Source: Mobula hypostoma
Taxonomy: Eukaryota
DNA length: 64,000 bases
Reading direction: 5' to 3'
NCBI RefSeq assembly: GCF_963921235.1
Contig: NC_086108.1
Location: 73,224,001 to 73,288,000 of the forward strand
Part shown: positions 1 through 64,000 of the stretch, piece after piece
How the letters are laid out: every line of letters begins with the position of its first letter
How positions within the stretch are numbered: position 1 is the first letter of the stretch
Translations under genes and position numbers: made by a program
The notes under the pieces: generated by a model
What the model was told of the DNA's origin: nothing
What the model saw: the letters and a program-made list of their open reading frames with translations, nothing else
Database searches by the model: none

Positions 1-1322
1 AGTAGAAATACTTTTCCCAATCATTACTGAACTGTTCTCCATAGCGAAAATCTCACACAAGCGCAGTCGGCAGAAAATCTCACGCAAGCGCTGTTGGCAA
101 GAACACTCTCTGTAGTAACCCTTAAGCTATGAAGCTGGCAAATCATACCAAATAACACGTAAAAATACACAGCCTATATAAAGTAGAAATAATGTATGTA
201 CAGTGTAGTATCACGTACCGGAATCGGGAAGACAGCTTGCCGAGCACACTGATGATGATGTGTTAGACTGAGTCGTCGCAGGCTGGGATGGTGCAGTGGC
301 CCCCATCCTCCAGGTGGCTGAGTGATACATTACCACGAAGAACGCAGGGGTCCAGCGGTAGCCGGGAGGTACACAGCACATCTTTAAGAAAAAAGCCGAA
401 ACAAACATGCTAATTAATTAGGTGCCGCCCGTAATTGTCGGCCCAGATCAGTGCTGATTTCCGATTGCGTCGTCTCTGATCTGGGCCGACAATTACGTGT
501 GGGCGGCACCTAATTAATTAGCATGTTTATTTCGGCTTTTTTCTTAAAGATGTGCTGTGTGCCTCCCGGCTACCTTTGCATTCTCCATGAATCGGTATCT
601 GTCCGTGGCCTGGGGGTTGGGGTGGTGGGACACTGGGGTGTCATCTCGTCGTCTGTTTCCATTAGAGCAGGCAGCTCATCTTCTATCTCTGCCCACCTCG
701 ATGTCGAAGGTCAAGGTTTGTCGTCTGCTGTGGCTGATGTGAAAGGCTTGCTTGACTGCTGAGCCTCGCGCATTTTTCTATCACACAGTTCTTTAATAAG
801 GACTGAAACCATCCTGCAAATATCCCCTAAACCAACGTACCCTTTCAAAACTAGAGTCATACTTTATCATTACTCATTCAGTTTCGATTGTTATCCTTTT
901 TTCTTCCAATTGCTTCAGCTCTTCATCTGTCAGTTCTTGGTGATGGGATGCCAAAACCTCTTCAACATCATGTTCGTTAGCTTCCCCAAGCCAAACTCAC
1001 TTTGTCCTACTTCGTTCACCACGATCAAAATGCTTAATGATGTCTAGTTTTACCGTAAGTGTAACAGCCTTACGAGCTCTTTCAGGCTTTTCCGATACCA
1101 TAGAACTCATCTTGCAAACGGCTGCTCACAGGCTCGTGTTAAAGCAATGCCGTTCTGAATCCGGGGGAGAGCGGCTGCTCGGGACGCGCTGCCTTTTATC
1201 GCGCGCTGAATTTTTTTTCGTAAGTGAAAACACCTTCTGAAAGCGAAAACAGGATACTAACATAGGTCTTTCGTAACAGTGAGGTTTCGTAAAGCGAACA
1301 TTCGAAAAGCGGGTGACACCTG
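1..1322 (-). mobile_element. Tigger/pogo-like DNA transposon relic (left end outside window)
   Basis: Terminus reads CAGGTGTCACCCGCTTTTCGAATGTTCG on minus and is flanked by TA (1323-1324). Minus-strand remnant DVEEVLASHHQELTDEELKQLEE (~900-975) resembles a Tigger transposase C-terminus. Confidence 0.7.
358..573. repeat. Long inverted repeat (~95-bp arms, 24-bp loop), possibly a MITE
   Basis: 358-451 is a near-perfect reverse complement of 476-573. The mirrored ORFs MF(V/I)SAFFLKMCCVPPGY appear on both strands. Confidence 0.9.
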
Positions 1323-1324
1323 TA

Positions 1325-1746
1325 TTAAAGATAGAAATAGAGCTATTTCCGAATATACAAGCAAAGGAGTTGCCGTTAGGTCATACAGCAGGGTTTGGTC
1401 CTTCTAATCTGCATCCTACTCTGAGTTCATTTCCTTCATCGTTGTAGTCTCTGACTTGAAGAATAAAATATTCATTGTGTTCGATGTGAGGAGCAGTCAG
1501 GTATTATCCCATATTTCTGATATGGGTTAATATCAGAAGCACATTCATCAAATCGACCAGAAGTTGCCTGCTCAACTGCTGGAGACCAGGATGACGACTA
1601 TTTTACAGTACGAGGTGAGGTGATGTAGCACTTGTCAAGAGCTCTCTGAGCTGGACTATTGCCAGAACATAATTCTTTCGAAAATAATACTTCTGGTATG
1701 ATGTGACAATGTTGTGCACCAACTGTGATGGTATTGGGTTTGCTGA
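1325..1746 (-). pseudogene. Candidate decayed exon of a minus-strand gene
   Basis: Acceptor ataactttgcag precedes 1746. Phase-1 frame SKPNTITVGAQHCHIIPEVLFSKELCSGNSPAQRALDKCYITSPRTVK*SSSWSPAVEQATSGRFDECASDINPYQKYG has 2 stops in ~90 codons, with more stops beyond. It abuts the Tigger-like element. Confidence 0.35.
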
Positions 1747-2109
1747 CTGCAAAGTTATAAATTCAAATGAAGACTTTAAGCTCTATCCAATATAACTAGC
1801 CACGAGTACTCTCAGTGAAGGGAAATTTTACTGTTACAACCCAATCTTCAAAGACTAGTTTACTTCCCTGTTTATTCTCCAAGGTGAGTTTAGCTGCCAA
1901 TACCCACTATTTGAGTGGTGGGTCCCCCCTTTCAGGGATAAGATACTTCCAGCTCACAAAGCAGTTTAATGCACATCTATGCATATCTTTACAGTGATGC
2001 ACGTTAAACACTAAACAACACTCTTAAAACACATTTAAAATGCACAGAGGATTTCTTTCTCAAACATTTCCCAATTACAAGCCACTTCTTAAACATAAAA
2101 CATTTCCAA

Positions 2110-3010
2110 AACAAAGATTCAAAGGTTCATTTATTATCACAGTATACAACTCTGAAATACTTCAATTCTCCGGGTAGCTGTGAAACCAAGAAAGAAAAGA
2201 AGGCAGCATGATCATCAACTCCCAAATCCCACCTCCCGGCAAAAAAAATGAACAAAAATGGAACAATCACATCAACCCCCAAATCCCTTCTCCCACACAA
2301 AAGCCAAGCAAAATGGATTAGGCACATTGACCGCTAAATCCCCCTCCCTGCGCAAATAAAACCCAGAAGACTGAGCAAAAAGACACAGAATATAAAAACT
2401 GTAAGACTGAAAAAGAGATTTTATAGAGCAAGTCCAAATCCAAGGTGCAGAAAAGCCTGGGGAACACTCTCTGGGCCCAGCAGCAGATCTTCCCTTCTCT
2501 GATACAGAGCGATCAAAAGCCAGGCGGCCAGCGCTCACCCTCCACACTCGCTTCGATGCTTCAATCACCCTCGTCACTTTAGTCAGTGTATAATAGAAGC
2601 TTTAATTGGCGAAATGGAACTAAACTTCAGCTTGCACCCCATCTTACAGCCTGTCCGCTATGAGGTTCCTGCGCACTGCCTCTGCCTCTTGGCATCCTCC
2701 CAGAGTCCGCACAGCTCTGGTACATCCCAACATTCTCCAAACTTCCGCGATCAGCTTCATGTTTCAATCACCCTCGTCATTTTAATCAGTGGACAATGGG
2801 AGCTATAATCAGTGAAATGAGGTCATACATTGGCTTGCACACCATCCTACAGGCTTCTCACCTCGAGGTTTGCTCACACTGCTTCTGCCTCCCAGAATCT
2901 TGGAGACTGCAGAGCACTAAGCACCCAAATGATCTCCAAACAGCAAAACACAGTCTCCAACGGTTCCAGAATCACATCCAAGACGTGAAACAAACATAAA
3001 ACACAAAGAT
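2110..3010 (-). mobile_element. Unclassified non-autonomous retroposon with an internal ~205-bp duplication
   Basis: LINE-like 3' tail (AATAAA plus short repeat) at ~2115-2140 on minus. Internal direct repeats start ttcaatcaccctcgtca at ~2560 and ~2763. Confidence 0.45.
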
Positions 3011-3110
3011 TTCCTAAATGTGAAGTACAAAGCATTGCTTAAACACAAATGATAAAGGACAAAGGATTTCCAAAACACAGGTACAATTCTTATAAACTGA
3101 AAAGACATAC

Positions 3111-6100
3111 CAACAAGTTGCAGACAAAAAGTTGTCTGTAGCATAAACCAAAGCTGAAGGAATGGGTTTTTGTTCACCTGGTGTTTTTTTCCTGTTTCTT
3201 GATATTCCTCACCCCATTCCTAATAAACCTGAACTGCTCCCTAAATTTATAACCTGTATCTCCCACTTGGGGACTGCACAGGCATGTGATATTTCCTCAG
3301 ATATCCTTTTAACACCAAAAGTCTGAAAGTATCTTTTGGAAACATTGGCCTTAGATTAATGTTCACAGTTCACAATTAATACTGTAAAGCTAACTTCTTT
3401 GAGCACATTAAGCTCTCAACTGTAAACACATCAGTTACTGATATGCCAAATGATATTATCCATCTGTTCTACAAACTTCTTTGAACTAAGCAACTTAAGA
3501 GTCAGTTTATTTGAAATAACCCATTGACGTATGTGCTACTCTTGAGCAGTGAAACAGAAAGCTGTGAGCTAGCATCTACTTCCACACAGACGGAGTGCCT
3601 GCAATTACAGAGCTTGTTTGAAAAAAACTGTTCTATAAAGAGTGTTGTTAACTTTAAGCTGATTGCTACTTTTCATTTATATTTTAAGAACTGCAGACTG
3701 CTGTCCTTTTTTATGAGCAGAAACTAAACAAAGTGTTAGTTGGAAGTTTACTTACAACTGATTTTGTTTTTACAAATGGCACTGATGTTGATTATGTTTA
3801 TGATTATGATTATGAAGACACGCAGTCCTCTTTTATTGTCATTTAGTAATGCATGCATTAAGAAATGATACAATATTTCCTCCGGTGTGATATCACAAAA
3901 TACAGGATAAACCAAGACTGAAAAACTAACAAAACCACATAATTATAACATATAGTTACAACAGTGCAACAATACCATAACTTGATGAAGAACAGTCCAT
4001 GGCACAGTAAAAAGTTCAAAGTCCCTCAAATGTCCCACATCTCATGCAGACGGGAGAAGGAAGAAAACTCTCCCTGCCATGCCCAACCACGGTCTGACTC
4101 TGAGTCATCCGAAAACTTCGGGCCTCCGATCGGCCCTCTGACACCGAGTACTGAGCACCATCTCTATCCGAACGATTCGACCTCAATCTCGGTCACCAGC
4201 AGCAGGCAAAGCCGGGGATTTTGGGGCCTTCCCTCCGGAAGGTTTCTCGATCGCACAGTAACAACAGCAGCGAACTGGCATTTCAGAAATTTCTCCAGAT
4301 GTTCCTCTGTGCTTTCACATCCGTCTCCATCAAATCAGAATTGTCCACGGCCCCTATTTAATGGATACAATATCATTTTTCACCGGAGGGCTGCGCGCAC
4401 ACATCGCGCTGCTATCTCATCCTCCCGCCATTTTAAAGCAAGTTTAGAAAGATTAGAAAACAAGTTTAACAAACATAAACCGGGAAGTGAATATCTATCG
4501 CAAAGTGTTAAAGGAAAAAGCAAGTGGGTGGAATTGGTGTTATGGGGAAAGCAGGTGGGTGGAACTGAGTCCATGGCCAGATCAGCCATGATCATAATGA
4601 ATGGTAGAGCAGGCACTACGAGCTAGCTGGCCTACTCCTGCTTCTTATATTCTTATGATCGTATTTGTTGACATTTTGCATTAATCTGGATAGACATTTA
4701 TTTTACTGTTTTATAGCCTTGAGTTCACTCACCCAACTAGGCGAGATTTGTTCTGTTTTATAGTTTAAGTCAGGCACATCATGTTTTACTTGTTTTCAGT
4801 TTGAAAAGGGCATTCACACACACAGATCGTGTTCCGGTATCTGATCAACAAAATCGACAGGCTCTTAAAAAATGATCCCTCAGGCAGAAGAACAAACATT
4901 GCACACAATGGGTAGCCAAGCCTCCACATACAAAGCTGGTGCTTGTAAAAGTGGAATCTGCTGAATAAGCAGTTTTCAATAGCAACAGAGCGTATAAAGG
5001 CCCTGAAGGGAGTTCAGCCTGACAAATTACAATGCACGAAGGGGAACTTTCTTTAGAACATTCTAAGTTTTAATAACTGAGAATAATTTGGTGATGTAAG
5101 TCCCTCCAACTTTCTTTTACAAAATGCAGTGTTCTTTCTACATGAAAAAGTTGCACCTTATACAATGAATCTGCTTGCATTTGCTTTGTTACTACTTACT
5201 TACTAACAGCTTCAATTATGGGCCATAGGCCACTTCAGTAATAGCAAAACCATAACACCAATCTTCATCATTAAAACTCAACAATGAACTGCTTTAGCGA
5301 ATTTCCACAACACTGTATAGAAATGTTTAGATTGTGCCTGGGTGTTTAAAATTATTTTAAAATTGATCCTTGACTAGGCTACAAAAGGATATCCATTCAA
5401 ACATAAAGACTCATTTTTAAAACCTGTTTTCAGTCACAGAGAGACTGGTTGTTATATGCATTTTCTACCGTTTAATGAAATTCCTACATTGGATTGGAAA
5501 CTTTTTCTAGTAGGTTTAGAAGTAGAGAGGTGAATGCTGGAACTTGACTCCATGTATCTCAATGCAAAATCCTAGAGGACTAAATAACAACAGAAAATAA
5601 TGGAAAATCCCTGCAGGTCTGCTTCAGTGGAAGGTGTTACAGTTAAAGTTTCAGGTCTGAGATCCTCACGTCAACTCAGAGGAGTTGTGGTAGAGCGTGT
5701 ATCAAGGGAGAAGGAAGGAAGGACAGCAGGTGTGGTGAAAGGTAGTGTGGAAGATACTGGCATATCTTTGCATATAAATGATGTCAAATAGAACTGCCAG
5801 TACACTGAATTAAAAGACTACAGATGCAGGACTTTCATGGACAATCACAGCATTCCCAAGTTGAATGGCACTGTTCCATCATGCTAATTCATTCAGAAAC
5901 ATTTAAAGCTCTCCTGGCTTTGACAGCCTGCAAAGCAATCAGGAGAACTTCAGGGATAAAGCTTCACCAGTGCATTGCTTGAGTAGCTACTGCTGCACAA
6001 GGCTTCAACACTGGACAGGGACGCTTCTGACCAGCAAGATAGTTTCCCAGCAACAGGATCAGGTAATTTTTGTGATGATTTGAATGGTGGTCCTGAGCAG

Positions 6101-7952
6101 TGTGCAAGTTCTAGCAAAACCCAATTACAGCTCAGTTTCCTCGTAGAGCAGAGTGACTTGAACTGCAGCTTCCTGATATCCATGTTTTAAAGTGCCTGTG
6201 CAGTCACTGGAGTTTGTTATTCAGTGCTATTTTTCTCAGCCCCAATGCTATTTCTACTGCAGAAGCCAAACTAATCTTTCCAAAGTCGGAAGCTCATATT
6301 ACATTTGGCTTTGGATTTCTGCTCTCAGATATTTCAATGTTTGATCTTAATGGAGCAAGCTTGGTGGACCACCAAGAAAATGGTGAAATCAGGAATAGGC
6401 AAGGCAAGCAATTCAGACATACCATTTGCCAAAAATTGATTTTGATTTGAGCAAAAAGGAATGGCTTTATTCTCTGTCCTGTTTTCTGCACAGGCTGCCC
6501 ACTTGCCTGCATTCCTAGGGAGAAAATTCCCAGAGGAAGGCAGGAGGCTCTTTACAGAATGCAAATCAGTACTTGTGTCAATAAGTCTCCAAAGTCATTT
6601 TTGACTTGATCAGCAAGAAGAGTGCAGAGTGCCATTCTCAACCCTTTTCAAAGGAGTAGAGGCCTACATATTCTTAGAGTAATTGAATCAGTCTGGGTAA
6701 AAAGCTGGCTTGATTCATACACGGATTGGCTTGGAATGACCTCTGTATTAAATACTGCAGGAGGGTTCAGGGCTACTCTGCTGTCTGGAATGGTGAAAGA
6801 ATCTCATGGGCCTGGATCTAGTAACCGGGGAGATATTTGCTCTGTGTGTTTTCTGTTATCACTCCAACTATCAGTAGACATCAATCTGCATTCCTGATTT
6901 TGCACACCTTCACATGTAGCCAGATACCACTTAGACTTGTCAACCTGTATGGATGCAGGATTCAAATCATCAGACAAAACAATGTCGTTATGTCAGTGAT
7001 TGTTTTGGAAGCTGGAAAATTAACTAATCAAATATTCTGCTTCCTCTACCCTCCAAGCTGTTACCTTACATTTAAGACCCCATCATTTAGGCACAGTACT
7101 AGATATCTCCCTGATAGTTTACTCCATCAGAGTGAGGTTGAATGGTTGTCAGAGCCCATTTCTAACCCCCTTTTCATTGCCCCTTTGCTTGTCACAACCA
7201 CTGATTCAGCAGCGCAGTAGATACGGCAATTGAGCTTGTTAATATGTACATGTCCGCTAATTATTATTTCATTGCAATAGTATTTAACTCCATTCATTCT
7301 GTAGTAGTATTTGTCAAGACTTGAACACAGCAATGCTTTACTGCCTGCTTGCATTCTGCTTGGGAAATTAGACTGTCGAATCAACTGACTCTGAAGACTA
7401 GCGGTATTCATTTTATGTTTAGTTGTTCTTTTCAGTCGCAGTTTAGGCTTCATTTTCCATTTGAGAGTTTTAGTTAACGGCCCTGTTTGGCCTAGTGTTT
7501 ATTGTTTCCTTTTGCCCGTAACACTGTTCGCATTAAAGTCTGTGAACTATCGACCGGCGTAGGTGTCTCTCACTCCACACACGGGCCATATCCGACCTGG
7601 TGACATTGCTATTCCCCAAAGAGTGAGAGAGGGGAACAGTTGTGTAGACTGCTGTTGATCATGTGGCTTAGAGTGTATACTAAAAGGGAGAAGCAACACA
7701 ATATGAACAAGGTAATACGTAACTGTGTGAAAATTCATGGATGTGAACTGCAGAAGCAGGCTGCAGAACAGTGAAATGTTGGTAGATGTAAAATGATAAT
7801 TTCAGGATGTCTAGGGACATAGCAAATGATAACACTGTGAAGCAGAGGGAAAAGGAGATAATGGGCACTGGAAAAAGTCATTGCATTTCCCAGGGCAGGT
7901 GGAGTGGAAGCAGGATTTTGAGCATCAGATTTTTCAGGGATTTGTGGCATAC
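3111..7952 (-). pseudogene. Candidate very large decayed exon interrupted by TEs
   Basis: Donor TTG|gtatgt at 3111. Pyrimidine tract with a non-AG (TG) acceptor at 7952, followed by GMPQIPEKSDAQNPASTPPALG. Ser-rich protein-like frames broken by stops and frameshifts lie between TE insertions (~3790-4660, ~5590-5760, ~7375-7603). Confidence 0.3.
3790..4435 (-). mobile_element. Non-autonomous retroposon, copy 1 (apparently full length)
   Basis: Minus strand begins AAAATGGCGGG and ends GACAATAAA...(CATAAT)n. Homologous to 22147-22485 and 22890-23505. Confidence 0.7.
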
Positions 7953-8792
7953 CAGGAATGAAGAATAAGATTACAACTTTTAACTTCAAGAGAAAAAGTC
8001 TGCAAGTGACAGTTCAGAGGCTTGTGAACCTTTCAAATTCTCAAACGTAGAGGACAGTGGATTCTCAGTCATCAAACAAATTCCAGGTGGAGATCAATAG
8101 ATTTTTGAACACTGATAGAATCGAAGTTTACGAAGGAGGAGGAAACAGAAGACCAGAACCTGGGATTGAACTTGGTGCTCAGATTGTGGTCCCCTCAACA
8201 TTACAATGACCAGACACCCGCTGGATGAAGGGTTTGCATACCTCTTGATTCAGCCTTCAAGTGTGACTTGGCCTTTCTGACTTCCTATGAAACTTAATAA
8301 AAACCTGAGAAATATCAGCTCAGCTTTTAACTAGTTGAATTAATCCTCCATCCTCAATTAAGTAATGATTATGCAAGCTTTATTTAAAGTGAGCAGACTT
8401 ATCCTTTGCTTATTAATCTCCCATTGTCACCCACAATGGGAGATTAATATTATGGTATAGTACTTCAATTTGCAACATTCATGATTTTATTCCCATATTC
8501 GTTTTTTGCGTAGAGATTTCAACACAGGAATATTTGAATTACTGGAGAGTAATACAGGCAAGAACAAGAAATACTGGAAGCATTCAACAGGTTAAGCATT
8601 ATTGTTGGACAGAGAAACAGCGTTTATACTTACGTTAACTTTGACCAGAAATGAAAAGGTCAAAATAAAAACAAAATAGCTTGTAGAGAAAGGAGAGAGG
8701 AAGAAGTAATCAGGAGGGAAATTCTGAGATAGGGCATAAGTCAGGAGAAATTAAACGGTTAAAAGGTAATAGTGTAATGAAACAAGCATTAA

Positions 8793-9255
8793 ATCAGAAT
8801 CAGAATCAGGTTTATTATCACCGGCATGTGACGTGAAATTTGTTAACTTAGCAGCAGCAGTTCAATGCAATACATAATCTAGCAGAGAAAGAAAGAAAAA
8901 TAAAATTTTTAAAATAATAATAAATAAACAAGTAAATTAATTACAGTATACCTGTATTGAATAGATTTTTAAAAAACATGCAAAAAACAGAAATGCTATA
9001 TATTAAAAAAACAAGGTAGTGTCCAAGGATTCAATGTCCATTTAGGGATCGGATGGCGGAGGGGAAGAAGCTGTTCCTGAATCGCTGAGTGTGTGCCTTC
9101 AGGCTTCTGTACCTCCTACCTGATGGCAACAGTGAGAAAAGGGCATGCCCTGGGTGCTGGGGATCCTTAACAATGGACCCTGCCTTTCTGAGACACTACT
9201 CCTTGAAGTTGTCCTGGGTACATTGTAGGCAGTACCCAAGATGGAGCTGACTAGA
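8793..9255 (-). mobile_element. Rex1/Babar-type LINE 3' fragment
   Basis: The (ATTCTG)n tail and 3' UTR match the end of the element at ~63450-63845. Confidence 0.8.
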
Positions 9256-9539
9256 TTAAAAATTGAAAATTGAAAATTGATATAGACAACATGTAAATAT
9301 CATTTCCACCTACCTCAAATAATAGATCGACTAAATATTATTTGTAAAACCACTGGAAGAAGCATGGAATATAAACTGGTTTGCAGACTTTTTTCATCAA
9401 CAATAGCTCAGTAGCACCACTGGTGGCTGAATTCTGAAGTACGTATCTTCAGCGAACACTACTAGGTACCTCCTGCGCCGAATAAAGTGGCCACCGAGTA
9501 TACGTTTGTGACCTTCTGCAGCTGTAGCCCATCCAAAGT

Positions 9540-11750
9540 TCAAAGTGAAAGTTCAAAATAAATTTATTATCAAGAAACGTGTATGTTACCATAACAACCC
9601 TGAAATTCATTTCCTGTGGCCATACTCAATAAATCCATAAAAGAATACGGAGGGCTTCCATCAATCAGAGTTGACCATGGACATTGCATCTTAGATGTCT
9701 GGATATGTAAGCCTGGCCAGTATGATATGGAGAGCAAGCTCCCCCTCTCCACGCAACTGATGAACCCTAAGGAATGGCAGAGACCTATACAGTTTGGTAC
9801 CAGCAGCACTGAACTCAACGGAGGACTGCCTTAGGGACTCCACCTCCAGATTTTTCCCTCAGAATTTACTCCCAAAGCCTCCCTCAGGAGTGGATATAAC
9901 CGCAAGGCAGTGAAGGTCTGAGATCAGAGCTTTCCTTCTCCTAAATGAGATACCAACCGCGGCTGACGAGCCCCAACTGCCCGATAGCGCAATAACCATA
10001 ATAGATTCAATGACAGACCACACCCACTGGGTGGACAACCAGTGTGCAAAAGTCAGAAAACTGTGCAAATACAAAAAGAAAGAAATAATAATAAATACAT
10101 AAACAAATAAACAAACAATAAATATCAAGAAACTGAGATGAAGAGCCCTTGAAAGTGAGTCCATAGGTTGGGTGAACATTTCAATGATAGAGCAAGTGAA
10201 GTTGAGTGAAGTTTTCTCCTTTGGTTCAAGAGCCTAATGATTGAGGGGCTCATGGACCTCTGGTTTCCTCCTGCTAAAGTCAATAATCATGTCCTTGTTC
10301 TTACTGACATTGAGTAAGAGATTGTTGTGGTGGCATCACTGGGCCAGATTTTCCAATCTCCATGCTATATGCTGATTTGTCACCACCTTTGATTTGGCCT
10401 GTTACGGTTGTGACGAGAATACACATAAAAATTAAGATGTTTGCTGGCCTGGGTTAGCATCAGTGGCATCAGCAGTTGTTCTGCCACCTGCCCTCAGGGG
10501 AAGGAGAGATAAGGAACAATGGAGCAGCGTCTGGAGATGTGTAATGAAGGGACGGGGGAGAGAGAGCTGTCTGGAGCGGCTCTCCCCTTTGAACCTTGAA
10601 CTGTTTGAAGTGATGGACAGGCGATACCCCAGCAGGGGGATAAAAAGGGACCAGTTTGCTAAGGCAGGACACACGCCACCCGAGGTAACGAGACCCTGGA
10701 AGTGGTACGCCTCTCACGAGTTGGTGAGAAGTATCGGACAACGCACAGGGTGGAAAGGTACGATCAGCGGGAACCCGGTGTGTGTCCGCCCTTGCCTGGG
10801 TGCTGGGTTCACTGCAGAGGATCGACCGCATCTGGAGGAGGGGTCACAGTCGGTGACCTCAGGTGACATCACCAAGGACCCGCCCAAAAGCTGTTTGTGA
10901 GCCATCTCGCCAGTCTGTGAGTGAAGCAGTATCTGAATGATCAGTTGTTCCTGTTCTATCTCTCTCTTCCCCCACGTTGTCCATCACCATGGCAACGATT
11001 ACTGCGAACTGAGCTACTAAACTGGACTGAACTTTGAGTCACTTTGAAATTTGGTCATTTACCCCTAGACAACGATAGAGCTTGATTGATGCTGTTATCT
11101 TAATTCTGTGCACATGTGTGGTTATCATTGCTGAACTGTTGCATTTATTATCCTTTCGATTACTGTGTTGCTTATTTCTTTAATAAAACTTTCTTAGTTC
11201 TAGTACTCCAGACTCCAACTGAGTGATCCATTTCTGCTGGTTTGACAACCCAGTTACGGGGTACGTAACACGGTGGTCATAGCAGAATTGAATTATGGCA
11301 TTGGAGCTGTGCTTAGCCACATCATCATAGATGTAGAGCAAGTAAAGCAGAGGGCTATGCACACAACCTTGTGCAGCAGCTGTGTTAATGGAGATTTTGG
11401 AAGAGATGTTGCTGCCAATATGAACTGACTGGGGTCAGCAAGTGAAGACTTTGTGGATCCAATTACACATGAAGGTATTGAGGCCAAGAACATGAAGCTT
11501 AATAACTAGTGTCGAGGGGATGATGGTATTGAATGCTGATCTGTAGTCAATAAAGAGCATCCTGATCTGGGTATATGCATCTTTACCATCCAGATGTTCC
11601 AGGGTTGAGTGAAGAGCCATTAAGATGGCATCTGCTATGGACCTGTTGCTCCGGTAGGCAAACTGGAGCAGATCAAAGTCATTTCTGAGGCAGGAGTTGA
11701 TATGTTTCATCATCAACCTCTCAAAGCACTTCATCACAGTAGATGTAATT
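9540..11750 (-). mobile_element. Older Rex1/Babar-type LINE, interrupted by an insertion (~9650-9990) and a solo LTR
   Basis: RT remnant TVMKCFERL..LQFAYRSNRS..RMLFIDYRSAFNTI (ORF 11435-11785). LINE sequence resumes on both sides of the LTR, with a tail near 9545-9570. Confidence 0.75.
10409..11270 (+). mobile_element. Solo LTR (862 bp) with 4-bp TSD
   Basis: TGTGACG...CGTAACA termini. TSD CGGT at 10405-10408 and 11271-11274. TATA-like GATAAAAA near 10640 and AATAAA at 11182. Confidence 0.85.
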
Positions 11751-11787
11751 TGCCCATAGCCAGAATAGGTCTTCAGCAGACACAATC

Positions 11788-12133
11788 TTAATGGTTTTCC
11801 ATACAGCCTTGGATCACCTGGACAATGCCAATACCTGTGTCAGGATGCTGTTTATTGACTATAGCTTAGCAATTAAACCCATCATTCCTACAGCCCTGAT
11901 TGGAAAACTACAGAACCTAGGCCTCTTTACCTCCCTCTGTAACTGGATCCTTGATCTCCTAACCAGAAGACCACAATCTGTGAGAATTGGAAATAACATC
12001 TCTACCTCACTGACAATTAACACTGGTGTTCCACAGGGATTTGTGCTTAGCCTACTGCTCTACTCTCTCTACACCCATGACTGGGTGGCTAGGCATAGCT
12101 CAAACAGCATCTGTAAATTTGCTAATGAAGCTA
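11788..12133 (+). mobile_element. Rex1/Babar RT fragment, inverted relative to the adjacent copy
   Basis: ORF 11791-12177 [36 protein letters not shown] is similar to 62651-63118. Confidence 0.85.
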
Positions 12134-13399
12134 ACCTCATCATAATATGTAAAACGTGTCTTATTGCATCAATATGACCCAATGCTATTTTTTTTCAATT
12201 AAAAGGCTAGAGTCAAACTTGTTCAGAACAACCACCAACTGCTTTGAGTGATTACGCCACATATCATCCAATATCCAATAAAACTGATTAACAAGCCCCT
12301 TACTTTTCTGAACAAGCATGACTTGAGAATCAGGTATACGCCAGGTGTGTTTAACTTAAAACTTAAGCTTAACATTAATTATCAGAGACATGCAGCACAG
12401 TTGCACAATTTTACATGCTATACTTCTGGAGTTAATTTAGGAAGGCCATAGTGAAATGTTATCCTGCTCATCGCACTGTTCAGAAAATCTGGCAGAGACA
12501 CTTCTTGAAAACTTGGCAACATTGGAAATAGAAGTAAAAACAAAGTAAATGACTTTTTGAATCTATTCCACCATTTAATAAGATGTTGGCTGAACCCCCA
12601 CACCCTTTATCCACACTTCTACCTAATCCTCATATCTCCTTTTGAATCCAAATGTCTATCAATCTCAGCTCATTATACCAACACATAGGGTAGAGAACTC
12701 CAAAAGTACAGAACTTTGTTTTCACCTTAACCATGCACTCTAGTCTCGAATGTATCCTTTAATGTTTTAAATTCTGTAATCTGAGAAAACAACATCTCAG
12801 CATCTACTATGCAAACTTCTTTTTTATCTTCTTGAAATATTATTGTCACTGAAATTGCCCAGGTGAGCAGTTCTGGGCAGGTAATGAAGATTTCAGGCGG
12901 TTAAGAACATGGGTGGAGGATTGGCATATCTGTTTTAATGTAGATAAGTGCATTATTTTGTAGAAATCAATAATGCAAGATAAGAGTATAGATCCTCATA
13001 CCAAACAACAATAAAAGGGAGCCATACACTGCATTATACTAAGGATTACACTGGTTAACTGTGTGCAGAAGCCATGTATCTTTGAAGATCTCTATTTTAT
13101 CACCGAACACTGTATATACATGTTTCTCAGGGATTCCACACAAGCAATTAGAAACTTCACCCAGCAACCCTGAGCATCTTGAGTCCGGAAGTGGTTTATT
13201 TTGTCAAGTCAAGTGGTAGGCCTATTTGAGGCAGGTCAATGAAAGCTATTATACCAGGAGAAATGCTAATCAATCAGATTTTAATTAAAAGTGAGAGAAA
13301 TGAAGGAGGTGCATGAAGAGTTATCTTCTTATTCAACTGTTGCCAGGGAAACACATGGTAAAGTTTCTCCTTTGGCTGTTGTTACCAAAAGGTCAGGAT

Positions 13400-15300
13400 T
13401 TGTGTCCAGATTAGGATGATATGGATGAAGAAATTTCTGATAGGCCTTTGTGGATCGCTTCAATTGGGCACAATCTGTGAACCATATTTTAGGAGAATCG
13501 TAAGTATTTTCAAGGGAATATGAAAATTTATTAAAATGAATGCAAGGATGAGGCCTTTAGTTATGTGGATAGATTGGATTGTTTTATTTGGAACAGAGGA
13601 GAACATAGAACAAAGAACCTAGAACATTTAACAAGACAACACAGGAACTGGTCCTTCAATCCACAATGTCTGAGCCAAACAGAACGTCAAATTAAACTAA
13701 TCTCTTCGGCCTCTAAATGAACCATATCCCTCCATTCCTGTGTCTATCTGAAACACCATCTGTTTCCACTACAACCCTGGAAGCCCAATACTGCGTAAGA
13801 AATTTGCCTCGCACATCTCCATTTCCCCTTCTTATCTTAAGTGTCCTCTAGTATCATGCATTCAACCTAGAGAAAAAAAATCTGACTGTCTGCCATATCT
13901 ATGCCTCTCATAATTTTATAAACTTCTATAGTTAAATTAATTAATTTTATAGGCTATTGCAAGAAGACCTAATAGGAGAGTTTAAAATTATGGAAGTTCT
14001 AAAGAGAAACTGGTCCCGTTGCAAGAGCCAGCAGATATTGAATAAAGGTTATGAACAAAAGAACCAAAAAGTTCCAGGAGTAATAGTTGAATTAAGTTTA
14101 ATTGTGGGGAGTCAATTAAAAATCCTAAATTTTAGACAGAGGTACGGGGAGAAGATGGGTGTGTTCGTACAAGGATTGCTTTTGCATAGCACCGGCATGG
14201 GTGAGAGGTCTAATGGCTTCCAACAATGTTGTGAACACCTTCTGAAAACACAGAATTATATCTACCATTTCAAACTTAGCTGTCACTAGTGTGTCCAACA
14301 CACATATGCTAGACCCATTAGTACAATGGTAAGCATCAGGGTCGGGGAATGGGCTATGGAATCCCCATTGTTTGCTCTGTAGAGCATGGTATTACATGTC
14401 TCCAGGTACAGCAAGGTTAAAGAAACATTCTGCTTATTACCCACTACTGAGATGGAGCAAACTGATTTAACAGGAATTCATAAGGTTGAGCATCAGTTTG
14501 AATAGAGCTTTGAGGAAGAAGTTCAAGTCTGGAGAGGAACAAAACTGGAAGAAAATACCTTTGCATCAAGAAATGATGGACTGAAAGTGAGATCACTGAG
14601 CATCAAACATAGAAAACCCTATGTGCAGGCAGCAGGACATCGATCTAAACTAATCCACCTGTCTGCATATTGTCTGCTCTGCATCCCTGTTCATGTGTTA
14701 CCTAAATGCCTCTTAAACAATGCTATCATATCTGCTACTATCACCACCCTGCCACATGTACTTACTACTCTCTGTAACAACACCAACTTCCAAATCTCAT
14801 TTAAGCTTTGCAATTCTCACCTTAAACCTACGTCCTCAAGGATTTGACATTTCCACACTGCAGAAAAGGCTCTGACTCTCTATTCTATTTATGTCTCTCA
14901 TAAATTTATATATTTCTATCATGTAGTTCCTCAGCTTCCAAAGCTTCAAAGGAAATAATTCAAGTTTGACAACCTCTCCTAATAGCAAATACTCTATAAT
15001 CCAGGTGACATTCTAGTAAACCTCCTCTGCACCCTCTTCCTATGGACTCGAATTACAGACATTACTCCAAAAGTGGCCTAACCAAAGATTTGTACAGCTG
15101 CAACACTATTTCCCAACTTCTAAATTCTGTGCTCCAACCATTGAAGGCAAGGATACCTTCTGATTTATTTGCGTTGGCACTTCCAGGGATCAATGGACTT
15201 GCACCTGATGATCCCTCTGTATATTAATGCTCCATAAAACTTGACATTTACTTTATACTCTTGCTTTTGATTAAACCCACCTGCCATTTCTCTGCCTGAA
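13400..15300. mobile_element. Cluster of old CR1-like 3' fragments (both strands)
   Basis: Degenerate similarity to the CR1 3' ends elsewhere in the window. Confidence 0.5.
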
Positions 15301-15314
15301 TTTCCAACTCATCT

Positions 15315-15901
15315 ACACTCACTGGCCACTTTTTAGGTACACCTGTATACCTGCTCATTAACTCAAACATCCAATCAGCCAATCATGCGGCAACATCTCA
15401 ATGCATAAAAGCATGCAGACATGGTTAAGACATGGCATTCATCACTCCCCACTAATCTCCCTCCCGGCACTTATCCCTGGAACTGGCCAAAGAGCTATAC
15501 TTGCCCATTCACATTCTCTCTCACCTTGCTTCAGGGCCCCAAACAGTCCTTCCATGTGAGACAACATTTCACCTGCGAATTTGCTTGGGTCGTCTATTGT
15601 GTTCAGAGCACCCGATGCAGCCTTCTCTACATTGGTGAGGCCCATCATAAATTGCAGGACCAATTCGTCGAGCACCTCTGCTCCATCCATCAGAAGTGGA
15701 ACTTCCTGGTGGCCAAACATTTTAATTCTGATTCCCATACCTGTTCTAACATGTGTAGCTAAAATAACCATGTGTTATAACAGTGGTATGCAGAAGAGCT
15801 TCTCTGAATGCACAACACGTCATTGCTTGCAGTGGGTGGGCTACAGCAGCAGAAGATCACACTGGTTTCCTCTCCTGTACCTAGTAAAGTGCCGTTGAGT
15901 A
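15315..15901 (+). mobile_element. Non-autonomous Tc1-like element interrupted by a Penelope fragment
   Basis: Termini cactcactggccactttttagg and cctagtaaagtgccgttgagta. Homologous to 26280-27138. Confidence 0.6.
15435..15752 (+). mobile_element. Penelope-like GIY-YIG endonuclease fragment
   Basis: FTCEFAWVVYCVQSTRCSLLYIGEA..FVEHLCSI..VAKHFN (ORF 15421-15762). Confidence 0.85.
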
Positions 15902-16099
15902 TTCATCCTGCTGTATCCTTATATAGCCTTCTTCACTACCCACAATTCTGCCACTGCTCATGTCATCTTCAAAGTTACTCACTAAACTACCTACATTTAC
16001 ATCCAGATCATTAATGTCTGGTCAGTGCTTCTCCATAAGAGGCCTTTGTACAAAGTGCAGAGGGATCGTTATGGGACAGGATTGGCCACAGACTTCCAA

Positions 16100-17135
16100 T
16101 TAGAAAAAATACTGTACACTGCTACAACTATCCCACTGTCTTCTCAAACCTAGCCAATTTTAGATCAAATTTACTGACACAAAATGCATCCCAGGTGACT
16201 TAATCTTCTTGATCAGCCTACCGCAAAGGTCCTTGTCAAATGTTTTGTCTAATTATTCATTTAGACAACATCAACTATACCACCCTTATCATTCATCATC
16301 ATCAAAAGATGGTCAAGTTTATATTACAGAGCCACTCTCAGAGAAGACATGCTGTGTAACCCTAATAAGTCCATGTGCTTCCCAATGCTGGTAAACCTGT
16401 CCCTGAGAATCTTCTCTAACAATTTCTCTACCACCGACAGAAGGTTCACCAGCCTATAATTTCCTTATTTATTGTTGTTGCTCTTCTTAATAAAGGAACA
16501 ATGCTGACTATTTACCAGTCTTCTGGTACTTCACCCATGGCTAAGGGGGATACAAAGGTCTTTGTCAAGGCCTCAGCAACCTCCTTTCCTCAATGTCCTG
16601 AAATAGATCCCATCAAGCCTTAGCTACCTATCTACCTTAATGCTATTTAAGACACCCAACACCTCCTCTTTCTTAATATTGACATGCCCTAGAATATCAC
16701 CTTAACCCTCCATAGTGTCAGCATCATCTGTGTCCTTCTCTTTTCTGAATACCAATGCAAACTACTCATTAAAGACCTCACTCACTCCTCATGAAGGGTC
16801 TCGGGACAAAATATTGACTCCAGCATTTTGTGTGTGTTATTCTAGATTTTCAGCATCTGCAGAATCTCCTGTGTTTATCATTAAAAAACTCACCCACTTT
16901 TCCGACTCCACATAATAAACCCCATGCTTTGTCCTTGAGTGGATTTACCATTTCCCCAGCTATCGGTAACTCACATATTATATGTCTTTGGATCCTCCTT
17001 AATCCGACTTGCCAAGGACATTTTATTGATCCTTTTAGTCCTCCTAATTTCTTATTTAAGTTCTTTTCTGCTTCCTTTATACTCCTTAAGTAGCTTATCT
17101 AATTTCAGCTTCCTGAACCATACATATGCTTCCTC
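16100..17135 (-). mobile_element. Very old CR1 ORF2 remnant with a Penelope tail inserted (~16785-16875)
   Basis: Degenerate similarity to the CR1 copy at 45400-46150. Confidence 0.5.
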
Positions 17136-20100
17136 TCTGTAAAGAAAATAATGTCTTTGAAAGGCATTTGCAAAATACATTCTTTTGACTAAAAGTAGTA
17201 TATAATGTGATGATAAAATCACATCATATAATTTCACTGATGTGTGACATGAAGGAGCAATTTATTGGTTATTGCTTCATTAGAAATTTAGGAATAAATT
17301 GTCTTGCACTTTTCATAAATTATGGGTACTTAAATTTTAGATAATCTACAAAATGATAAAAGACGATATTTCCTTGCAAAAGATTGTCAGGATTGTCATT
17401 ACTGACAAAATAATTGCATTGCATTTAAGTTTTCTGAAAAGGAAGCTTTTGTTTGTTTCCTGAGTAAACCTAATCTTCTTAACAAGGCTTTTGATAATGT
17501 TGTTAAATGACAACAAGGCTTAAAACCTCTTTCTTGATCCAAAAAAAAAGCACTGATAGTCAAGTTAAACAACAAGGCAGCATTCTGCGATTTCACATCA
17601 ATGTCAAACATTCTACAGATCTGGCAAACAGCTGTAGAATTGAAACTAAAAAAATAGCATTAAGATTACATTTTAACAGTGGCATTAAAGAGATAACCCT
17701 GCAAAGAAAGTTTATTGTCCTAAATTAATATATTACACTTTATTATGCAGTTTGAAAAAATAAGTATCATCTTTAAATCTGTTAAACCTAAGCACAAATG
17801 TATTAATTAAAATGGAAGTCTCCAGAGGAAATGACTGTGGCCACATTTGTGGTTTTCTACTGCCTAAGAATATTCAATGTATGAAAGTTTCTTTTCCTCA
17901 AAACTTCCATTAACTACCACAGCTTTTGTTATCCAGTACTTCTGAATCAGAGCGTTTGTTTCAGTTCATTTAACTTTAAAAGTATAGATGTCATGACAAT
18001 GTTATGTTTTTTTCCATACAAGGGATAAGTTAAATCAAAAGTTTAGCTGATTATTCTATTGTTAAATGAGGAAAAGCATTCATCAGTAGTGCATAGGTTG
18101 GTAATTTAAATATGTTATGGATTTCTTGGAACAATTCTGTCAAATTACTTTAGTAACACATTGTTTGATTGCTAAGCAAAATAGAAGAAATTGCAATCTC
18201 CATCTTGATTTGATATCTAAAATTGCCTATTCGACTTTGCCAATTCTGTTTTGATTTCAATTTTTTAAATTATCATTACTGTCTTTTCTATATCTGTGTT
18301 TTGACAAATTGTGTATCATTTTCTTGTTAACTAAAACAGGCTTCTGTAGCCCCATAGCCTTATTTAAATCAAACACCCCAATCACCTGAAATAATCGTAC
18401 AATCATAATACACTTACTTGATTGCATCCACTCTGTGATCTTGTGCAGTTTTCATATTTGCAAAAAGTAGAACAATTAAACTATCTCTCACTGCAGTTCG
18501 ACAATATACTTTCAGTTAACCTCAAATTACAACAAAGCTCAAAATCTATTTGTATCATTTCATTCTATGATAAGTTTACATATAAAAGCAGGACCAAAAT
18601 GACTTTTCTTAGAGAACAGACTTTTATCCATTATTAGTTGTGTATGATGACTGAAACTTTTTATTTTTAATGGGTTCGAGAGATGGGCTGTCAATTTGCT
18701 TTCATCCATTTTACACTGTTACACCAAGTCAAGTCTATTGTCTTTTATTTTGTAATGTATGTGATGTAATGTCCCTGTGGATAGAAGAAAGTAAAACATT
18801 AAATACCAAAAAAGATAATATAAAAGTGTACATCATTATACAAATATTATGACTATTCCAGTGTTTATATATAAAAGCCCTTATTTTAATGTGTTTTTAG
18901 TAGTATGACCATTATGTGTACTACACAATACAATTTATGTGATTGAATAGTTTGGAAATATAAACTATGGGCTTAGCACATGATTGCAGTATCTGTGATT
19001 TTCATTCTAATCATCATACATATGAAACTCTAAAGCACAGAGATACCCGCACTTAGACTGCAGTGACCAAATGCATGTAATATATACTTCTTCTGTAATG
19101 CTTCTCTACATACCTCTTCTATCATGTTTATCCTTGCAGCTTTCAGGCAATAAAATCAGGCGCTCTGGGAACCTGGCTCTGATAGGATTTCTTCAAGTTA
19201 GGTGCTCTCTCCTTGCAGTAACTCTCCCCTGTGCTCCCCCACGCCTCCACCAACACCCCTCCAACCAGCAATCACCCGACATACCTAAATCTGCGGTTAT
19301 CCCAACACTATTGTGTTTTGGGAGGGAACTGCTTTAAACTGTTTCATGTTCAGAGTGGGATATACACAATATGTGTTTTTCCTCTATGTCTTAAAACTGT
19401 TCAGTCTTTGCCTAATGCTTGAATAAAACTCTTTCGTACTGAAACAGTCTGTTCAGCCAATCATATTCACTCTATGAAGGATTTGCCCATTTTAATCGTA
19501 CAGCTCAGATTTTCACTGTTGTAGTGTACATGAGTGATCACATGAGTACATGTGATCTTAAGAAATATATGCACAGGCAACTCCCCCATTTACGAGGAGA
19601 GAGATGGATTTCATTCAAGAAAATGGGCCATATCACCATTTTCCACAATGGAAAGATGCATCATCTGCATATCCATCAAGAATTGTGAGTTGAAAAAAAT
19701 AAATTTTGTGTTTATTTATTTACTTTTAGCATGTAAATTCTATTAGAGTGAATTTTATGCAGTATCTCAAATGCTGTATATGGGTGGTAATTTGTGAATT
19801 CTTTAAGGGGAATTTCTGCAAAACGAATGACCATAATGTCGTAGTTACCTGTACCGGTTACTATTAACTTGCTTCACCATTATACCTGCCATATCCAGAA
19901 GCTCAGTACTGGCTCCCGCCAATAAAGAATTCTGTTGGTTTCTTGCCTTAGTGAATTCCAACTTGGCCATAGACTGTAAACTCATAGCCCAGCAAATTAG
20001 TTCTCTTAGTAGATGTCCTCATGCTTTGTTAAATTTCTATTCTGCACCACAAACTGAAAACTCGAGAGATGTAAAAGTTGGAAATTAGAGCAAAAACTGA

Positions 20101-20548
20101 GTTGCTGGAGAAACTCAATGGGCTGTACAGCATCTGTGAAAGGAGATGGACAGTCAGTGTTTCAGGTCAACACCCTTCAGCTCCTTGTCTGCTTTAAAAA
20201 CTCTTCAAGTTAAGGCACCATAGCTTAATAACTGTCTGAGTGAATAAATTGTCTTTCAGTTCCCTCTCTCACTCCCCAGACAATTACTGTATGTTAAATC
20301 AAAACAGATTCAGGTTTAATATCATTGGCATATGTTGTGAAATTTGTTAACTTAGTAGCAATGCAATATATGATCATATAGAAAAAATAAAGTATGGTAA
20401 GTATACATATATGTACAGTACATTAAATAGTTAAATTAAAAATAGTGCAAAAACAGAAATAATAAAAGTGAGGTAGTGCCCTTTGGTTTCTGAACCAACA
20501 TTCACAACACTTGTCATTGACCCACATTTGTGATGTCACTAGAGTCAT

Positions 20549-22150
20549 AAACATAGAAACATAGAAAATAGGTGCAGGAGTAGGCCATTCAGCCCTTTGA
20601 GCCTGCACCGCCATTTATTATGATCATGGCTGATCATCCAACTCAGAACCCTGCACCAGCCTTCCCTCCAAACCCCCTGACCCCCGTAACCACAAGGGCC
20701 ATATCTAACTCCCTCTTAAATATAGCCAATGAACTGTCCTCAACTGTTTCCTGTGGCAGAGAATTCCACAGATTCACCACTCTCTGTGTGAAGAAGTTTT
20801 TCCTAATCTCGGTCCTAAAAGGCTTCCCCTCTATCCTCAAACTGTGGCCCCTCATTTTGGACTTCCCCAACATCGGGAACAATCTTCCCGCATCTAGCCT
20901 GTCCAATCCCTTTAGGATCTTATACGTTTCAATCAGATCCCCCCTCAATCTTCTAAATTCCAACGAGTACAAGCCCAGTTCATCCAGTCTTTCTTCATAT
21001 GAAAGTCCTGCCATCCCAGGAATCAATCTGGTGAACCTTCTTTGTACTCCCTCTATGGCAAGGATGTCTTTCCTCAGATTAGGGGACCAAAACTGCACAC
21101 AATACTCCAGGTGCGGTCTCACCAAGGCCTTGTACAACTGCAGTAGTACCTCCCTGCTCCTGTACTCGAATCCTCTCGCTATAAATGCCAGCATACCATT
21201 CGCCTTTTTCACCGCCTGCTGTACCTGCATGCCCACTTTCAATGACTGGTGTATAATGACACCCAGGTCTCGTTGCACCTCCCCTTTTCCTAATCGGCCA
21301 CCATTCAAATAATAATCTGTTTTCCTATTTTGCCACCAAAGTGGATAACTTCACATTTATCCACATTACATTGCATCTGCCATGAATTTGCCCACTCACC
21401 CAACCTATCCAAGTCACCCTGAATCCTCTTAACATCCTCCTCACAGCTGACAATGCCACCCAGCTTCGTGTCATCCGCAAACTTGGAGATGCTGCATTCA
21501 ATTCCCTCATCCAAGTCATTAATATATATTGTAAACAACTGGGGCCCCAGCACTGAGCCTTGCGGTACCCCTGCCATTCTGAAAAGGTCCCGTTTATTCC
21601 CACTCTTTGCTTCCTGTCTGCTAACCAATTCTCTATCCACATCAATACCTTACCCCCAATACCGTGTGCTTTAAGTTTGCACACTAATCTCCTGTGTGGG
21701 ACCTTGTCAAAAGCCTTTTGAAAATCCAAATATACCACATCCACTGGTTTTCCCCTATCCACTCTACTAGTTACATCCTCAAAAAACTCTATGAGATTCG
21801 TTTGACATGATTTTCCTTTCACAAATCCATGCTGACTTTGTCCAATGATTTCACCGCTTCCAAATGTGCTGTTATCACATCCTTGATAACTGACTCTAGC
21901 AGTTTCCCCACCACCGACGTTAGGCTAACCGGTCTATAATTCCCCGGTTTCTCTCTCCCTCCTTTTTTAAAAAGTGGGGTTACATTAGCCACCTTCCAAT
22001 CCTCAGGAACTAGTCCAGAATCTAACGAGTTTTGAAAAATTATCACTAATGCATCCACTATTTCTTGGGCTACTTCCTTAAGCACTCTAGGATGCAGACC
22101 ATCTGGCCCTGGGGATTTATCTGCCTTCAATCCCTTCAATTTACCTAACA
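20549..22150 (-). mobile_element. CR1 LINE, 5'-truncated, frameshifted ORF2
   Basis: KSPGPDGLHPR, NYRPVSLTSVVGK, YLDFQKAFDKV, GVPQGSVLGP, KFADDTK and C-terminal RPHLEYCVQFWSP motifs. (CTATGTTT)n tail. Confidence 0.95.
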
Positions 22151-22485
22151 GACCATGGCACAGTAAATGTCTCAAAGTCTCTCGAAAGTCCCATCATCTC
22201 ACGCAGACGGTGAACCTCCAGCGCCGCCAACTTGCCGATGCAGCATCCTGGAAGCATCCGACCACAGTCCGACTCCGAGTCCGTCCGAAAACTCCGAGCC
22301 TCCGACCACCTCTTCGATACCGAGCACCGAGCGCTTCGACCCTGGCCCCGGCAACAGGCGATACGCAAAGCCAAGGATTTGGGGCCTATGTCTCCGGAGA
22401 TTCTCGATCGCACAGTAGCAGCGGCAGCGAAGCGGGCATTTCAGAAGTTACTCCAGATGTTCCTCTGCGCTTCTCACGGTTATAT
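22147..22485 (-). mobile_element. Non-autonomous retroposon, copy 2, fused to the CR1 5' junction
   Basis: Homologous to ~3990-4320 and lacks its own 3' tail. Confidence 0.7.
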
Positions 22486-22889
22486 CCTTCTGAAAATAAT
22501 AGAACATCGAACACAGTACAGACCTTTCAGCCCATAATGTTATCCTGACCTTTAGCTGACTGTAAAATCAATCTAACCCTTCCCTCATACATAGCCCTCC
22601 ATTTTACTATCATCCATCTGCCTATCCAAGAGTTTCTTAAATGCCTCCAATGTATCTACCTCTACCATCACTCTGGTAGGCATTTCACACACCCACCACT
22701 CTCTGTTTAAAAAAACGTACCTCTGAAATTCCCACAAGACTTTCCTCCAACAACCTTGAAACTACAGCACTGTGCAAAACTCTTAGGCGTATATATTTAG
22801 CGAGGGTGCCCAAGACTTTTGCACCGTACTGCTGCCGCAAAAAAAAAGCACATTCTGTGATTTGGATATGGGTCTCAAACAAAAGAATA

Positions 22890-23505
22890 TTAGATTAGAT
22901 TATGAAGACACTCAGTCCTCGTTTATTGTCATTTAGAAATGCATGCATTAAGAAATGATACAATGTTCCTCCAGAGTGATATCACAAAAAAAGGACAAAC
23001 CAAAGACTAACACTGACAAGACCACATAATTATAACATATAGTTGCAGCAGTGCAAAACAGTACCATAATTTGATAAAGAGCAGACCATGGGTACGGTAA
23101 AAAAAGTCTCAAAGTTACGATTGACTCCCGATAGTCCCTGATAACAGGCAGCAGAAGGGAGAAACTCTCCCTGCCATAAACCTCCAGGCACCAACAACTG
23201 TCGATGCATTAGAAACACCCAACCACAGCCAACTCTGTGTCCCTCCGAAAACTTCGAGCCTCCGATCAGCCCTTCGACACCAAGCAGCGAGCACCATCTC
23301 TGCCGAGCGCTTCGACCCCATCCCAGCCGCCGAGCAACAAGCAAAGCCGAGGACTCGGGGCCTTCCCCTCCGGAGATTCTGGATCACACAGTAGCAGCGG
23401 TAGCGAAAAAGGCATTTCAGAAGTTTCACCAGATGTTCCTCCGTTCTCTCACGTCTGTCTCCATCAAATCAGGATTGTGCACGTCACCCTACTTGACAGA
23501 TAAAG
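22890..23505 (-). mobile_element. Non-autonomous retroposon, copy 3
   Basis: Homologous to 3790-4370, with a (CTAAT)n tail. Confidence 0.75.
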
Positions 23506-23509
23506 GTCT

Positions 23510-23960
23510 TAGAGCACTGTAACACAGAAACAGGATCTTTGATCCATCTAATCCATGCCGAAGTGTTATTCTGTTTAATCCAATCAACCCTCACTTGGAC
23601 CATAGCTCTCCCTACCCTTCCCATCCATGTACTTATCCAAACTTCTCTTTAATTTTGCAATCAAACCTGCATCCACTACTTCCACTGATAGCTAATTCCA
23701 CACTTGCACTGCTCGCTAAGCAAGGAGATACCCCTCAGATTATTCTTTCACCCTTAACCTATGACCTCTAGTTCTAGTCTTACCCAACCTCAGTGCAAAA
23801 AGACTTCTTGCATTAACCCTGCCTATACCGCTCATAATTTTGTACACCTGTGTCAAATCTCCTCTCATTCTCCTATGCTCCAAGAATAAAGTCTCAACCT
23901 CTTCAATCTTCCCCCGTCATTCAGGCCCAAAAGACCTGGCAATATCCTTGCAAATTTAAC
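23510..23960 (-). mobile_element. CR1-like 3' fragment
   Basis: Similar to 30143-30630. Confidence 0.65.
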
Positions 23961-24416
23961 TGAGATATGGAAGATGGGAATATAGGAGCAATAGGGTACA
24001 AACGAGAGAATGGGGCTTGATAACTCACAGTAGACAGCATTCTTCTACACAGAATTTTGAATTTCAACCATACACACATAAGCTAGCAAACATGCACAAT
24101 TCAATGTCACAATTATAAAAAGAAAACTATCAATGATTCCCATTATACAGAGAAATTTCCCAGCAACAGAAACTGTATAATTGACTTCAGGGGCCTGGAT
24201 TTCCTTCCGGCTGGCAAGTTAATTTGGAATTTTGCCGGTCTTTGTCAAACAACTGATGACCTGTTGCAACTTCCTGCAAAGGCCCTTATTTCAATACATG
24301 ATGAGTTTGGAACTAATCACACCACAGCTTTTAGTTTTAACCTGTTAAAAGCCTGCAATGTACCAATATTCACTGAGAAAAGAAACACCACAAAGACAAA
24401 AGTAGCACTGAATGCA

Positions 24417-24616
24417 AAAGACGTTGCACACTGAACTTAGAAAGTTCCCTTATTTGACTGGTCAGAAAAATCCCCTAGCATTGACAACCAGTGTGACACC
24501 TTCACCAGATCCTTAGATAACTTCTAAAGACGTTGCACACTCAACTTAGAAAGTTCCCTTATTTGACTGGTCAGAAAAATCCCCTAGCATTGACAACCAG
24601 TGTGACACCTTCACCA
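24417..24616. repeat. Two 91-bp direct repeats with an 18-bp spacer
   Basis: 24417-24507 and 24526-24616 differ by one substitution. Confidence 0.95.
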
Positions 24617-24963
24617 CTCTCTTGATTCTGCAATGTTGGCCACTGAACCCTTAGTGTAGATGACCTGCTGACAACATACTGCAGTCCAAGAAATGTCAAT
24701 GAGAATGAGAATTTATTCACGAAAAAGTTATTGAACAAAGTTACATAGACTCATTTATAATATCTGTGGAGGTGAACAAGCTGTCCAAGGCTGACTGTAG
24801 AGTGCTGCTGACCTGCGAGCTGAGAATACACAGAGTAGAAGCAGATCCTTCCAGTTTTCAGCCATGATGGTGAACCATTTGGCCATCATCCTAATACTCA
24901 GTAGAACTGTTCACATTAGTTAAACAGCTTTCATTGCAATGCCTTTGAACATTTTTGTATTCA

Positions 24964-25731
24964 ACATAGAAAACCTACAGCACAATACAGGCACTTCGGC
25001 TCACAATGCTGTGCTGAACATGTCCTTACTTTAGAAATTATCTCGGGTTACACTTGGCCCTCTATTATTTTAAGATCCATGTAACTATCCAGGAGTCTCT
25101 TAAAAGACCCTATTGTATCCGCCTCCACCACCGTCACCAGCAGCCTATTCCATGCACTCACCACTCTCTGCGTAAAAAACTTACCTGACATCTCCTCTGT
25201 CCCCACTTCCAAGCACCTTAAGACTGTGCCCTCTCGTGTTAGCCATTTCAGCCCTGGGAAAAAGCCTCTGACTATTCACACGATCAATACCTCTCATCAT
25301 CTTATACACCTCTATCAGGTCACCGCTCATCCTCTGTCACTCCAAGGAGAAAAGGCCAAGTTCATTCAACCTATTCTCATAAGGCATGCTCCCCAATTCA
25401 GGCAACATCCTTGTAAATCTCCTCTGTACCACTTTTGTGGTTTCCACATTCTTCCTGTATTGAGGCAGCCAGAACTGAGCACAGTACTCCAAGTGGGGTC
25501 TGACCAGTGTCCTTCATAGCTGCAACATTACCTCTTGGCTCCTAAACTCAATCCCATGATTGATGAAGGCCAATGCACCGTATGCCTTCTTAACCACAGA
25601 GTCAATCTGCGTAGCAGCCTTGAGTGTCCAATGGACTCGGACCCCAAGATCCCTCTGATCCTCCACACTGCCAAGAGTCTCACCATTAATACTATAGTCT
25701 GCCATCATATTTGACCTACCAAAATGAACCA
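24964..25731 (-). mobile_element. CR1 3' fragment
   Basis: HFGRSN..QRDLGVRVH..VVKKAYGALAFINHGIEFRS (ORF 25514-25732). Confidence 0.85.
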
Positions 25732-26279
25732 ACTGGGTAGAATTTCATCTGCCAGGATATTGGTTCACTTCTGATTCAACTACAACCTGTCCTTTTTATA
25801 CAGGTCATGCCTGCCCCAAAAGTGGTCCCAATGATCCAGAAACCTGAATCTGTGCCCCCTGCTCCAATCCCTCAGTCACATGTAACAAAGCCATGACATG
25901 AGGGACCTGGACTGTCCCCGACACCAGTGCATGGTGTTGGTAACTGGCGATGCACATTTCACCATGTGCAGATCCGTCTAACTCAGTCAATAACCTAACC
26001 AGGGTGTAAAGTAACGGCTTTCTAGAAGAACTCTTGTTCGAATACCCTTAATTGGATGTAGCAGTTGTCACAAGTCGTGAACAAAGAAAAGAAACAAGAA
26101 TTAAGATGAGAGACATTAAAAGGCAGATTGACATAGTCACATATTTTCGAGCTTTTCAGTGGTATTGAATCGAGGTCAAAGTGAGGACGGAGCCATGAGA
26201 CGATCATACAACAACAGTGGTGCTACTATTAGCATGAAAGGGATAAACAAAAGGTAAATATATATTTATGATGAGAATA

Positions 26280-27138
26280 TACAATCAGTGTCCACTTTAT
26301 TAGGTAAACCTATTTGTTAATACAAATATCCAATCAGCCAATTCTGTGGCAACAATTCAATGCATAAAAGCATGCAGACACTTAATTTTATTTCATTTAG
26401 AAATACATCATGCAACAGGCCTTTCTGGCCCATCAAACCATGTCTCCCAGTAACCCACTGATTTAACCCTAGCCTAATGACAGGACAATTTATAATGACC
26501 GATTAACCTACTAACCGGTACATCTTCGGACTGTGAGAAGAAACCAGAGCACTCAGAGGAAACCACATGCACACGCGATGTACATACAAACTTTGCTTTC
26601 AGAGGACGTCTAAACTGAACTCCGAACTTCAACACCTCGAGCTGTAGAGTCACAGTAAACTGCTACACTGTCATGGCACCAAGATGGTCAAGAGGTTCAG
26701 TTGTTGCTCAGACCAAACATCAGAATGGGGAAGAAATGTGATCTAAATGACATTGACCATGGAATGACTGTTGGTGCCAGAGGGAGTGGTTTGAGTTTCT
26801 CAGAAACTGCTGATCTCCTGAGATCGTCTCTAGAGTTTAAAGAAAATAGTGTGATAAACAAAAAACATCCCATGAGTTGCAGTTCTGTGGGCATAAACAC
26901 CTTGTTAATCAGAGAGCTCAGAGGAGAATGGCCAGACTGGTTCAACCTGATGGAAAGACGAGAGTAACTCAAGTAACCACACGTTACAACAGAGGTAACA
27001 GTGTAGCAGAGCATCTCTGAATGCACATCATGTCAAATCTTGAATCAGGTGGGCCACAGCAGTAGAAGACCGTGAACATATGCTCAGTGGCTACTTTATT
27101 CAGTACCTCCTGTATCTAATAAAGTGCCACTGCGTTTA
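26280..27138 (+). mobile_element. Internally deleted Tc1-like element containing a SINE (~26381-26680, V-SINE/HE1-like)
   Basis: TIR-like ends cagtgtccactttattagg and ctaataaagtgccactg. Transposase N-terminal remnant MGKKCDLNDIDHGMTVGARGSGLSFSETADLL. Confidence 0.7.
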
Positions 27139-27356
27139 TATGTCTTTGAATTGAAAGGTGTGATGGAAGAGGGGAAAATTCCGGTGTGCGTTGGGGAAGA
27201 GGAATGTAGAAATTGGTGGAGAAATGAAGAGCTCTACCTGGCTTTGATTCTTTTACAAGGTAGTTGAAAAGCTTCCTGTTCTAATGTAAATCTGGGGAGA
27301 GGGTAATACTGAAGCAGCTAATTTGTACCTTCGTACTGAAGTGATTTACTGGTTTC

Positions 27357-27358
<2 letters not shown>

Positions 27359-27420
<62 letters not shown>
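27359..27420. repeat. (GT)31 microsatellite
   Basis: Perfect dinucleotide run. Confidence 0.98.
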
Positions 27421-27423
<3 letters not shown>

Positions 27424-28176
27424 AAACTGATGTAGACAATCAAAATTATGAGGTGCCCAGAGTGAGTAGATCATAAGAAATTATTCCCCATAATCAAGGT
27501 GTTTATAATCAGAGGGCATAGCTTTAAAGGAAAGGGTAGGAGACTAAGGAGGTTCTAGGAACAATTTTTTGTCCTGAGGTTGTATGGAATTAAGAATAGA
27601 CTGCCTGAGGGAGTGGTGAAGGCTATATTCCTACAGCATTTAAGCAATATTTAGATAAAGACTTGAAATGCCATGTCACAGAAGATCACTAACCAAGTGC
27701 TCAAAAATGGGTTTAACATAGACAGACACTTAATAGTCAGAATGGACACAATGTAGTGAGGGGAAGCCTTTAACTATTATCAAATTGGTCATTATCTTTG
27801 ATATACAGACACAATTAAGAACTATTCAGTATGAGATACCGATCTAGAAATTCAGTTATTCTTTTTAGAGTTAGAAAATGAACTCATCTAAGAACATTAA
27901 ATAAAGCTTATGAAAATATGTAACTTAGTACATTCTAATCCCCTCTGTAATCCTGCAAAATCTGTTCAGATAACTAGGCTCATGTATCCTGTGCCAGGTC
28001 CACTGTGATACAGAACCTAAGTAGAAAATCAGAAGAACGGTATGAGCTGGAGGTCAGTGGCAGAGCTGGATTAGTAAACTTGCTGGTTACACATCCACAC
28101 AACAATTCTGAAGCTTGGCAGCATCTGGGCTGAGAAGTGAGGGCCCATTGCTCTGGAATTTCTGCTCCCACAAAAT

Positions 28177-28800
28177 CACAAGAACACAAGACCATAAAAC
28201 ATGGAGCAGAGTTAGACTATTTGGCCCACCGAGTCTGATCCTCCATTCTATCAGAGCTGACTTATTACCTCTCTCAGCCCGATTCTCCTGCCTTCTCCCC
28301 ACAATATTTGACAGCCTTACTAATAAAGAACCTATCAACCTCCCCTTTAAATATACCCAATGACTTAGCCTCAACAGCCATCTGTGGCATTGAACTCCAC
28401 AGATTCACCACCTTCTGGCTAAAGAAATTCCTCTTTATTTCTGTTCTAAAAGTTGGTCTCTATTCTGAGGCTATGGCCTCTGCTGCTGGACTCCCCCACT
28501 ATAGAAAACATCCTCTTCTCATCCACTCTATCAATGCCTTTCAATATCAATAGGTTTCCATGGGATTCACCCTCATTATACTAAATTCCAGCAAGTACAA
28601 GCCAAGAACAATCAAACACTCCTCATATGTTAACCCTTTCATGCCTGGAAACATTCTCATGAACCTCAGCTTGACCCACTCCAACGCCAGCACATCTTCT
28701 CTTAGATACGGAGCCCAGAACTGCTCACAATGCTCAATGTGCAGTCTGACCATGGCCTTATAAAGCCTCTGCATTACACCCTTGCTTTTACAAACTAGTC
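28177..28800 (-). mobile_element. CR1 3' fragment
   Basis: LYKAMVRLHIEHCEQFWAPYLREDVLALE (ORF 28547-28774) and a CR1-type tail. Confidence 0.85.
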
Positions 28801-29578
28801 TTCATGTTACACTTCAACTCATCTCACTACCTCCAGTTTTGCCCTATCATTTGCCTGCTGTTCCTCACAGTCTCACTGTCTCACCATGCACTGTATCTAC
28901 TTGCATACTGTCTACTTGTATATACGGAAACAAGAGCAGAAGAAAGTAACCTGCCCAACAAGTCAATACTATATGGCTGATCTGCAACAGGCTTCAAGTT
29001 ACAAATCTTTCAAAAATATACAAAGCTCTTCTTTAAGTATCTCCAATAATTTTAAGACCACAATCCTCCAAGACAGAGAACTGAGATTCACCATGCTTTC
29101 AAGAAGAAATATCTTTACATCTTTGTTTTATCTTGTCAGCCTGTCTGTCCGTTTGAGACATTTGAAGCATCTGTTTGAGACAACCACTTGTTTACTTATG
29201 TACTGATTCATTTTCCCAGCCATGGATGGTGAAAAGCAAGGCTATTTTTCTCACAAGCACCATCCGCACCTGATCCACTTTAGCCACATCCAAGTGACCT
29301 GTACACACAGTCTCCAGTCCTGAGGGCTGTTGACTGCTGATGCATTAGCCCCATTCCACATCATCTCTTCAGCTTTGCACTCCACTGGTTACAGTAATTT
29401 ATGTTCCCCCAGACAAGATTTGTAGAACAAAAATAACAAAAACTGAAAGAAAAGAATAATTTGTTTTTAGTGTTTATTAATTTTAAAAATCCAGCCTAGA
29501 CTTGCACCACACAGCTCAATACTTCTCTGTACATTCTGTCCTATTTCATTAGAAAGCCTTTGTCTTTAGACATATGAA

Positions 29579-30133
29579 CAGACATCCCACCTCTCCCAGA
29601 ACTTCCCGGAGTCTCCCGCATATTAATAATGGCTCCCTGATGCCCGTAAATTATATACAATATCACGGAAATCCTTTTTTTTGAGAGCGAGCGAGAGAAA
29701 AGCAAGAGAGAGCGTGAGAGCGACCACGAGAGAGAGCACACGCGAGAGAGAGCGAGAGAGAAAGCAAGAGAGAGAGCGTGAGCGAGAACGCGCCATTGCA
29801 GAGTGTTCCAAAAAAAATATAAAACGTATGTCACCCCAGACTACTCTAAAGTGTACCCCTGCCTAATAGGGGTCAAAATAATGACAGTGTTGCTCGTTGC
29901 ACTGTTTGCAACAGTGATTTTTCTATTGCACATGGTGGGTTAAGACTGTAAAAGACATGCTGAGGTGAGTTTAACAGGTGTAATTCATTCATTAGCATAG
30001 CTAACATTATTTAAACTAGCTGGCCAGCTGCTAAGGAGCTACTCTATTGCAGATATCCCACCTCTCCTGGAAGTCTCCCGCAAATTGATGGTGCTACCTC
30101 CCTGAAATGAGTTTTTGCAGGGTGGGATGTCTG
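29579..30133. mobile_element. Non-autonomous DNA transposon (hAT-like MITE)
   Basis: 13-bp TIR CAGACATCCCACC / GGTGGGATGTCTG. Internal copy of the left end near 30050 and a GA-rich tract. No TSD evident. Confidence 0.65.
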
Positions 30134-30142
30134 ATAATGTTA

Positions 30143-30828
30143 GAGTCATAGTGTCATAGAAAAGTACAGCACAGAAACAGGCCTTTGGCCTAACCAGTCC
30201 ACGTCGAACCATTTAAAACTGCCTACTCCCAGCAACCTGCACCGGGACCGTAGCCCTCCTTGCCCCTACCATCCATGTACCTATCCAAACTTCTCTTAAA
30301 TGTTGAAATCAAACTCTCATGCAGCTCTTATGCTGGCAGCTTATTCCACACTCTCACGACCCTCTGAGTGAAGAAGTTTCCCCTCATGTTCCCCTTAAAC
30401 TTGTCAACTTTCACCCTTAACCCATGACCTCTAGGTGTAATCCCACCCAGTATCAGTGGAAAAAGCCTGCCCGCATTAACCCTATCTATACCCCTCATAA
30501 ATTTGTTTACCTCTATCAAATCTCCTCTCAATCTCCTACATTCCAAGGAACTAAGTCCTAATCTAGTCCCAACGTACTCTTTCCTTATAACTCAGTTTCT
30601 CCAGGTATGGTAACATACTTGTAAATTTTCTCTGCATTCTTTCAATTTTAGTTACATCTGGGTAGGTGACCTAAACTGTACACAGTACTCCAAATTAGGC
30701 CTTATACAACTTCAACACAACTTCCCAACTCATGTATTTAATACTTTGATTTAAGAAGGCCAATATGCCAAAAGCTTTCTTTATGAATCCTATCTACCTG
30801 AGCTGCGACTTCCAATGACTTATGGACC
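30143..30828 (-). mobile_element. CR1 3' fragment
   Basis: RRLRGDLIEV..RGNFFTQRVVRVWNKLP (ORF 30328-30546). Confidence 0.85.
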
Positions 30829-31149
30829 TTTAAGTTTTCCTTCAGTCTGAGTCACTGTAGTGATACAGGTGCCTCCAACTACATTGACACACAGCTGGAC
30901 ATAATTTTAATGTTTTCATGCACGCATGAATTGCCTGCAAATGAGGCAGGCCACTTACTGCACAAAATCTGTCCTTCAGAATCAGGATCAGAATCACTTT
31001 ATTGCCAGTATGTGAAATAGACCAAAATTGATTGTGGTTTGTTGCCAAGCATAAATCACAGGACAATACTTTAACAGACAACAAAATAGCAACCAAGAAT
31101 TCACAAAACAATAGTGCAAACAGCCACGAGCAATCAGCAATTTGTGCAG

Positions 31150-31434
31150 ATGATAATTAGAGATGAAACCAAACCAGATATGAGAAATGTTTCAGTGTTA
31201 TTTAAAGTGGACCTGTCTTGAAAAGGCCCCGGACAGTAAAGTTTGGTGCTGAGAACTTCCTTCACGTATATCTACTTTAAGTTGAAAGCTTAACTCTTGT
31301 GGCTGGTATTCTCCATAGTCTGACTTTCCCTGACTAAACTGAGCAGAAGCCAAAACCTTCCTTTCTAAAAGAAAATGATTCTCTAGTGGACGTCTTGAGG
31401 TCCATTCCACAGCCCATCAATTGATGCCCCAATC
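31150..31434 (-). pseudogene. Candidate decayed exon (5' part)
   Basis: Acceptor tattttgcag|G at 31434. Phase-1 frame GLGHQLMGCGMDLKTSTRESFSFRKEG; an overlapping frame is open for 70 codons (31198-31410). Confidence 0.3.
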
Positions 31435-31652
31435 CTGCAAAATACTCTACTGCTATGACCTCAACCCAGACAGTAGCTTTTGTCCTGCACACAGTATGCA
31501 GAGTCATGGCCAGCCTATATTACTCTGCACACTGCCAAATGATGATTGAAAGGCCTTTGGCCATGTTAATGATGTATGACTATTTTTATAATACATTAGG
31601 CCTTGGGCTAGGTGTACTATAGAAATTCACAACAACAGGTTACAATAAAATC

Positions 31653-33058
31653 CAGTGTGTTGAAAAAAATTCAGCCCCCACAAATACTTTTTTTTACATT
31701 TTACTGCCTTATATTCTAAATTTAAAATATTTTCAAATAGGATGTTTTTTTGAGCTAATCTACAAAGCATTGTACATCATGTCAAAACAAAAAGAATCCA
31801 AAACCTGTCAACAACTTACTAAAAATTAAAAACCAAAATTGTAAAGCTGAAACAATATTCGCCCCTTTTGTAATTACTACATAAACTTTCCTCAGGCGCA
31901 GTACCAACTCACCAAATTTATTATGTAAAACAATTGGAGGATCATCTGAATAAATACACCCTCTCTCTGTAATATCCAATAGTATGGTAGATTTTCAATA
32001 GATCAGACCAAAATAAAGTCAAAAGCGTATTCAAGAAAAGTCAGGGAAGTGATAGAGAAGCACAAATCTGGGAAAGGGTACAAGACTGTTTCAAAGGCAC
32101 CGAACATACCTCGAAGCTCAGTGCAGTCCATTGTGAAAAAGTGGAAAAAATATGAAGCCTCAGCCACACTGACTAGGTAAGGCCGCCCCTCTAAACTTAA
32201 TCACCGGAGAAGAATGATGCTTGTAAGAGAGGCTACTGTGATGCCAACAGTTTCTCTGCGTGAGCTGTAGAAGTCAGTGACTGTAACTGAAGATGAAGTT
32301 CATGTCTCCACAATCTCTAAGGCCTTGCACAGAAAGGGTATTTATGGAAGAGTGGCAGGGAAGAAGCCCTGACTAAAAAAACATATCATTGACCCTAAAA
32401 ACTTTGCAAAGCATCACTTAGAAGACACTGTAAAGATGTGGAAGAAGACCTTGTCATCGGGTGAGACCAAAGTAAAACTTTTTTGCCTTAATACTAAGCG
32501 GTATGTGTGATGTAAATCTAATACAGTGCATCAGCCAGGTAACATCATCCCTTCTGTAAAGTATGGTGGAGATAGCATCATGCTGTGGGGATATTTTCCA
32601 GCAGCAGGGACTGGAAATCTGGTCAGGATTGACAGGAAGATGAACACTGCTAAATACAGAGAGATCCTGGATAAATGCCTGCTAGTCTCTGCCAAAAAGC
32701 TTAAACATTTTGGGAATCATCTTTCAGCAAGACAAAAACCCAAAGCACACTGCCAGAACAACCATGGAGTGGTTTCAAATAAAGAAAATTGATGTCCTTG
32801 AGTGCTGAACTTAAACTGTTCGAACATCTCTGGAAAGACCTCAAGACAGCTATCCACTGCCCCTCCCCAACCAACCTGGCACAGCTTGAACAATTTTGCA
32901 AGGAGGAATGGACAAACCTTGCTCCATGACGCTGTACAAAGCTAATAGAGACATATCCAAAAAGACCACTGGCTGTAATAGCTGCAAGAGGAGGTTCAAC
33001 TAAGTACTGAGCAAATTGGGATGAATACTTTTGAATTGCTGACATTTCAATTTTTAGC
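31653..33058 (+). mobile_element. Tc1/mariner transposon with pseudogenised transposase (~32012-33010)
   Basis: KHKSGKGYKTVSK..SVQSIVKKWK..GRPSKL, SVKYGGDSIMLWGYF, EHLWKDLK and terminal GGSTKY*. IR/DR-type repeats at ~31653, ~31846 and ~33017-33045. Right end cut by a CR1. Confidence 0.9.
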
Positions 33059-33074
33059 TATTTGGAGGCACCCA

Positions 33075-34915
33075 CTAATATAGGCCAAAGTCAGAAATGT
33101 TTCCTAAAAGGGAAATCTTTCCTGACAAATCTGTTGGAATTCTTTGAGGAAATAACAAGTAGAATAGACATAGGAAAGTCAGTGGATGTCCTTCGCTTGA
33201 ATTTTCAGGAGACCTTTGATGAAGTGCCACTGTTAAGCAAGAAAACTTACACTTACTGCCTATAATGCTGCTGGCATTTCCGACAGCAATGATGGTTCTC
33301 TGTCTTTGGTGGTGTTTAGGGCTTCCTTCATCGTGTCAGTACCTTCATCTCAGTTTTCACTATTGTCAGTTCCTGGGTGGAGGCACAGGAATACTGTCAT
33401 GCTCAGATGTAGAAGGATTCTTCATTGCTATTTTCAAAGCAATTTTGTTTTACCAGTCAGGGTTGTTAGCCCTGAGCTGAACCCCTAAGCATGGAGGACT
33501 AGTCTTAGTCTCGCCTCTACCCTCGACCTGTTAGGCATAAGTGACCTACCAAAAGCATAAAGCCTTGACTCCAGCCAACATAGCCCCTTGGGTCATTGAG
33601 GCACCAAAGCCTCCAAACCACAACAAGATTGTGGTCCTCTTGGAGGTGAACAAGAAAAGAGCCCATAGCTTTTCAGGAAAGATACTAACATGGGGAGAAG
33701 ATAGGCTGACTGGTAGGAAGCAAAGAGTGGGAATAAGAAGAGCATTTTCGGTTGGTTGCTGGTAACTCGTGCTGTTCAGATGGGGTTGGTGTTGGGACCA
33801 CTTCTTTTTCATATTATATGTGAATGATTTGGATGATGGAATTGATGGCTTGTGGCCAAGTTTACAGATGATATAAACAGGGCTGAAGAAGCAGGGTAGT
33901 GTTGAGGAAACACAGGGAGTCTGCAGAGGAATTAGACAGATTAGAAGAATGTGCACTTGAGTATATCGAGTATTGTGAGCAGTTTCATCAGATTCAGCAC
34001 CACCCCCACAATATCTTCCTCCATGCTGCTCTTCAATAGCTGACATTTAGGGAGCTCCATAAAATTTCCAAGACAAATTTGACTCAGCATCAAGTAAGAA
34101 AATATTTCAACTGGTTCTCTGAAGTAGATCGTACACAACTTCCTAAAGCAGGAGCTGAGCAGAAGGTTAAGGAGGACAATCCAGAGTTTAGTCTGCACAC
34201 AGCTGAAGGTACAGACACATGTGGTGAGCAAGGAAGATGAAGATGAGAGCTGGAGGAATATGTGCTGCATTGCTAGATGGGGATACGGGCACAATAAAGG
34301 AAGCAACTTAAATGCCAGGCTTACAAAGTTAATGTTGAAGCTTTATAAAGCATTGGTCAGACCATATTTGAAGTATTGTGAGTAGTTCTAGTAGTTTAGA
34401 ACATATCTAAATGATGTGCTGGCATTGGACAAAGTCCAGAGGAGGTCCAGGGAAATGAAGGTCCCGAGAATGAAAGGGTTAATGTTTGAGGAGCACTTGG
34501 TTGCTCTGGACCTGTACTCACAGGAGTCTAGAAGAATAGAGGGGGGGGGGTAATCTCATTGAAACTTATTGAATATTGAAATCCTAGATAGAGTGGATGT
34601 TGAGAGGATGTTTTCTATACTGGGGGAATCTAGGACCAGAGGCCACAGCCTCAGAACAGCAGGACATACTTTTAGAACAGAAATAAGGAGGAATTTCTTT
34701 AGCCAGAGATTGGTGAACCTGCTGCCACAGGTAGCTATGGAGGCCAAGTAATTGAGTATATTTCAAGTAGAGGTTGATAGGTTTTTGATTAGTAAAGATA
34801 TCAAAGGTTATGCAGAAAAGGAAAGAAAATGGGGTTGAGAGTGATAGAATGGCAGAGCAGAGTTGAAGGGCCGAATGACCTAAATGTGTTTCTATGTCTT
34901 ATGGTTTTATGGTCT
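33075..34915 (+). mobile_element. Old CR1 ORF2 3' half with nested insertions (~33247-33645, ~33955-34290)
   Basis: FLKGKSFLTNLLEFFEEIT, RKQRVGI and GESRTRGHSLR..NFFSQR motifs. CAAGAAAA is repeated on both sides of the first insert. Confidence 0.8.
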
Positions 34916-35829
34916 TCTAATCTCTCTCTACCCAGCTTGATGCTACTGTAAATGCTATTAGTAACAAGGGAACTTGGAACTCAAGAAAGGATGTGACTAA
35001 GGTTAAAATTTGACCAAATGTACAAGTATGATCTTGCTTCCCAAGCTTATGCTTATATGAGCTTTTTTTCCTATTAAACCAGATCGTGGAATGCAATTCT
35101 ATTTATGTGCCATGACTTCATTTTGCCAATAATGACCTTAGTGGTTAAGAGTCGATCCAACTTGCATGAGGAACTGTTCACTGGAAGTTAGATATTTTGC
35201 TGAAGGGTATGAGAAAGCAGAGAGAATGGTGATTTTATTAGGAAAGAGATGCATAAAAAGGAAACTAAAAAGGAGACTAATAACATTATAAATATTTCTG
35301 CTGATTATCGACACTGGGTAGCAGGGTGGAGATATGTCTCTACCAAAGAAGGTGTAAGGCACTCCTTCCCTCCACTAGCCTGCAGGTCACCCTTGGGCAA
35401 TGTGTAGCACCCGCTTAGACCCCCAATCAGGGTCACATGAAGAGACGGGAGCAGGTGGCGTATGGTCGTATGAGCACCTGGTGCATGTCTCAGTTCCTGG
35501 TTATCTGACCACTGACACAGGCAGACGAGGTGTGAAGACTATTGATAGTAGCTGGGGTCACCTTTCTCGTAAAGGCCCTGCCCAGAACAAGACAATAGCA
35601 AACCGCTTCTGCGGAAAGATTTCCCAAGAACAATCACGGTCATGGAGAGACCATGATCACCCACGTCATTTAGACACGGCACTTAATGACGGTGATATTA
35701 AAGAAGAACATTTTGGAAGTAGAAATACAAATCCACCATCAATTTGAAGATATGTTTTTAAACTGTTTATAATAATACATGCATCACCTTATTTTCTGTC
35801 TGGGTACCCTCCATACTGATGGTATAAAT

Positions 35830-38800
35830 ATCAATTTCTCTTTCCGGTGAACAAAATTTCCCCACCACCTCCCTTCTTCTGTTCCCCACTCTGACCTTTT
35901 ACTTCTTCTCTCCTACCTATTACTTCCTCTCCAGGGCCCCTCCTCCTTCCCTTTCTCCTATTGTGCGTCCTCCTCTCCAATCGGATTTTTTCTTCTCCAG
36001 CCCTTCCCAACCCCCTGGCTTCACCTATCACCTTCCAGCTAACCTTCTTCCCCTCCCCCTACTGATTAATTCAGGCATCTCCACCCACAACACCACCCCC
36101 CCCCAAGTCCTGAAGAAAACTCTCTACCCAAAACGTCAACTATTTGCTCTTTTCCATAGATGCTGCCTGACCTACTGAGTTCCTCCGGCATTTTGTGTAT
36201 ATTACTCTGGATTTCCAGCATCTGCAGATTTCCTTGTACTTGTGATTTACTGCTCCACTGCAAAGTCTCTTCGAGGGATGCCTTCCCTGGAGAAGTTTAG
36301 ATCTGCCCTTCGATGGGAATTCAGTGGAAGACTCTCTCACTGCTCCCCCTCTGTGACCTCTGCTGCACTCAGACTCTCAGACCATGTGCTCACCCAAACC
36401 GATACCATAGCCAGGTATACTTCCTGGGAGCTTGTAATCGCCGCCATCTTGTGCCAGCAGGTTCCAGAAGTGTTTTCAGGTTTCTCGGTTCGGACCCACT
36501 GAGATCCCCAGGTACACACTTTCAAGTGACTGCTTCTCCCACTGCTGCTCCCTCTGCATTCTACATGCCATCCTTTCCGCCATGCTGAAGTACCTGATGG
36601 CCCTGCCCCAGTTGCTGTCATAGCTCCAGGCCTTTCTCCCCCCCACTGCAATGGACCTGTCTAATACTTTAACCTTCACTGGATCCACACTTTCAACCGT
36701 TGGCTCTTCACCTTTCTCGCATCCAGCAAGGGTCGGAAGATCGTCCATCTCCAGACTGCGGACCCTGCCATTTCCAACTATAGTGGCCCTGAGATCCCTG
36801 CTTCCTCTCATTCAGACCTCGATTCCACTGGTTGCCCCAGATTATGAAACTCTCTGAATCCATCCCCTGCCCCAACAGCTCTGGACACCTCCCTACCAGT
36901 GACACTACCACCACCATCTCCAGTTTCAACAATCCCGAGCAGATTCAGCACCCCTATTCTACCACCGTCAACGCCGGTTCCTACAACCCTGGACACCTTC
37001 AAACGGTTAATTTTCTGTCCTGTAGCTCTGGCTCCAGCCTAGACCTTGACCGCCAACACCACCAGGCCAAGACTTTATGTGCTGCCACTGGACCCCCCCC
37101 CAGTCTCCCCTTCCCCCCACTCCCCCCCCACCACTCTGCAATGCTGTGTCTCTCAGGCCCTCTCCTCATCAAGTCTTGGGGCCTTGGAGTATCCATTTTC
37201 CTCCCACACCTCCTTTCCTGAAAACCCCAACCTTCCCCTCTCCTCAGACAATACCAACTCTCCTCCCCCCTCTGGTCCCAGCTCTCATCCATGCCAGGTC
37301 TTCACAGTTCCCTCTGACCTTCCCTTCTCTGAGGCAGAACGTTTTGTCCTCAGTAAGGGCCTGACCTTTGTCTGCACCTCAGTGTGTTCCACGCCCACCA
37401 TGACGCCGAGCTCTTCCATCGCCTCCATCTCTGAGCCCACTTCTTTGGCAAGGATTCCACACCTCATGCTGATGACACTTCCTCCTGTTTTCAGCCCTCC
37501 TCCTTTTCTTGAACACTCCATTCTGGTTCTCTGCCTGCTCTGGATCTTTTCATCTTTAATTGCCAATGAGACATCAATCGTCTCGATTTCAGCGCTCATC
37601 TCTGCTCCTTCAACCTGAGCCCTTCCAAACATACAGGTATTTGCTCTCTCCGCTCCAATCCCAAACTTACCATCAAACCTGCAGACAAAGGGGGTGCTGT
37701 TGTGGTATGGCACACTGACCTCTACCTTGCTGAGGCCAGGCAACAACTCCCAGACACTTCCTCATACCTAACCCTCAAGGTGGATCCCACTCCACACCAT
37801 CAGAAAACTTTCTCCAAAACCATCACTGACCTAATCAACTCCAGGGAACTCCCATCTATTGCCACCAAACTCATTGTTCCCTTACTCTGCATTGTCTGCT
37901 TCCTCCTCCTACCAAAGATCCACAAACCAGACTGTCCGGGTAGGCCTCTTGTCTCAGCCTGCTCCTGCCCTACTGAAATCAAGTTCTCACATTGCGACTC
38001 CATTTGATCCCCTTTGATTCAATCCCTTCTCACCTACATCCGCGACACCTCAAATGCCCTCATTCTTCTCAGTAACTTTCGATTCCCTGACCCTCATTAC
38101 CTCATCTTCACCATGGATGTTCTGGCCCTATACACTTCTATCACCCATCTGGAAGCCTCAAAGCCCTCTACTTCTTTCTTCACACAGGAACCAACCAATC
38201 CCCCTCCAACACCGCTTTCCTCTGTCTGTCAGAACTGCCCCTCACCCCGAACAATTTTTGCTTTGGCTCCTCCCACTTTCTCCAAACCCGAGGGGTAGGC
38301 ATGGGCCCAAGCTAGGCCTGCCTCTTCATTGGCTCTGTAGAACAGTCTATGTTCGAAGCCTTCCCCAATAATACTCCCCAACTCTTCCTCCACTACACTG
38401 ATGGCCGCATTGGTGTTGCTTCATGCACCTATGCTGAACTCATCAATTTCATCAGTTTTGCCTACAACTTCCACCCTACCCTCAAATTCACTTGGGCTAT
38501 CTCAGACACATCCCTCCCCTTTCTTGATTTCTCTATCTCCATGTCTGGAGACAAACTGTCAGCCAACATCTTTTATAAACCTGCTGATTCCCACAGTTAT
38601 TTGGGCTATTCCTCTTCCCACCCTATCTCCTGTAAAAATGCTATTCCGTTTTCTCATTTTCTTTACCTCCTCCGCATCCGTTCTCAGGATGTGGCTTTCC
38701 ATTTTAGGACATCAGAAATGTCCTTCCTCTCCCAGTGACCCTGCCCTCACATACCCTCCATTTCCCAAACACTCACCCCATCTTCCTGTCACCTTAACAG

Positions 38801-39630
38801 TGATAGAGTTCCTCTTATCCTGACTGAGCACCCCATCAGCCTCTGCATCCAGTGCTCCATTCTCTGCAGCTTCCACCATCTCCAAAGGGAACCTACCACT
38901 AAATAAATCTTTACCTCCACCCCACCGCTTTCTGCGGAGATCGCTCCCTCCGTGATTCCCTTACCCATTCGGCCCTTCCCACTAGTCTCCCTCCTGGAAA
39001 GCGGCCCAAATGCTACATCTGCCCATACACCTCCTCCCTCACCTCCATTTAGGCCCCAGACAGTCCTTCCAGGTAAGGCATCACTTCACCTGTGAATCTG
39101 CTGGGGTCATATATTGTGTCTAGTGCTCCCGACGCAGCCTCCTCTACATTCTCGTTCTGACGTGTCAATCCACGGCCTCCTCTTGTGCCAAAATGAGGCT
39201 AGCTTCAGGGTGGAGGAGCAACACCTTATATTCCATCTGTGTAACCTACAACCTGATGGTATGATTATCGATTTCTCTTTCGGGTGAACAAAATTTCCTA
39301 TTCCCCCCACCCTGACCTTTTACTTCTTCTCATCTACCTATTGCTTCCTCTCCGCAGAGTCCCCCCTCCTTCCCTTTCTCCTATTGTCCACTCTCCTCTT
39401 CCATCAGAATCTTTCTTCTCCAGCCCATGACATTTCCCATCCACCTGACTTCAACTATCACCTTTGAGCCAGCCTTTTTCCCCTCACCCCACTGTTCAAT
39501 TCGGACATTCCCCTGCCCCTTCCCTCTCAGTCCTGAAGAAGGGTCTCGGCCAGAGATGTCGACTGTTCACACTTTTCTGCAGATGCTGCCTGACCTGCTG
39601 AGTTCCTCCAGAATTTTGCATGCATGTGTT
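35830..39630 (+). mobile_element. Near full-length decayed Penelope-like element with direct terminal repeats (pLTRs)
   Basis: SKGLTF, IKPADKGGAVVVW, LPKIHKPDCPGRPLVS, TMDV, PFLD, YKPADSHSYL and GIY-YIG remnant FTCESAGVIYC. 35830-36245 is homologous to 39265-39630. Confidence 0.9.
39528..39565 (+). ncRNA. Degenerate minimal hammerhead ribozyme motif in the Penelope pLTR
   Basis: CAGTC-CTGAAGA-AGGGTCTCGGCCA-GAGA-TGTC-GACTG: stem I and the CUGANGA box are intact, the GAAA box is mutated. Confidence 0.55.
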
Positions 39631-40896
39631 GTAATACACGCTGTGTTTATAAGTAATGTTACTAATAAGCATTTGTAATATATATAGAAAGTAGCTGCAA
39701 AGTTACAAAGCTGTTCTACTTGGATGCTTGAGCCAAACCAAAGACTGTGAAATAGCTAAATGTAAACACGAGAAGTTCTGCAGCTCTCCAGCTTGCGTAT
39801 CAGAACATATTTTGAAGAATCAACAGATCAACAGGAGGGCTCTCAGTTCAGGTCACTGGCGAAGATGAGCCTTAACCGTGAATGTCAGTAAGTCACTCTG
39901 CCACAGAGATATGGCTGATCCCACTCTTGGACTTATACTTTGCAGTATGAATCACCAGAGACAGTAACGAGCAAGTTCCTTTGTGAAGGGGCTTGGGATG
40001 TTTGACTGAAGTAACAACCTGCAGAAACATACTGTTGTTAATGAATCATAGCTGATTCTGCTCTTCTCTTAGTCCAGAAATAATGACATTTACTTTAATC
40101 TGCTGAAGACCCAAAGGAAATTCTGACTATTTGGTTTTAAATGTGTAACAGAAAGGAAATATAATGGTCCTTGAATCATCACTTCATTACTACCAGGGAG
40201 TGTTGCAACTACTGTAAATACTAACATATGTTCTATAAAAAGACACATATATTGCTAAGTATCAAACTTCTCATATGAATCTGGTTAAGTTTTGGCCACT
40301 GACATTCATTTTAAAAGTAAATTTAATTCAGAAACTTAATCATCCTCTTTTTCCAACTAGCAAAGATTTAAAAATAAAATTTATATGATATATGGGACAC
40401 AGCAAATCAAAATCAATGTTAAATTTACTCTAGACTTTGAGACTATATTTTTATTTCACAGTATGTATTTTTAAAGTGAAATATATATTAAGCTCATTTT
40501 TATGTTTTTGCATCCTATATGCTCCACTGGCTATTGTTAAAAAGAAAAGTAACTTCCATGCACATATTCCTCTCAAATATCTTTAAGTGCTTTATATGTA
40601 ATGGTTTACTTCAAAATGTAGTACAATATCAGTAAATAAATGTTATTTATTCACTAAAGACTTCCTTTAAACCCAATCATTGCAAAAGCTCTCCAATAAC
40701 ATCTGGGAGTGCAGCCAGACGTATAAAGTTATTTACCTTTTTAAAGATGTTAAATTGGGCCTTCGGCATTGAGAAGAAATATTAAACCAATTTTCCTCTT
40801 TTTTCATTTCGATTATTGTAGTTTAGTTACCAACAAAAATCTGTTTGTCTTCTTCCCATACAATAAATTCGGAAAAAAGCCCCTAAGGATAGTTAC

Positions 40897-41118
40897 CATG
40901 AGAAACACAATGTATTTTATGGTTATGAGCTCTGATTCAGAATGCCCTTGAAGTGACTCCTGAGTATATAACTGTAGTTTGGGGCAACATTTTCTCTTTC
41001 GTACATTGGAGCGAGCAGCAAACTTCTCTGTAATTTACAGCAGATTCCCAAAAAGGAACTGGCCAGGGAACAGTCAGTGGCTTCACCTCCAAAGGAGCAC
41101 AAACTGCAGATTTGGATG
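40897..41118 (-). pseudogene. 222-nt symmetric phase-1 exon with one in-frame TGA
   Basis: Acceptor tttttcttttcaaag and donor ATG|gtaact. Frame SKSAVCAPLEVKPLTVPWPVPFWESAVNYREVCCSLQCTKEKMLPQTTVIYSGVTSRAF*IRAHNHKIHCVSH, with the stop at 40937-40939. Confidence 0.5.
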
Positions 41119-41134
41119 CTTTGAAAAGAAAAAC

Positions 41135-41285
41135 TATATGATTTGCACAGCTTCCTGCAGTCCCAAAACACTTCACAGTCAATGAGATACTTTTGAAGTC
41201 TAGTGATCATTGTAACATGGGAAAAGCTGCAGCCAATCTATGCACAGCAAGCTCTCACAAACAACAATGTGATAATGACCAAATA
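41135..41285 (-). mobile_element. DeuSINE (SacSINE1/AmnSINE1-like) remnant
   Basis: cccaaaacacttcacagtcaatgagatacttttgaagt...gcagccaatctatgcacagcaagctctcacaaacaacaatgtgataatgacca resembles the AmnSINE1/SacSINE1 consensus as I recall it. Confidence 0.6.
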
Positions 41286-41514
41286 TTCTCAAGAATTTCA
41301 TCCCCAGTCAGCAGCACTACACACATCAGATATTCCCATCAGCAGGCTGTACTCTCACTCGAAAATTCATAATGTTGAAATCAATAAATCAAGTTTCAGA
41401 GGAAAAATATTTTGAACTCTGCAACACAAAAGCCTGTTTCCTGTCCTAGGGTAAATTTCACTGCAATTGACTGAGGAGTAATCATTGATAGGGACAGCTC
41501 CCCACATCTTAAAA

Positions 41515-42680
41515 TCACAGAGGTATAGAGCTGTACAGCGTAGAAAGAGGCCTTTCAACCTACTCCATCTATGCAGAACATCATGTCTTGCTTGCATTAA
41601 TTTTATACGGCGTTGTGCCCTGCTCATTCAAATACCTGTCAAGATGGTTGTTGTTCCTTTTCGCGCCTTGTGGAAGCATTTTTGCCATTTCCTTAGCATT
41701 TCTCTGTTTTTTTTACGTGGCCAAGTTGCTAGCTCAACATTCAACCCAGCATGGAATGGAAAGTGTGCAAGGGGCCAGCTGGATTCGAACCCTAGACCAT
41801 TCACCCCAAAGTCTGGTGCTAATGCCACTATACCGGCTGGCTACCTGTCAAGATGCCTCACAAGTATTGTTATTGTTTCTGCCTCCACCACTCCTCTGGT
41901 AGTTAATACAAAGTACACTTAGTATGAACAATTTATCACCTTTAAACCTCCTCCCTCTCACCTTAAACCTATGCCCCCTGGTTTCAGATACCCTTACTAT
42001 GGGAAAAGGATTCAGATTCAGATTTATTTATCACATGTACATGGAAACATACAGTGAAATGCATTGTTTGCGTCAACAACTAGCACACCAAGAGATGTGC
42101 TGAGGGCAGCCCTCAAATGGACACTGACCACCTGTCCTACCTATGCCTCTCATAATCTTCTGTAACTTTATTGTGTTCCCTCTCAGTCTCTTTCACTCCA
42201 GACAAAAGAAACCCAGCCTATCTAACTTCTCCTGATAACTCAAACCCTCTAATCCAGGTAAAATTCTTGTGCACATTTTTTGCACCATTTCCAGTTTAAC
42301 CACATTCTTCATATAGCGTGGTGACCAGGACTCCAAGTACAGCTTAACCAACATTTTGCACCATTGTAGCATTACATCCCAACTCTTATATTCAACACCT
42401 CAGTGACAAAGGCAAGTATACCACATGCCTTTCCCACCACCCTATCTACTCATGTTCAGATTTTCAGGGAACTATATGATCTCTCTGTTCAACAACACAT
42501 CCCAGGGCCTAGCTGTTCACTATGTATGTCCTTCCCTCATTTGACTTCCCAAAATGCATCACCCTGCATGTCAGAGTTAAATTCTATTTGCCATTTCTTG
42601 CCCATTTTCCCAACTGATTCATATTTTGTTGGAACTTTATACAACCCTCTTTATCACCAGTTTTGGTGCCAATTTGGATA
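41515..42680 (-). mobile_element. Old CR1-like 3' fragment with nested insertions
   Basis: Similar to the other CR1 3' ends. Interrupted at 41647-41841 and ~42010-42120. Confidence 0.6.
41647..41841 (-). mobile_element. tRNA-derived SINE (195 bp) with 14-bp TSD
   Basis: TSD TACCTGTCAAGATG at 41633-41646 and 41842-41855. Box B GGTTCGAATCC and an (AAC)n tail. Confidence 0.85.
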
Positions 42681-42849
42681 GCTGTGGAGCAGCAGGAGAG
42701 AAATCAATCTACACTGACAAGTCTGGCTGGGCTGTGTCAGCTAAGTACAGATTAATTTCCCCGATATCCCACCTCTATCCCTCCTCCTTTTGATGACTTT
42801 CATTATGACCATAGCCACAATGTAGAAACAAAAACTGCCACAAAAATCT

Positions 42850-43479
42850 GCTAAATCAAACATATAAGTTAAAACTTGTCAGATATTGGGCAAAATGTGT
42901 TCATGTTACAATGAGCCATAACCCCCACCAGCAGTTGCTGCATTATAAGCAGGTTCTGATGGCCTCTGCTAGAACTCTCTCGGAGTTGGCCGCTTCTTCA
43001 ATGCTGGAAGTACTGTACATGACTGGTGCTGGATTTCTCCAAGTTCCCTGCAAGCATTTTGATAGGCCTGCCAATCCACCAAGCATGTCGATGCACAAAA
43101 TCATCAAATTGTTCTGCAGCAACTCACACAAAATGCTGAAGGAACTCAGCAGGTCATGCAGTATCTATGGAAACAAACAAACAATTGATATTTTGGGCCA
43201 AGATCCTTCTTCAAGACTCTTCTGCAGGGTCATCTTAGTCCACAGCAAAGGAGCACATGTCTGACTGAACACTCCAGGGAGCTGGTACCTGTACTATCCT
43301 TTCTGTCTGCCTTGGCTTCAGGCCTTGTACTCACCGTTCACTGATTCTCCTCTTGAAAACCTCTAACTCATGTGCAGGTTAGTATCTACATTTCTTGGCT
43401 GAGAACATTATAGTGAGTGTTGCTGTGACTGTTTCTTCATTCTCCTTGCCCTCCTTGGACAAATACTGGGTCTTAGGAT
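42850..43479 (-). pseudogene. Candidate decayed exon interrupted by a 100-bp insertion
   Basis: Pyrimidine tract with a non-AG (GG) acceptor at 43479. Phase-1 frame DPKTQYLSKEGKENEETV..DDPAE|QFDDFVHRHAWWIGRPIKMLAGNLEKSSTS continues once the insert is removed, with 4 stops in ~170 codons. Confidence 0.35.
43120..43219 (-). mobile_element. Solitary Penelope pLTR tail with 8-bp TSD
   Basis: TSD TTCTGCAG at 43112-43119 and 43220-43227. Sequence matches ~39528-39630. Confidence 0.75.
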
Positions 43480-46165
43480 CCAAAAAGGAGAAAGGCACAC
43501 AGGAAGTGGATGTGGTGTAATGACTAAGGGGCAGAAGAAAGAGCTTGAAAGTTAGAGGAGATAATTAGAAGATAGAACCTAAGCTGTGAGAAATCAGTGT
43601 ATAGACTACACTATTGTCAAGAATTGACCTTTCAGTTGTAAAGTTGGACTTAGCTGATTTTCATGCAGCGTCTTTTTCTACCATTGCATGCATAGATCAC
43701 TGATCTTGGTTAGAGCCACTACAGTTAAAGCTGATCCCTTCTATACCATGCAGTTTTAGTTATGCTTTTGCAACTACACCTCCTGTTCTCCAGTTACTAG
43801 CTGCTGCTGCTGCCTCTCATTACACACCCCCTTTTCCTGCAAAACAGATAAAGGTGAGTTAGGTACTGTTTTTTTCTTTGGGTCCTGTTATAGTCATGGT
43901 TGAAAATCGACAGGGTGAATTGGGAGTGAGTCTTGCAGTAATGTTAAATATCTGAGTGAGAAGTGAACCAGACAGTGTTAGATGTGAATGCTAATCAATA
44001 GAGATTAATGTTAGGGGAGTGCTGAGAGTGTAGTGCTTAGAAATATAAAAAGGCTAATGCTGAGGGATATGCCTTTGAAGATTGCATTTATTAAGCTCAA
44101 GCATGCTCATGAGATCACTGGACTTTGTGGCGCTGCACTTGAGTTACTGAGGGTTGACCTAGTTTATAGAATGTTGGACATTGAATAGTATAGCACAGTA
44201 CAGGTCCTTTGGCCCACAATGTTGTGCTGACCTTTCACCCTTCTCTAAGATCAATCTAATTCCTCCCTCCAACAGAGCCCTTTAATTTTGTTTTCATCCA
44301 TGTGCCTATCTAAGAGTTTTTTAAATGTCAATAGACAATAGGTGCAGGATTAGGCCATTTGGCCCTTTGAGCCAACACCACCATTCACTGTGATCATGGC
44401 TGATCATCCACAATCAGTAGCCCGTCCCTGCCTTCTCCTCATATCCCTTGACTCCGCTATCATTAAGAGCTCTATCTAACTCTTTCTTGAAAGCATCCAG
44501 AGAATTGGCCTCCACTGCCTTCTGAGGTAGAGCATTCCACAGATCCACAACTCTCTGGGTGAAAAAGTTTTTCCTCAACTCCGTTCTACATGGCTTACCT
44601 TTTATTCTCAAATTGTGGCCTCTGGTTCTGGACTCCCCCAACATCGGGAACATGTTTCCTGCCTCTAGTGTGTCCAATCCCTTAATAATCTTATATGCTT
44701 CAATTCAGATCCCCTCTCATCCTTCTAAATTCCAATGTATACAAGCCCAGTCACTCCAATCTTTCAACATATGACAGCCCCGCCATCCCGGGAATTAACC
44801 TCGTGAACATCCGCTGCACTCCCTCAATAACAAGAATGTCCTTCCTCAAATTTGGAGACCATAACTGTACACAATACTCCAGGTGTGGTCTCACCATGGC
44901 CCTGTACAACTGCAGAAGGACCTCTTTGCTCCTATACTCAACTCCCCTTGTTATGAAGGCCAGCATGCCATTAGCTTTCTTCACTGCCTACTGTACCTGC
45001 ATGCTTACTTTCAGTGACTGATGAACAAGGACACCAAGATCTCGTTTTACTTCCCCTTTTCCTAACTTGACACCATTCAAATAGTAATCTACCTTCCTGT
45101 TCTTGACACCAAAGTGGATAACCTCACATTTAACCACATTAAACTGCATCTGCCCACTCACCCAACCTGTCCAAGTCATCCTGCATTATCTCAATATCCT
45201 CCGCACATTTCACACTGCCACCCAGCTTTGTGTAATCTGCAAATTTGATAATGTTACTTTTAATCCCTTCATCTAAGTCATTAATGTATATTGTAAATAG
45301 CTGCGGTCCCAGCACTGAGCCTTGCGGTACCCCACCAGTCACCGCCTGACATTCTGAAAGGGACCCGTTGATCCCTACTCTTTGTTTCCTGTCTGCCAAC
45401 CAATTTACGATCCATGTCAGTACCCTACCCCCAATACCATGTGCTCTAATTTTGCCCACTAATCTCCTATGCGGGAACTTATCAAAGGCTTTCTGAAAGT
45501 TCAGGTACACTAAATCCACTGGCTTTCTCATGTCCATTTTCATAGTTACATCCTCAAAAAATTCCAGAAGGTTAGTCAAGCATGATTTCCCCTTCATAAA
45601 TCCATGCTGACTCGGACCGATACTGTTACTGCATCCAAATGTGCCGCTATTTCATCTTTTATAATTGACTCCAGCATCTTCCCCACCACTGATGTCAGGC
45701 TAACTGGTCTATAATTCCCTGTTTTCTCTCTCCCTCCTTCCTTAAAAAGTGAGATAACATTAGCTACCCTCCAGTCCTCAGGAACTGATCCTGAATCTAT
45801 AGAACATTGGAAAATAATTACCAATGTGTCCATGATTTCTAGAGCCACCTCCTTAAGTGCCCTGGGGTGCAGACCATCAGGCCCTACGGATTTATCAGCC
45901 TCCAGTCCCATCAGTCTATCCAACACCATTTTCTGCCTAATGTGAATCTCCTTCAGTTCCTCCGTTACCCTAGGTCCTCCGGCCACTATTACATCTGGGA
46001 GATTGTTTGTGTCTTCCCTAGTGAAGACAGATCCAAAGTACCTGTTCAACTCGTCTGCCATTTCCTTGTTCCCCATAATAAATTCACCCGTTTCTGTCCT
46101 CAAGGGCCCAACTTTGGTCTCAACTAATTTTTTCCTCTTCACATACCTAAATAAGCTTTTACTGT

Positions 46166-46393
46166 TGAAGCACCTTCAATTACTCCAAAAGACTGAGGTT
46201 TGGTAAAATACCAAAAGGCTTTTATTCGCTGTACAATACGACCTCCACAGTGAGTGTCTGCCCCGGACTGAGGAGGAGGGGCAAGGTGAACACCTTTATA
46301 CAGGACTCTGTGGGAGGAGCCACAGGGGCAGTCAGCAGAGAGGTGTGTCCAGACAGGTAACCGAGTTACAACATATATACATGGTTTACCACA
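46166..46393 (-). repeat. 3' LTR (228 bp)
   Basis: 8 substitutions and 1 indel versus 50395-50623 by manual alignment. Confidence 0.95.
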
Positions 46394-46411
46394 TTCACCC
46401 CTCCTTTTTTT
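46394..46411 (-). other. Polypurine tract
   Basis: AAAAAAAGGAGGGGTGAA immediately before the 3' LTR on minus. Confidence 0.85.
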
Positions 46412-46461
46412 AAAAAGAGTCCCGCGGGGTGAAGTGACTGACAATATTACAAGAAGTATAT

Positions 46462-49179
46462 TTACAGGTTAAGTCTATCAGGCGGTCGAGTCCGTCGCTG
46501 TGATCTACGTAGCACCGGCGATGGCGGTTGTGCTGGCTCCGGCCTGACTTCAGATACCAGCACATTAGGCGTCGGTAATCCCTCGTGCATGTGCGTCGCG
46601 CCCGGTATGGGAGTGTCGTGTGGTGTCTGTATAGGGTTTGGGCTGCACGGTGTCTCGTAGGTACATACATTGGTGGGTACGGGGTCATTAGTCACCACGG
46701 AGTGTTCAGGGTAGGGGCCTGGATCTCCTGCGGGCGCCAGGTCACAGACGGAGACCGTGTCCTCCCACCAATCAGGTAAAACCACATAGGCATACTGGGG
46801 GTTCGCATGAAGTAAGTGAACCCTCTCGACCATCGGGGAGTATTTATTGCTCCTCGCATGTTTCCAGAGCAGCACTGGCCCCGGGGACATCAGCCAAGAT
46901 GGTAGGGTGGTTCCAGCGGTTGATTTTCTGGGAAAAGAAAAGAGCCGCTCATGAGGGGTGGCATTGGTGGCTGTGCATAACAGGGAGCGGATGGAGTGGA
47001 GTGCCTCGGGAAGGACCTCCTGCCAGCGGGAGACCGGCAGTCCCTTTAACCTGAGGGCTACGAGTGTGGCTTTCCACACTGTGCCATTCTCCTTCTCTAC
47101 CTGTCCATTCCCCTGGGGATTATAGCTCGTGGTCCTACTGGTTGCAATTCCCCTAGCCAGTAGATATTGGCGCAGCTCGTCACTCATAAACGAGGACCCT
47201 CTGTCACTGTGGATATAGCATGGGTATCCGAACAGAGTGAAGAGCTTGCGCAGGGCTTTTATAACTGACGTGGTAGTGGTGTCGGGGCAGGGGATGGCGA
47301 AGGGGAACCGCAAGTACTCGTCAATTACGTTAAGAAAGTACACATTGCGGTCGGAGGAGGGAAGGGGGTCCTTAAAGTCAACACTCAGTCGCTCAAAGGG
47401 GCGGGTGGCCTTGATGAGTGGTGCCTTTTCGGGTCGGTAGAAGTGCGGTTTGCATTCTGCGCAGACTTGGCAGTCCCTGGTCATCATCCTGATCTCCTCA
47501 AGGGAGTAAGGCAGGTTCCGGGCTTTCACGAAGTGGAAAAGCCGGGTGACTCCCGGGTGGCAAAGGTCTACATGTAGGGCGTATAGCCGTTCAATCTGCG
47601 CGCTGGCGCATGTTCCCCGGGATAGGGCATCGGAGGGCTCGTTGAACTTCCCAGGCCTGTACATGATGTCATAGTTGTAGGTGGAGAGTTCGATTCTCCA
47701 CCTCAGAATTTTATCATTTTTGATTTTGCTCCGCTGCTGATTATTAAACATGAATGTGACTGAGCGCTGGTCAGTTAGCAGTGTGAACCTTTTGCCGGTA
47801 AGATAGTGCCTCCAGTGCCTTATAGCTTCCACTATGGCCTGGGCCTCTTTCTCTACCGCAGAGTGCCGAATTTCAGGGCCTTGAAGGGTATGGGAGAAGA
47901 ACGCCACTGGTCTTCCTGCCTGGTTGAGGGTAGCAGCCAGCGCAAAGTCGGAGGCGTCACTCTCTACTTGGAAGGGAATGGCCTCATCCACCGCATCCAT
48001 TGCTGCTTTGGCAATGTCCCCTTTTATGCGGTTGAAGGCCGCGTGGGCCTCGGCAGAGAGGGGGAATGTGGTGGACATGACCAGGGGGCGGGCCTTGTCT
48101 GCATAGTTAGAGGCCCATTGGGCGTAATATGAAAAGAAGCCCAGGCACCTTTTGAGGGCTCTGAGGGTATTGGGAAGAGGGAGTTCCAACAAGGGGCGCA
48201 TACGGTCGGGGTCAGGGCCAATGACTCCATTTTCCACGACACACCCAAGGATAGCAAGTCGAGTGGTCCCAAATACACACTTGTCCTTGTTATAGGTGAG
48301 GTTGAAAGATTTGGCCGCTTGGAGAAATTTTTGGAGGTTGTTGTCGTGATCCTGCCGGTCGTGACTGCAGATGGTGATGTTATCCAGATATGGGAACGTG
48401 GCCTTCAGTTGGCACTGGTCCACCATCTGGTCCATTGCCCTCTGGAAGACAGATACACCATTCGTGACACCAAAGGGGACGCGCAGGAATTGATAAAGTC
48501 TGCCGTCCGCCTCGAGGGCAGTGTAAGGGCGGTCCTCCCGGCGGATGGGGAGCTGATGGTAAGCGGATTTTAGGTCTATGGTCGAGTACACCTTGTACTG
48601 TGCTATCTGATTGACCATATCCACGATGCGGGGTAGAGGGTACGCGTCGAGCTGCGTGAACCTGTTGATGGTCTGGCTACAGTCCACGACCATCCTATTC
48701 TTCTCCCCGTTCCGAACAACCACCACCTGCGCCTTCCAAGGACTTGTGCTTGCCTCAATGACCCCCTCCCTGAGCAGCTGCTGCACCTCCGACTTAATGA
48801 AGGCTCTGTCCCCCACGCTGTACCTCCTGCTTTTAGTTGCCACGGGTTTACAGTCAGGGGTCAGGTTGGCGAACAGCGGTGGGGGAGGGATCCTGAGGGT
48901 GGAGAGGCCGCAAGTGGTATCGGTAGTGCGGCAGTTAGCATGATGTTGGGTGGGATGCGCGGGTCTGTGTGTGTGTGTGGTCAGTAGCAGGGTACGTGAC
49001 ATATCTCTACAAAACAGGGGATTTATGACAGTAATTGGCGGGAGGGGCCCATCATACTCCATTGTCACGCTTTTCAGGTAGCTCTGGAAGTCCAACCCCA
49101 ACAGCACAGGGGCACACGGTTGAGGCAAGACCAGTAACGTAAAGTCCCGATATTCTGTGCCCTGCACCACTAGTATCAC
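46462..49179 (-). CDS. pol: Gypsy Pol (end of protease, RT, RNase H, integrase), 905-codon open frame
   Basis: RT: SPW, IDLKSAYHQL, PFG, YLDN. RNase H: ESDASD..EKEAQAI..TDQ. IN: H-x4-H..CQVC, HSDRGSSF, GNGQVEKENG. No chromodomain seen. Confidence 0.92.
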   Translation of the reverse strand: MILVVQGTEYRDFTLLVLPQPCAPVLLGLDFQSYLKSVTMEYDGPLPPITVINPLFCRDMSRTLLLTTHTHRPAHPTQHHANCRTTDTTCGLSTLRIPPPPLFANLTPDCKPVATKSRRYSVGDRAFIKSEVQQLLREGVIEASTSPWKAQVVVVRNGEKNRMVVDCSQTINRFTQLDAYPLPRIVDMVNQIAQYKVYSTIDLKSAYHQLPIRREDRPYTALEADGRLYQFLRVPFGVTNGVSVFQRAMDQMVDQCQLKATFPYLDNITICSHDRQDHDNNLQKFLQAAKSFNLTYNKDKCVFGTTRLAILGCVVENGVIGPDPDRMRPLLELPLPNTLRALKRCLGFFSYYAQWASNYADKARPLVMSTTFPLSAEAHAAFNRIKGDIAKAAMDAVDEAIPFQVESDASDFALAATLNQAGRPVAFFSHTLQGPEIRHSAVEKEAQAIVEAIRHWRHYLTGKRFTLLTDQRSVTFMFNNQQRSKIKNDKILRWRIELSTYNYDIMYRPGKFNEPSDALSRGTCASAQIERLYALHVDLCHPGVTRLFHFVKARNLPYSLEEIRMMTRDCQVCAECKPHFYRPEKAPLIKATRPFERLSVDFKDPLPSSDRNVYFLNVIDEYLRFPFAIPCPDTTTTSVIKALRKLFTLFGYPCYIHSDRGSSFMSDELRQYLLARGIATSRTTSYNPQGNGQVEKENGTVWKATLVALRLKGLPVSRWQEVLPEALHSIRSLLCTATNATPHERLFSFPRKSTAGTTLPSWLMSPGPVLLWKHARSNKYSPMVERVHLLHANPQYAYVVLPDWWEDTVSVCDLAPAGDPGPYPEHSVVTNDPVPTNVCTYETPCSPNPIQTPHDTPIPGATHMHEGLPTPNVLVSEVRPEPAQPPSPVLRRSQRRTRPPDRLNL

Positions 49180-50368
49180 TACACAACCCCCCCCGGATGT
49201 CTGTTGTATGCGACCTGGAGGCCATGGTGACCCTCCGACTTACCGGCTGTATCGTGAGTCCACAATGCTGCACCGTGGCCGGGTGGATAAAACTCTCCGT
49301 GCCGCCTGTGTCAAACAGGCAGCTTGTCCTGTGCCCCTCCACCAGGATGTCCATCATTGACCTTGCGAGCTGGTGGGGAGCGCTTTGGTCGAGGGTCACG
49401 GAAGCCAGGGTGGGGTCGCTGTCTTGGTCCGGCATGGTGGGGTGCCCCGAGAGCACCCGTTGGTCGTAGGCGGTGGGAGGTGGCGCCAACCAAGATGGCC
49501 GCCCCCATGTCTCGCATGTGGTGGTGGCGTGCAGGGAAGATGGCGGCCCCCATGTCTCGCACGTGGTGGCAGTGTGCCGGGAAGATGGCGACCCCCATGT
49601 CTCGCACGCGGCGCTGCTCGATCCCGCTCGCAGGTTTGGACTTACAGACCTTGGTGAAGTGGCCCTTCTTTCCGCAGCTGGAGCAGGTAGCTTGTCGGGC
49701 CGGACAGCGTTTCCGGGGGTGCTTCTCCAGTCCGCAGAAGTAGCACTTTGCGGACTCACGACTGGCTGCAGCCGAGGTCGATTCGCCAGCAGGTTGCGGG
49801 GTCTGCGGCGCCCACGAGGCCATTGGGGGATCGCATGCCTGGAGAGCCTCGGAGTTATGCAGAGCAGCCTCCAACGTATCAGCCAGCTCCATCGCCGAAC
49901 CAAGGGTAAGATCGGCTTTTTCCAGCAGCCGCTGGCGCACGTACACTGACCTGGTCCCCGTGACGAAGGCGTCCCTCACTAGGAGTTCTGCATGCTGCGC
50001 CGCCGTCAGCTCCTGGCAATTGCAGGCTCGCACGAGCGACCGTAGGGTCTGGACGAACTCAGCACTCGATTCCCCGGGGCGTTGTCGCCGTGTCGCTAAA
50101 CGGTGCCGAGCATAGACGCTGTTTATCGGCCGCAGGTATTGTCTTTTGAGTGCGTTCATTGCGCCGTCGTAGTTCGGCTGGTCTCTGATCAGCGAATAGA
50201 CCCGTGGACTGACCCTGGAGAGTAGAACTCTGCACTTCGCTACGGGGTCGGTGCTTTAATCTCCTCTAGATACGCTTTGAAGCAGGCCAGCCAGAGCTCG
50301 AAAGCGTTTCCAGCTTCAGGTGTTTGCGGATTGAGGTCTAATTTTTCTGGTCTCAGGGCCTGTTCCAT
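49180..50368 (-). pseudogene. gag: Gypsy gag-protease with about 3 frameshifts
   Basis: ATG at 50368 (MEQALRPEKLDLNPQTPEAG). Two CCHC knuckles (CYFCGLEKHPRKRC, CSSCGKKGHFTKVC) and protease LFDTGG. Frame changes near 50255, 49620 and 49190. Confidence 0.85.
49492..49610. repeat. 45-bp tandem repeat (~2.6 copies) between gag knuckles and protease
   Basis: Units start at 49492, 49537 and 49582 and encode CETWGxPS.. Confidence 0.9.
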
Positions 50369-50377
50369 GTTTTAAAA

Positions 50378-50393
50378 TGTACAGCGAATAAAA
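50378..50393 (-). promoter_or_regulatory. PBS-position sequence complementary to the element's own LTR (candidate self-priming site)
   Basis: TGTACAGCGAATAAAA (50378-50393) is the exact reverse complement of 50449-50464. No TGG start. Confidence 0.75.
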
Positions 50394-50394
50394 T

Positions 50395-50623
50395 TGAAGC
50401 ACCTTCAATTACTCCAAAAGACTGAGGTTTGGTAAAATACCGAAAGGCTTTTATTCGCTGTACAATACGACCTCCACAGTGAGTGTCTGCCCCCGGACTG
50501 AGGGGGAGGGGCAAGACAAACACCTTTATACAGGACTCTGTGGGAGGAGCCACAGGGGCAGTCAGCAGAGGGGTGTGTCCAGACAGGTAACCAAGTTACA
50601 ACATATATACATGGTTTACCACA
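50395..50623 (-). repeat. 5' LTR (229 bp)
   Basis: Minus strand TGTGGTAAAC...GCTTCA, with TATAAAA at 50524-50530 and AATAAA at 50450-50455. Confidence 0.95.
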
Positions 50624-51948
50624 ACTATCCTCCTTTATATTCTTGGCTAGCTTGCCTTCGTATCTCACCTTTTCTCCCTGTATTGCCTTTTTAGTTATCC
50701 TCTGTTGCTCTTTAAAAGTTTCCCAATCCTCTGGCTTCCCGCTCATCTTTGCTATGTTATACTTCTTCTCTTTTATTTTTATACTATCCTTGACTTCCTT
50801 TGTCAGCCACTGTCGCCCCTTACTCCCCTTAGAATCTTTCTTCCTCTTTGGAATGACTGGATCCTGCACCTTCTGTATTATTCCCAGAAATACCTGCCAT
50901 TGTTGTTCCACTGTCATCCCTGCTAGGGTATCTTTCCAGTCAACTTTGGCCAGCTCCTCCCTCATGGCTCCATAGTCCCCTTTGTTCAACTGCAATACAG
51001 ACACTTCCAATTTTCCCTTCTCCCTCTCAAATTGTAGTTTAAAACTTATCATATTATGGTCACTACCTCCTAATGGCTCCTTTACCTCGAGTTCCCTTAT
51101 CAAATCCAGTTCATTATATTGCCCCTCCCTAATGTACCTGCCTTCACAGCCTGTCCTGACACCCATCACTCTCTGTGTAAACAACATACCTCTGACATCC
51201 CCCCTATATTTTCCTCAAATCACCTTTAAATTATTTTCCCTCGTATTAGCCATCTCTGCTCCGGAATAAAGGGTCTGGCTATCCACTCTATGTCTCATCC
51301 TCTATCAAGTCACTTCTCTCCAACAAGAAAATCCCTAGCTTATTCAACCTGTCCTCAGAAGACATGCTAGTCCAGGCAGCATCCTGGTAAATGTCCTCTA
51401 AAGCTTCCACATTCTTCCAATGAAGAGGCGACCAGAATTGAACACGATATTCCAAGTGTAGTCTAAACAGAGTTTTATAGAGCTACACCATTATCCCGTG
51501 GCTTCTCCAACCAGTTCTTCACAGAGTTTCCCCAAAATCATACTGGCCAGATTTCTTCCTTTTTTTACCACCAGGGAAGTGGCCTAAAACTGTGACGTTT
51601 ACTTGCTTCCTTGCCATTATGCTCTTCACTGCTTCCAGTCAGCTTCTGTTTGCAACACTCGCAGCATTTGCTTTTGCTAAAGTGATCTGCCCTAAAGAGA
51701 CATAAGTTTGCTTTAATATTTCAAGTATTAATGATTTCTATATTGGACTTCTACTGATGCACTAAGCTAATGAATAGCATTGTTAACACTGGATACATAA
51801 AGCAATTAGGCGAATGAGGAGTGAGCCTGAAGCTGGCAAATTGCCTTGATCAGAAACGATCTCTGTGAGCTAATCAAGCATCCCAATCCTGGTAACTATT
51901 TCTGGGTGTGTGCAGTGTGGCCACCTACAATCTCCTGTCAATTTTCAC

Positions 51949-52161
51949 CTGGTAATGCTCTGGGAAGCACTTTGAGACTTCAAACACAAATTACTGCTGT
52001 TGCGTACAAACTTTGAAAAACAATTCATACAGTTTAAAAACATTTCAAAGTTCACAAGTCTATTACTCCCATTTTGTGTTCTGTCCAATCTCCCATTATA
52101 GCTCCCATTCTGAGTTTTGGGAAGTGCTGCATCAGTAGACAATCACAGGATGACTCAAAAA
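51949..52161 (-). pseudogene. Candidate 213-nt decayed exon
   Basis: Acceptor ttttgtttgtag and donor CAG|gtgaaa. Length is a multiple of 3. One frame is open for ~65 codons, but the phase-1 frame has 4 stops. Confidence 0.25.
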
Positions 52162-53329
52162 CTACAAACAAAAGCACAAAGATCTTATCACTAAATAAAA
52201 TTCTACTGATATTTTCAATGAATTAATGTAGTAAAAACAGTGAGAACATTCACCTATTCCATTTCTTAGTCACTACTGTACAGTGAATAATGTTGTATAT
52301 CCATTTAGTATAGTGACTGATTTGAAAATCAGATCATTCTGCTTCTGAAACAGTTAGGCAAAGGCTATAATTCATTAAAGTTTAACTGGAATCAGCTGGT
52401 GCCTGGGTTATGTCATTTATAGAGCTGTGTGCAATCATTCACTATGTTTCTTTAAACTGATAGTGACAAACAGAATTTCAATAAAGAGAATAAACTTTCA
52501 GGTTCAGCAAGTTGATCTGATGACAGTGATAGATAAACTAATGTTCTTAAATGTAAACAGAATATCTTGAGATCCATATTTTCAAGGAAATAATGATGCC
52601 ATCTGCAACGTGGTCGAAGAAATGCTCCATTTTTATTGAACGTTGCGCATAATGGAATCTATAAAGGAAAGCCCTATTTTCTCTCTTTCAGCCCTTTCTG
52701 AAACATTTCATTTCCTTTTCTGTCCCAGTCTGAAGGAATGTCAGAATCAGATTTAATAGTCACTTCCAAAAATGAATTGAATAAATATTTGAAGAGCAAG
52801 ATCCCTAGAACTTAGCAGAAAAAAAGATGGGAAGTGTAGCCAACTGGACCCTTTGAAAGAGGAAGTATATCTATGAAGGTCCAAATAGTTTCCTGTACTG
52901 AAATCTTTAATGATTCCTTGTCTTCATGATTGGATTAATAATTGAGGCTTCTGAGACTACACTGAACTACCAAGAATAAGGTTATCTTCTCCTTGTTAAT
53001 ATTTAGCATTTGGCTTTAGTTCCCAAGTTAGAAAACATAAGACGCGAGACATAAGACACAGGAGCAGATAGTTGTAAAAGCCCATCTAGTTCCCTAGTAT
53101 GGTTCAGGAAAGGACTTTTGTGTGACTTCAGTTCCTCCAGTGTAATCAACACTTGCCTACAACCTCAGTTCAGAAGCATTTAGGAATAAGACTAGGTCCA
53201 CATCATATGAAACAGTGAATTTTTAAAAAAGGTTATTATTGATGTATCTTCATTGTAGTATGACATTTTAGATGAACTCATTGAGCTCAATCATACTGTG
53301 ACAAGCTGCCCTCTTGCAATCAGAACCAT

Positions 53330-53980
53330 CTGTGGTAACATCCAACTGTACTCAAATAGACCAGATGCATGTCAGTCCAGGAATCCAAGACATCCTGGAC
53401 TCTGGTGGGAATGTGAAATGGCATGCAACTGGGAGGTCAGAATGACCACTGCAATGAGACACAGGTGCTCCAATGAACAGTTGTCTAGTCTACACCTTGA
53501 ATCGGCAATGTAGGAATGGCCATCTCAAGAGCACCAGATGCAGTGGAGGAAGTTGGATAGCATTGAGAGAGGAGGCAAAGGGACAGGTGTTGCCCCTCCT
53601 ATGTTTGCAGGGTAAGTGCCAGGGGATGGACAGAGGTAGGTGGCAAGGGGTGAGAAAACCAGAGAGTCATTGATTAAGTGGTCCCTGTGTGAAAAAAAAG
53701 GAATGAGGAAGGAAAGATGTGACTGATGGTGAGATCTTCTTGCAGCTGCTGGAAATGATGAAGGATGATGTGTTCAATGTAGAGGCCAGTTGGGTGAAAG
53801 ATGAGGAGCAAAGAAACTCTATCCTTCTACTGTCTGGATGAAGGGGAGTGTTAGAGCAGAAGTCTAGGAAATGGAGGAAATGCAGATGTGGACTCTGTCA
53901 GCCACAGTAGAGTGGCAACCAAGTTTCCTGAGTACAGGAGAATTTTTCAGATGTCCTGGAACTCATCTTGAGACCAGATG
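53330..53980 (-). mobile_element. Old Penelope-like fragment
   Basis: Reverse-complement similarity to 38700-39200 and 59000-59520. Confidence 0.6.
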
Positions 53981-54767
53981 GTGAAACATAACACCAGTGT
54001 TAATATGATGTTTCTGAAAGTTGTTTATTTAAGTTAGTACCAACATGAGAGAGCTTCACTTCCTAAAAGAAAAGGTACTAAACACTGTTAAGGGATATTA
54101 AATAGTTCAATTGATAATAGAACATCATGCGAAACCGTATGTTAGGTATGATGATACCAATATGATGTCAAATCTTGAAATTACATTGAAAATTTCAGAA
54201 GACTCTAATAAATAACCAGTTTAAAGAATAGTTGTACTCCAGACATACATCCGACAATGCTGGAGAGAACTGGTGCTCAGGATAAATTTTAATAAACTAG
54301 ACGCTCATCTGACAAATTGTGATATATCCTCGAGCAGTCACAAATTGGAAACATAGGTGTACATTAAATTTGCCAGGACTTGAGATGCTGGATGGCTGTT
54401 GGAAGGACAATTGTATCACTAAAAGAGAAAAATAGAAGAGAGTGTTCAGGGAGGAGGAAAGGCCTTGTAAACATTGCTGCAGTAGCCCAGTGAGTCAGGG
54501 AGAAGAAAGAGGAGAAGAAAATATGGAGCAGATCATTGAGGGCTGATGGAAGCCTGGGCAGGAAAAGGAGGTAATCAGAAGAGCATTGTATCACAGAAAA
54601 TGGGGCTGGTGCATTTGCTGAGGAATTTAACAATGAAGATTGAAGGCCCAATGTTGAAGTCTGGTGGAGAGTGGATTTTGGACTGAGGGGGGATTGTCAA
54701 TGGCCTCGGAAGCTTTCACGATCTTCCTGACCTAAGCACAATATCTATTCCATACAGTAATTCTTAC

Positions 54768-54815
54768 CTGCCTTCATTTGCTGGGATTTCGATGACTGGA
54801 ACACTGCAGTGTCAC
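54768..54815 (-). other. 48-nt symmetric phase-1 exon candidate
   Basis: Strong acceptor tttttcctttctcattttgcttcaaag and donor CAG|gtaaga. The phase-1 frame is open: (G)DTAVFQSSKSQQMKA(G). Confidence 0.55.
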
Positions 54816-57800
54816 CTTTGAAGCAAAATGAGAAAGGAAAAAAGTCACAGCTTTATTAAAACAGTTTTGAATATGCAGACAGGGAATTAATTAGTTTCTA
54901 CACAGGAATGTAATGGCTCCATTAAAACCAAAGAGAATGAGTTGGATTTGGTTTTGAAAGTGTTGTAAATTTAAATTTTTATCCAAAGCAGAAAGCAGGA
55001 GTTAAAATTATTTCATCAGTTCCATCAACTGATATTCTGGCCATCCCAGAACATTTCCTCTTCATCATCTAGAATTGATTAATAAACTTCACAAGATATC
55101 TTATTGAACAAATTCTGTAAATCAATATGGATGTTGATTACATTCCTTTTATCTATCACGTTGACCACATCTTCAAAACTCTCTTTAATATGTCAAACAT
55201 GTGTTTTCTTCATTCCACACTGTCCTAGATTAACACAAACTGTTCAATACAATGACTAGTCTGATCTTAAATTATTAATTCAAAAAGTGCGTGCAGAACT
55301 AATTTTAAGCCAACTTAACTATGGGTTATATTCCTCAATATTCCTGAATAAACTGCCATATTATTTACTCTCCAATCTCTTGTATATTTTTTTACTTTTT
55401 AAGGAGGTTTGAAAGGTTGTGGTCAGAAACTTTGAAAGTAAAATTTCAACTGTGTGATGCACCTTGTATGGATAATGGAAATGGCAATTTGTGCTCTGCC
55501 TGTTTTGTGAACCAGAAAAATCAATAAACTGCTGGAAATCTGAAATAAATACAGAAAATTCTAGAAACACTCAGCAAGTCAGTCAGGATTTGTGGAAAGA
55601 GACACTAATATTAGAATTAATCTCTCAGTTTGAAGATACTTCATCAGGGAGTCATGGTAACTAGATAAAGAGCATGCAAGTGCATGTTCCATTCTTTCAC
55701 CCTCTGCAAAAGTTCAAAATAGCCAGATTGTGCCATCAATATGTGCGCAATGCTGATCTAGCTGAAACAGCAACAAAGTGGACTGCAAAATACAGCTAAC
55801 ACCTCTGAACAGCCAAAGCAGAAGATGATCCACTTAATGCCAAGAAGGCTTGATTATTTACAAGTTTGTTGGTGACTTTTCTACAGAATATTGTTTTGGA
55901 TCAAATAGATTTCTTAAGAGATTATAATGAGTAAGAGAGTGATGTTTCAAAAGCTCAATGAGACTGCGTTGACTTCAAGGCTTCTTGAACACCGGACTTG
56001 TGCTTAAGTTGTAAATCATCCCCTTCTTCCTCATTTCTAACACAAGAGGGAGATTGAGGTGGTGGTGTGCATTGGCAGGACAACTCGAGGGAAGATAAGG
56101 AGATGGAAAAGGAAGAAAAAAAGATCCACAATATTATTCAGGTTCAACTCTCTAACACCACCTAAATCTATTGATTCATTGAGGAGATCGAAGCTGAAAT
56201 GCACAAGATAATCTCATCACTACCGTAGGTGTACTTTAGGTTTGCACAAGGTTTGTTTGCTTCTGTTAAATTCTTGGTGGCCGTAAACGCTCATGAATTC
56301 AGTTTGTTTCAACCATGAAATGGAGCACCTGCAATGCGTTCCATTTCTCAAGAATCCTACCTGATGAGAGCTGAATATATCTATTTTTTCTTTGCAAGAG
56401 AACTACAGGCAGTAAGCACTTCTAGCTTATCAAGGATAGTAAGCTACCCCATGCTGCAAAGTTTACGTAGATCAACTCAATGATGTGCTATATCCAAATG
56501 GCAATCACACCTTGGAAGTTCAATTATTGTGTTTACCACACATATGGCAGCATGTTGGTCAATATTTGCAAGTATTCACTTCACAGCAGAGTGCTGTTCC
56601 TTCAATAACTCAGCCTCCACAGCAAAGTCAAAGGGTGGCTACTGCACAACGGGGACCATAGTCACATGGTTCCACACTTAGGCAAAAAGACTCATACAGG
56701 TGACATCATGCCTACAATAAAAGTCATGCTGTCACATGGAAAATAATGAGGAAGGTCATCTGCGTGAACAAAGGTTCAGCAGGTCATTCTTCTCTGAATA
56801 CACCCTGTTGTTCTCCATCCTAAGGCGAGAGCACATTGGGACTCATCGTGGTCTGCTGTATACTGTATTGGTGGAATATTACAGATTAGTTGTACAGGCC
56901 CTGTTCTTTTGCACACAATGCCTTGGGCCCAGTATAATTCTGGGGGAAAAAAAGTCCCAAAAAGCGAGGATGCTTGTAATCATCTTTCGATTATGCTTGT
57001 GATTACTACTCACTGGCATCTGAAAACTCGCCCACTTTTGTTGCTTTTTGGACTGCGGCAGTGGTGAACTTTTGTATTCATTCCTGCTTTTACGCCTTTG
57101 CTCATCAGTGCTAATCCAGCCCTCTTCCCGACCTCTGAACAACAAAACCCTTTGCCAGCTCTTATGATACATAATACGTATCTTTAAATTTCAATCTAGT
57201 CTTTGTGGAATTTTTAGAGCAAAAAATGGATTTATGTGAAGTTAATAGAATTCTGAACTAACACAAAAAAACCTATGTATTTCCACATCAGTACACAATT
57301 TTCAATTTAATCTTATTTTAAGTTGCTTAAGTCAGTTGAGTATTTTGACCTCTACCATACTGTGCCCTTGAACTCATAACCATGTATTACACAGTCCTCA
57401 TCTTCAGTGGCAAAAGTAGCATTTTTCTAAAGAAGACCATGCAATACAAAAAAAAGACAACCTTTGTCATCTGAACTTGCTTTAAACTTTCTCTGCAAAT
57501 ATTTTCATTGTAGCTTCATTACTTCTGGAATTACTGTGGAAACATAAAACTCAAGTTTTATTTTTCAAAACTTATTAACTATTTACAGTTAAATTAATGT
57601 ACAATTCACACAATTGTACACCTTTTTTAAGACAGAAGTCTATAGACTAGATTTATTGTTCATAATTTAAGCATAGTCTTAACTGATTAACACCCTCTTT
57701 TCAAGCCTAAAACTTAGTTGAAAAGCAGAAACTGGTGGCTTGCAAGTCATCTAAAATTGAGACCAGGGCTTCATTTTAATAGCAGAGATAAATTTCTACT

Positions 57801-58954
57801 ACCAATTGTGTTCAGAGTAACTCAGCCTGTATTGGCATTTGAAATTTGAGGATGCTGTTGCCAGCCATCAATTAAATCTTTAGAGCAAAGTCATGAGTGA
57901 AATTGTATTGAGCCAAGTATGGCCAACAAAGAGCCTCGTTAGCTGGAGAAGGCATAGATCATTTTCTGCATATATTTTCACTAATTATGGAGGAAGCTGA
58001 AATGATCACTGAACTTTTGTTTGCAGAGATCTATCAGGTTTTATTTTAATTATATTTTTATGGCAATTAGATGCATTTCAGTAGCTTCAGAATACAATTA
58101 GTAAGGGATGATCAAATGGGTTTTTACAACAATCCAGTCATTTCATGGTCACCCTTACTAATGGTAGCTTTTTTATTGCATATAATTTAATTATAACCTG
58201 TTTTATATGTCTGAGGTACTTTGGTGTGCTTTAAACTTGTTCCTCTACACTATTTTTCTGATCTAGCTTGGTTTAATATACCCTCCTCAACATCTCAGCT
58301 GTAACTGGGGCTAAGTGCACAAATTGCATGTGAATGTCGAAGCAGACCATCGGTTATAGTGGCCAGACAATGGGCACATGCAGCCAAGTTTTGTATTCCA
58401 CCTTCCTTAAAAATGTAAAGACTTCCTCAATCTCTTTGCCTTATTGTGAGTACAGTGAATCATAGGATACATTAGTCACACATTCGTGACCTGCTCTTTC
58501 AATACAATAGGTGAAAGCTATATATAAAATGCATCTGGCAATGATTTTGGTTTTGTCTTCCACATCCTGGCTTTTCCTTTCCAGCCCCTCTTTCAGTGGC
58601 TCTCCAAATATCCTGAGTGAATTACTGCAGTCTCCTTCAGTAACTTCTATTTGTTAGTGTGACAGGAAAACCATATAAAGAAAGCAGATTTAATGCCTCA
58701 CCATATTGATTTTGCCTGTGTGCTGCCTCCCCAGTAGCTCGACCTTACAGACCAGAAGTTTCTGGGCTGAACTGAGCTAGCCAATGAAATACGATTCAAA
58801 TTGTTCAGAGATGAAAGTGGTGTGAAAGTTGGGTGGAGGAAATGTGAGAGCAAGTGCCAAGGGGAATAGTGGGAAAGAAGGAATAGGGCCAGTGGGTTAC
58901 TGTCTCATCTGATCATCCTTTGAATTCTGGTTGAGCTAACATAGCTGGGCATTA

Positions 58955-59950
58955 TAAACAAGAGAAAATCTGCAGATGCTGAAAAGATCTTCTATTTCAC
59001 GAAAATTTGCTCTTACCCCATCGTCCCACCAACCTAACAGGGATAGAGTTCCTCTTTTCCTCACCTACCACCCCACCAGACTTCACATCCAACACATGAT
59101 TCTCTGAAACTTCCGCCTCCTCCAACTGGATCCCACCACCAAGCACATCCTTCCCTCCCCCCAACTTTCTGCTTTTTCGCTCCCTACATAATCCCCTGTC
59201 TATTTGTCCCTCCCCACTGATCTCTCTCCTGGCACTTATCCTTGCAAGCAGAACAAGTGCTACACCTCCTGTCTCACTACCATTCATGGCCCTCAACAAT
59301 CCTTGCAGGTGAGGTGACACTTCACCCGTGAGTCTGTTGGGGTCATTTACTGTGTTTAGAGCTCCCAGTCTAGCCTCCTGTACATTGGCGAGACCCACCA
59401 TAGTTTGGGAGACCGCTTCGCCGAGCATCTATGAAAAAGCAGGGTCTCCCAGTGGCCACCTATTTTAATTCCACTTCCCATTCCCATTCTGATATATCCA
59501 TCCATGGCCTCCTCCATTGTCATGATGAGGCCACACTTAAGGTTGGAGGAACAGCACTTTATATTCCATTTGCACACCTCCAACTTGATGCTTGCACATC
59601 GATTTCTAAAATTTCCAATAATGCTTCCCACCACCCCCCACCCCCGTACCATTTCCCATCCCCTTTTCCCTCTCTCACCTTATCTCCTTGCTTGCCCATC
59701 ACCTCCCTCTGGTGCTCCTCGCCCCCTTTTCTCTCTTCCATGGTCTTCCGTCTCTTTCACCAGTCAACTTCCCAGCTCTTTACCTCATCCCTCCCCCTCC
59801 AAGTTTCACCTATCACCTGATTTTTCTCTCTCCCCTCCCCCCACCTTTCAAATCTACTCCTCAGCTTTTTTTTTTCCAGTCCTGCTGAAGGGTTTCGGCC
59901 CGAAACGTCCATAGATGCTGCCTGGCCTGCTGAGGTCCTTCAGCATTTTG
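58955..59950 (+). mobile_element. Penelope-like 3' fragment (GIY-YIG plus pLTR)
   Basis: LYIGET..DRFAEHL and PVATYFNSTSHS. pLTR with CTGCTGAAGGGTTTCGGCCCGAAACGTC at ~59882-59909. Short inverted pLTR piece at ~58955-58985. Confidence 0.85.
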
Positions 59951-60791
59951 TCTGGACATTATAAAGATGTGATTTGGCTGCAATTCTTTCTTCAGCAGCG
60001 ATGTGGCCAATCATTCATGAAGCCCTCTGTGAAAAATGAACCAGAGAATGTCCCGGTTCTCCAGAATAATAATCCAGCAGGGAATGAAAACTTGTAGGGT
60101 ATAGTTCTATGTTTAATCGTCAAACACTTCACCAGATAAATAAATAGATAACCTATCACTCTTGAAGCTGCACTACTCTTCCTCATAAGAATTAAAAATA
60201 TAAAACAGGAAGTTTTACAGTGGAAGGAATGTTAATTAGCTAGAAGAGCTAAAATGTAATGTCTGGCCTTGGCTCCGCTTATCTATTTTTTTGTATCAGA
60301 TCAGTATTAGCAAAACATAAGTTACTATAAAAACGTCAAAAACACATAATAATGAATGTAAGGCATTTGATCTTTAGCTGCCTGTCTTCCAACTGGCTAC
60401 CTCTCTGAGATGTTTTGTGAAAACTAGCAGCCACAGGCTCCCTCCCAAAGGGCTTTGACAGGACTTGCATTGAATTACTGATGGATGCTGCCTTCCACAG
60501 AGCATCCAATATCTTTCGCATCTTTGAGAGGAGATGAAGCACAAATCTTGAGTGCACAGCTATTCTGATTGAATGGATTGCTGCTCTTAACAGTGATGGC
60601 CACATCCTGTGAATGAATAAAAGGCATCTATATACTGAGAACAATTTATGTGGAGTTGTAATGAGATTGAATCAGTCTTCTTTCAAGACACTTTTTACAA
60701 AACACTTGCCTCCTCTATACCAGATCTCCTGAGACAAGGAATTTCGATATTTTAACCTTTACCGTGCTTTCTTATTTTTAACATGTAACGA

Positions 60792-60947
60792 GAGGGCGTA
60801 GAAGGTGTTGAGTTCATTGCCATTCATGCTGTTGGGTTTTGCTTTGTAGGAAGTAATTTCTTGCAGACCCTGCCAGAGTTGCCGTGCATCTGATGTCGCC
60901 TCCAACCTCGTTCGAAATTGTCTCTTCACCCTTGAAAGAGCCCTCCA
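60792..60947 (-). mobile_element. Inverted Rex1/Babar fragment at the 5' junction of the downstream copy
   Basis: RLEATSDARQLWQGLQEITSYKAKPNSMNG is homologous to ~61990-62160. Confidence 0.85.
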
Positions 60948-60950
60948 CGA

Positions 60951-63845
60951 CACTAAGCAATTATCATCAACAGTTCACTTGCAATACCAGAGGAAATAAC
61001 ACACCGGATCATGGCTATGCCACCATCAAGAATGCCTACCGTGCTATTCCACGCCTTCATTTCGGGAAGTCTGATCACCTGGCTGTACTTCTACTCCCTG
61101 AGTATAGGCAGAGACTGAAGACTGCAGCACCAGCAGTGAAAACCTGTTGCAACGAATGAGGCGGACCCAAGTGCAGGACACAGGCACGGAGATTTGGTTA
61201 AGATGCAGATGTGAATGGCAAACAGGAGGGAGAGCAAGTAGGCAGAAGACGGACAGAATTTATCTTGACTCGGAGAGTAGAGAAAGAAATGGCGGACAAA
61301 ACTCTTCTTAGTACGGAGAGACAGAGTTACACTGAAGTAAAACTCTAGAGACCTATCTTGGCGCGGAGAGGCTGGGTTTCACAGGTAAACCTCTGAACTG
61401 GAATTGAGCTTAGAAAACTGATCTTGACACGAAGAGACAGAGTTTCACAGGTAATTCTCGATACTGGAGCAAAACTTAGAACATACAGTCCTCAGCGGCC
61501 AGGAAACATTAATTACCACAAAGGCAAAACCAACAATCTGGCAACTAGTGGTTGTAATGCTGGGGTTCTTATGCTGCAGGTCCTAATAGAAACCAGGTGT
61601 GTCGTCATCAAAGAGAATTAGGAGCAAATGGGAAATTAACCATTGGAACAGTGGCACAATCATAAGAAATTAGGAGAAAATAGGGAATTAACGATCGGGA
61701 CCGTGACAGAACCAAGGGAAGCACAGGGGTGTCTACAGGACTGCTTTGAATTGGTGGACTGGACTGTATTCAGGGATTCATCGTCGAACCTGGGATAAGT
61801 ATGCTGCAGTTGTTACCGACTTCATTAAAACCTGCGTGGATGAGCATGTGCCCACAAAGACTTACTGTACATTGCCAAACCAAAAGCTGTGGATGAACCA
61901 GGAGGTACGTTGTCTGCTGAAGGCTAGATCCATGGCATTCAAATCTGGAGATCCAGGCCTGTACCAGAAAACCAGGTATGATTTGCAGAGGACTATTTCA
62001 AGTGGGAAGAGACAATCTTGAATGAGGTTGGAGGTGACATCAGATGTATGGCAACTCTGGCAGGGTTTGCAAGATATTACTTCCTACAAAGCAAAACCCA
62101 ATAGCATGAATGGCAGCGATGCTTCACTACCAGATGAACTCAACAACTTCTATACCCACTTTGAAAGGGAGAACACAACTACAGCTGTGAAGATCCCTGC
62201 TGCACCTGATGGCCCTGTGATCTCTGTCTCAGAGGCTGATGTTAGGTTGTCTTTAAAGAGAGTGAACCCTCTCAAGGCGGAAGGTCCGAATGGAATACCT
62301 GGTAAGGCTCTGAAAACCTGTACCATCCAACTAGTGGGAGTATTCAAGGACATTTTCAACCTCTTACTGCTACGGGAGAAAGTTCCCACTTGCTTCAAAA
62401 AGGCAACAATTATACCAGTGCCTAAGAAAAATAATGTGGGCTGCCTTAATGACCATCGCCTGGTAGCACTTGCATCTAACAGTGATGAAATGCTATGAGA
62501 GGTTAGTCATGACTAGACAGAACTCCTGCCTCAGTAAGGACCTGGACCCTTTGCATTTTGCCTATTGCCACAATAGGTCAATGGCAGACACATTCTCAAT
62601 GGCTGTACTCACTGTTTTAGACCACCTGGACAACACGGACACCTGTCAGGATGCTGTTAATCGACTATAGCTCAGCATTTAATACCATCATTCCCACAAT
62701 CCTGATTGAGAAGTTTCAGAACCTGGGCCTCTATACCTCCCTCTGCAATTGGATCCTCACCTTCCTAACTGGAAGACCACAATCTGTGTGGATTGGTGAT
62801 AACATCTCCTCCTCACTGACGATCAAAACTGGTGCACCTCAGGGGTGTGTGCTTAGCCCACTGCTCTACTCTCTATATACACATGACTGTGTGGCTACAC
62901 ATAGCTCAAATACCATCTATAACTTTGCTGATGATACAACAATTGTTGGTAGAGTCTCAGGTGGTGACGAGAGAGCGTACAGGAGTGAGATATGCCAACT
63001 AGCAGAGTGGTGCTGCAGCAACAACCTGGCACTCAACATCAGTAAGACAAAAGATCTGGTTGTGGACTTCAGGAAGGGTAAGGCAAAGGAACACATACCA
63101 ATCCTCATAGAGGGATGAGAAGGGGAGAGAGTGAGCAGCTTTAAGTTCCTGGGTGTCAAAATCTCTGAGGATCTAACCTAGTCCCAACAAATCAATGTAG
63201 TTATAAAGAAGGCAAGGCAGCAGCTATACTTCGTTAGGAATTTGAAGAGATTTAACATGTCAATAAATACACCCACAAACTTCTATAGTTGTACCGTGGA
63301 GAGCATTCTGACAGGCTGCATCACTGTCTGGTATGGAGCGGCTGCTGCACAGAACCGAAAGAAGCTGCAGAAGGTTGTAAATCTAGTCGGCTTCATCTTG
63401 GGTACTAGCCTACAAAGTACCCAGGACATCTTCAGGGAGCTGTGTCTCAGAAAGACAGTGTCCTTCATTAAGGACTTCCAGCACCCAGGGCATACCCTTA
63501 TTTCACTGTTACCATCAGGTAGGAGGTACAGAAGCCTGAAGGCTCACACTCAGCGATTCAGGAACAGCTTCTTCCCCTCTGCCATCTGATTCCTAAATGG
63601 ACATTGAACCCTTAAACACTACCTCACTTTTTTTAAATATACAGTATTTCTGTTTTTTGCACGTTTTTTAATCTATTCAATATGCATATACTGTAATTGA
63701 TTTACTTATTTATTTATTATTATTATTTTATTCTTTTTTTTCTCTTCTATATTATGTATTGCATTGAACTGCTGCTGCTAAGTTAATAAATTTCACTTCA
63801 CATGCCGGTGATAATAAACCTAATTCTGATTCTGATTCTGATTTT
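60951..63845 (+). mobile_element. Rex1/Babar-type LINE, 5'-truncated, frameshifted
   Basis: EN end HFGKSDH. RT motifs [33 protein letters not shown]-terminal LPSGRRYRS..RNSFFPSAI. AATAAA and (ATTCTG)n tail. Confidence 0.92.
61145..61708. mobile_element. Solo LTR (564 bp) inserted in the Rex1 LINE
   Basis: TGT...ACA termini. TSD-like AAACC/GAACC (61140-61144, 61709-61713). LINE sequence resumes after it. Confidence 0.7.
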
Positions 63846-64000
63846 GAGGAGGGATTATTAGAGAAAGAGACAATATTTTTATTTTCAATGGCTATGGTGG
63901 TAGTTAATAGCGTTACTCCTGTGCCACTCAGTCAGCCACTCCCACATGGGAGGAGTTCACATACTATACAAAGAGGGTTATCAATAAAGTTCAGTTGGGT

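Follow-up and report, generated by a model that had tools for sequence, protein, structure and literature searches.

A Ty3/Gypsy retrotransposon of Mobula hypostoma whose reverse transcription is probably primed by a 5' fragment of its own RNA

The window analysed in this work, a stretch of 64,000 nucleotides of the Mobula hypostoma genome, contains on its minus strand a Ty3/Gypsy LTR retrotransposon of 4.46 kb, at whose 5' end lies the primer-binding site (PBS) considered here. The gag-pro-pol region encodes two CCHC knuckles, an aspartyl protease, a reverse transcriptase (RT) with the motif YLDN, RNase H and integrase. The domain order protease–RT–RNase H–integrase, the paired LTRs beginning with TG and ending with CA, the target site duplication (TSD) and the polypurine tract all identify a Ty3/Gypsy element, and its closest PDB match was the Ty3 RT (E 1e-48). 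A chromodomain or an SH3_Tf2-1 domain gave no match at E ≤ 0.05 in the window integrase region or in five homologues, and the two knuckles, the YLDN motif and the lack of a chromodomain match described in the initial annotation were all found in the window element. The two LTRs were identical in 221 of 229 columns. The host site is a LINE, and contigs carrying other copies of this LINE skip positions 46160-50624. The features are as follows, in window coordinates.

50628-50624 (5' copy, ATAGT) and 46161-46165 (3' copy, ACAGT), minus strand: 5-bp TSD, one mismatch
50623-50395, minus strand: 5' LTR, 229 bp, TG..CA
50525..50530 (LTR 94-99), minus strand: TATAAA, TATA box predicted from sequence
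50497..50501 (LTR 123-127), minus strand: TCAGT, initiator-like site, at whose A (50499) transcription is predicted to start and the primer to have its 5' end
50449..50464 (LTR 160-175), minus strand: LTR arm, predicted 3' end of the self-primer, from its complementarity to the PBS, the fold and 50 fossils (see below)
between 50449 and 50448, minus strand: predicted cut, from fossils in which LTR 175 is followed by the base complementary to the spacer
50394..50448, minus strand: 55-nt loop comprising the remainder of R, U5 and one spacer base, starting with GCC
50394, minus strand: single-nucleotide spacer between LTR and PBS
50378..50393, minus strand: PBS, complementary to the LTR arm, with a 15-nt family core and one variable base
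46462..50368, minus strand: gag-pro-pol, in several frames in the window copy
46394..46411, minus strand: polypurine tract, followed by two A and then the 3' LTR
46393-46166, minus strand: 3' LTR, 228 bp, with a second copy of the arm at 46235-46220

Three 45-nt tandem repeats lie at 49492-49626, between the Gag knuckles and the protease. LINE-type RT frame fragments, which we take to be CR1-like and others, occur at 20643-21924, 45139-46175, 50405-51214 and 62022-63118, and one of them is interrupted by the Gypsy element.

No TGG follows the 5' LTR, and TTT stands at the start of the PBS. Instead of a tRNA complement, minus-strand positions 50393-50378 match, base for base, the reverse complement of 50464-50449 in the 5' LTR, with 55 nt between the arms, and the same 16-mer arm is carried by the 3' LTR. 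None of 1000 shuffled LTRs reached a 16-nt complement, and the RNA fold (z = -6.2 to -6.4) was equalled by none of 200 shuffles, so that the perfect pairing across a 55-nt loop reported in the initial annotation was confirmed in its coordinates as well as by these controls. Measured against the published rule for self-priming, a complement of at least 10 nt located 0-5 nt after the 5' LTR (PMC6317226), the element has 16 nt at offset 1. The AATAAA of the LTR (50455-50450) sits within the arm, and the initiator-like A at 50499 lies 31 nt past TATAAA. No match was obtained in an Rfam search.

A hairpin described earlier in the loop is indeed present near the U5 end, but the sequence given for it, TTGAAG-CAC-CTTCAA, is that of the plus strand, the element strand reading TTGAAG-GTG-CTTCAA. 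It lies outside the predicted minimum free energy fold, where it competes with a stem beginning directly after the arm, and its sequence was not shared by the U5 ends of relatives. A second stem is predicted in which the GCC that opens the loop pairs with a GGT close to the end of U5. This stem (RCC..GGY) was rejected as a conserved feature, for it recurs by eye but beats shuffles in only one of 22 families.

Normal LTR-PBS junctions, with at most one mismatch, numbered 702 in the Mobula hypostoma genome. The 67 family copies compared were the best matches of similarity searches and are therefore biased towards similar copies; all 15 core pairs were kept in 51 of them, 14 in a further 14 and 12-13 in two. 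At least 14 of the 15 core pairs were thus retained in 65 of the 67 copies. At the 16th base of the PBS, 29 of the 67 copies have A and 36 have G. Copying back of the primer at this position was considered and rejected, since the choice of A or G followed markers of sub-lineages (Fisher p 2e-7 and 4e-6) and so represents an ordinary subfamily variant. Two double-sided changes, one at position 11 and one at position 15, set apart a sister subfamily of this genome, for which 72 junctions were counted; 30 of its loci yielded 27 arms, and position 11 was paired in 26 of these.

The pairing was also found in more distant relatives. Among 80 metagenome loci, 45 had enough flank to be searched for LTR pairs, and 15 of these had the element's own pair; the window element makes 16. 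In 14 of these 16 elements the own 5' LTR gave a perfect PBS complement of 13-17 nt, a length reached by none of 1000 shuffles in each case, and in 12 of the 14 the complement began one base past the CA. The two misses were L109, with 7 nt to its 5' LTR and 16 nt to its 3' LTR, and L071, with a decayed end, for which 13 nt were recovered when the test was anchored on gag. As controls, host flank beyond the 3' LTR gave 0-7 nt of complement, and comparison of each PBS with the LTRs of other families gave 0-9 nt, with a single exception of 12 nt. In the second test, anchored on the start of gag, 32 of 87 loci were testable, and a hairpin of 11-18 nt was found upstream of gag in 27 of these 32 relatives (about 50-65 % Pol identity); the hairpins differed in sequence but kept the same register. 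No hairpin of at least 11 nt was found in the other five (L060, L073, L081, L109 and L110).

When 22 families were compared through their representatives, Watson-Crick pairs filled 281 of the 286 cells of positions 1-13, and a single position showed as many as four kinds of pair; the count of 281 arises partly by construction, because the arms were chosen as the best run, and the real control is the shuffle test on LTR pairs. Compensatory covariation between LTR and PBS was found both across families and in the sister subfamily. The arm ended in AA and the PBS started with TT in all 22 families, RCC came next after the arm in 17, and a duplex of 11-18 nt with a loop of 21-70 nt was present in 21. 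AATAAA or ATTAAA fell within the arm in 12 of the 22 families; the remaining 10 arms had no canonical poly(A) signal, and in L043 an AATAAA was located in the loop rather than the arm. A TATA motif at a fixed distance from the arm was absent in most relatives, so the primer length of ~50 nt proposed below may be specific to the family in the window.

Information on how the duplex is used came from a class of aberrant insertions, here called fold-back fossils, in which the sense strand of the LTR runs to base 175 and then continues as the complement of the spacer base and U5. Junctions of this arm-to-minus-strand type were found at 50 loci (control 0), compared with the 702 normal junctions, or about 7 %; a looser pattern gave 62 loci. 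All of the first 30 fossils examined continued as antisense LTR, which rules out a simple deletion between the arm and the U5 palindrome as their source. Read on the other strand, a fossil consists of an LTR (mostly whole), the spacer and an antisense LTR from base 175 backwards. Among the 50 fossils, 39 reached the LTR start, seven crossed U3 and entered the polypurine tract and pol, three stopped at LTR 124-126 and one (L324) ended near 121, before a common repeat. Exact 5-bp TSDs flanked 29 of them, eight had TSDs with one mismatch, five had worse ones and eight had none, a pattern indicating that most fossils formed before integration. An in-place inversion of DNA between arm and PBS was rejected as well, as it would leave the reciprocal junction with equal frequency, which was not found at all (0), and as there is a U3 end next to each of the two TSD copies. 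Fossils of this type also occur in the sister subfamily, built with its own arm sequence.

The three fossils that end at the predicted start site do so at LTR 126 (L319 and L328) or at 124-126 (L304), after which the sequence jumps to internal or host DNA; microhomology was seen at the jump in two of the three. Further stops, which count against this estimate of the 5' end, were noted at LTR 146 (L335) and at 143 (L331, probably a deletion). In L335 (contig C40) the fold-back is joined to a second antisense LTR that restarts at the first minus-strand base. Polyadenylated retrocopies, from which the poly(A) site might have been mapped, numbered zero. Among 30 junctions of sushi-like control elements there were no fold-back fossils, with about two expected at 7 %, a difference that is not significant. 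The fossils show that pairing between PBS and arm acts during reverse transcription; any inverted repeat of 16 nt could also make a plus strand that has gone beyond the PBS change template, and give fold-backs without any involvement of priming.

These data are best accounted for if the element primes reverse transcription from a 5' piece of its own RNA, about 50 nt long and cut after the arm, a reading to which a probability of roughly 0.7 is assigned. Transcription would start near LTR 125, as suggested by the promoter spacing and the three fossil stops, and the leader would fold so that the arm, ending in AAUAAAA, pairs with the PBS. The RNA would then be cut directly after the arm; both the cut and its nuclease are predicted features, and by analogy with Tf1 the element's RNase H is probably the cutter. 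A capped primer would result, likely ~50 nt long as judged from the LTR sequence, of which only the last 15-16 nt would be paired, the leader remaining unpaired. First strand transfer would take place via the segment of R beyond LTR 175. The primer would stay attached, so that plus-strand synthesis would occasionally copy through it (~7 % of surviving junctions), and such read-through followed by snap-back or template switching would generate palindromes of DNA bearing U3 at both ends, and integrase would insert these with a 5-bp TSD. The simplest reading of the stops at 124-126 in the three loci is that plus-strand synthesis copied a retained primer as far as its 5' end, where transcription had begun. 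The arm-PBS duplex would in addition hide the poly(A) signal of the 5' LTR, likely a side benefit in the window family. The initial proposal of tRNA-independent self-priming is thus better supported than when it was made, through covariation across families and fossils at the exact primer junction.

Self-priming could instead proceed from the other end of the RNA, with the arm copy in the 3' R trimmed or cut after AAUAAAA and the whole genome serving as primer. The presence of AATAAA or ATTAAA in the arm in 12 of 22 families would place the arm close to the RNA 3' end, and the seven of 50 fossils that continue antisense through U3 to the polypurine tract and pol also fit such a primer. This route is nevertheless unlikely, because it requires loss of the poly(A) tail together with the 3' portion of R, only 55 nt separate the PBS from the 5' copy of the arm, with which it folds, and the three start-site stops could be explained only with an extra template switch. 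A shorter primer of 15-16 nt, of the Tf1 type, with transcription starting at the arm itself, is less probable still. The longer fold-backs would then be snap-backs of the plus strand on its own U3-R, and the 39 of 50 fossils that reach the LTR start match that prediction; a TATA-like run 25-30 nt before the arm in L045, L047 and L049 would fit transcription from the arm. In the window family, however, TATAAA lies 66 nt before the arm with an initiator-like site 31 nt after it, unlike the sushi-like control, where the arm itself starts ~31 nt past a TATA-like motif (27 of 30 loci), and the three stops at 124-126 would be left without explanation.

The hairpin might also serve only to hide the 5' poly(A) signal or to help packaging, with a host RNA (a tRNA, a tRNA half or another RNA) as the primer. 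The arm does overlap AATAAA in the window family, and the tRNA screen (37 genes from 20 stretches with Rfam tRNA hits, of Lys and Cys type with one doubtful Leu), in which the PBS matched Lys and Cys genes over at most 4 nt, excludes little, the tRNA-primed control elements having failed it too. A host primer is nonetheless the least probable of the readings considered and is given very little weight: a PBS beginning with TTT rather than TGG offers nothing with which a CCA end can pair, and the 22 families have different PBSs, each matching its own LTR. Concealment of the poly(A) signal alone does not fit the 10 arms without a canonical signal or the location of AATAAA in the loop of L043, and a regulatory hairpin would need neither a fixed register to the LTR end nor one-sided fossils at that very base. 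Other Gypsy lineages of the same genome keep intact TGG PBSs, presumably of the Pro, Leu and Ser types.

Rays and a catshark supplied the nearest named proteins (76-93 %); next, at 53-67 %, came a large group of single polyproteins of 1175-1340 aa. Named members of this cluster came from corals and a jellyfish, with two matches from an anemone, and no relatives were found among viral contigs. Clade members L208-L216 occur in contigs filed under bacterial MAGs, where they are probably host contamination. Two CCHC knuckles were present in 75 of 83 full-length homologues. The RT motif (window 48381-48392, minus strand, and homologues) read xxDN in 91 and xxDD in 27 of 118 sequences, the second Asp usually being Asn in the window clade.

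RT-RNase H trees (a quick one of 63 rows and a careful one of 24 rows, three rows with fewer than 230 profile positions having been removed) were built with elements of the Mobula hypostoma genome as references. These were sushi-like elements with SH3_Tf2-1 (PF24626), seven Ser-PBS Mag-like elements, Gmr1-like elements and Pro-PBS elements, the lineage names Mag-like and Gmr1-like and the tRNA types being our own presumed assignments. In both trees a long stem led to a single clade (100/100) of the window element and its relatives, which fell inside none of the reference groups, the trees being open at the base, and the sushi-like elements formed a separate clade, also with 100/100. The view that the element is not a chromovirus is supported insofar as its clade lies outside that of the genome's sushi-like elements. 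Its description as Mag-like was not established, as the clade has a long branch of its own, apart from the Ser-tRNA-primed Mag-like elements; these have YLDD where the motif was read, which makes YLDN a trait of the window clade and not a sign of Mag affinity. AU tests rejected neither sisterhood with the sushi-like elements (p 0.065) nor with the Mag-like elements (p 0.37); self-priming may have arisen here separately from that of Tf1/sushi.

In Tf1, base-pairing with the PBS involves the first 11 nt of the RNA, and the cut by RNase H falls between bases 11 and 12 (PMC7175516, PMC4600332), and a title in the reference list of PMC6317226 states that the Tf1 primer is not removed. Tf1 and Tf2 of Schizosaccharomyces pombe, Tj1 of S. 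japonicus and the Tf1/sushi chromoviruses in general resemble the window clade in having no tRNA PBS and a self-complement adjacent to the LTR. The window clade differs from them in its separate position on the tree, in its two CCHC knuckles and in giving no chromodomain or SH3_Tf2-1 match. Whereas the Tf1 primer comprises 11 nt at the RNA 5' end, that of the window clade would be ~50 nt long, with an unpaired leader and an overlapping poly(A) signal. The analogy with Tf1 drawn initially therefore holds for the self-pairing PBS but needs amending for the arm, which, from promoter spacing and the three fossils, is probably not the 5' end of the transcript but lies ~35 nt further in. The geometry also differs from that of the sushi-like elements of the same genome, used here as a positive control, in which a self-complement of 10-11 nt lies some 170-300 nt from the LTR end. 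In these elements (L381-L410) the arm follows GATAA(A/G)A by ~31 nt in 27 of 30 loci, a Tf1-like geometry.

Two CCHC knuckles are typical of Mag elements, and the Mag lineage (A, B and C clades; SURL, Mag) shares with the window clade a compact structure, short LTRs and a 5-bp TSD in addition to the knuckles. It differs in having a tRNA PBS, where none is present here, and the Ser-PBS Mag-like clade of the same genome is separate and has YLDD. In three of these Mag-like elements (L172, L173 and L175) a 6-nt T-rich spacer, longer than usual, separates the LTR end from the TGG PBS. A PBS for tRNA-Ser, -Leu or -Arg is given for mosquito Mag elements in the relevant part of PMC3286476.

Cigr-1 is a compact single-ORF element with LTRs of ~245 bp. 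The window clade may match Cigr-1 or one of the MolGy/PolGy clades, and would in that case already be named, its priming mode undescribed. The mollusc and annelid Gypsy clades concerned (Cigr-1, MolGy/PolGy) are defined by RT/RNase H alone, and the term 'PBS' does not occur in the parts of PMC6238403 and PMC8556966 that treat them; Cigr-1 is labelled as Mag in one row of a published supplement. No clade name was obtained from the literature. Saci2/lennie was rejected, having a 4-bp TSD, an ORF of ~1400 aa and, in lennie, a tRNA-Leu PBS (from the passages in PMC12471100 and PMC4558846) against a 5-bp TSD and 1175-1340 aa here, and so was Troyka, for which the corresponding passage of PMC12440569 gives CG..CG termini and a 3-bp TSD against TG..CA and 5 bp.

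Repbase entries sometimes note self-priming, so that it is quite possible that the family has already been catalogued as self-primed. No report of self-priming for the window clade was found in the literature searched, a scope to which Repbase, GyDB, Dfam and subscription journals did not belong. The priming of the clade is not described in the accessible portions of PMC12471100, PMC4558846, PMC12440569, PMC2871265, PMC3670739, PMC6934838, PMC7472051 and PMC2774666. In PMC6317226, self-priming is predicted, in the passages concerned, for Tcn1 chromoviruses and for the plant Ty1/copia TAR lineage (Houba, Osr-1), so self-priming beyond Tf1/sushi is already in print; TAR and Tcn1 belong to another superfamily or host kingdom, and those passages contain neither an overlap with a poly(A) signal nor primer fossils.

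Self-priming has been shown experimentally for Tf1 of fission yeast and elsewhere has mostly been predicted from complementarity. The present case concerns a large animal clade beyond the sushi-like group, with covariation, in which genomic accidents of reverse transcription mark the 3' end of the primer to the base and, in three cases, likely its 5' end. It yields exact and cheap predictions, namely a transcription start near LTR 125 and a cut after 175, and offers a general method, as fold-back fossils can reveal the primers of extinct families. A broader picture is put forward tentatively, as somewhat doubtful in its entirety: an animal-wide clade (corals, jellyfish, anemones, cartilaginous fish and other marine hosts) with separately evolved self-priming, a long capped 5'-fragment primer, a duplex that both primes and hides the poly(A) signal, and double-U3 insertions that record both primer ends. 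If this is true, the long capped fragment, cut directly behind an A-rich arm that often doubles as poly(A) signal, would be a new type of primer. Self-primed elements would presumably escape silencing by tRNA fragments directed at the PBS. The results also bear on the order in which tRNA priming and self-priming arose in LTR elements, a question raised in the part of PMC3601003 in which hairpin priming is proposed as ancestral.

As insertions, the fossils (L269-L331) are palindromes of ~405 bp, consisting of a whole LTR, one base and the first 175 bases of the LTR reversed, flanked by 5-bp TSDs. Having no internal region, these ~405-bp palindromic insertions could be taken for MITEs by annotation tools.
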